This document shows positions 1 to 64,000 of a stretch of 64,000 nucleotides of DNA, in pieces. The notes beneath the pieces are model-generated. The model made no database searches and was not told the DNA's origin. It saw only the letters and a program-made list of their open reading frames with translations. Numbering within the stretch: position 1 is the first letter of the stretch; each line of letters starts with the position of its first letter. The DNA is taken from contig JAHRHZ010000066.1 of assembly GCA_024137785.1 (NCBI GenBank), positions 1,224,491 through 1,288,490 on the forward strand. Direction: 5' to 3'. Source of the DNA: Ginglymostoma cirratum (lineage: Eukaryota). The translations under genes and the position numbers were made by a program.

Positions 1-12301: not shown

Positions 12302-14365
12302 CTGTATTTGTTTGTTAGTTTTCTGTGTTTCAAATAGAAGGAAATCCAGGTCTCCTAGACCTGGTTTGTTTCCAAGTCCGTCACCATAAAAAATTTTCTT
12401 TTTTTCTGCTTTTTCCTTCTAAAATAAATAATTTCAGATTTTTCACATGTTACTCTAGTTGTCATGTTCTTATCCAAACACGCAGGTTATGTATATCTCT
12501 TTGCAGCCTCTTTCTTCCTCCCCAGAGATTACTTTCCCATTTAGTCTTGACAGGAAACTTGGATGTATTGCACGTGATTCTCCCTCACCTAAATCATTCA
12601 TACCACTTGTAAATAACTGAAGCCCAAACCCTGATCTTACAACAGCCTATAATTACAGCCAGCCAACTCAAAAATGACCTGCTTTCTGCTTTCTATTCTT
12701 TAAACAATCTTCAATCCACGATCATGTATTACTACCAACCCCATGAATCCTAATTTAGAATAATAACCTCTTGCGTGGCAATTTATCAATGGTTTTTAAA
12801 AATACAACTTGACTTCTCCATTATTAAGGTTACCCCCTTATCCACCTGACAGGTTACTTCCTCAAAAGACTCAGCAGATTTGATTTTTCTTCCAAAAACC
12901 TTTATTGATTTTGCTTAATTATAAATTTTCATGTGCCCTATGCCAAGTCCCAAATAATAGATTTTTGCCTTTTTCTTACAACTGATGTAAAAGGGAATGA
13001 GATTTAAACGTCAGCTTTTGTGGGCTCACATTAGAGAACTCACTCTCTCCTTTATTCAGTGATTCTTGTTACAAAATTCTATCTAATAGAATTGCATTGT
13101 GAATCTGTCGCTCAGCAACACTTCCCACTGTGAATGGGGAGGGAGATGATGGAATTTTATCACTGATTATAGAATGTGCCACCAGACAAAGGAACTGAAT
13201 GTGCCCACTCCCTGCCAACTTCATTTACCACAGATAATGATGACCTGTTCTGTAACAGCAGATAAGCTCTCAACACACTCTGATACTTAACCCTGTACTT
13301 GCTGGACTTCTATTTTAAGTGATAACTCCAGTCACATTTGGTTTGAAGTAAGAAACAGCTTGGAGGAAGGATGATTGCTGACATCCAGGTTTGACAAATG
13401 ACAACAACAGGAGTTACTAGGCCAGCAGTTCGAACAGTACAGTCAAGTCTTTCCTCATGTCTTTAATGGCTCCAGAGGTGACTTTTTGTGGTTTGGTGCC
13501 TTGAGTGAGATGCTGTGTGTTTTTGCCAAAAGAATAACATTGACTCATTTGCAATATTTTGCTGTGTCATTATCCAAAGTGGGTATGCCACTTTGGATAA
13601 TGACGCAGCAAAACGTACTGGATTCTGTCTTAAATACCATGGAGTGAGGAGCAGCATCATATTTTTTATTTAAAAGCAAGAAGTCCAACAACCATCCAAT
13701 TGGAGAATATTTCTATGCATTTTTGACCCTGTACACCTACTTATCTCACTGCCTTTCTGTGTTCTTCACTGTTAGATTTTTTGTTGATGTTGATGCTGCA
13801 TCAGTTCTTGAACAGTTAACAGAGGCTTTCTTGTAACAAGTTGTGCTTCAAACCAAGGCTGCCATTGGATATGATTCACCGTTTAGTTGAGTACAAAAAC
13901 CTGTAGCTCGGTGTTAACTCTTCAAGGTCAGAATTCAATTCAGTAAATTTGGAACTTGTTTATTTCATTGTATTATAACCAGAAGCAAATGGCTAGTGAG
14001 CTTTCGTTGTTTGAAGAATTGAAATGATCTGAGGCAATTGGAGGAGGCAGTAAAGATTGTGTGCTGCTGGGCCATGTTTCACTGCATTTAATTGAAACAG
14101 AAGGTCACACAACAGTCATCAATGATGAGGTTCCAATCCCAATTATGCAACCATATGAAGTCTCAACAAAAAAGCTGTACACCACTCCAAAGGGCATCAG
14201 GAAATACTCTATACTTGTTGTATGCTTTCTTAATAGAGTATCATTGACTTGGGATGAGGAAGAGTCCCTATCTATTCTTGTGGAGAATAGTTTAAAGCAT
14301 AGAAACATTCAAACTCTGCTTGCACTCTTGACTACACTTGCTCAATTCATATGTGCACTTACTTT

Positions 14366-14575
14366 GGCAGTTGGTCAGCTCAGTTGGGTGGATGACTGTT
14401 TTGTGATGCAGAGTAAAACCAACGTGGGTTCTCATACCAGCTGAGGTCACCATAAAGGTCCCACTTTGTCAACCATGCCCCTTGCTGGAGGCCTGGTGAC
14501 CTTGAGGTTAAACTCACCATCAAGCATCTCTGTCTTTATAAAAGAGAGAGCAGATTATGGCAACTTCCACTTTTC
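14366..14575 (+). mobile_element. tRNA-derived SINE
   Basis: A-box-like agctcagttgg and B-box-like gtgggttctcatacc, ~200 bp, ending in a T-rich tail. Confidence 0.5.
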
Positions 14576-14684
14576 TGTTCTTAAGTCATAAGGACCCTCC
14601 TCCCTTCCATTAGCAAGGAGTTTATGATCAATGAGTTTAAGATCTTTGTGGGGAATTAGAAAACTATTCTTTTTGATGTGCTAA

Positions 14685-15450
14685 TTTTTTTTTGTTTTAT
14701 TTCAAAAATGTACTATATTCGTAAAAATATCTTTATATTGTCAGATACTTTAGAGACTTTTAAGCGACTCTTGGATGGGCACATGGCAGATAGTAAAATG
14801 TAGGGTATGCAGGACAGATTGATCGTAGTAGGATAATAGATTGACGCAACATTGTGGGCCAAAGAGCCTGTACTGTGCTGTACTGTTCTGTACTGTTCTA
14901 TGTTCTATATAAATATGTAGTCACTAGAGCAGTTCGATTCTGTACAGTCTTTATGTATGGAGAACAAACAAACCCAAGGCATTTCTTATACAAACATAGT
15001 CTTACCTATGTACTCATGCAGCACTGGGAGGGTCTGATAACCGAATGGACCCCAATTGCACTTTGGCAGAAAGACCTTAGACAATGGCCTTTCCCCACTG
15101 AGCCTTGGCGGCAGCTGCTCCAAGCTTTAGTACGTCCCTCAGCACGTAGTCCTGGACCTTAGAATGTGCCAGTCTGCAATACTCAGTCACGGTCAGTTCT
15201 TTGCACTGGAAAACCAACAGGCTTTGGACAGGTTAAAGAGTGTTTTTCACCAAGATGATGGTCATCCAGGCACAGTTGTTGTTTTGTCTCCGTGTCTGTC
15301 CCAGGGACAGACAGGAGAGCACAGAGATCTGCGCCACAGAGCTGCTTAGGACAAATCTCAACAAAAAAAACACTACATCTCTCTCTCCCAACTTCCTTTA
15401 CGAAGACACATTCCAGCAGGAGATGTGTATCAGTCTCTGTGGTAACACCG
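14685..15450 (-). mobile_element. Tx1/L1-clade LINE 3' fragment, interrupted by a CR1 3' tail (~14745-14910)
   Basis: The minus strand translates to ...ETDTHLLLECVFVKEV... (CCHC knuckle remnant) and ...LLVFQCKELTVTEYCRLAHSKVQDYVLRDVLKLGAAAAKAQWGKAIV* (stop at 15077-15079). A-rich tail near 14685-14705. Confidence 0.7.
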
Positions 15451-16564
15451 TAGATTAAACTGTTTTGGTTGAAGCACGCCTCATCAAATAGTTAAAACAC
15501 CATGCCCCTCCCTATTAAATTGTACTGTATAATTTTTAGGATACAAATGTGCGGCTTACAAGGGATGATTTAATATTGCTTTGACGATAATAAGGAACAT
15601 GGGTATGCTACATCTCAGTGAAAGGTTTGTCTAGCTTTATGTCCTCCCATCAAAATGAGCCATTCGGCCAGTCCACTCTGTGCTACAATTGTGGCAGTTA
15701 CAACCAGCACCCACCTCCAGCCTCATGCTTCACATTATTTTGTGGACCCACTGGAACGACCCTGTTGTCCCCAGTTTATGGACTACTATAATAAGGCATT
15801 GAAATGGAAATTGCTTTTTAGTTTATAGGAACAGCAATTGACATGTGTATTGATTGCGCTGCTATTCAGAGAGTCTGACGTTAATCCATCACTCTGCCAG
15901 CACAGTTTAACAAATTAACTGCAGCATTTTGGAACAAGCTCTTGCAATGAAGCGTCTTATTGTGGCTGCGATCAGTAAGTTCAATTGGAGACTTGTTTAC
16001 TGTCTGCATTATCCGTACCCTGTCTGAATCTCTTTAATGCCCCTATCATAGCACAGGACTAGGTAAACCCCAGATCAGGATTTATCACTTAATCCTGATT
16101 TAACGCAGTAGGCCTTTTGCTTTCTACATGCTGTAATCACATTTTATCTTCTCAGATTCACAGGAATGAGAAAACCGAACACCTCAAAATAAGCAGCCCC
16201 ACACCCCTCAGAATAAACACCCCCAGGCTCATTACAGCATTGATTAAGCACGTAGGAAATTTGGATCTATGCTTCCCCTCAGCAATTGCAGGAAAGGTAC
16301 AGAATTAATTAAGTGTAAAGAGAAACATGCTGTAATTCAAACTCAGAAAATCCTCTCTAAGATATCATTGTGAAAGTCCAGTATTTCACTTCAGCCTATC
16401 CTCATGTCCTTCGAATAAGATTGCCAAATTAATCCCAATTGGAGGAAAATATTAAGGAGTTTGTCAACTGAACTAACTGTCTCCCACATTGTACACTGCT
16501 GCATATATTGACTCTTCCATCTGGACTCAACCTTACAATGTAGCTCAGCATGAAAAGAAAAATT

Positions 16565-18620
16565 TCATAGAATCATACAGGGATACAGAACAGAATGAGA
16601 CCATTTGACCCATCAAATTGATGCCAGTCCTTTTGAATGCACTATCTAATTAATTCCAGTGCAGTAGCCTGCTCTTTCCCCGTAGCCCCAAAGCTTTTCC
16701 TTCTAATTTTTCTCAAATTTCCTTTAAAAAGCTATTATTAAATTTTCTTCCACCACCACCATCCATTCAGACATTGAATTTGTAATTTGCTGCTTCTCTG
16801 ATCTCTCCACATGAATGAAATCTTTAAGTGTTACAATTCTAACAAACCTTTTCTATACCCTTTCTAAAGCCTTGATATATTTCCTAAAATGTGATGCCCA
16901 CAACTGACTAGAATACTCCACTCCAGCAAAGTCCTAACCAGTGTTTTATAAAAGTTTAGCATTACTTGCTTTCTTCTATATTTTATATCTATATATATCT
17001 ATAAAGGCTCAGACCTAGCGTATCTGTTTACAGCTTCTCAACATGGTCTGCCATCTTCAAAGATTTCCCCACTTCTGTATGTTCCTGCCCTTTTACAAAT
17101 TGTACCAGACTAAGTCACTGCAAGTGTTTAAAGAGCAGATAGATAAATTATGAAATATTAGGAGTTGGGGGTTACATGGAGTTAGCACTAAAGAAGACAT
17201 GAGGGCTGGGAACAGATCAACCATGATGTTATTGAATGATAGTGCAGGCTCGAAGGTTTAAATGGGATGTTCCTGCTTTTATTGTCAAGCTTTAAGTTTA
17301 TATTTCTTCTCATTCTTGCTTCTAGAATTGTTTGCTTCTCATCTTCTCTGCATGAAATCTCTCATGCTGTGCACGTGTCCATTTTATCAGTGTGTCCTGT
17401 CTCCTGTTGAATTCTTTTACAGTTCTTCACAATGTCTTTTACATTTTCAAGTCTGTGTTATCTGAAAATCTTAATGTTATACCCTTCCTGCCCATGCCTT
17501 GGTCATTAATATGTTCTGAAAACAGCAGTGTTCCTAAAACTGACACGGGGAAGCATCACGTCCAGACTGAAATACGGCTATGACCCTCTGCATTTTGTTG
17601 CTGAGCCAATGTTGTATCATATAGTCACTGTTTCTTTAATGTCATGATCTTCAGTTTAGAACCCGAGATTATTATGCACTACTTTATCAAACACCTTTTA
17701 AAATTTCATGTGTACAGAATCAACTGCATCAGTCCTCTTCATAACTTCATCAAAGAACTTGACCAAATTTGTCAAACATGAGTTACCTTTAACAAACCTA
17801 TTAAGGCTTTTGTTTATTAATCTATATTTTCAAAGTCTCATTAAACTCGTGTAATATTATTGGCTGTAAAATTTTCCTGGCCATCCACATTAAGCTCATC
17901 ACCTTTAGTTGTGAAACTTAACCCCTTGCTTTTATGAACAGATATCTAATAGTTTTGCAATCCTCCAGGCTCTTCAGACTGCTCCAATACCTAAAGATGT
18001 GGTCAGCACCTGTATGATTTACACTCATTCCTCAACAAGTTAGGATACATCCCTAACAAACAGGAATACTTTTCTACTTTTAGTGCTGAAAACCTTTTGA
18101 GTACCTCTTTAACTATTTTATCCAGTTCAATTTTTCGACTTCCTTCTCGTTTTACTGTGACAACAGCAGTATCGTCTCTATAGACACCGATACAAAGATC
18201 TCATTTATTATCTCAGCCATGCCTGCTTCCCGCATTAGAAGACTCAGCTTTGACCCCTATTCAGCCCATTCTTCCATTGACTGTCCTTTTATAATTCTGC
18301 TTGTAAAATTGTTTTGGGAGTTCTCTTTTTTTTTAATGCTGTCTGGTAATCTGTAATGCTTTCTCTTTGCCATGTTTATTTCCTTTTTCCTCCCAACATT
18401 TTGAATTCACCTTGGGTTTTCTGCCGAATTACCAACCTGGATTTTTAGCACAAGGCTGCTATTCTTGTTTCATTTTGTCTACTATATTATTAGTCATCCG
18501 GGGACTTCTAGTTTTGGATGCCCTTATTTTTCACCTCATGGGGATGTGTCTAGACTATACCTGAATCACAGTAACTCCTCTTTGAAGGCCTCCTTTCACT
18601 CAACTACTGTTTTACTATCT
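16565..18620 (-). mobile_element. Old CR1 LINE ORF2 and 3' UTR remnant
   Basis: Reverse tail catagaatcatacagg, then decayed RT motifs (catcaaagaacttgaccaaatttgtcaaacatg = CLTNLVKFFDEV on the minus strand). Confidence 0.65.
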
Positions 18621-21600
18621 ACGTCTGCCTTTAAAGAGCAGGTTTAGCTCAAATGTCAAATGTCATGAAGCGCTTCTGAGGCATAAGGGAAAATAAACAT
18701 TTTGCCAAATCTTAGGAGGATCACTGAAATCTTGTCACAAAGATTTTATTTTAGGACAAATAGCTGCAGGAGGGAGATGGGGACCTACAGAGTAGGACTG
18801 ACATTCGTAAATAATGTGAATGATTATGAGGCTGAAGTCATACGAATGGGGAATTAGAATGACAGTAATATAAGGCTTGAAGATGTTCTGGAACGGAATG
18901 TTGACCATCGGACCTTAGTTTCCTCCATGGGACACAAGGTGAACAGTTCGGCAGCACTAGACACAGTGGTCTGAAAAGAGCTACCACCCATCCGTGCAGG
19001 CCAGGAAGTTTTGGAGTAAGGAGCCTTCCATGTGTTGTGAGGAAGGAGGTGAGAATTGGTAAATTTTAGCAGTCAGGATCCTAGGGAAATTGCTAATTTA
19101 ATGGCTGCTGATTGATTGAACTTTATTCCATTTATCAGTCCATGAGGAATTAGACATAGAAACCATTTGACTTTTGAACAGAAAGACCTATGGAAATGGG
19201 AAAAGGGAAAGGGAGCCACGATTAGATTGATAGGTCACATAAGACATCAGGCAACTAAGTGAGGTGAGTTGCAGAGGCACTGAGCTAAGAGTAGATTGGA
19301 GTTACAAAGCCAATAATGTGGACTGAGAGTACGTTGCATAGCAGACAGTGAGTAGATTCAGTGGTAGGGAAGATACAAAGCAGGAAACAGGTAAGGTTGA
19401 GACACTGTGGAGTAAAACAAAAGGGTATGAGGTGAGCAGTCCTCCTTTTCATGGCCCACAAGCAGCGCTGCAAAGGCATCATCGTTGAACGCACCTCTAC
19501 TAAAATCAGAAGTGAACACATTGGAGGCAGATTCAGGTGGCATTTACAATGTTTGAATTTCTAACATTCCCTATCCCTCCTGTTCTATGGGTTTAAAATT
19601 TTCCTCTTGAATTTTGAAATGAAAAAGGCACGAATCGAGGATTTAGGTGACAGATAAATTAAGATGGTGTCAAAGCAGCCAAAATGTGAGATAAAATTTG
19701 ACAATGCAATGAAAAGGATTCTTGAGTCAGAAACTGAGTTCAGGGTTGAACATGCAGAACGCTGAGGGTGTGAGCTGTCTCATTCAGCCTTGCAACTATA
19801 TGTTTACTGCAGGGTCCCAGGCACAGACACTGACAACGTGAGCTTGAGTTCCAGATTATGCTTATTCCTGAGACATCAAAGATTTGGTCTGTTATGAAAA
19901 CATATCACCTAAAATGTCCCAGTACTCCACTCAAGAAGTTGTTTCCAAATACGATTATAAGTGCAGGGGAGAAGGACTTGAGTACTCCAAACATATCCTT
20001 GAGAAAGGATCAAATGTAACTTGTTAGCACTTCTGCACTTGTGAACAGCATAACTGGCAGCCATCTACGCACATTGGATTTTCTGTCCTTTTGCCCATGC
20101 TCTCCTTTTATAGGTGTTGCCAACTGTGGACGAATCTATACCTGGACGTTTCACCACAAGGCTTGACCCATTCTCCAGCCATTAATCAGCTAACACATCC
20201 ATCTTTTTGACGCGATTGGAATACAAAGAGACTCAACACCCAATTTAGTGATGTTTATCTGCTCCACAAAGAGACTTCTGCTCCCCCCATTTTCAATATT
20301 TTTGTAAAGAAGAATGTTCAATGAAAATGACAAAACATTTCTTTAATGTTCTAATGATTCTTCTTTCTGAGTTGCGCACAGCAATGTCCTGGAGATTGTT
20401 TTTCAATTCCTTGGGACTGTAGGGCATCCCTAGACATTCTGAGACAATCCTGGAGTGTTGGCAACCGTAGTCCCTTTGTTTCCCCCCTGAATGTTTAAAT
20501 CATACTTCACGTGCCTTGGCCCACACTGCTTTGCAATCTGTGTCAGTGTGTCTCATACTCTTTATGACAGTCCCTCTGTGTCCTAGACCCTTCTTTCTCT
20601 CGTATCTCTGGATTGGTCTTATTCCTTGTTATCTAATGTTTCACAATTTATTCATTTCCATAGCCATGTGGTTGTTACCTCCTTATTATTGATCTTTTCT
20701 GGATTTTCATACAAATTTGTTTTTTACCAGTGAAATATTTTTCTTACGAACAGTGCACAGTGTACCTGGCAAATGGTGTTTGGATATTAGACCCAAGCCT
20801 AGTTGTGAAAACATCTGTTGTTTTTCAGTCTATAATCTTTTATTTCTGCACACACCTACATTATGCCATTATGTGAGAACTGTTTCTTGTGTGCCTATTA
20901 TTCTCTATTGTTATTCAGACCCGCACATGGCACTTTCCATCAATGCAGTCATGTTTCTGTGAGCAACATTACATTCATTATACATATCTTCTAAGCATAT
21001 TAGTCAGAGTAATTAGAGTAAATTCTTGCTGTATTTTTAATTATACAAAATAAGATAGTTCTACTATGGTGTCATTTGGGGCAATGCTTGTTGAAGAACA
21101 GCAGGTAGGGTTGAATAATTGACAAGTAAGAGAATGAGTAATTTTTAAACAAGATATTTCAGCCACCTTTACTCTGCTGTCCAGTGCAGTCAGATTTCCC
21201 CTTGCATGGTTCTGTTCATGTCTATCTAGATGGCAAGCTGTACATCACATTGTCCCCTCAACACCAGTGGGATCCACTCTTGGCTGCCTCCTCTTCCTTC
21301 TCTGCTTTGGCAACCTCACAGCCCTGTAGGGGAAGCAGGTTGAGAAGTAAGGGTTAGTGGTCCAGGTGTATGCTGATAACCCCTGGCCTACCCCTCTAAT
21401 ACCTACCTCGGCTGGATCACTATCACTGCGCCATTAGACTCTCTGTCCAATATCTAGGATGAGTCCCAACAACTTTAGCTTAATATTCCACTGATTTAAC
21501 CTTCTTGTACTGCCACAATCCAGCTCTGTAACGATCCTCTATCATCTTGGCAGCTTTGATCTTTGTATGTCCCTGAAATATTTTTCTAAATAAGAACATG

Positions 21601-23604
21601 CCTGTCAACCTCTGCTGCTTAAACTGTAAGAGCTGCCCGCTCTAATCTTCTCCACACTAGATTCCCATTCCTCATAAACTCCCTACAATATTCCCAATAA
21701 ACAAGCTTTATCTTTTCCCTTTGATGATGAGCTGAGAAAAGGATCAAAAAACATCAACATTGAACAAACCTGCTAAACAAGGGTTAACAGACCCACAGTG
21801 TCTAAAAGCTTCCCTTATTCCATATATGTGCTATTGGAGGTTGCCTACCATGTCCCTTCAGAAAAAAAATGTAAATGTAAAAAAAAATGTAAATTTGCAC
21901 TTTTAGACCATGCCAATTGACGCTTTCAAGGCTATCATTAGTGTTAGGTTTCAGTAAGGCTAGCAGGGGAGATGGATCGAGAGCATATAAATGGAGTTTG
22001 GGTACAGATCAACAATAATCTTGTTGAATGTTGGGATGAGATCAAGGGACTGAATGACCTACTCTTGCTGCTCCCCTTTGTGAATAATCAAGGCAATAAT
22101 ATTTGTCATTTGTCATGTTAACCAGGCCTCATAAACACATTGTTCTGTAACTGTCTGAAATGACTAGGCAGTGACATGGGTATCATTTACATTGTAGAGG
22201 ACTTCTTAAGCATCAGCCACCACCAGACAGTCCCTTTCTCACAATTCCATCACATTTGATAATTATATTATGAAATCTTTTACATCAACCAACAGGATAG
22301 GGAATTAATGGGAATCTATTTTAAAAAAAAACAAGACATTGACCCAGTTAGAGATTCACTTTAAAATGTATCACACAGAGATTTATATGATGGAAAACAA
22401 GAGAGATCTCAGTGAATAAATTAATATTCTGCAGTTCTATAAAATTCCTTCTGGAGATCAGAGAGTATTAAACTGATAGTTCCTGTGGAAACTGTGATGC
22501 ATGGGGTGGAGTTTTCATAGGGAAAATGTCTGAAAGCTGCAGATTGCCGGCACAATTCTCTTTGCTTTCCTCTTCTTTCCTAATTGTGAAACATAACCCA
22601 GCAGGGACCTAACTAATTAGACACTGGAGGCTGCTTTAAGAGTCAGGCAGACCTTCCATGAAACTGAAGGAATTGAACAAAGTGGTATTGCAAATGTCCA
22701 AATGATGAAAAAAAAATCTCCTTGCAATTCTTTGTTCTTATTTAGAAAAATATTTCAGGGACAGGTAGTAGTTGCTCTAGACATACGGTGAGTGCCCCTA
22801 TTAGTTTGTGTGTGAGAGTTGACGATAGACCTGATTGTGTTTGCTTGTAGACTCAGTGTCATGCACTAAGTCAGTCGATCTGATCTGAATGAAAGCAGGT
22901 GGAGGCTAAGAACCTACAATAGCAGTTGGATCACATGACAATTAATCTAACTCATCGAACTTACGGCATTGCAAGTGGTTGGAAAGTGCACGAAAGTGAC
23001 AATTATGTAGCTCAGTCAGTTCAGGATAGAATCCAATCGTGCAGGGTTCGTATCGTGCAGTGGTATTGTACCTACATCTGAGCCCAAAGGCCCAGTTCAA
23101 GTTCCATCTGCGTCAGAGGTGTGTAAGTAACATTTCTAAATGGGTCGACTTGAAGATGCCCTACGGGCCAACTTGATCCTGGTACGTTGAATTGCTCCTG
23201 CAAGTGTTTGCAGGGTTTTATGAAACCAGACATCAGAGATAATAGTTGCTGTTGAGGTTAAATCTACAATTTTAAGGACAGAAAACATTGGTCAAAAATT
23301 CAGGATAATAAAACGGTGTGCTACACCCAAGGTGTGTAGTGATTAGTTTACCTATGAACTAGAGATTCCAACTCGAGTCCAACTCTGGGTGGCTGTGAGC
23401 TTTCTCCATTTTACAGAAGTTATCGATGTGCCTGAGTTTTCAAGCCTGGAGTGTTAGGTCTGTAATTATATTGAAATAAGTTACTAGTTGGGTATTTTTT
23501 GGCAGTGATTTAAAATGAACACCTCCTGCCAAACGATGTGAAGGTATGTTATGCTCAGCCATGCAATGGAATCAGGACAGAGTGACACTTCAAGAAAAAT
23601 AAGA

Positions 23605-23731
23605 TAATGCAGTTGCTGAAAATCTGAAATAAATCTAGAAAATGCTAGGAAAATCTCTGGCTGTGAGGCAGCACCTATGGAGCGGGAACCAGAGTTAATA
23701 TTGCAAGTTCAATGTGACTCTTCTTTAGAAC
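23605..23731 (-). mobile_element. Diverged family-B-like Penelope-derived monomer
   Basis: tgcagttgctgaaaatctgaaataaa...ggcagcacctatggag...agagttaatattgca...ctcttctttagaac mirrors the family B body and a decayed core. Confidence 0.5.
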
Positions 23732-26504
23732 CTGGTGGTCCAATGCCAAATACTCAGCAGAATCTTACATGGGCCTGAACGAACTGATTCTCTTGGGAAA
23801 TGAAGCAAGGCCTATTTTGACATTGGGAACAACTTCCTGCACCTTTTAACTGTGTTTCGAGTGTCGAGGTGAGATTCGTGCTAGACAACAGCGAGTTGTC
23901 TATTAAAGATGGTTATTTCTCGTTAATGACCTTATTAACTGTACATCTTGCCTCATTTGATATGCAGCTTTTATTCCACCATCCATCGTGAGCAAACTAG
24001 ATGTTGAGAATTCTCGCTGTGGAGGTTTAAGTGGGTACTTGGCCACTTTAGCTCACCTCACTCCAAAGAACCACCATGTTGGTTACTTGGCATCAACATC
24101 TCAGGGCACAGTCTTTGGGCACTGGTCGCATACACCCCACATCCACGAACATTGGTATCTGGCAAGTTCCAGCTTCTAATAAGCCTCATGGCACATCTCC
24201 GATCCACTTGCAGGACACTTCTGCACTTTAATGCTGCATTTTGGGTTGCAATGGCAACCATTATTATGGTGCTGCAGCAAGGACACTTAGCACTCAGACA
24301 CATGCATCGAGCTCATGGACTAGGCCAGGCTGTATCTCTGGGCTGTCTGGTTGCTCACTTAACTTTAATTTTCTTTTGAGCCTGCCTTTGAGTCTAAGGC
24401 ATCCTTGCCTTGACTTTTTACATATTGCCCCTCAGCCAGAGAAAGCAGGCCAACACAACTGCCATTTAGTTCAGGCATAGACACAACACCAGGAAGTTTG
24501 TCATGGTTGTCAGCTGCCCTCAGTTAAGTCAAGGGAGATAGCTTTCAGTGAGAGAGTCCAAGCACAGTAAGTGGATGGCTTCCTCTGATACCAGTCCAGG
24601 GCTTAGACCCAGTCAATCAGCTGCATTAGACAGAGTCAGGATCCTCTCCTCAAAGGATGAGGATCTGAATGACAGACAACCCACTACCAGCCTTGACCCT
24701 TTCTGCCCTGTTGTGATCTGTTTTCCTCTTGGAATGAGAGAGAGGCAGGGTTACGGAAGATGAAAGTGAGTAGCAAAGCTGTTACTTTGGTTGTAGGTCT
24801 GGAAGAACGTATGAAGTCCCTGCAAGGCAAGTCCCTTAGCCTGCTCTAGCTTAATAACAGCTGTGGTGGGATAACGCCCTTTTAATGGGAATAATTGTCC
24901 ACTCTGTGAGCAGTGGGGCAGGAATATGTCCACAATGCTTTCCATCACAGACATCGGGATGGAGGCAGGAGGGTGATGGGACCTCACCTGACACCCTTCT
25001 GCCTGATTAAGGCCCTTACCACCACCAAACATATCACAGGAGAGGGCACAAGGTTCCACCCTATATTTGTGTTGATGATTGATTTTATTTAGTGATGTTC
25101 ATTGTTTAATAGCAGCCTTGTGGCTGTGTATCAGTTTAATTTCAGTTCGCCAATCGGTCTCAGTGGTTGATATCAGTTAGTGACTGTGCTTATGTCTCAA
25201 CGGGTTGATTTCAGTGGCTTGGTTAAAATGCCTAATTCTGTGCTATGTTAGTTTGCAGCACAGAGTTTACCAGCGGCTGTTTAAGGGAGATAGAGGTCAA
25301 CAGCTGCCATCAAATGAGCTGTGAATGCTGTTATTAGAACGTCTGCCATATTCTCTATCAGATCAGCCTCTCAGTATCTACGTTCTGATTGATTTCGACT
25401 CCAAATACAAGCCAGCCAACTTGCCCCTGCTTCAGATTAATTAGCAGGCTGTCCTAAATCAGAGCGACTGATAACAATTTAATGGATGATCCAATTAACC
25501 TCTAACCTTTATAGAGTGTACTATTTCTGTTTCTGTTGCAGCTTATTGCAGATAGTATGATGAAGAGAGAACTAGGGCTACAGTCACATATTCTTCGCTC
25601 TGATTGCATGGAAGTTCCACAGTTTTATTGGTTGACAAAGCAGCATTATCTTTACTTTCCTATGGTTCCTGTCGTTAATGCATCTTATTGTTTCAGCTAC
25701 ATTTTGCACTGATTCCAACACAATTATGTAACTCCATTTCATCTCTACTGAGCCCAGTCCACAATCTGCATGCAATAAAGTGTGGCAGGCTGGTGAAAGG
25801 ATGTGGATGTAGGACAGAACTCTCAAATAAGGCTGGCTTTTGACAAACAATCCACCTGAATCTTTTTACAAAGCTGGAAAATTCAAGTGCTGACAATAAA
25901 ATCTGAGGTCTGCTAAAGGGATTTTGTAAAGTCAACATTTTTGGACTTTACTTCCTGGTGATGGAATCTGCCTCATGTTAACACTAATACTACTAATTCG
26001 TTGCACATTCATGTGCTTCTCTAAAAGTCCCTGAAATGCCCTTATCATATCTACTTCCATCACAGGATAGATTAATTCTGGGGGTTACTTTATTTAAAAC
26101 AATGAAATACCTTAAAAGCTATGAAGCAGACACCACAGCAAATCCGATGGTATAATAAACAAAGAAATTGCAGTTGTCTGATGTATGTTGATTTAAGACT
26201 GTTGATCATGTGTTCTACCTGTAGGTTAGCTTGGTTGCTGACAGTTCAAGCGTGGTGAACCTTATCAGCAGTATATTTTTCACTGCTGTTCTTCATGTCA
26301 TAATATTGTTCATGATCTAATAATGAATTGCTCATCAGAGGTTGACTAACTGTCTGGGTTGGTGTATTTTAAAACAGAAGAACACATTGCAATTTATGAA
26401 GCAGGAGTTACAGCAATCTACATGACGTGTATGTATCCAGCTTTCAGACACACAGCAGACTAACAGTCAGGCAGAGTCTTGCTATTGCATGCACACAATG
26501 CATT

Positions 26505-26608
26505 GAGTTCTGAGTAAGGGTCACTGGACCTGAAACATTAACTCTCATTTCTCTTCACGGATGCTATCAGACCTGCTGAACTTTTCCAGCAACTTCTGTT
26601 TTTGTTGT
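26505..26608 (+). mobile_element. Penelope-derived family B monomer with mutated hammerhead core
   Basis: GAGTT-CTGAGTA-A-GGGTC-ACTG-GACCT-GAAAC-ATT-AACTC at 26505-26544: 5-bp helix I, G8 changed to U. Confidence 0.75.
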
Positions 26609-28074
26609 TGACATTGAATCCTTCACCGTCTCAAGGAGATACACGTACAATAATCTGGACTGCGCACAGTTGTGTCAGTTACCCATTGCCCCAGGAACAG
26701 AGTCACAAAGTGGTGCAAGGCAGGATGGAGTGCTAGCATCCTGTTTCCAATGGCAATACATGTGGTAATTACACACAGTAGTGCCCCAGAGAGCAGCATG
26801 CAGGTGGTGTACAGAGCTCAGGGACAGAGTGGAGAGCTGGCACTGCACACCCCAGCAAAGAAAGCTGGTGTTCTGAGACCAAGGGTAGGGCAGAAAGATA
26901 TAATTAGAGAGAGAAAAAGAGACAGAGATCTGCAGTGGAAGGAGAGGTGGTGTACAGTTTTGAAACAGTGGCAGCAGCCTTGAAATCAGCCTTATAAAAA
27001 AGGTTGATTTGAAATTTCTAGCCATGTTGGCCTCCCTCCACTTGCTTACACATGGCCTTCAAGAGTATATTTTGCTTTTCTGTTCCCAAAATGGGTGCTC
27101 CAAGATGCTGATGTGGATACCCACCTGCCTCATGTAAATGGTCTGACCTTGAAAACTTGCAGCTCTACTACTAATGCGATGTGAGTCCTGCTGCATTGCA
27201 GTTGCAAAAGTAGAGCTAAATTACAGGTATTCAGGGCCCATATGTCTATTGTACCTTTACTGATAATTCAGGTCCCTTCACCTTGTCTGCATCTGTAACT
27301 CCTATTCAGCATCCTCAGATTGACTTTTGATTGCGTCAGCTGCAATCTTGGCAGTATTCTAAATCTTCAGATCTGTGCACAAAGCGTTATTGCTGAGATG
27401 TCAAGCATTCCGTCAATATTTAGTGCTCATGCCTGTTAATGTGGCATTGATCAACAATCCAGTTCTCAAAACAGAACCACTGCACCAAGAACGAGAGAGC
27501 TAACACAAGTGCCTGAGGCTAAAAAGGAAGACCCTGCACTCATTTTTTGCCCCACTTTGTATTTCCCTTGTAATAGCAGGTACAGTGGTCGATTTATCTG
27601 TGTTCTTTCCCAGTAATTAAACTTGGGCTATACATGATTGTGTTTTTTGTTGTGATTCTACAGTCCTACAGTCTTTAGGATTAAATGACATGAAGCAGTA
27701 CCCCCGAATCAAGCCTGACGTTACACCTGTCTGTGCCCAAACTGAAACTAAAACCATAGTTTACAGGAACCCCTCGGTGGTTCACAATAGTAACCGGTGA
27801 GGTGGGATGAATCATAAGCTGCACTTGAAATTCTGGCATCAACAGGAAAAGCCGCAATGACGGTTTGAATTTCTCAACATAATCTCTCCTGTAATGATTT
27901 CAGATGTCTTTATTCTCAGTTTCTGGAAATACATCCTTCAAAGCAATGTGGTGGACTCTGAACTGCCCTCTGGGATAGGCAACAAATATTGGCCTAGCCA
28001 GCGAAGCCATTATCCCGTGAATGAATTAATAAAAGAATGACTGGTATGTACCAGCTTGGACACTCTAGAAAGGT

Positions 28075-28127
28075 TCTCTCGCTCTCGCCCTCACTCCCTC
28101 ACTCTCTCTCTCACACACACACACACA
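28075..28127. repeat. Compound (CT)n(CA)n microsatellite
   Basis: ctctctctctcacacacacacacaca upstream of exon 2. Confidence 0.8.
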
Positions 28128-28372
28128 ATACCCTATTCGATAAGGGAACCTAGAATGACATAAATCCATCTCCCTTACACCATTGGTCTTAATCAGTTCC
28201 TTATGAAAAAACCCGGAAGAGTGGAGTTAAATAAAATGCTGTTAATGATTCAAGTGATATGTAAAATGGGGGTGTTCAGATCTTTAGGGTTTACTTGGAT
28301 GTCATCGCCCTGTTTAGTGGGTGAATTCCCAATCTGGACTATGTGTGACTATTAGTCTTTATTCTTTCACAG

Positions 28373-28450
28373 GCAAAGGACAGCGACGATGATGATGAAG
28401 TCAGCGTTAATGTGGACAGAGACCACTTCATGGATGAGTTCTTTGAACAG
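28373..28450 (+). CDS. STX1A: Syntaxin-1 coding exon 2 ([26 protein letters not shown])
   Basis: Acceptor tctttattctttcacAG, 78 nt in frame with exon 1, donor CAG|GTGAGA. The 26-aa length fits STX1A; the STX1B segment is one residue shorter. Contains the Ser14 acidic CK2-type site. Confidence 0.95.
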
Positions 28451-28699
28451 GTGAGACTACTACGAGTGGAGGCAGGAGGATAAACACATTGGAGTGGCAT
28501 AGTAACAGCAGGATTTAAGATGAGCTGTAGGTACATTCCAAACATCTATTGAGGTAACAATGGTACAGCAATATGGCCGTGGACTGTGAACCCAAAATGT
28601 TAAATGTCAGATCATTATCAGGAGCAGTAGAGTAGAGAAAAAATATATAGTTAACATCCAAAAAGAGTACCAGAACAAAGGATGTGATTACACATTGCA

Positions 28700-31600
28700 G
28701 GAGATCCTGCAGTGCTGTGCAACCTAGTAAGTGTCTATGACTCAAGGACCTTCAGCTCAGAGTCAGTGAGGTCGATAAGCTGCATGCACTACAATGCATG
28801 GCGCAAGGCAAAATTTACTTGGGTGCTTTATTCCAGAAGGCAACCACATTGTTTACTACAGGAGCTTCCAATTTGGTCAGTAGTTGGGGACAGGAGGACA
28901 TGACTGTGAGTAAGGGGCAGGTAAGGGGATTAAGAAGGTAGAGCAGCCTTTGCAGTAATCCAACAGATTTGAGTTGTTTGCAGCCTATGTGGACAAAAAT
29001 AGGTACTGAGGTGTGGATGAGCAAACTGACCATAGCATTTTAATAGAGGAAGTCACTCAAATGATGGGAATGGTTGATGTGGCTGCAGGATACCAGGATG
29101 ATCCAGGTCAAAAACATCTGCAGTAAATGTTTACAGCTTGAGCAGCTTTGGCTCAAATTTCATGAGCTGGATGCTGAACTACAGCCACTTTGACACATCA
29201 GGGAAGGGGAACGTGACCTGAATATTTTGTACCAGGAGGCAGTCACATCTGTTTGGATAGGGCCTTCTGAATTGGCCAGGTGGGATAGGAGGGTGTGAAT
29301 TTGTGTGGGGCTGTTAAGGAACCCAGAGGGCAAGAGTGTCAGTTTTTGAAATTGTCAAGAAGGTTTTGAGGTTCTTTGTACTTGTTTGGATGAGAGTAAG
29401 GCTGCGGGGTAGATGAGCTATCTGACCATGGCATTGCGGTACAGAAACTCATTCAAGTGAGGAGAGCCAAAAGGAATGTAGTGACAGTAGGGGGAAGTGT
29501 CACGAGGGGAATTGACACTATTCTGTGCAGCCAAGAATGCGAGTTCAGAAAGTCACGTTGACTACTTGGTGACAGGGTTCATGACATCTGCTCTGGACTG
29601 AACCTTGGATTCGATGGGAAAGATCCAGTTGTCATGGCCCATTATTGTTACTAGTGACATAGGCAGGACAAAGAAAGAGGTTTCGCTTAGACAGTACGAG
29701 GACTCGGGCCCCAAGATGAAGATCCGAACCTCAAGGCTAATCATCTATTAACTGACCCACATACAACTGGAAGAGGAAACATAAGATTAGTGAAATGAAT
29801 TTGTGGCATAAAGGCTGGTATGAGTGACATCAATTTAGGTTTATGGAGCACTGGCATCAGTACAGAAGAAATAGTCAGGAAACATACAATAGGACAGTCT
29901 GCACATGAACTGTGCTGGGACCGGTATTCTAGCAAATACTATAATTAGGGAAGTAGGAAGGGCTTTAAACTTAGCAATACTGCTGAGAGATGAAACTTGG
30001 GTAGACGTAGCAAATCAACAGGTAGAAATAGGTCAGGAGGGCAGGATAATAATACAGGAAGAGAAGGTAGGAGAAGAGCAGAAAGAGATAGTTTTATTTC
30101 CTCTAAGGATACACCAACAGTCAAGACTAGATGTTAACAAAGAAAACTCAAAGACAAAACTAAAAACTTTGTACTTAAATGTGGTTGGAAAAAAGTCACT
30201 AGTAGAGGTGGCCTCTAGGTGTGTGAACCGTAAACACAGTGTCACACAAAGTGTACAAAAGAGAATATTGTGTACTTTGACATAGGGATTGTTGTAGTCG
30301 TAGATGGTTTTAGGGTTAGGGTTAAAAAAGTAAGGATAAAAAGTGGGAAAAAAAAAATCAGTGGTGGAAATGATAGCCTGGATGTGAAGTTCATAGATTG
30401 CTTTATCAGAAGAGTATATTCTGGAATCAACCAGAGAGCAGGTTATTTGAGACATGGTATTTTGTAATGCGACAGAATTAATTAATGACCTCAGTGTGTG
30501 TGGACACTTAGGTAGCACTGGCCACAGTATGATTGAATTTTCCGTTCAGTTTGAAAGGTAAAAAAGTGGATTTAAGACTAGTATTTTAAACTTAAATAAG
30601 GGCAACTGTGTGGGCATGAAAACAGAGCTAGCTCAGGAAACTGGCACACTAGGCTCGGGGATAGATGAATCAAGAAGTGAGTAAAAGGAAGTTGTGAAAG
30701 GAGAACCATCTACAGTTAACAGAAGATCGTAAGGAAAGCACTCAACTTGAGGAAAAACATACAGTTACCTAAAAATGGATGGCATGTCAAATGATTGGAC
30801 AGAATATAAATAATGGCAAAGGATAACTAAATGGTTAATCAGAAGAAAGAAATTACAATGTGACAGGAAGCTATTTGGAAGATAAAAAATGGATAGCTTG
30901 AATTTTCACAGGTATTTTGAAAAGGAAAAGAGTAACTAAAGTAAGCATTGGTCCTTGAGAGAAAGAGTAAGAAAGGGATTTAATAGTAGATAGTAAAGAA
31001 TTGGCATTTGAAATGAATAAAGATTTTGCTGCTTTCTTCATTATTGAGGATACAAGAAACATTCTAGTAATTATTGTAAATTGAGAGGTGAAAGGGAAAA
31101 CTTGCTCAAATTACAATCAATAGGGAAGTGGTACTGAATAAATTGATGGAGCTGTGAACCGACAGGCCCCAGGCCCTGATGGATTTCATCCTAGTTGCTT
31201 AGAAGAAAGAACAAATAAAATTGTGGATGCGTTGGTGTTAACTTTTCAAAAAGTGCTAGATTTTATAAAAGTGCCGACAGAAGGAAAGTAGCAAACACAA
31301 GAAGGAAGGAAGGCAGAAAACAGGAAATGACAGGCTAGTTAGCTTGATGTCTGTTATGGGCAAGGTGGTGGAATTGATCATTATGGTGGTTACAGCCAGA
31401 CACTGAAAAACTTCAAGGTAATCCGGAAAAGTCAGCGCGGTTCTGTGAATATGAAGCCATGTTTAAACAAAGGAGCTCTTTAAGGAGTAAAATGCACAGT
31501 GGATAAAGGGAAGCCTGTTGACATACTGTACTTGAATTTACACAAGGAATTTGACAAGGTGCTGCGCAAAAAGTTATTGTGCAAAGTAGGTTCTCATGAT

Positions 31601-32945
31601 ATGGGATTAATGGTTTAGCATGGATAGAAGATTGACAGAAAACAAAGAGTATGCATTAATGTATCTTTTCTGATTGTCAGGATGTAATGAGTGGATTCCT
31701 ACAGGAATCTGTGCTCGGATCTCAGTTTTTGCGACTTATATGAATAACCTTGATGAGGAGAATGAAGGCACAGTAACTAAACTAGTGCGAGAATAATTAA
31801 GACATTATGTGAAGAGAACGTAAGGGAGATGCAGATGGATAAAGAGATGTTGAGAGAGTGGTTAAAAATCTTGCAGATCATGCAAGTTGAGAAAATGTGA
31901 AGTTGTTACTTTGGTAGAAAGAATGAAAAAGCAATATATTACTTAAACAGAGGAAGACTGTAGAATTCCAAGATGCAGAATGTTCTAGTGCGTGAATTTC
32001 AAAAAGTTAGTATGCTGATACTGCAAGTAATTAGAAGGCCTAATGGCATTCTGTTCTTTATTATGCGTGAAACTAAACACAGAAGTAAGGATGTTATGCC
32101 TCAGCCATACAGGAGGCAATTCACTGGATTACCCTGAGTAAGCATGTTGTCCTCAGGGAGAGATTGGAAGGGCTGGGCTTCTTAGCACTAGAATTTAGAA
32201 GGGTGAGGGTCATTTGATTGAAGTGTCTAAGATGCTCAATTGTCTTGTCAAGAAGTTTGTGGAAAGGATGTTTTCTCTTGTAGGTGAGTTCAGAAGAAGG
32301 GGAAAAAAATTAAAAAAACTAGGGTCCACTTTTGTGGAAAAAGAATTTTTCCTCAGATGTTTCCAACTTTAGAACTCTCTGTCTCAGAAGACGATAGAAG
32401 TATAGTCACTGAGTATTTTTAAGGCATGGGGACATAGACTCTTGTTACACATGAAGAAGCACAGTGGCTCAGTGGTTAGCACTGTTGCCTCACAGCGCCA
32501 GGAACCTGGGTTCAATTCCAGCCTCAGGTAACGGTTTGTGTGGAGTTTGCACATTCTCTCCGTGTCTGTGCGGGTTTCCTCCGGGTGTTCCGGTTTCCCC
32601 TCACTGTCCAAAGATGTGCAGGTTAGGTGGATTGGAGATGCTAAATTGCCTGGGAATGTGTAGGTTAGGTTTATTAGCCATGTAGCCGTGGGAAATGCAG
32701 GGTTAAAGGGATTGGTTGGAGAGACTGGATGGGATGCTCTTGGAGAGGCGGTATGGATTTGTTGGGCCGAATGACCTGTTTCCACACTGTGGGAATTCTT
32801 TTCTATTTAAAAAAAAATTCAAAAGTTACCAGGAATAGATGAGAAAGTGGAATTCCTACCATGAACAGGTTAGCCATGATTTTATCTAATAGTGGAGCAA
32901 GCTCAAGGTACTGTTTGGCCGACTTCAGCTCTTGATTCCTACGTT
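28700..32945 (+). mobile_element. Near full-length decayed CR1 LINE (ORF1 zinc finger and SGNH esterase, ORF2 APE-RT, 3' UTR)
   Basis: ORF1 remnants (ICSKCLQLEQL ~29115; GKDPVVMAHIVTSDIGR ~29617), ORF2 start LKTLYLN ~30160, and RT motifs PGPDGFHP ~31168, RLVSLMSV ~31332, VDILYLN ~31517. Many stops and frameshifts; HE1 SINE inserted near the 3' end. Confidence 0.8.
32459..32808 (+). mobile_element. HE1-type tRNA-derived SINE
   Basis: A box TGGCTCAGTGG at 32465-32475, B box GGTTCAATTCC at 32509-32519, V-SINE body tgtggagtttgcacattctctccgtgtctg...ccaaagatgtgcaggttagg, and CR1-like tail gggccgaatgacctgtttccacactgt. Confidence 0.85.
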
Positions 32946-34276
32946 TGTACATTCAAGGAGTTTAAGAAGCTAGAAGTTAAATGACAGAACTGAACCTCAA
33001 AGATAATGACCTCTGAGCCACAAGCAAATTGGCATAGGGTAAGTAAGACTAGGGAGCTAAATTTATCACTCAAAGATTGGTGACAGAGAAATGGCTCACC
33101 ATTCCTGGCACTCCAGCACCATTCCTGGAAAATTTGAGAAATTTGTACAATTCAGTCTCTTCCTGAACCGTGCTGATGTCAGTGTTCTGGTGAGTCATAT
33201 AACCAGGCAGTAGTCAGGGCTTCAATCTAATATAGAAGGATGTGTGATCTAAGATGGAAAGATGTGATAAATTAAAGAGAGAAAACAAGACAATTGAGCC
33301 AGATAGCTATAAGGGAAATTATAATCAAAAGGTAGGAGGAAGGGACAGAGCATACAAACCTAGGAATGCAGCATTAAGGGTAGAGGTTGCAAAAATACTA
33401 AATCAACAGAAGTAGAGGTACCATATTTGAATGCACATAGCATTTGTAACAAAATAGATGAAGTGACGGCTAAAATAAAATTACATATGATAGACATGAC
33501 TGCAAGCTGACAAAGTCTAGGATCTGAATATTCAAGGATACAATGACATGGGAAGGATAGAAAGCTAGGAAAAACTGGATGGGTAGTTCTGTTAATTAAG
33601 ATTGAAAGTAGTACAATAGAGAATGATGACCTTGGTTCTAAAGATCAAAATGTACAATGAGATTGGATAAAGATAAGAGATAGTGAAGGTAGGAAGTCAC
33701 TTGTGTGAGTAGATTATAGCCCACCTAACAGTGACTAGATTGTATGGTGAGGTCTACAGGAAAATAAAACTAATTGGAGCATGTGAGTAACAGATGGCAA
33801 TAATCGTGGGTAATTTTGATCTATGGATGGATTGGACATATCAGAATTGCAAAAGTAGTCTGGAACAATTATTCATGAGAGTATTTTTAGGATTTAGTGC
33901 AACAATTCTTAGAGCAGCAAGTTCTAAAGCCAGTCGGACAGCAGCCTAATCTAGATCTGGTGATGTACAATGAAATAGGACTAACTAATTACCTCACAGT
34001 AAAGGCAGTGATCCTGACATCATTGAATCATACATTCAGTTTTGAGGCTGAGAAGACTGGGTCTAAGACTGGTGCTTTAAACTTTAAATAAGGAACGTGC
34101 GAGCGTATGAATACAGAGCTGGCGACAGCAAACTGCAAAATCAGGTAAAGAATAGGTCAGCAGAGATGTAGTGGCAGACATTTAAGGCATCAGTAAAGAA
34201 GTATTTCAGGGAAAAAGAGAGTCTGAAGGAAAAACAAACCATCTGTAGCTATCAAAGGAAGTTAGAAGATAAGATA

Positions 34277-34803
34277 GAGATAAAAGGTACTGCAGATGCT
34301 GGAGAATCCGAGATAACAAGGCGTGGGGCTGGATGAACACAGCAGGCCAAGCAGCANNNNNNNNNNNNNNNNNNNNNNNNNNNNNNNNNNNNNNNNNNNN
34401 NNNNNNNNNNNNNNNNNNNNNNNNNNNNNNNNNNNNNNNNNNNNNNNNNNNNNNNNNNNNNNNNNNNNNNNNNNNNNNNNNNNNNNNNNNNNNNNNNNNN
34501 NNNNNNNNNNNNNNNNNNNNNNNNNNNNNNNNNNNNNNNNNNNNNNNNNNNNNNNNNNNNNNNNNNNNNNNNNNNNNNNNNNNNNNNNNNNNNNNNNNNN
34601 NNNNNNNNNNNNNNNNNNNNNNNNNNNNNNNNNNNNNNNNNNNNNNNNNNNNNNNNNNNNNNNNNNNNNNNNNNNNNNNNNNNNNNNNNNNNNNNNNNNN
34701 NNNNNNNNNNNNNNNNNNNNNNNNNNNNNNNNNNNNNNNNNNNNNNNNNNNNNNNNTGCTGCTTGGCCTGCTGTGTTCATCCAGCCCCACGCCTTGTTAT
34801 CTC
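34277..34803. mobile_element. Penelope-derived family A inverted duplication spanning an assembly gap, 14-bp TSD
   Basis: 34310-34356 is the exact reverse complement of 34757-34803 (47 bp). TSD TAGAAGATAAGATA at 34263-34276 and 34804-34817. Inserted into the CR1 above. Confidence 0.8.
34357..34756. other. Assembly gap (400 N)
   Basis: Run of N. Confidence 1.
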
Positions 34804-37800
34804 TAGAAGATAAGATAACATGGAAAGAAAAAACATACAATTCCGTGAAAATTAGCAGCAGATCAGATAACTAGATTATGTATTTAAAAAAACTAAAAAA
34901 AGTAAAAGAATGAGAGGAAGCTGACAAAAAATATGAAATGCAGGTGGTAAGTGAATATTTAGAAATGGAAAATGTAAATAAAATTAGCTTTCATCCTCTA
35001 GAGGTTATGCCTGCAGAATTAACAATGGAAAATAAGGAAATGGCAGAGGAATTGAACAGTTATTTTGTTTCTGTGTTCTCTGTAGAGAATACAAATGACA
35101 TCTCTAAAATAACTGTGAACCAGGAGGGGAAGGAGAAGGAGGCTCTCAAAACAATTGTGCATTCACCAGGGGAAGGGTACTGTGGAAATTATTGAAACTC
35201 AAAGCTAACAATTCCTCAGGTTCCAATGGGAATCAGTCTCAGGTATTAGGAGAAGTGGCTGCTGAGATAGTCAATGCATTGGTTTTAATTTTCCAAATTT
35301 TCTTCATTCTAGAAAGGTTTCACCAGCTTAGAATATTGCAAATGTAATTCCATGCATTCGGGAATAAGGGAAAAGGAAGTAGAAAGGCCAGTTAGCTTAA
35401 CATCCGTCAAATTGAAATTGCTGAAATTTATTATTAAGGAGGTCATAGCTCACAGAATATCTCAGTGAGAACAGTTAAAGTCACAATAATTTTGTGAAAG
35501 GAAAGTCGTGTTTGACTAATTCAACAAATGAATTATTTGAGGAAGTAACAAGTAATGTGCATCAAGCGGAACATGTAGATATGCTGTACTTATGTTTTCC
35601 GCAGGCATTTGACAAGGTACCACATCAAAGTTAAGATAACAAAAGATAAGAACTCATTGGTATAGGAGCTAACATATCAGCATAGATGGAGAATTAGTTA
35701 GCTCAAAGGAGACTGAGAGTTGGCATAAATGGGTCATTTTCACTCAGCAGTCTACAACAAGTGGGGTGCCATAGGGCAATGCTGGAACTTCAGCTACGTT
35801 AAACCTATGCCACTGACTTGGATGGAAATACCCAGGCATGGGTGCTAAATTTGCTAGTTGATTGCACGTTGCTTATGTCCTGTTAAGGGCAATCAATTAA
35901 TTAAATAAGTGACAGATGGAGTAAACTTATTGACTCTGGAATGAAAAAATAAAAGCAACGTATTATTTAATTGGAGAGATATTGTAGCTGTCTGAGGCAC
36001 AGAGGAATCAAGATATCCTGGTAGGTGCATCACGAAAACATTAATATGCAGATACAGCAAATGATTAGGAAGGCAAATGGAATGTTGTCATTTGTTACAA
36101 GGAGAATGGAATATAAAGTTGTAATGTTTTCCTACATGTACAGTACATCACGAAGGCCACATTTAGAGTACTGTGTACTGTTTTGATTCTTTTTTTTTTA
36201 AGGAAAGGATATAATTGTATTGGATGTAGTTCAGAGAAGACTGATTCCTGAGAAAAGAGTGTTATCTCGAGGAAAAGGTGGGTAGGTTGGTCTTATGTCC
36301 ATTGGAGTTTAGAAGAATGAAAGGTTATCTTTTAGAAATGCAAGATCCTGACTAGACTTAAGATGGATGCTGAATGGCTGTTTCTCCTCATGAGAGAAAC
36401 TATAGCAGGGGGACACCGTTTTAACATAAGGGATCGTATATTTAAGACTGAGATGAGGATATTTTTTCTCTCCGTGGACAATGAGTCTGTGGAACTCTTC
36501 CCCACAGTGACTTAAAGGCAGGATTATTGAATGTTATTAAGGCAAAGATAGATTCTTGACTAACAAGGAAGTCAAAGGATATCATGGATTGGCTGGACAA
36601 GAATTGCACTCGCAATCAGATCATTAATGCTGTGAGTGATTAGCAGAGTTGGTTTGAGTTTTGATAGCCTACTCTTGCTTGCAATCTGTATGTTTGTACA
36701 TATGTTTATATGTTCATAGATATCATTGGATAAAATCTACCCTAAGAATACATCCTCTATAAACTTTCAGAGCTACTGGAACAAAAGATTGCAATGAGAT
36801 ATCAATATATCAAGCCAAAACTTTGATGGAATAACGTTTTTGTAACGTTACTCTGTTAATGGTCTGGAACTGCAGCATTTCTTCTTTGAGGGGGAGCTTG
36901 TTAAGTTTCAGATGCAAACACACAATTTAGGAGGTAGCCAGGTTCAAGAAGTACCTAGATAGACAATAAAACCATTGTTATTTACAGCACAGGAAGAGGT
37001 CCTTCTCAGTTTTAGGTCAGATCAATCAAAACCTGATCCTACTTTCCTGCTTTCTCTTCATCTATTCCTACTCTCCTGTTCACTCCCTATATCCTTTCAA
37101 ACAATTATCAAATTCCTGTTTCAATAAAGAAAAGTGACTTTGCTTTAACAATGTCTTATCGCCAAGGATTCCACAGTCCCAGTAGCTTCTTTGTCATAAT
37201 TATGTTTAGTTTCCCCAAGAGACTTGTATATCTGACAGGAATCCAAAAGTGCTGTGGGCAGGTGAAATTTAAAGGATGCAGATAAAAGTAACTGTCAGAA
37301 GGAGGCATCTTGTTTTTCTTGCCTGAGGAGATTTTCCCAATGGTAGCCTCAGAGAAAGCCGAGAAGGTGGAGAACTAAGAAAAGATGGGCAGAAATGTCA
37401 AAAAAGGAAATCAAAGGTACAAGCATCAGTCTGCAGGTAAATGATGAAACAGTCAGCACCCAACCAGCTCTTGCTGAATGTGGAGGTGTCAGTAATGCTG
37501 CGTGAAAAGGTTTACTGTGGCATTCACATCTCTTACTGGTAGCATTATGTCTGCTGGCCTAGCTTTCATTGGAAGATGACCCTTCATATGAACTATTTAC
37601 TTGCCAATGTGATGCTTGCCGCAGTCTGACCATGCTGAAGTGCCATTAATAACAGTCATGCACAGGGCACTTTTTGTGTCTGCCACTCTTTCACTGATCC
37701 TCGTAACATCTCAAGGACCGGAATTTCTGTTGTAATTAGGACACAAAATATCAACTGAAGTGTTGGAAGAGGATAATTAAGCAAATATGTGAAGAGAAAA

Positions 37801-38512
37801 TTAGTAAATTGTAAACGCCAACTTATTTATTCTGACCACTAAAAACAGATGCTGGTAGCTTATTCCTAGAAACCATTTTGTGGAATATACAACAGATCAT
37901 CGACCATAACCAGTCTACATCAGTTTGGGAAGCCCCCTGGAAATCGTTTGGAACCAAGATCATGTAAACTAGAACATCCCTGTCCTTAAATCAATATTTA
38001 AATGAATGCTGTTTACCTCTGTTGGTACCAGCATTTCTTGCTCATAGGAACTGAGCATAATGCGCAGTTCATGGACGTCTGATGTGGGATGGGATTCTAC
38101 ACAATTTTCTCATTGCATCAACTTGATTTACTCCAATTAATTTGGTGTACCTGATCAGGAAATGGAGCCTGGGGCAATTCTCTCTCTCTGATCTTCTGTC
38201 TTACTGCATTCAGAAAATGTTCTGCTCGGTCAGAGCTGATTTCAGATTGTATGCCTCTCTCGATTGAAGTGAGCTTCAAGGCAAGTCCATCTATAATTTA
38301 TATCCCAAGTAAAAATTTTCCTGTGCTTTCAGCAAGGTTGAAATGTTTCCTTTCTATTTTTATCTCTTTAACGAGGAGTTGTTAGTGTCCAAAAACCTAA
38401 TCAATACAGGTACCTGCTGACTGTTGAGGTCATAGAGTCATACAGCATGGAAACAGACCTTTTGGTCCAACCAGTCCATGCCGAGCATGTTCCCAAACTA
38501 AACCAGTCCCAC

Positions 38513-38746
38513 CTGAGATAACAAGGTGTAGAGCTGGATGAACACAGCAGGCCAAGCAGCATCAGGGGAGCAGGAAAGCTGGCGTTTCGGGTCTGGACCC
38601 CTTCTTCAGAAGGGTCTTCCTGAAGAAGGGTCCAGACCTGAAACGCCAGCTTTCCTGCTCCCCTGATGCTGCTTGGCCTGCTGTGTTCATCCAGCTCTAC
38701 ACCTTGTTATCTCAGATTCTCCAGCATCAGCAGTTCCTACCATCTC
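38513..38746. mobile_element. Penelope-derived family A near-perfect inverted duplication (~96-bp arms, 10-nt spacer)
   Basis: 38513-38609 versus 38620-38715 differ by about one substitution and one indel. Imperfect TSD agtccca(c/g)ctg. Inserted into a minus-strand CR1/HE1-type tail (38430-38800). Confidence 0.85.
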
Positions 38747-39477
38747 TAGTCCCAGCTGCCTGTGTTTGGCCAATATCCCTCCAAACCTTTCTTCTGATAC
38801 GTAATAAACATAAGAAATCTTCAAGTCTGCAACTCAGAAGCAGCTGTAAGATCCGCGCTATCTCCAATCCAAATACATGAAGATGTGACCATTTGTTTTT
38901 CAGACTTTTGCACAACTACTGATAGGAAAATAGCTCCTCTGTTTTTTCCTGCCCTCTGTAGCTCCTGAAAATGAGAACAAATATAGCATTTATTCCAGTG
39001 GCAATTATGACTAATTCCAACAAAACTGGCCCATTTGGCCTTATTTTGTGGCCGGTTTAATCTGTTGCTTAGTCACTGGCAAGACTCCATAAAGCATTTT
39101 TCATTGTCTTTATTATGTCCAATTCCAATCGCTATGATATCAGAATTGAATTTTGCCTAATCTGGTTGATTTGCTGATCAAAAATGCATGTATGTTTTGC
39201 TGAATCTGTTGTTAAAGCTTCACAGTGCTTCGAGTAATGGAAGAGTTGCAGCAAATCTGGGTTCCTGGATAGCAGTTGCTTGTTTTGGAGCCTCAGGCAA
39301 TGTACCACAGATCTTGCTAAATTTCATAGAAAGCTAGTGATTGTGATTATGGTAATTTTAATTTTTTTACTTGTTTGGAATAATTTGTATGTAATGTCTT
39401 GTGTTTTGATGTCACTTTGAAAAGGAAAAAAAAATCTTTTGCCAGATAGACTTATGTTATAACCAAGGGCCCATGGC

Positions 39478-40458
39478 TTTTTGACATTTATATCAATGAC
39501 TTGAATGAATATAGAAGGTATGGTTAGTAAGTTTGCAGCTAACACCAAAATAGGTTGTGTAGTGGACAGTGAAGAAGGTTATCTCAGCTACAATGGGACC
39601 TTGATCAGGTGGGCAAAAGGGCTGAAGAGTGGCAGATATAGTTTAATTTAGATGAATATGAGGTGCTGCATGTTCGAAAGGCAAATCAGGGCAGGACTTA
39701 CATGCTTAGTGCTAAGATCCAGGGGAGTGTTGCCGAGCAAAGAGATCTTGGGTGCAGGTTTGTAGTGCCTTAAAAGCGGAGTTGCAGGTAGACAGGGTGT
39801 TTAGTAGGTGGTGTTTGGTACTCTTGCCTTTATTGGTCGCTGCATTGAGTATAGGAGTTGGGAGGTCGTGTCGAGGCTGTACAGCACAATGGTTAGGCCA
39901 CTTTTGGAATGCTGCATTCAATTCTGGTCTCCCTCGCTTGTAGAAAAGTTATTGTGAAACTTGGAAGTGTTCAGAAAAGATTTACAGGGAGGTTACTAGG
40001 GTTGGAGGGTTTGAGCTACAGAGAGAGGCTGAATGGGCTGGGGCTATTTTCCCTGGAGCGTTGGAGGTTGAAGGGTGACATTTTAGAGGTTTATAAAATG
40101 ATGAGGGTGAGTAGTCAAGGTCTTTTCCCCAGGGTAGGGGAGTCAAACTAGGGGACAGAGGTTTAAGGTGAAAAGGGAAAGATTTAAAAGGGACCGAAGG
40201 GGTGACTTTTTCACGCAGAAGGTGGTGCATGTATGGAATGAGCTGCTAGAGGAGGTGGTGGAGGTGGTGGAGGTGGGTACAATTACAACATTTAAAAGAC
40301 ATCGGGATGAATATATGAATAGGAAGGGTTTTGAGGGATATGGGTCAAATGCTGACAAATGGGACTAGATTAATTTAGGATATCTGGCCAGCATGGACAA
40401 GTTGGGCCAAAGGGTGCATTTCCCTTTGTACATCTCAATGATTGTATAACTCTATCTA
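39478..40458 (+). mobile_element. Younger 5'-truncated CR1 LINE (RT C-terminus and 3' UTR)
   Basis: IYINDL / SKFAANTK (FADD motif) ~39487-39550, and ORFs 39909..40151 (GLSYRERLNGLGLFSLERWRLKGD) and 40168..40368 (FFTQKVVHVWNEL). Confidence 0.9.
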
Positions 40459-41231
40459 TACAAATGAAAGAAGCAGACACTGTTGAGCCAGAGATTTTAT
40501 TGGTTCTGATTGTTTCTACCTTAAGTACACCTTATAGGAAATATTATCATAGCTTGGTGTTGTCCTAAAGCTAATAAATAATTGCAAATTAATTTGTGGG
40601 AAAGTATCTTAATTCCTTGAATCCCAGTGGGAGAATACACAATTATGAAAGAAATTTTCTAGATATTTCATGATCTTAAAGTTAACATCATGAGAAAACA
40701 ATTGGGTGAAATTGTTGCCATACATGTCCAATGTAGAGTGGCTGTCCAAATGTGATGCATTGAATGAGTTGAGTTGTGGAAAATACACTGTAACTGTCGA
40801 GTTTCAGAATATTACATTTCAGAAATAGGCCAGTCAGCCTACCATATTTGTACAAGTGTTTTGTTCAACAGGAGTTACTTTGGCTGACTGTGCTTTGCTC
40901 AACTATCAGGTATAAAATTTATTTCTGAAATAATTATAAATATTGATTGAACCATTTATCTAAATAATTCTGCATTCTAACTGCCCTCTCAGTAAAGAAT
41001 TAATTTTCCTAACCTTCCTTTCAGATTGTCTTAAATTTGTGTCCACTCATTAGCATCTCATTGATCGTGGGAACAATTTATCTTGAGGCTGACACTTCAT
41101 AATCTTGTAAACCTTGAATAGATTACTGCTTGAACTTTTCTGACCAGTGTATGTTTTAAAAAAGCCCCAAATTCTCCAGTCTCTTTTCATAGCTGTAGAA
41201 CAGCCCAGCGAATCTCTGCAACACATATTGT

Positions 41232-41520
41232 GGGCAGTACAGTAGCTCAGTGGTTAGCACTGCTCCCTCAGCACCAGAAATCTGGGTTTGATTCTCCCCG
41301 TGTTCCCGTTTCCTGTCACAGTTCAAAGATGTGCAAGTCGGATGGTCTGGCCATGCTTAATTGCCCATAGTGTCTAGGGATGTGCAGGCTAGGTGGGATA
41401 GCCATGGGATAACTTAGGGGAATGGGTCTAGTTGGGATGCTCTTTGGAGGATCAGTGTGGACTTCATGGGCCAAATGGCCTATTTCCACACTGTAGGGAT
41501 TCTGTGATTCTATGATTCAT
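41232..41520 (+). mobile_element. HE1-type SINE with internal deletion
   Basis: cagtagctcagtggttagcactg...gggtttgattc, caaagatgtgcaag, and tail ccacactgtagggattctgtgattctatgattc. Confidence 0.8.
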
Positions 41521-42905
41521 ATCCATTATTTATTTTTCAATGTTTCCTGTAAGGAAGTCATAAAACAGTACACAGTGCTGAATGTACAAACAGATGTATA
41601 CCATGTGACCCCTCAGGTCTGCTGTACCACTCATTAAGATCATGACTTATCTGATTGTGGCTTCAACTCCACATTCCTACCCATCCCCAATATTCTTTTG
41701 ACACCTTCAGTTAGTCAGGAATCTTTTGGCCCCCTTGTTAAAAACATTCAATGACTTAGCCTCCATTGCGTTCTAGGAAAGTGAATTCCAAAGTTTCTCA
41801 ATGCCCTCAGAGAAAATAATTCTTCCCATCTTCAACTCAGTCTTAAATGGAAGGCCACATCTTTGAAACTGTGGCTCTTAGCTCTAGCCTTAATAAGGTA
41901 GCTGAAGAAGTCTTACACTAATTAGCTCAAATTTATCTGCGTGCTTTAATGTTAGTGTCTCTAGATACAGGCTCAAGGGTTCTGTCTGTACTTTTTTCAA
42001 GGCTTTATCATCTTGGTCCACCACTTTTAATCACCTCGGTGTCTGTACACACAGTCCTGTCTGTTTTTCACCATTTAATATTGCATCAGTCAAAATGTAT
42101 TCCCTCCCCTTTGTCTTATCTTCTACATAGGCCATTATTACCATTTGAACATGTTCTGCTTGGTGTTAAATTGGTTAAGGGTTCACATGCTCCGAGTTTG
42201 GTAGATAGTTTTAGCCATTCTGCCAATAAGTGAAAGGTGACTCATTTGCTGCCTGGATTATGCACAGGTTTAATTCTTCGTTTTATGCTTTAAAAGTCTT
42301 TTGAACATTTCTAAGCTATTTGTTAAGGCTGCAGCCAACTCGTATTTCCCATGGTTGCATTCAGTCACCTTAATTAAGGAGGAATTTGGTCTTTGACTGA
42401 CTAGATTGATTGACATCTCAGAGGTAACACCCTATTGGCCATTCCCTTTTGCAGAGGCATTCTGTATCTTCCATTGTAAGCCTGACATACCTGCTGTATT
42501 TCTGCTTGGCAATTTTGTTTTGAATGATTTGATGTTTAGCGAATAGAGTTCAGCGTTGCAATCTATCAGTTTAGGCGGTTACAAAGATCTGAATGATGGT
42601 AGGTACCAACTCAAACCCTCTCTCTGGCAACAGTCTGGAACTAAACCAGACTGCTTGCAATCTTGGTATCCTATCTAATTTCACGATAAACTTCCAGTCA
42701 CACTCACATTATCATCAAGACTGCTTACTTTCACTTGCACAACATTGCCTGTCACAGCTATCAACAGCCAAAACCCTCATTTGTCTCTTTATTACTTCTC
42801 AACTTGACCAATCCTGACTACTCTCCCACTTTTGTAAACATGACATTAATGTAACATCTCCTGTCTGTGTCCTATCTGGCACCAAATTCTGTTCACTTTA
42901 CCACT

Positions 42906-43625
42906 CAGAGTCATAGAGTCCTACAGCACAGAGACAGGCCCTTTGGGCCAAACTGGTCCGTGTCAACCAAAATGTCCCTGCACTTGGCCCATATCCTTCT
43001 AAACTTTCCTATCCATGTATTCGTCCAAATGCCTTTTAAATGTTGTTAATGTACCCGCCTCAACCACTACCGCTAGCGGCCCATTCCATATGCGTACCAC
43101 CCTCTGTGTAAAAAAAAAAATTACCCCTCAGGTTCCTATGTATTATTTCCCCTCTTAACCTAAACTGATGCCCTCTAGTTCTTGATTCCCCAACCCTGGG
43201 AAAAAGGCTGAGTGCATGCACCCTATCCATGCTTCTCATGATCACTTTTGTAAGATCCCCCTTAGTCTCCTACGCTCTCAAGAAAAACGTCCTAGCTTGT
43301 CCAACCTCCTCTAAAACTCAGTCCCTTGAGTCCTGGCAACATCTTTGTAAATTTCTTCTGCACTCTTTTCAGTGACTTTTTCCCAGCTACCATCAGATCT
43401 AAGAAAGGGTCACCGGACCAGAATTGTTAACTCTAATTTTTTTCTTCACCGATGCAGCCAGACTTGCTGAGCTTTTCCAGCAACTTCTGTTTTTGTTCCA
43501 TATAGATTCTGTCTACTGCCCTGCCCTCATCAACCTTCCTGGTCACTTCATCAAAGAACTCTAACAAATTTGTGAGGCACGATCTCCCGTGATTACTCCT
43601 AATCAAACCCAGTCTTTCCAGATGC
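42906..43625 (-). mobile_element. CR1 LINE fragments (3' end joined to an upstream RT piece)
   Basis: ORFs 43060..43245 (LFPRVGESRTRGHQFRLRG) and 43433..43627 (GRSCLTNLLEFFDEVTRKVDEGRAVD); reverse tail cagagtcatagagtc. Confidence 0.85.
43372..43499 (+). mobile_element. Penelope-derived family B monomer (decayed core) at a CR1 deletion junction
   Basis: ttttcccagctaccatcagatctaagaaagggtcaccggaccagaattgttaactct...ctgagcttttccagcaacttctgtttttgttcc. Confidence 0.7.
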
Positions 43626-45799
43626 ACTCCTGTGCTTTGCAGGCCTACATTAGCTCAGGATCCCAATTTCAAAATGATCAATTAATTTACTACTTTCAAA
43701 ATTCTCATGCTTTATTAAAATCCCTCCAAGATCTTGCTCATCCCTATCTCTAATCTCTTCTAACCCCACAACCTTCCGAGATATCTGTGCTACTTTCATT
43801 GTGACCTCTTGTGTATTCCCAATCATCTTCAGTGGCCATGCCTTCAGTTGCCTTAGCACCAGGCTATTGAATACACTCCCTAAATCTCTCTGACTCTCTG
43901 CACTACTTTCCTTTTTTTAAGTTTCTCCTTAAAACATACCTTTTAGACCAAGCTTTTGTTCAGCTGATCTAATTTCTCCTTGTGTGGCTGTGTAGGTGTC
44001 GTACTTAGCTTTACAATGCATATGTGAAACACTTTGGGATATTCAATTATCTGAAGGTTCTAAAGCCATGCTGGGGTCAATGACCTAAGCTCTGTCCTGT
44101 TATCGTATGTAATTAGTATTGTTGAGAGTTTATGACTAGCTGGTATAACTAGCAGCCGGCAGGAAGCTTAGATGCATCAGAAAGCAGGAACTAAACTAGG
44201 CAATAACTGGAATATTGGAGTTAATGCATGTTAATACCCTCTTGCCCTTTCTTATAAGCCAGCCATAAAATTTGCTTTTGAGAAACAGACTTTTAAGTAA
44301 AACTGTTCCCTTTTTATGGTTGAACTGCTTAGATATCCCAGCTACCTTGGAAATCACATTGAGTTGGAATCACTTTGCAAATGCATTTCAGTTTTTAGAA
44401 ATTTCCATTCCGTGCTTTGAGATATGCATAATTTAGATTGGATCAGAGCAAAAAGTTGACTGAATTCAAAGGGAGCAAGATTTGATATCCCACCCAAAAA
44501 CAGATTCTAACTGCACATTATGTATTAAAGTTTTCTTCCACCTTAAATCTAATTCTCAACTCTTTTGCCAATGGCAAGTTTCTCCCTATCCTCTCTATGT
44601 AGATGTTCATGAATTTGATCACCTCCATCATATCTCTCAATTTTTGCTTGTCTAAGGAGAATAGCCTGTCTCATCTATGATTCTCCTGGAGTCTTTTTCA
44701 TTCTTGGGAAAACAGCAGTGCAGGTTTCGAATCCACATTTCAAGATTCACCTGGTGCATCTCATGCCAATGCTCCAAAAGGTCATTTTTTATGCCAAAAA
44801 TTCATCAAGAATTCGGATATGCAACTCCCAAATTGACTAATATGAATTAATTCATTTGATCCCTCTTAAGTTCTTTGGTTACATTTCAGCAACAAAGTCT
44901 AGAACTCTATGAAATGATGCAAAAGAAAACTTATCTCAAGTTAGACTGATTGCAGCATGAGTTTGATGAAGCTTGTCGAAATACAAATGACATTGCAGCA
45001 AGGTCAATTAAAAATAAAACTCGTAGTGCTTTGTAACATCATCTGAACTTAACCAAATAAGGTTCTGGCATTTTATAGAACTTTTATGGTTGTCTCTAAC
45101 TCAGCGTGCAATGCAAACAAAAAAAATGAAAGCGAGCCTTCAAACTTGGTTGAAGTCTAGTGAACTGGAGCTCATTCAAAATTATAATTCTGTGAGCTTC
45201 TTCAATTATAGACTGTTGTACGTCTCCAATATTTTAGCACTCTGTGATTGGTAACCATGCTTTCCACCGTCTTGGGCCTAGTCTGGCACTACTTCCCTAA
45301 TTCTCTTCACCTCCCTCCCCTTTTAAATTCATTTTAACGTTACGTTTTTGAGCGAGTTGTGGTACTAATTTCTCCTTTTGTGCCTCCATGTCAAATTGTT
45401 CATAAACTGTGAAGTATGTTGGGATTTCTTTTTCTATGTTAAAGATCAAATGTATAACAAAATATTCCTCTCTGTCCTGTTGAGTATTTTTTGTTCTTCT
45501 ATCTAAATGGGTATTATGTTTGTGTTCATGACCAGAAAATGTCAAATTTAAACTAAGTTTTGTCATTCATCCATAGAGATCCTCTTCTATTTATCTGGTT
45601 GGGAAAATCTGATACAAATTATTCATGTTTAACCTGTTATTAAAAAACGTTAAAAACCATACTTGCTCGATCTGGTTTTATTGCCTCGAGATTTGCATTC
45701 CAGTCTATACTGGAAGGATTAAAGTGACCTATGACTCTATTGTTTTCTGGACATAGCCTATCTTGTATAGGTTGTGCTCATCCTTGTATTATAGTTGGA

Positions 45800-46140
45800 G
45801 TGTGTACTACCTGCAGGGAGTACTGTAACAATTTGCCAATTAAAGCAGCTTCGGCCGCATTCCAAAATCTGACTCTTACCACCAAGAAGGATAGATGCCG
45901 TACATGCATGAGAACTCTCTGCAAGTCACAGACAATTCTAAATTAGAAACGTTCCACAGTTCCTTCATTGTCACTAGGTCAAAATCCTAGAGCCCTCTGC
46001 CTAATAGCATTGAGGAAGTAGCTTCCCCACATGGACTGAAGTGGTTCGAAAATAAAGTCCATCATCACATTCTCAGCGCAACTAGGTAGGTCAATCAATG
46101 CTGGACTTGCCAGCAGCAGTCACAATCCACAAATGAATGG
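45800..46140 (+). mobile_element. 3' end of the same LINE family as 690-1300
   Basis: tccttcattgtcactaggtcaaaatcctag...ccacatggactgaagtggttc...aatgctggacttgccagc...aatgaatg. Confidence 0.6.
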
Positions 46141-46240
46141 TTTAAGATTCTGATTCTGCCCAGAAAGCAAGCAGCAGACCTCCATAATTAGCCCTGTCCT
46201 CCTGCTTGTGAAGTTGAGTGAGACCAGTTCATTTTTTTTG

Positions 46241-46456
46241 TAAAAACTGAAAGAACTGTGGATGCTGTAAATCAGGAACAAAAACAGAAGTTACCATAAA
46301 TGATCAGATGTGGCAGCATCTGTGAAGGAAAATCAAAATTAACGTTTCAGGTCCAGTGACCCTTCTTCAGAACTGACCTGAAACATTAACTCTGATTTTT
46401 CATCACAGATGCTACCAGACTGGCTGAGCTTTTCCAGCAACTTCTGTTTTTGTTCC
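46241..46456. mobile_element. Penelope-derived family B inverted duplication with minus-strand hammerhead core
   Basis: Minus strand 46374-46337 reads AGTT-CTGAAGA-A-GGGTC-ACTG-GACCT-GAAAC-GTT-AATT; the second arm begins gacctgaaacattaactctg at ~46375. Confidence 0.8.
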
Positions 46457-49400
46457 TATTTTCTTTCTGTGCTGCTTAGAGATAGCAAGTCCACTGACTT
46501 CTTTTGAACACATAAAGTTGCGAGATTCCTTTTTCTCCCTTCTATTCCAGATCTTTCCATTTGACTGAACCATGGATTAATTTTCCATTCGTGGATGTGA
46601 GCTACATAAATAGCTGCAATAATTACCTGCTGCACAAACACCTTGACCTCTAGAATATTGTATCAAATGCATCTTGCAATGAGGCAAAGACACTAATTTG
46701 GAGTTGATATGCTTTTTAGATTGGATTGTTTTATTTTCGTATTTGTTCACTTTCTGCATTCTCTTCCACTTCTTGGGCCTTCTTCAAACTAATTTTTTAA
46801 TCATTAAAATCTGATCTTCCTCTGTCCCCCTCTAATTCAAAGCAGCCTCAGTTCCTTCCACTACATTGATCCTGCTTCTGATTTCCTATTTAGACTTAAC
46901 CCACCTTGCTACTGATTATGTTTTCAAAAAGGAGCTATTTTTATTGTTGGATATCTTCCAAAATGTCTGAAAGGTGATTTACAGGAAACTTAGTGAAATT
47001 ATTTATAAAATCAGCTCCAAAGCGACCTCTGCATTATCCACAATTCTCTCTGTTTGCTCTCTGCATTAGCTAAGAAGTAGTGATAACCCAGAAAACACAC
47101 ATTTGTGACATTTCACTTATCTTCACTTTCTAAGAATCTGTCTTAATCTACTTTTAAGCTTCTTTGCCATCCTCTGTTTTTAGTTCATAAATTGTTTGCT
47201 ACTGACTCTGGTCTTGTTCCATGAAGTATCTTCTCAATGTCGGTAGCCTTAGACCCTAACAGTTAAAAACTTCACTTGTTAACATTTTTAACAGTAGGAA
47301 CTAACTTTTACCTTGGATTGCAATTCTCTCAAGTCGGCATGATGTGTTTGGACATTCTATTAATAAAACTATTAGCTGCAGTATTAAATTCTCTGTACTC
47401 CCTTTTCCCCTTCCTCATTATCCTTGTAGATATTTTCCAAGCCATAATGAGGCACAACAGAATATAGCCAAATTCATAAAGGGATGCTTATGATGTACAT
47501 GATGTGTTGTACATTTGAAGTAATAAAAAGCCTGTTGAACACCTTGGCGCATTTACATTCTTTCAGCCCTTTGGTAGGACATTCTATGAAGAGCAAACAA
47601 ACACTTAGACTTCAAGGTTCTAACCTAATTGGCAGGGCTGCTTCAGATTTTGAATTAACATTGTTTGCTAAGGGCCAGACATTACATACAAATTCCTTTC
47701 ACCTCTTCAATTCAATTCTAAGTGCATGAAATATTCCAGGAATGGACTGGGTGTTCCAATTTCTGCTTGCTGATTGTAGCAAATTAAAATTTCTGGGAAA
47801 ATGAGTCCAGAGAATCATTTGGCTTTTAACCAACAGTTGAGCTCTTCTGCATTTCCAAAACTTCTGATGAACACTTCTGCCTTTGACAGGTCTCCTGACG
47901 GTAGTTGACTCAATTTTGCTGCATTATTTGGTGTGTGGTGGGTTGATGTGGTTGCGGAGGATGGGGATTGTGGTTGGTTGTGTGATGTGGTGAAGTGGTG
48001 AGTGTGTTTCTTTATATTTTAAACTTGTGGTCTCCATAGATGACAAAGAGCAGTTCTGAAGGAATAGCTGCACTTTACCCCTTTGGATTAGTCTGTATTT
48101 AAACAAGCTATTATTATGTTGTGTAACTGTATAGGAGTCCGTAGGAAGGTGATTAACATTAGCAAAGTTTGGGAATTTGCAGTATCATTTAATGAACCCA
48201 GTGAAGGTGCAGCTTGTATACTTTGTCAGTAAACCATCTTCATGACATATAGCACTGTCTGTAGACAGAGATAACAGAATATTGATTGTAGGAAAGGTTG
48301 TGACTGTGAAGTGTAGAGATGGCTAATGTTTACACACATTGATCCGTGACCAAATCAAAGAGACAAATCTGTGACCATGAAAGCTCAACCTGTTGGAAAT
48401 CTGTCTGTGAACTGTGTGCACAGGTTTAAAGGGTTTGATAACTGTGCACCCATTATAACATATGACCAGAAGTGTCAACCTGAAAATGTAGCAAAAGCTG
48501 GTGGCTCAGAAATAACCTTGAGCATAAACCTTTAGCTGTGAAGAAGAGGAGAGGCACTGACATTGCAGTGGGACGTGGCTGAGCAATTGCTGAAGGTATG
48601 GCTACACTCAACATTTAATCACATTAAATCCAGAGAAAAAATCCTAAAGGCGATAAAAGCATGATTTGCAGAAATGATTGACGGTCACAAAAGGATTGTG
48701 AGCAAATAAACTTAAACAAACTGGGGAGAAAAAAGGCCAAATTATTGAATGTTCTATTAACTTCCAGTTCTTATCAAATCCTACTAATGACCAAGATTGG
48801 TTCTTTCAGATTCCAGTTGTATTTTATTACTGATCTAGTTGGAATGTATGGACAAAGTCTGTATATCAATAAATTTTCATTTCTTTACTTAATCTCTGAA
48901 GCTGGTGGTTGCCCTGTGTAGCCAGAGTGGATTCCGGGTCAGTGCAACAGAAAATAACAAACCTGCCCAATAGAAAATCAACAACAAGTTGTTTGGAGTT
49001 GAACAAATATCTTTCATCAGTGATTCGAAGACAGTGCTTAAATCCAAGTGAAAATACCAGCCTGACTGCAGATGAACTAATCTAATCAGTGCCTTACATT
49101 TGGTATACTAAACTGCCCAAAATCAGGATGATACGTTATTTGATGCACTCAGCTGACCTAAGCCACCTGATACCAAGATAATACAGAATTGTAACATTGA
49201 CAGCTGGAAGGCTTCAAATACTTTTTAGTTTGTTGTTGTTAGATATGTGCAACGTCCTTGAACCACATTGTATGTTCTCCTTAGATAGTACATTGGAATC
49301 AAGAATGGGTTCAATAGGTTCTGAAATGACTGATAAATCCAATGCAGAGTCTACAGACTCAGCCAAATATAGTGCAGGGGCTGTTTGAAGGCTGGGTCAG

Positions 49401-50235
49401 ATGAAGTGTTTATGTGATCATTCTTAGCTTACCAACAGAGGTAAAAGGCATAGTTGTGTTAACTTTCAGTTTTGCTTCTACTGTTGGCATCAGACTCTGC
49501 TTCACTGCTGTTGTAACCTGTCTATGTTCAGTGCGTTTGAAGAAGATTTTCATTTGTTTTGGATGGCCACAAGCCAGGGACTCCCATGAGTTGACCTCTT
49601 CGGGGATACTTCAAGGACATCCCAGAGTGATTTTACTGTCCTCCTGGGAGTCTCCTAGTGCATCTGAGTTCCACAGAATCATTCCTTAGGGAGTCTGATT
49701 TCAGGCATTAGAACAACATTTTGCACCCAAAGGAGCTGTTTTATGTTACTGGTGTCTCAATGTTGGTTCGGGGGAGGATGGTGTTGTGGTGTTTCTTGCC
49801 ACTGGATTTGAAGGACCATACAAAGGTAACATTAGTGATACTTCTCAGTGGCTCAAAGTGCCCACTGTGGGTACCATGAGGTCCAGGACCACCACCTTTT
49901 TGTTGAGTAGACAATGACTGCGAGAAGTTGTTTTAATGTGAGGTGGTTGTTGCATGTTGACTGTCAAATGGACTCAGAAGAGTCGGACTTTGCTCCAATA
50001 ACAAGGAGGATCCCAGACAATTGCAGGCCAAAGCCTGTTGTGAGACATTAACAGTATCTGTGCATGATCATCCACAGGTGAATATGTTATCTGTAAAACA
50101 CCCTTCTCAACTGTTGAGACTTAGTAAGGTACTGTGCATAATCTCTGTATCATGCATCACTGTAGATGGATTCTCCAGTCGTCTGATGAGAAACCTACAA
50201 TACTTTAAGAGAACAGCAGACTGATTGTGATATAT

Positions 50236-50322
50236 CAAGGTGTAGAGCTGAACACAGCAGGCCAAGCAGCATCAGAGGAGCAGGAAAGCTGACGTTTCGG
50301 GTCTAGACCCTTCTTCAGAAAT
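50236..50322 (-). mobile_element. Penelope-derived family A monomer with hammerhead-like core
   Basis: Minus strand 50318-50291 reads CTGAAGA-A-GGGTCTAGACCC-GAAACGTC, followed by the family body. Confidence 0.8.
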
Positions 50323-51559
50323 TTTGTATCAGGTTTCACTGACCTGTTCAGAGTTTTATTTCCTATTGGAGAAAGCCAAAGCCTTATATTCTAGAAAAAT
50401 TCTTATCACAAAATGCTGCCTTATGCAGTGCAGAGGACTTACGGAATGTACAGAGTTTCACCTATACAACGTGGTCCATTGTTGGAAGCTTAGATCTAAA
50501 GGAAAGCCTTGAATGCACTATTCAATCAAATGTTCCTCAGACAGATACATCACTGGCTACTGATTGAAGTTGTTCATCCTCCAACCTCTGAATCTACCAA
50601 AGTCATGTTTGTTTCTTCCCAGTAACCATAAGACTTTTTCAATTACTAAATCTGTACAAGTTTTTGCTGAATTATTAAGATCCTTAATCACTGAGTTGAG
50701 ACAACCCAAACATGTTCCTGCATCTGAGAAAAGCAGCTCACACTCACTATGGTTCAAGATCCTGCAGTCACTGATCATAACTGTCCACTTTCTTTACTTT
50801 AAACAAATAGGTAGTAACTTTGCCGTTTCATTCAACTCGGAACTGAGCTTCTGATTCTGTCCATTACTGCCTCAGTCCATCTCTTGTTGAAACTCCAATC
50901 CATGTTTAGTATACTTCCAGACATAGCTCCTCTACTGTTCTCCTGGCTGATCTTCCATTGTTTATGCGGTGTAAACTTTGTATTCTATACTGCCATTGAT
51001 TACGTTCACCCTTTGCTCCTCAAGCTGACCTGCGTTGGTTCCTTGTCCCCCAAACCCTCCCATTGAGAATTCTCAGCTTTAATTCTAAATCTCTTCTTTG
51101 CAATGTCTATTCTCCAGCCACACAACAAGAACATTCCAACTCTGATCTATTGTATGCTCTTTCCTATTTGCACATTTTGCTTCTGATTGTCTAAACCCAA
51201 CACTCTGGAACTCCCTTCCCCTAATAGCTTGCAGTTTTCACAGGGTGAAAGAGGAGAGGTTAGTGCTGGCACAGAAGTGGAGAACAATAGTAGGAGGAGG
51301 GCGGTGGTCATTTCCATAGCCATCAATAATGACACCTCCTCCACCACTGTCACACATAGTCACCCTTCTGGAATCTCCCTAGCTGATCCAATATTCGTTC
51401 TTACACCTTATGAATCATCCTGGGATATTTTCATCACTGATATGGTTGGCGATGTTTTAATCTAATTGGCGGGGGTTTGAAAAAGTAAAAACAAGGTGCT
51501 TATAGGAGTGAGAGTTTTGGATAGTACTGAAAAAGGATGTAATGCCAAATTAAATAAGA

Positions 51560-54500
51560 CCAGAGAAAGAAAAGCTACAAGGAATAAAAGAGATGATTGC
51601 AATGTATACACGTATGTGTATAAGTGCACAAAGTGTGGTGAATATGCCTGTTCAGCTGCATGTATGAGTAGCCATGTGAGAATGTGATGCAGGTACAAAG
51701 CAGAAAACTTGTAAAACAGATGAGCGTCAGATGATTGATGTTCAAGGATAAGATAGAGAAGGGAAAAGGTAAAGTGGCATAAGAGTACTGATCAGGGAAG
51801 ATATTTCAGAGTTTGTAAGAGAGGATCTCCTGAAGAGCACAGTAGCAGAATCCATTTGATTGGAATTAAGAAGTCAAGAAGGGTCTGGTCATGCAACTGG
51901 GGATTTTCTGTAGGTCTCCTCATTATGAGAGAGAGAGACAGAGAGAGAGAGAGGTGCAAGTCTGATGTGAAATTACACAGATACCTGAGAAATATCGAGA
52001 GGTCACATTGGAGGCCTTTAATTATGCAAGTATTGGGTAAATGCTAAAACTAAGGGAAAGGAAGAGCAGGAATTTCTGACATGTTATCAAAGAGAAATTC
52101 TTTGACCCATTTGTTCCAACCCAACCAACGAAGGAGGAATTGCTTGACCTCATGCTGGGGAATGAGGGAGTGCTTGAGGGAGAAGATTTACGTAAGAATG
52201 ATCATGCTGTCACAAGATTTTGACTATTGATTGAGATAGGAACAATCGAAAGTAAAAAATAAGAGGATCAACTTCATTGGGATGATAAGAGATCCAACTA
52301 GGGTATGTAGAACCGAAGTTAACAGGAAAAGCTAACAGAACAACATGATTTGTTTTTTAAGAGGAAGTATTGTTTCACATTTAGGCTAGGTTATTTTCAA
52401 GTAAGGCAAAGGATAAGGGAACTGAGGCTAGGTTTCCTTGGATAATAAGAGAGACAGAGAATATGATAGAGTATGAAAGGAACAGGATGTATGTCAGGAG
52501 AACTTCTTCAAGCAAGAACCAGATCTAATAAACGTTGCAGAGAAGGAAAGTGAAAATGGAAGTAAGACCAGCAAAGAGCAAATATGAGACTAGAATAGCA
52601 GTCAACCTGAAAAAGAACCGAAAATCATTTACCAGCATCTAAATAGACAGTAACCGTAAAAGATGGGGTGGGGCATATTAGGGACAAGGAGGATGATGTA
52701 GGCTTAGAAGGAAGGGGCAAGTGTAGAATTTTAAGGAGTGATTTCTTTTGGTGTTTAGTAAGGAAGAGGACGCTGACAAAATATTGGTAGAAGCAGAGGT
52801 GGTGGCATCAAAAATTAGAGTGAAAATTGAAAAGGATTTGCTGAAAAGGTTGGCTATCTTTAAAAAAGGATAAGATAAATCACTTCTTCCAGAAGATTTG
52901 CGTTCCAGGTGGCTAAAAATACTGGGAGTGAACTTAATAGAAGAGCTTACCATAATTTTACAATTTTCCCTAAATTTGAGGGAGGGCTCAGAGGATTAGA
53001 GATTGCAAGTATTATTCAAGGAAGGGTCTAAGAACATTCCTAGTAACTACAAACTGACAGTTTAACAATTACTGGTGATGGGTTTCCAGAAACAATAATC
53101 AGAGAGGTACTTGAGATGTTCATATAAATTGAAGAGAGTCAGCAATAAATGACAAATCACTCTTGACCAAAGTCATAGAAGTTTTTCATCATGTAACAGA
53201 GAGTGTTTGTAAAGACAAAGCCACGGACCTTATTGATATGGATTTTAGGAGAGCCTTTGACAAAGAATTACATAAAAGTTATTAAAACTGACATTTGTGG
53301 AATAGAAGGGTCAGTATCAACTTGAGTGATGAATTGGCTTCAGGCCAGAAACCCCTGCATTGTGGAAATTGGTTATTTTTCAAATTGGGGGATGGTCGTT
53401 AGTCGTGTTCACCGGAGTTCAATGTTATGAGCTTTGCTTTTTTTGCTTTTATTTATAAATGATTTTGATGTTGGAATCCAGAGTAAAATTTCAAAATTTG
53501 CAGAAGATTCCTTATTTGACATTGTGGCTGTCAGTGAGAATATGCCAAATTACCAAAACAGGACAAGGATATGGTAGCAGAATGGCCAAAAATGTCATAA
53601 ATGGTATTTAATGCAGATAAGTGTGAGATGCACTTAGACAAAAGGCATATGAAAAGGCAATATAAACTACATACAGCTGTCAAATGTTTTCAGAGGCAGA
53701 TGCCCATGGGGATGTATGTCCATAGATATTTGAAGATGGCATGATATATTGAGAGGACAGTTAACAAAGCTTATGGGATGTCGTCCTTCATCAATAGAGG
53801 TATTGAGTAGAAAAGCAGTTTATTAATGCTGAATGTGTATACATGAGGGCCCTTGAGAAGGTTGCAGATGAAATTTACCAAAATGGTTCCAGAGCTGAAG
53901 GATTTTAGCCAAAGGTTAGGTTGGAGAAAGAAAGGTTGTTTTCCAAAGGAAAAATGCAACTGGGGAGCAGTTTGTTCAAGATTAAGACATGTTTAATGAA
54001 GGTAGGCAAAGAAAAACCCTTTTAGTTTTAGTTGGTGGAGAAAAACTAGGGAAAGCAAATGTTAAGGTTTTGAGGAAGAACTTCTATACAAAATTTTGGA
54101 ACTTGTGTTCCCTCAAACAGAAGGTAGAAGGCCAGATAGATTAGACGTTAGGCGTATGAAATACTTGCCTTTTTATTTAGCTGAGGCATAGAATACAAGA
54201 GCAGGGCAGGTATGCTGGAACTGTATAAAATACTTGTCAGGCCATAATTAGAGTACCTGAGCAGTTCCGGCCACGACCTTATAGGAAGGATGTGATTGCA
54301 CTGGAGAGGGTGCAGAAGAGATTTACCAGGATGCTGCCTGGGCAGGAAGGTATGAGCTATGAGGAAAGATTGAATAGCCTGGAATTATTTTTTTGCAGCA
54401 GTGAAGGTTGAGAGGGGTCCTGATAGAGGTATATAAGATTGAGAGACATAGATGCAGTGGCTAAAAATGCACCTTTTCCATGAGCCGACTGTTCAATAAC

Positions 54501-54780
54501 CATGGGGTATAAATTTAAGGTAAGAACTAGAGTGTTAAGGAAGAGTTGAGGGCGTTGTTTTCACTCCGAACATGGTAGGAGTCTGGAAGTCACTGTCTGA
54601 AGGAGTGGTTGAGTCAGAAACTCTTGTAACCTTGAAGCAGCTTTCAGATACAAACTTGCATTGCCATAGCCTCCAGGAGTGTGGACCAAGAGCTGGAAAA
54701 TGGGATTAATGTTAAATTTTTTTGTTGACGTGATGGGCTAAATGGCTTCTTTCTGTGCTGTAAACAGCTGAATCTGAGTC
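51560..54780 (+). mobile_element. Decayed CR1 ORF2 (APE-RT) followed by a second CR1 3' fragment (~54110-54780)
   Basis: LLDLMLGN ~52140, AFDK ~53252, FINDFD / SKFAED ~53452-53510, and RPQLEY-like, ALERVQKRFTRMLPG ~54298, SYEERL motifs. Confidence 0.75.
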
Positions 54781-55057
54781 TAAGGATCAAAGCAGGACCT
54801 TACCTATATCAAAAACACTTTTGTGTGGGATTTTTCACCGTTTCTGTCTTTGAATTTGCTTCTGATTTCTTGGTAGCGCCAGGCATTTCAATTGTTAGTA
54901 AACTAAAGAGTCAATGTAAATTCATTCAGCATAATTTTCACTAAGTTTTATTAAAGCTTATGCTGGAGCTTTAATCGATAAAGTTAAGTTATGAAAGTCA
55001 ATTCAAAGGGTCCTCTGGATACTTTATGCACTGGACTAGAACAAAATAACAGAAGAG

Positions 55058-55422
55058 GGGGTGGCACAGTGGCTCAGTGGTTAACACTGTTGTTTCACAG
55101 CACCAGGGACAACACCAGTGTTCAATTCCAGCCTTGGGTGACTGTCTGTGTCGAGTTTGCATGTTCTTCCTGTATCTATGTGGGTTTCCTCTGGGTGGTC
55201 TGGTTTGCTCCCACAGTCCAAAAATATGCAGGTTAGTTGGATTGGCCATGCTAAGTTGTCCATAGTGACCAGGGATTTGTAAGTTAGTGGATTAGCCATG
55301 GGAAATCCACGGTTACAGAGATGGCAGGGGAGTGAAGTCTGGGTGGAATGCTCTTTGGAGAATTGGTGTGGACTTGTTGGGCTGAATGGCCTGTTACCAC
55401 ACTGTGGGGATTCTATGATTCT
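55058..55422 (+). mobile_element. HE1-type SINE
   Basis: ggcacagtggctcagtggttaacactg, gttcaattcca, ccacagtccaaaaatatgcaggttag, and tail ccacactgtgggattctatgattct. Confidence 0.85.
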
Positions 55423-55562
55423 GAGAGTTCAAACCTGAAATTCTAATCACCACCAGGGTCTTTGCACACTGTGCTAAGATTCAGTGGCCTGGACTGAGCA
55501 GATAGGGATCAACTGTTCCCATTGGTGGAAGGATTGAAAAGTAGAGGGTAGAGATTTAACAT

Positions 55563-55939
55563 CTAAGGTTTTGGAGTAGATTTGTAGCTCGGGTTGTGGG
55601 TGTTGAGGTTGGTTGGCTCGCCGAGCTGGTTTGTTGTTCTGCAGACATTTCGTCCTGGGACAGGCTAGGCAGAGACTGGCACGAGAATTCGTAGAAGCGT
55701 GGCACTCCACGAAGCATGCTATTAATAAACACATTGAACTCGACCCCATATACATTCCACTACGAAGGAAAACCGGAAGTGAGGCAACCCATCTCAACTG
55801 ACCCCAGAGTTTAAAAACCAGGCAGGAAAACACACCGACGCTTCATCGGAGGCCGCACTGAGGATGTTACCAAGCATGGTAACGAAACGTCTGCGAAACA
55901 ACAAACCAGCTCGGCGAGCCAACCAACCTCGACAGCCTC
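55563..55939 (+). mobile_element. 5'-truncated Penelope-like element (family C): inverted pseudo-LTR piece, GIY-YIG-type C-terminal remnant and hammerhead; 12-bp TSD; inserted in a CR1 3' end (~55480-56185)
   Basis: TSD GAGATTTAACAT at 55551-55562 and 55940-55951. Inverted repeat 55605-55653 / 55882-55930. ORF remnant LGQARQRLAREFVEAWHSTKHAINKHIELDPIY resembles the end of Penelope endonucleases (REFxEAW...IN). Confidence 0.85.
55854..55895 (+). ncRNA. Minimal type I hammerhead ribozyme motif
   Basis: CGCA-CUGAGGA-U-GUUACCA-agca-UGGUAAC-GAAAC-GUC/UGCG. Helix I CGCA:UGCG, 7-bp helix II, intact core, palindromic ACGU in place of helix III, predicted cleavage after C55891. Confidence 0.8.
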
Positions 55940-56574
55940 GAGATTTAACATAACTGATAAAAGGAACAGTGGCAAAAAAACCTTTTCACACAGCAAGTGG
56001 TTGGATCTGGAATGTATTGTCTGAGAGTGTGGTGGAGGCAAGTTAAATTGTCGCATTCGAAAAAGGAAAAGGAAAGGATGTGCAGGAGAGAAGGCAAATG
56101 AATGGCATTAGGAGAACTGCTCTATCAGAGAGCCTGCACAGACACAATGGGCTAAAGACTTCCTGTACTGTAACCATCCTGTAAATAAAATGATGATAAA
56201 AATAAATTTGGATGAGCATTTAAAGAAAATAAACTTCCATAGCTAGGGGACAGAGCGAGAATGCAATTGATTGAACTGATCAACAGAGAATTGACATGGA
56301 TGTGATGATGGAGTAGCCTCCTCCCCACTGTTCTGACTGACATTTCAGGTGATAATTGGATTGAAGAGATGTTGGCCTGATAGAGTACTGACCAATGGCT
56401 AACAGAAATAAAATTTATTTGTCTGGCTAAAGAAGATCAATGCTAAATAGCAAGTTTCAACACTCTTAGGCCACTGGCAACACAAATGTTTTATTTCTTT
56501 AAGTATAAGCTTGTTTCCTTAAATGCACCCTATATTTGTATTTTCTGCAAATGGTCTAGGTTGGCAATTTAGTG

Positions 56575-56830
56575 AGGTAGTCTTCCATTGTCAGAGCTGC
56601 TGTTTTTCAGATGAGATCTTAAACTAAGGCTTTGTCTCAAAGTATACAAGATTCCAATGCACTATATCACAAATAACCTTCTGTTGTGGTGGGGATAACA
56701 CAGTGTGGAATTGGAGGAACCCAGCAGGCCAGGCAGCATCAGAGGAGCCTGAAAGCTGATGTTTTGGGTCGGGGCACTTCTTCAGAAAGGTGTCCTGGTC
56801 AAGACTCTAACCTCGGCTAAATGTCAACAA
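56575..56830 (+). mobile_element. Deu-domain SINE remnant interrupted by a minus-strand family A Penelope-derived monomer (~56692-56788)
   Basis: gctgtttttcagatgagatcttaaactaaggc...agattccaatgcactat...ggtgtcctggtcaa resembles the Deu domain. The insert reads cagcaggccaggcagcatcagaggagc...gttttgggtcggggcacttcttcag. Confidence 0.55.
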
Positions 56831-57735
56831 AAATTGAGCCCGAACAGATCCACTCCCTGTTTTTTTTAGCATTCCTTTCCCTAAGACTTACTCCCATGTC
56901 ATGAGGAGAACAAGATCTAAACGAGGATTGAATGTAAAGTACAGAATGTTTGATGACTAGGATTATATTTGGAGAGACTGTGCTGATTTGAATGTTGAGA
57001 AATGTTCATTAACACAGTTTTGGATTGACAATGGGAAATTAACATAACATTACATGCAAAGAATCTGGAAAAAGTCATTGTTGAAATCATAGTACACTGA
57101 TCACAGCAACCGGGAAATAAAGTTTGGGTGTGTAAACAGATACAAGAAGTATAAATCCATGGGAATGTTACTGATGTTCCAGTAATAACTACTTGGAATG
57201 CACAGACAGTGTTTCTAAGCAATTTTAATTTTAATGCAGAAATTTCAATGTGATGGAAAGAATCGAGAGAGCAATGTTGAGGCTGCAAGTTTCAGATCAT
57301 TATGCTGAGCAGAATTTTTTTAGGAGGAGTTCAAATCTCATTGGAATTGTGAAAGCAAAATAGATGCTTTATTGAACATTTTTCAAGCAATGCCAACCAG
57401 CGAGGTGGAATTAAAGATCAAGAGTTACAGATGGATGAAAATGAGTAATACATAAAATTCTAAATGATAAGTGTGAGTGAGCAGCTTGATTGAAATTAAC
57501 TATGCTACTCCAGGTATATGAACAAGTATGGATTAGAATCCTATATTGGTACTTTCTTTTTGATGATTCTGTGAAGTGATGGCCCAGGTCTGCTTGATTT
57601 ATTGTACTGACCTTATTATTGTATTGCATAATGGACAATGTTCTAAATATAAGTCTGCTTTCTTTTATTCTCTGGTTTTAAATGAGTAGTAAAGGGAACA
57701 TGTTTCAACATGCTTTGGTCTCCTGTAATTATCAG

Positions 57736-57835
57736 GTTGAAGAAATCCGAGGCTTCATAGACAAGATCTCTGAGAACGTGGAAGAGGTTAAGCGAAAACA
57801 CAGTGCAATCCTCGCTGCACCGAACCCAGATGAAA
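57736..57835 (+). CDS. STX1A: Syntaxin-1 coding exon 3 (Habc helix a: [33 protein letters not shown])
   Basis: Acceptor ttatcAG, 100 nt, donor A|GTAAGC (phase 1). It lies inside ORF 57682..57864. [17 protein letters not shown] is the STX1A-type sequence (STX1B has GCIEKLSEDVEQVKKQH). Confidence 0.95.
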
Positions 57836-60800
57836 GTAAGCATTTGATTTTTGAGACTTCCTGAGCATGTCATGGGGGATAGTCCCAACATGAGGTCACA
57901 GAACGTGATTTCAAAGGACCATTCTGGCTAGAGGTGGACGATCATGCAGGGTGACCTTGCTGGGTGTAGCAGTGAACAAGCACTGTACACATTGTACTCT
58001 GAGGGCAGTCATTTCAAGCCCCTAAGCCATCACATTGGGTCAAAGAGCAATCCCACTGGGTAGGGGTGACCACTCAACACTGTTTTTGGGGTTTCAGACC
58101 ACTTACCTTAATTTAACTGAATGGACTCCAAAATTGAACAGACTCAAGATGATTGGTGGTAGTCATACACAAAAAAGTCAGCTGTCGTTGTTAGTACAAT
58201 GTTTACAGGAATTAAAGAAATCAAATCTACCTACTCTCTATTAAGCCTGTCTGTTTACTGCTGACATTGTCATTTTGGGACATGCTCAAAGTGTCACTGT
58301 TTGTTGCTCCAACCAAGCTGTTGCCAATGTACTGAAGAAATTCCTGTCCTCCTCTTTAGAATACTCATAGACGTAAGGAGTACATGTACGACTTCATATG
58401 CTATAGTTAGTTCAGAATTCTTCTGAAAATGTGAGTTTCAACCTCCAGCAGCACATGGAGGCTGCAAAACTGGGAACTAACAAAAGAAGAATAGGAGTTT
58501 TTCCAGTGCATGACAGGAGCAGAAAAAATGAAATGGATGCTAATCAGAAAGGCAGAGTGCTCATTATGGGGAGAATGGGGCAACTTAGAGGCTGTGACAA
58601 AGGGATAAGGATGGGATGAGTCAAGGCCTGTCAAAGAAGGAGGATGGTAATGAATGGGAAAGGGATGGGGTGAATGAATTGCTGTCATCAGCTGGGAGCG
58701 TGAATTTAGTGAGAAGGGGGCAACAATATTTTGGGACAGGAAAGAGAAAATGTAAACTGCTGATTGAGGCAACTTAAGACAAGCACTGGCTTGATTGGGT
58801 TGGTGGGGTAGAAGAGTGTCAGTATGAAGTGAGAAGTTTAGGGAAAGGTCTGTCTTGGCGAAAGCGTGGAGAGTTGGATGAATATCTCTGTGAGCTAGGT
58901 CTGAAGAGAGGAGAGTACCTTGATAAACCTGAGCAGTGAGGGAATGGATACGGTGGACAAATGGGAAGAATTGTTTTGTTGAAATACCGAAAGTCCTTTT
59001 GTTGTCCTAACAATTTAATTGTGAAGTATGAAAATGCTTTAAAGTATTTAAACTGCATCATTTTAGTGTAAAAATACAAAATTTACCAGAATCTCATGCA
59101 TCTAGACAATGTTAGAACTGCATGAACAACTTTATGCCTTCAGTGCTTTTGTATTTCCACTTGTTGTTTTCATGTAATTGTCTTTTCAGTCCAGGTGAAC
59201 TGAAGGAATATTGTGTGTATTTGCAACTTAAGGGACAAAGCCATTCAACTACCTCTTTTCAGATGTGAGGTCTGACCAGGAGTGCTCATGTTCTTAGGGA
59301 CTTGTTGGTCAGCTTTAGCTGGTTACGTAGACTGGTATGTGTAAGCTGGGCTTGGCTTCAGCAGCATCTTCAATTTAACAGCTTTGAGGAAGGATGGGCC
59401 TAACTAAGGTCAGCATTTCTGTTTGCTGCAGTGATGTTGCATCAGGCAAAAAAACCTGAAGTTCTGTTTACAGTTGGTGAGATATCATTATCTCCTGCAC
59501 AAATATTTCTAGGATGAAAAGGATAAAGAGGATGTGCTGTAATCACCACATGCTGATTCACTGCAGTCGCTGTAGTGAGCTGAAAAAGATGTCGTGTTCG
59601 GCTATAGAACAAAGCAGGGCAGCTGCTGCATCCTAAATCTCCTGCAGTGAGACAGCACAGACTGCACGCAAGGGGAGAGTGGTTAACAACACGTATGAGG
59701 ACTGGACTGCTGGTGTGAATGGAGATTGCGGCATGAGTGTGGGGGGATGGGTGGCCAGCCGCCTTGCTTCATTCATATTTATTGCACAGGGATTTGAAGG
59801 CGATAGACTGCTTCAGCAACAGACCCTCTGCAAAGCCCAATTAATGAAGCATCTAAGAGCTAAGGCTTTTTGGAGTAATTCTGACTGCAATAATATTATA
59901 ATCTGTAATTAAATGCCTTCTGGTAGTGGTTTTGTTGATATCAATCACATTAACCCCTCTGCAGTCCTCCGCTGCAGTGACGTAGATTCCTGATATCATA
60001 TGCAGCCATCACTGACATTGTGAGGCAGAGATGCTGGCAGTAGGTGTGCTGTCGTTGGCACAGGTCTTGTGCAACAGGAAATATCAAAACTGACAACATG
60101 AAATGTGGCATTGCAACTTGAGATTGATGCTTCTGTGTAATATAACCAGAGAAAGGATTTGACAGCTTTTTGTTTTTATAAAAAAAACAAAATCTTCTCT
60201 GGATGAGAAAGAAGTTTGTATTTTTAAATTTGTTCTTGGTTTCTGGGTTGCCCTTCCTCTTAAACAGTTGCAGTCCTTGTGTTGATAGTTCTTCCAAGGT
60301 GTTAGGATAATCAGGATTTTGTTCATTGAAGAATTGTGACCCAGCATGCTGTATCCCAAAATCAAGGTGGCCTGTGATTTATCAACTTACAGGTGGTGAT
60401 GACGTTCTTGAAATTTTGCTGTCGTTGTCTTCCTCTGAGAGAGATCAAAGAGCTAGGAAGTACTGCCAGAAACCAGTTCTGTAAAGACTGGAAGAAACAT
60501 TTGAAAACATTGTGAATATTGAAACCAAAAACAAAGGTCACCCAAAAAGATTATTCTGAAGAGTACTAGGCTATTTCGGTGTTGGTACATTGGAACCATT
60601 CAAGTGAGTAATGGGTATTCCATCACATTCCTGGCTTGATCCTTGTAGATTTTAGAGACGCTTTGAGAGCTCGTGAGTTGTGCTATTTATCCACGAATAC
60701 CCAACTTCTGCCTGTTCTTACAGCTATATTGTTGACATTGACCTCTGTTCAATGGTACCCTCTGGAACATTGGTGACAGTGAATTTGCTGATGATATTAT

Positions 60801-62989
60801 TGAACATCAGGGAGGTGTTTGAGCATTTTGTTGTTGAAATGATCAGTCGCTTTTATTTATGTGGTATGTAGCTGTCTGCCTGTTGTCAGTCCACATTATA
60901 TGTTGTCCATGTCCTTAATCTCTATTAATTTCAGTGTTCCTATGTTTTGTCATTGTTGATCAAAATGTTGCCAAGAGCAACTAATCTTGCCTCCTACCCA
61001 GCATTCAACTCCTTTATATCCACATCTAAATCAAGGCTTTGATGAGCTCCTGAACCAAGGTGGTTCTTGAAGATTTCAAGAACAAGTTGGATATAGCACT
61101 TGGGGCTAAAGGGATCAAAGCCCTTGATGGCAGGAGTGCAGTGGTTGGGGTAGGAGGTGGAGAACGGAGAAACAGGCTGTCAGTTGGATGACCAGTCATG
61201 GTCACAGTGAATGGTGGAGCAGGGTCAGGTGCCACATGGCCTACTCCTACTCCTATGTTTCATATTGACTGTATTGTGTACTCAATCACTTTGTAATGTC
61301 TGGAGTGAAGTAAATTGATGGGCACCGGAATTTATAATAATGAGAGCTTACGTCACTTTTTATTTTTACCTAAAACAATCTCAAATGCTTCAGTCTCATC
61401 TGTTGCATTCTTAGTCATTCTCCACTTGACTTGAGAACAAGTTCTCAAGGAGTTTCCTCCTTCTGCTAGTTGCCTGATCCTGCACAAACATTTTTGGTCT
61501 CATCCAGCAGGGCTACAGAACCTTGCTATGATCTGTCACAGTTTGATGGTTTGTCTCTACTATATCATGCTGCTTTTTGTCTGTTATGCAGTTGATTCAA
61601 TATTATACTGTGTTAGTGCCTCAGTATGGGGAATGTCTGGTGCTGCTTTTACATAATAGAGCCAGAGTGGTCTCCCTGAATGTGTGTTCAGCCAGACCTT
61701 CAGTTCGTAGATTGACAGTTGCTAAGTTGTCTATAACCACAATGATCTGCAACACTTCGTAGATGCCCAGTTGTTGGTAATGACACACTGCATGGTGGAA
61801 AGAGGCGGTAAGCAGTAGGATTTTTGTTTTTTTTTACTTTTCTTGTCTTGAAGCCAATCAATTTTACAGAGTCCACAGTCAATGGTGAAAACACCCAGGG
61901 TCAAGCCCACTCAATTGCATACCACTGTAGCCTCACCACTGGACATCAAACAGTGAGACATATCCAGTGATGTTACTGGAGAATTTTGTGATGTTTACTG
62001 ATAGTTATGATTTTGTGAATATGAATTTATAAGGGTATAGTTTGGTTTTTCTGTAAGACATCTCTTACAAAACAGAACCTTGATCCCGGATGTTAGGAAG
62101 ACTTTCGTTGTCAACTGGTCTGTCCTAAGTTGGTTGTACTGATAGGTCCACCCACAAATTTCTTCATTACGCATTATAATAAAGTGTACAGTTTTCAACC
62201 GTAGCTTGCTAAACCACATCAGAGGGTACATGAAGTCAACTACATGGTCATACATAGCGTTAGCTTCCTTCCCTGAAGGACATTGGTAAACAGTCGGAAT
62301 CTTATGAGAATCTGGCAATTTATCTGGTTATTTTTCCTAATTTCAATCTGCAAATGACCACATTTGTTGGTTTTGATTTCAATTTGTCATTCCAGGAACT
62401 TGCAATCTCTTGTTTGGTCATTCAGTGACATACCATGTGTAGTACAGGATCCAACTAGGTGATGCTTAGGAGAAAGTCAGAAGTCAGTGCTGTGTGGAGA
62501 GATTAGGAACCAGCAACTGTAGAGAATGCAAAACTAGAAGCCATGTTTCAGATGATTCTGCAATTGAGCTACAAGGAGACAGAAATTCACAAATTGAATA
62601 AGTGAAATCATGTCAGAGATGGGAAAGGGAGAAGGGGTAGCAATGTGTTTGGGTGGGAGGTGAAATTAACCAGACTTAAATGAAAGAAACATTGGACTGA
62701 CATTAAACTGCATGAGAAGCATCACAATGAGAGAACAACCCATTTCTGATAGACTTAGGTTTCATTTCTCCCTCACCATTCTGCTCAATCAACTGATGGC
62801 AAGATGTAACTTTGTAACATAAATTTGTTCGGTGAAAGGTGAGGCAAGAATCATGTTTCTTAAAATGATCAGAGTTGTAAATAACGTTGTAAATTAGATT
62901 TTCAATTGAACAAGTTATTTTTGTGTGAAAAATAATGCAATATTGTCAGTTATTTGACAAACCCTGTTACTGATTTATATCAGTGTATA

Positions 62990-63600
62990 TTTTATGTCAC
63001 TGATAAAGACTTTGTTGACAAGTTGATTGCAGCTGTCATCCATCATCAGTCCTGACTGGACTACAGCAAGAATTGTTGGGACCTGCTCTTCTCTGTCAAA
63101 ACTGCTTACTAGTCCAAGATCATCCTGGAAAGTCATGATAAGCCCTGGCATCGTCTTTGTTAACTCCTTAAACTTAGTTTCTTTAAATTCCTCTGCCTAC
63201 TCTATCCTCATATCTACAAGTACAGCAGCTCATGAATCTCTTTGACACTAATCATCCACTCATCTGTTTTGACTATTCTGGTTCTCTAAGTCCATCATTC
63301 TTTTCCTCAGATCCTGAAACTGCATCTTTATCTAATTTCTCTCCCATGTGCCCTCACATCCTCTTTTATCTCATTTTCATCAATCAGAAACTGTTCCTAT
63401 AAATCTCTGCCCATCTAACTTCATGTTTTGTTTATCTGACATTTAGTAAATAGTTCCCTTTCTCTTTCTCAACAACATCATACCCAATAAAAAAACTCAC
63501 CCTCCACCTCTCTTTTTTTAAAAACCACAATCTCATCCCTAAATCCTTCACAAAAGTCCCTGAATTCATAGCTACCTGTAACATCAGTGCCTCGCATTTC
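62990..63600 (+). mobile_element. Highly decayed L2-like ORF2 remnant
   Basis: C/T-rich sequence with RT-like remnants (cctctgcctactctatcc, atcatacccaataaaaaaactcaccctcc, tacctgtaacatc). Confidence 0.4.
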
Positions 63601-64000
63601 CAGCAAGAATGTGTTTTCTTTAACATCTTCAAACAGATTTCTTATTCTGTGACAGCAATAAAATGTCTCCTGATGATAGGAGACAAGGTAATGCAGCTTT
63701 CCTTTGGCTCATGTCTTCACTGTAGAAATCTCCCATTCTACATTTCAATATTTCCTGGGGCTGTGATCACTGATCATTCCCGTGGGTAGTCCTTTCAATA
63801 TTACAGTCAGAAGTTTGTCTATTATTCTCCAATATCTAAACATATCCTCATACAACCTGAAGGTATAAAAAGAGAGAAACTATTTTAGCTGCTTTTGGTG
63901 TTTGAGACATAGCCTTAAATCTTTCAGAAGGAAATCACCTAGACATGGAAAGGGTGGTAGAAGTTAGGAACTCTATTTTTCAAATAATGGTTGATGCCAG

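What the first reader, a model, noticed from the sequence alone, without database searches (positions are those of the whole stretch)
55854..55895. Apparently intact hammerhead ribozyme in the sense strand of syntaxin-1 intron 2
Seen: every core element of a hammerhead is present in register: helix I CGCA/UGCG, CUGAGGA, one extra nucleotide, perfect 7-bp helix II GUUACCA/UGGUAAC, GAAAC, and a GUC cleavage triplet. Helix III is reduced to the palindrome ACGU. Established: Penelope-like elements carry such minimal type I hammerheads in their pseudo-LTRs, proposed to cleave as dimers through the palindrome, and an extra base between A9 and G10.1 is tolerated in natural hammerheads. Inference: this copy is on the transcribed strand ~1.8 kb upstream of exon 3, so it could cut the nascent pre-mRNA of a core neuronal SNARE gene and affect splicing or output. 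As a monomer it may be only weakly active.
Basis: partly seen in the sequence, partly recalled or inferred. Interest (0 to 1): 0.8.

Follow-up and report, generated by a model that had tools for sequence, protein, structure and literature searches.

The report
Penelope leftover hammerhead in syntaxin intron
The motif is a real, intact copy of the small self-cutting RNA carried by Penelope-type jumping genes, one of more than a thousand such copies in this genome, and here it is likely inert because it has no partner copy and is predicted to be covered by an inverted piece of its own insertion.

Summary
In detail: 55854-55895 (+) is a complete minimal type I hammerhead, 1.8 kb upstream of syntaxin-1A exon 3. 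It is the pseudo-LTR ribozyme of a 377-bp, 5'-truncated Penelope/Poseidon-type insertion (55563-55939, 12-bp target duplication). The genome holds 1,186 matches to this family's intact core and 5,288 to a second family's.

Cutting of the pre-mRNA is unlikely:
- Helix III needs a second copy, and the only other family copy found in the gene region scanned has a broken core.
- The insertion's own inverted arm is predicted to pair with GAAA-GUC-UGCG (0.94-1.0, except C55888; 15.5 kcal/mol to open).
- In 87 copies picked without regard to the ribozyme, rare changes hit the core about as often as the flanks (power is low), and 22 of 92 are as intact.
- The 'perfect' seventh pair matches common CpG decay.
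- Sense and antisense cores in the gene number 8 and 8.

No RNA data could test cleavage. The class was described in 2014, and this scan has noted the same thing in other genomes.

The parts
55854..55895 (+). minimal type I hammerhead motif (helix I CGCA/UGCG, core CUGAGGA, extra U, helix II, GAAA, ACGU palindrome, GUC triplet; scissile bond would be 55891/55892)
   Evidence: sequence; helix II pairs 1-6 at 0.98-1.0 and pair 7 at 0.75 in the folds
55563..55939 (+). whole 377-bp truncated Penelope/Poseidon-type insertion
   Evidence: genome search, flanks and ends of 30 copies, target duplication
55551..55562 (+). left copy of the 12-bp target-site duplication GAGATTTAACAT
55940..55951 (+). right copy of the 12-bp target-site duplication
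55563..55653 (-). inverted, 5'-truncated pLTR piece: 55598-55653 is antisense to 55882-55937 (56 nt, 91% complementary); 55563-55597 is the antisense 'tail' extension seen at the 3' end of other copies
55655..55801 (+). remnant of the C-terminal end of the GIY-YIG endonuclease frame (48 codons, then a stop)
   Evidence: 44 of 48 residues identical to the frame of copy L017, whose N-terminal part hits Pfam GIY-YIG weakly (E 0.007, below cutoff)
55802..55939 (+). 3' pseudo-LTR region holding the hammerhead and ending at the short AC-rich terminus (left boundary approximate)
57736..57835 (+). syntaxin-1A exon 3 (host gene)
28373..28450 (+). syntaxin-1A exon 2 (host gene)
6313..6342 (+). syntaxin-1A first coding exon

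Best explanation
This is the pseudo-LTR hammerhead of a short, 5'-truncated Penelope/Poseidon-type retrotransposon copy that sits in syntaxin-1A intron 2 and is likely an inert passenger there. Shown: the 377-bp insertion has a 12-bp target duplication, an endonuclease remnant, one pLTR with the ribozyme, and an inverted pLTR-plus-tail arm upstream. Established: helix III has no loop, so the active fold needs two same-family copies paired through ACGU and through exchanged helix I strands. Predicted: in the pre-mRNA the upstream arm pairs with GAAA, GUC and the 3' strand of helix I once about 14 nt past the cut site have been made, and stays paired. Inferred: the motif looks intact because the parent element kept it and this copy has not yet been hit in the core, not because the host selects for it.
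For: Family: 6,409 first-look candidates, 40 scored; 80 exact 41-mers; 1,186 intact-core matches; longer copies carry RT (Pfam RVT_1 E 1.7e-10, above cutoff) and a GIY-YIG frame. Partner: the window has no second copy; one sense copy lies about 122 kb downstream, several exons later, and reads GTAAT in place of GAAAC. Masking: 56-nt arm; MFE -162.8 kcal/mol, z -10.9; 55884-55894 paired to the arm at 0.94-1.0 except C55888, helix I at 0.0, 15.5 kcal/mol to form helices I and II with a free core. Decay: in 87 of 92 copies chosen on the endonuclease region, rare non-CpG changes in core vs outside were 13/957 vs 173/9222 (alleles seen in <=2 copies, p 0.31) and 19/957 vs 203/9222 (<=3, p 0.82); the palindrome's CpG has decayed in 28 of 87, within the 11-47 range of the 12 CpGs scored; 22 of 92 copies are intact. 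Orientation: 8 sense and 8 antisense cores in the gene region scanned. Literature: monomer inactive, dimers weak; the PAc ribozyme needs protein and leaves no RNA-seq ends; a slow intronic hammerhead cut did not stop splicing (second-hand).
Against: No cleavage assay or RNA data were available. The folds are equilibrium predictions. With the 3' end at 55896-55900, helix I still forms at 0.34-0.76, so a brief window exists. Singleton changes are nominally lower in the core (5/957 vs 85/9222, p 0.28), so the neutrality test has low power. Counting all changes, the core is significantly better kept (19/957 vs 350/9222, p 0.003); I read this as selection in the source elements. This copy has a private C55854 (1 of 92) that turns a U.G pair of helix I into C-G, although it also lacks the fifth pair through G55896A. 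The insertion is probably also present in a related species (weak), so it has persisted.
Confidence: 0.88

Rival explanations
1. The ribozyme cuts weakly or rarely, in trans with same-family RNA from other loci or with help from the element's own protein, without any effect on syntaxin output.
For: The core and palindrome are intact. More than a thousand compatible cores exist in the genome. The PAc ribozyme is protein-assisted. A short window exists before the arm closes.
Against: Dimers are slow even in cis. The arm is predicted to lock the core within about 14 nt of synthesis. Without the arm, 55890-55896 is predicted to pair with 55689-55695 instead (9.7 kcal/mol penalty). The reported protein-binding region of PAc lies in the first 172 nt of its ORF, while this copy ends about 48 nt after the cut site; whether the two families correspond there was not tested.
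Confidence: 0.07
2. The copy has been co-opted as a regulator: cleavage of intron 2 races the splicing of exon 2 to exon 3 and tunes syntaxin-1A output, as reported for the CPEB3 ribozyme.
For: Sense strand, 1.8 kb before an exon of a neuronal gene. Private C55854 strengthens one helix I pair. The CPEB3 precedent exists (abstract). A weak hint of presence in a related species.
Against: No monomer helix III, no partner, predicted masking. Intactness is common (22 of 92). The window copy differs from the family majority at 12 of 172 sites, a middling figure (range 5-40). At least seven other sense-strand cores lie in the same gene. CPEB3 is an HDV-like monomer ribozyme, not a dimer-dependent one.
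Confidence: 0.02
3. Any effect of the insertion on the host comes from the 56-bp fold-back duplex (a possible editing or splicing signal), not from cleavage.
For: The hairpin is the dominant predicted structure (z -10.9).
Against: Such inverted arms are the ordinary by-product of Penelope insertion (54 of 93 copies; described). The hairpin lies 1.8 kb from the splice site. No RNA evidence.
Confidence: 0.03

Closest known systems
Minimal hammerheads (min-HHR) in pLTRs of metazoan Penelope-like elements (Cervera & De la Pena 2014, PMC4209133)
   Same: Helix II of 6-7 bp, helix I of 4-5 bp, one base between positions 9 and 10.1, G10.1-C11.1 pair, palindromic 15.2-16.2, thousands of mostly single copies, some pairs on opposite strands.
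   Different: Nothing in kind. The parts of the paper I read name fishes, coelacanth, Xenopus and reptiles, not this lineage; I did not see its supplements.
Poseidon element of Anolis carolinensis, PAc (Frangieh et al. 2024, PMC11167929)
   Same: RT plus C-terminal GIY-YIG, pLTR hammerhead, and two 3' termini 30-40 nt apart in an AC-rich stretch (43 of 93 copies here scored as carrying the long tail).
   Different: PAc has full-length active copies. This copy is a 377-bp fragment with no RT. In PAc the ribozyme needs the protein and is not needed for insertion in vitro.
Inverted 5'-truncated insertion units of EN+ Penelope-like elements (Craig et al. 2021, PMC8557442)
   Same: An inverted, 5'-truncated copy next to the 5' end, and a 30-40-bp tail at one end.
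   Different: The passages I saw do not discuss the inverted arm masking the ribozyme.
Host-associated intronic ribozymes: CPEB3 (HDV-like) and ultraconserved amniote intronic hammerheads
   Same: A self-cleaving motif on the sense strand of an intron of a neuronal gene (CPEB3).
   Different: Those are conserved across mammals or amniotes, and CPEB3 cleaves with a measured half-life. This one is a repeat copy without helix III and with no sign of host selection.

Membership tests
min-HHR of metazoan PLEs | Conserved core CUGANGA / GAAA / UH in register | tested here: met
min-HHR of metazoan PLEs | Long helix II with G10.1-C11.1 and one extra base after A9; short helix I | tested here: met
min-HHR of metazoan PLEs | Palindromic 15.1-16.1 stretch in place of helix III | tested here: met
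   ACGU at 55887-90
min-HHR of metazoan PLEs | Lies in the pLTR of a Penelope-like element | tested here: met
min-HHR of metazoan PLEs | Covariation of the helices | tested here: inconclusive
   Within this family only 2 double changes among 12 pairs x 92 copies. Between families helix II differs yet pairs (GUUAC/GUAAC, GGGUC/GACCC, GCUAC/GUAGC); this was seen by eye, not tested statistically.
min-HHR of metazoan PLEs | Self-cleavage as a dimer | not testable with these tools
   needs an in vitro assay
Penelope/Poseidon clade of EN+ PLEs | RT followed by a C-terminal GIY-YIG endonuclease | tested here: met
   RVT_1 E 1.7e-10 in L015; GIY-YIG E 0.007, below the Pfam cutoff, in L017; order seen in L015. 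Tested on sibling copies; the window copy keeps only the endonuclease tail.
Penelope/Poseidon clade of EN+ PLEs | [quoted passage not shown] | tested here: met
   8 natural frames span LPYI..VIYKIPC with no cysteine before the endonuclease; criterion. No RT tree was built.
Penelope/Poseidon clade of EN+ PLEs | 5' truncation, inverted pLTR piece, optional 30-40-nt tail | tested here: met
Rfam hammerhead families | Score at or above the gathering threshold | tested here: not met
Non-LTR retrozymes | Tandem units each with a complete type I hammerhead | tested here: not met
   single unit in the window; definition
Host-co-opted intronic ribozymes (CPEB3-like role) | Able to fold alone into the active form | tested here: not met
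   no helix III loop; core predicted to be sequestered
Host-co-opted intronic ribozymes (CPEB3-like role) | Conserved at the orthologous site beyond neutral expectation | tested here: inconclusive
   a weak hint of presence in one related species; the state of the ribozyme there was not seen

The most novel reading that the evidence does not exclude
Penelope insertions bring their own antisense lock: the inverted pLTR arm made during insertion (shown to cover GAAA-GUC in 47 of 93 copies here) silences the ribozyme in host pre-mRNAs, and this is what lets thousands of catalytically competent copies sit on the sense strand of introns. It predicts that intact sense-strand intronic copies without an arm are depleted, and that removing the arm at this locus allows protein-assisted or trans cleavage of syntaxin-1A intron 2.
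Probability: 0.05. Interest if true: 0.5.

Novelty: new member of a known kind. Interest (0 to 1): 0.08.

Why it matters
As it stands it matters little: it is one more copy of a ribozyme class described in 2014, in a genome with thousands of them, and its place in a syntaxin intron is what a gene of more than 190 kb would collect by chance. If it did cut the pre-mRNA and tune syntaxin-1A, it would be a young retroelement ribozyme recruited into neuronal gene control, comparable to CPEB3. The one reusable point is that the insertion's inverted arm is predicted to mask the ribozyme, which can be tested genome-wide.

Tried and rejected
Rfam: no hammerhead model scored.

Sequencing runs: no RNA holder listed; this is no evidence either way. 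All four runs laid were contigs, which cannot show RNA ends. The right junction and the state of the ribozyme at the orthologous site remain unseen.

One search gives only a weak hint of shared presence. Single-copy contigs of organism A end 25 nt inside the insertion (55391-55587 in X1, 55366-55587 in X2), short of the 31 letters the tool asks for. 600 joints were not shown, so an empty site is not excluded.

A dimer with the second, short family was rejected: it shares ACGU, but its 3' strand (AGCU, AAGU) does not pair with CGCA. A tandem partner was rejected for this locus; among 115 loci with the ribozyme region, two same-strand copies were seen at one place only (L043/L044), but flanks were only 1.1-3.4 kb.

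A fixed relation between arm ends and the cut site was not seen: the inner ends are scattered, and most run past the 55765 limit of the query.

Pfam gave no hit on the short syntaxin exons or on L015:940-1230. The dimer bracket string printed was malformed and is not used. Lunse et al. (RNA Biol, PMC5785218) is not held. No RT tree and no genome-wide intron orientation test were run.

Full report
Observation. The loose hammerhead pattern occurs 10 times in the window against 1.6 expected, with 0 of 100 shuffles reaching 10. Rfam does not score the motif. The host gene is syntaxin-1A-like: coding exons at 6313-6342, 28373-28450 and 57736-57835, with exon 3 matching syntaxin-1A at 31 of 33 residues. 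Further exon motifs lie out to about 200.5 kb in window-extended coordinates (the peptide motifs used to find exons were recalled). The motif is on the sense strand of intron 2, 1,844 nt before exon 3.

What it sits in. The motif is part of a 377-bp insertion, 55563-55939, bounded by a perfect 12-bp duplication. From 5' to 3' the insertion has an inverted arm, a 48-codon endonuclease remnant and one pseudo-LTR. The arm's inner 56 nt are 91% complementary to 55882-55937, and its outer 35 nt are the reverse of the tail seen at the 3' ends of other copies. The remnant is 44/48 identical to the frame of copy L017. Longer copies carry a reverse transcriptase (Pfam RVT_1, E 1.7e-10) and a GIY-YIG frame (E 0.007, below cutoff). 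Eight natural frames across the linker show no extra cysteine motif, which fits Penelope/Poseidon by the criterion in PMC8557442 (passages). That paper describes this anatomy, an inverted 5'-truncated copy plus a 30-40-bp tail, as typical.

How common it is. The DNA search gave 6,409 first-look candidates, of which 40 were scored. The exact 41-mer occurs 80 times. A pattern that demands the core, five pairs of helix II and ACGUC matches 1,186 places. One pattern of a second, shorter family matches 5,288 places. The reversed controls gave 0 in all three pattern searches. Nine of the ten pattern matches in the window passed a helix II filter, eight of them other than this one. Across the gene region scanned (6.3-204 kb) a stricter filter finds 8 sense and 8 antisense cores, 6 and 6 with the palindrome. 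There is no sign of a sense-strand deficit, though the sample is small.

Is this copy specially preserved? I took all 93 copies that match a 63-mer of the endonuclease region exactly (loci), so they were not chosen on the ribozyme. One (L096) was dropped for a rearranged downstream part. Of the other 92, 63 keep the core, 39 keep core and palindrome, and 22 also keep six pairs of helix II and four of helix I; 8 have the same 7+4 pairing as the window. The seventh pair is A.C in 37 copies and A-U in 28, which fits decay of the CpG at 55877. After dropping 5 more divergent copies (87 kept), rare non-CpG changes in the core versus outside were 5/957 vs 85/9222 (singletons, p 0.28), 13/957 vs 173/9222 (p 0.31) and 19/957 vs 203/9222 (p 0.82). 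With shared variants included they were 19/957 vs 350/9222 (p 0.003). I infer selection on the core in the source elements and little or none after insertion, but the singleton test is weak and its estimate leans toward a better-kept core. The palindrome's CpG has decayed in 28 of 87 copies, inside the 11-47 range of the 12 CpGs scored. Double compensatory changes within the family number 2. The window copy has a private C55854 that makes a C-G pair in helix I, and lacks the family's fifth pair.

Can it fold and cut? Helix III has no loop, so the active form needs a second same-family RNA. This follows PMC4209133 (parts 1-2 of 4 read), where a monomer showed no cleavage and dimers or trimers low cleavage, and the review PMC6765202 (passages and section 11 part 2). 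The window has no second copy. The only other copy found in the 204 kb scanned lies about 122 kb downstream and has lost GAAA. In the isolated 101-mer, helices I and II form but core bases mispair. With the insertion's 5' part included, 55884-55894 pairs with the arm at 0.94-1.0 except for C55888, helix I falls to 0.0, and freeing the core costs 15.5 kcal/mol. The switch is predicted once the RNA reaches about 55905, 14 nt past the cut site; at 55896-55900 helix I still forms at 0.34-0.76. At the 3,800 nt/min quoted in PMC2995048 (passages) that gap is well under a second; this is an inference from equilibrium folds, not a kinetic model. Inverted arms lie within 1 kb upstream in 54 of 93 copies. 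In 49 the arm starts at or before 55884, and 47 of these are shown to reach across the triplet; two end short of it, probably cut by the 1-kb limit.

What is known of activity and effect. In PMC11167929 (parts 1-2 of 4 read) the Poseidon ribozyme of Anolis cleaves only with the element's protein, is not needed for insertion in vitro, and leaves no RNA-seq reads ending at its site. PMC2995048 reports, second-hand, that intron cleavage by a slow hammerhead still allows splicing while a fast HDV ribozyme does not. The CPEB3 precedent for a regulatory intronic ribozyme comes from the abstract of PMC10274809. A 2026 preprint (10.64898/2026.07.22.740005; part 1 of 5 and passages) finds tandem, dimer-competent retrozymes under-represented in Xenopus introns, which suggests that active tandem forms may be selected against; this copy is not tandem. 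Lunse et al. is known to me only through its title and the review. A search for shark + hammerhead ribozyme + Penelope listed one review, which I did not open. I read no supplements; those of PMC4209133 may list motifs from this lineage.

Other species and RNA. No RNA holder was listed. Contigs of a related species, about 96% identical in the flanks, run 25 nt into the left end of the insertion in two runs, a weak hint that the insertion is shared. The ribozyme's state there was not seen.

Verdict. A real, intact minimal hammerhead of a known class, carried by a truncated Penelope/Poseidon-type copy and most likely inert in this intron (0.88). Earlier notes of this scan reached the same reading for other genomes; they are unchecked and I do not count them as evidence. 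Novelty: new member of a known kind. Interest 0.08.

Noticed in passing
window 2687-2742 and 38584-38644: Two back-to-back inverted pairs of a second, short minimal-hammerhead family (CUGAAGA A GGGUC..GACCC GAAAC). One pattern of this family has 5,288 genomic matches. Most copies begin right at the core and lack helix I.
   Followed up: partly
window 3244-3270 (-), 12206-12230 (+), 46344-46370 (-), 50294-50318 (-), 56712-56791 (-): More hammerhead-bearing short repeats of two related subfamilies; the last is a decayed antisense copy between the finding and exon 3.
   Followed up: partly
L120, window-extended 99631 (+): A second sense-strand core in the same gene (after exon 3) with the palindrome, a 5-bp helix II and a 4-pair helix I scored.
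   Followed up: no
L128, window-extended 177688-177941 (+): Same-family Penelope fragment with the long tail and a broken GAAA box, on the sense strand of a later intron.
   Followed up: yes
window 55490-55562 and 55952-56070: The insertion landed inside an older repeat remnant. Its translation (DRDQLFPLVEG...) resembles the C-terminal end of a CR1-type LINE ORF2; the label is recalled and was not tested.
   Followed up: partly
window 55059-55420: A very high-copy repeat (summed contig depth up to about 1e6) just upstream of the insertion; it looks like a tRNA-derived SINE (recalled, not tested).
   Followed up: no
window 34357-34756: A 400-base run of N, flanked by inverted pieces of the short hammerhead-bearing repeat, in intron 2; not examined.
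   Followed up: no
window 6000-8000: G+C-rich stretch (0.53 against about 0.40) around the first coding exon, likely the promoter CpG island.
   Followed up: no
L010 2797-2827: A related subfamily with a compensatory change in helix II (GCUACC/GGUAGC).
   Followed up: no
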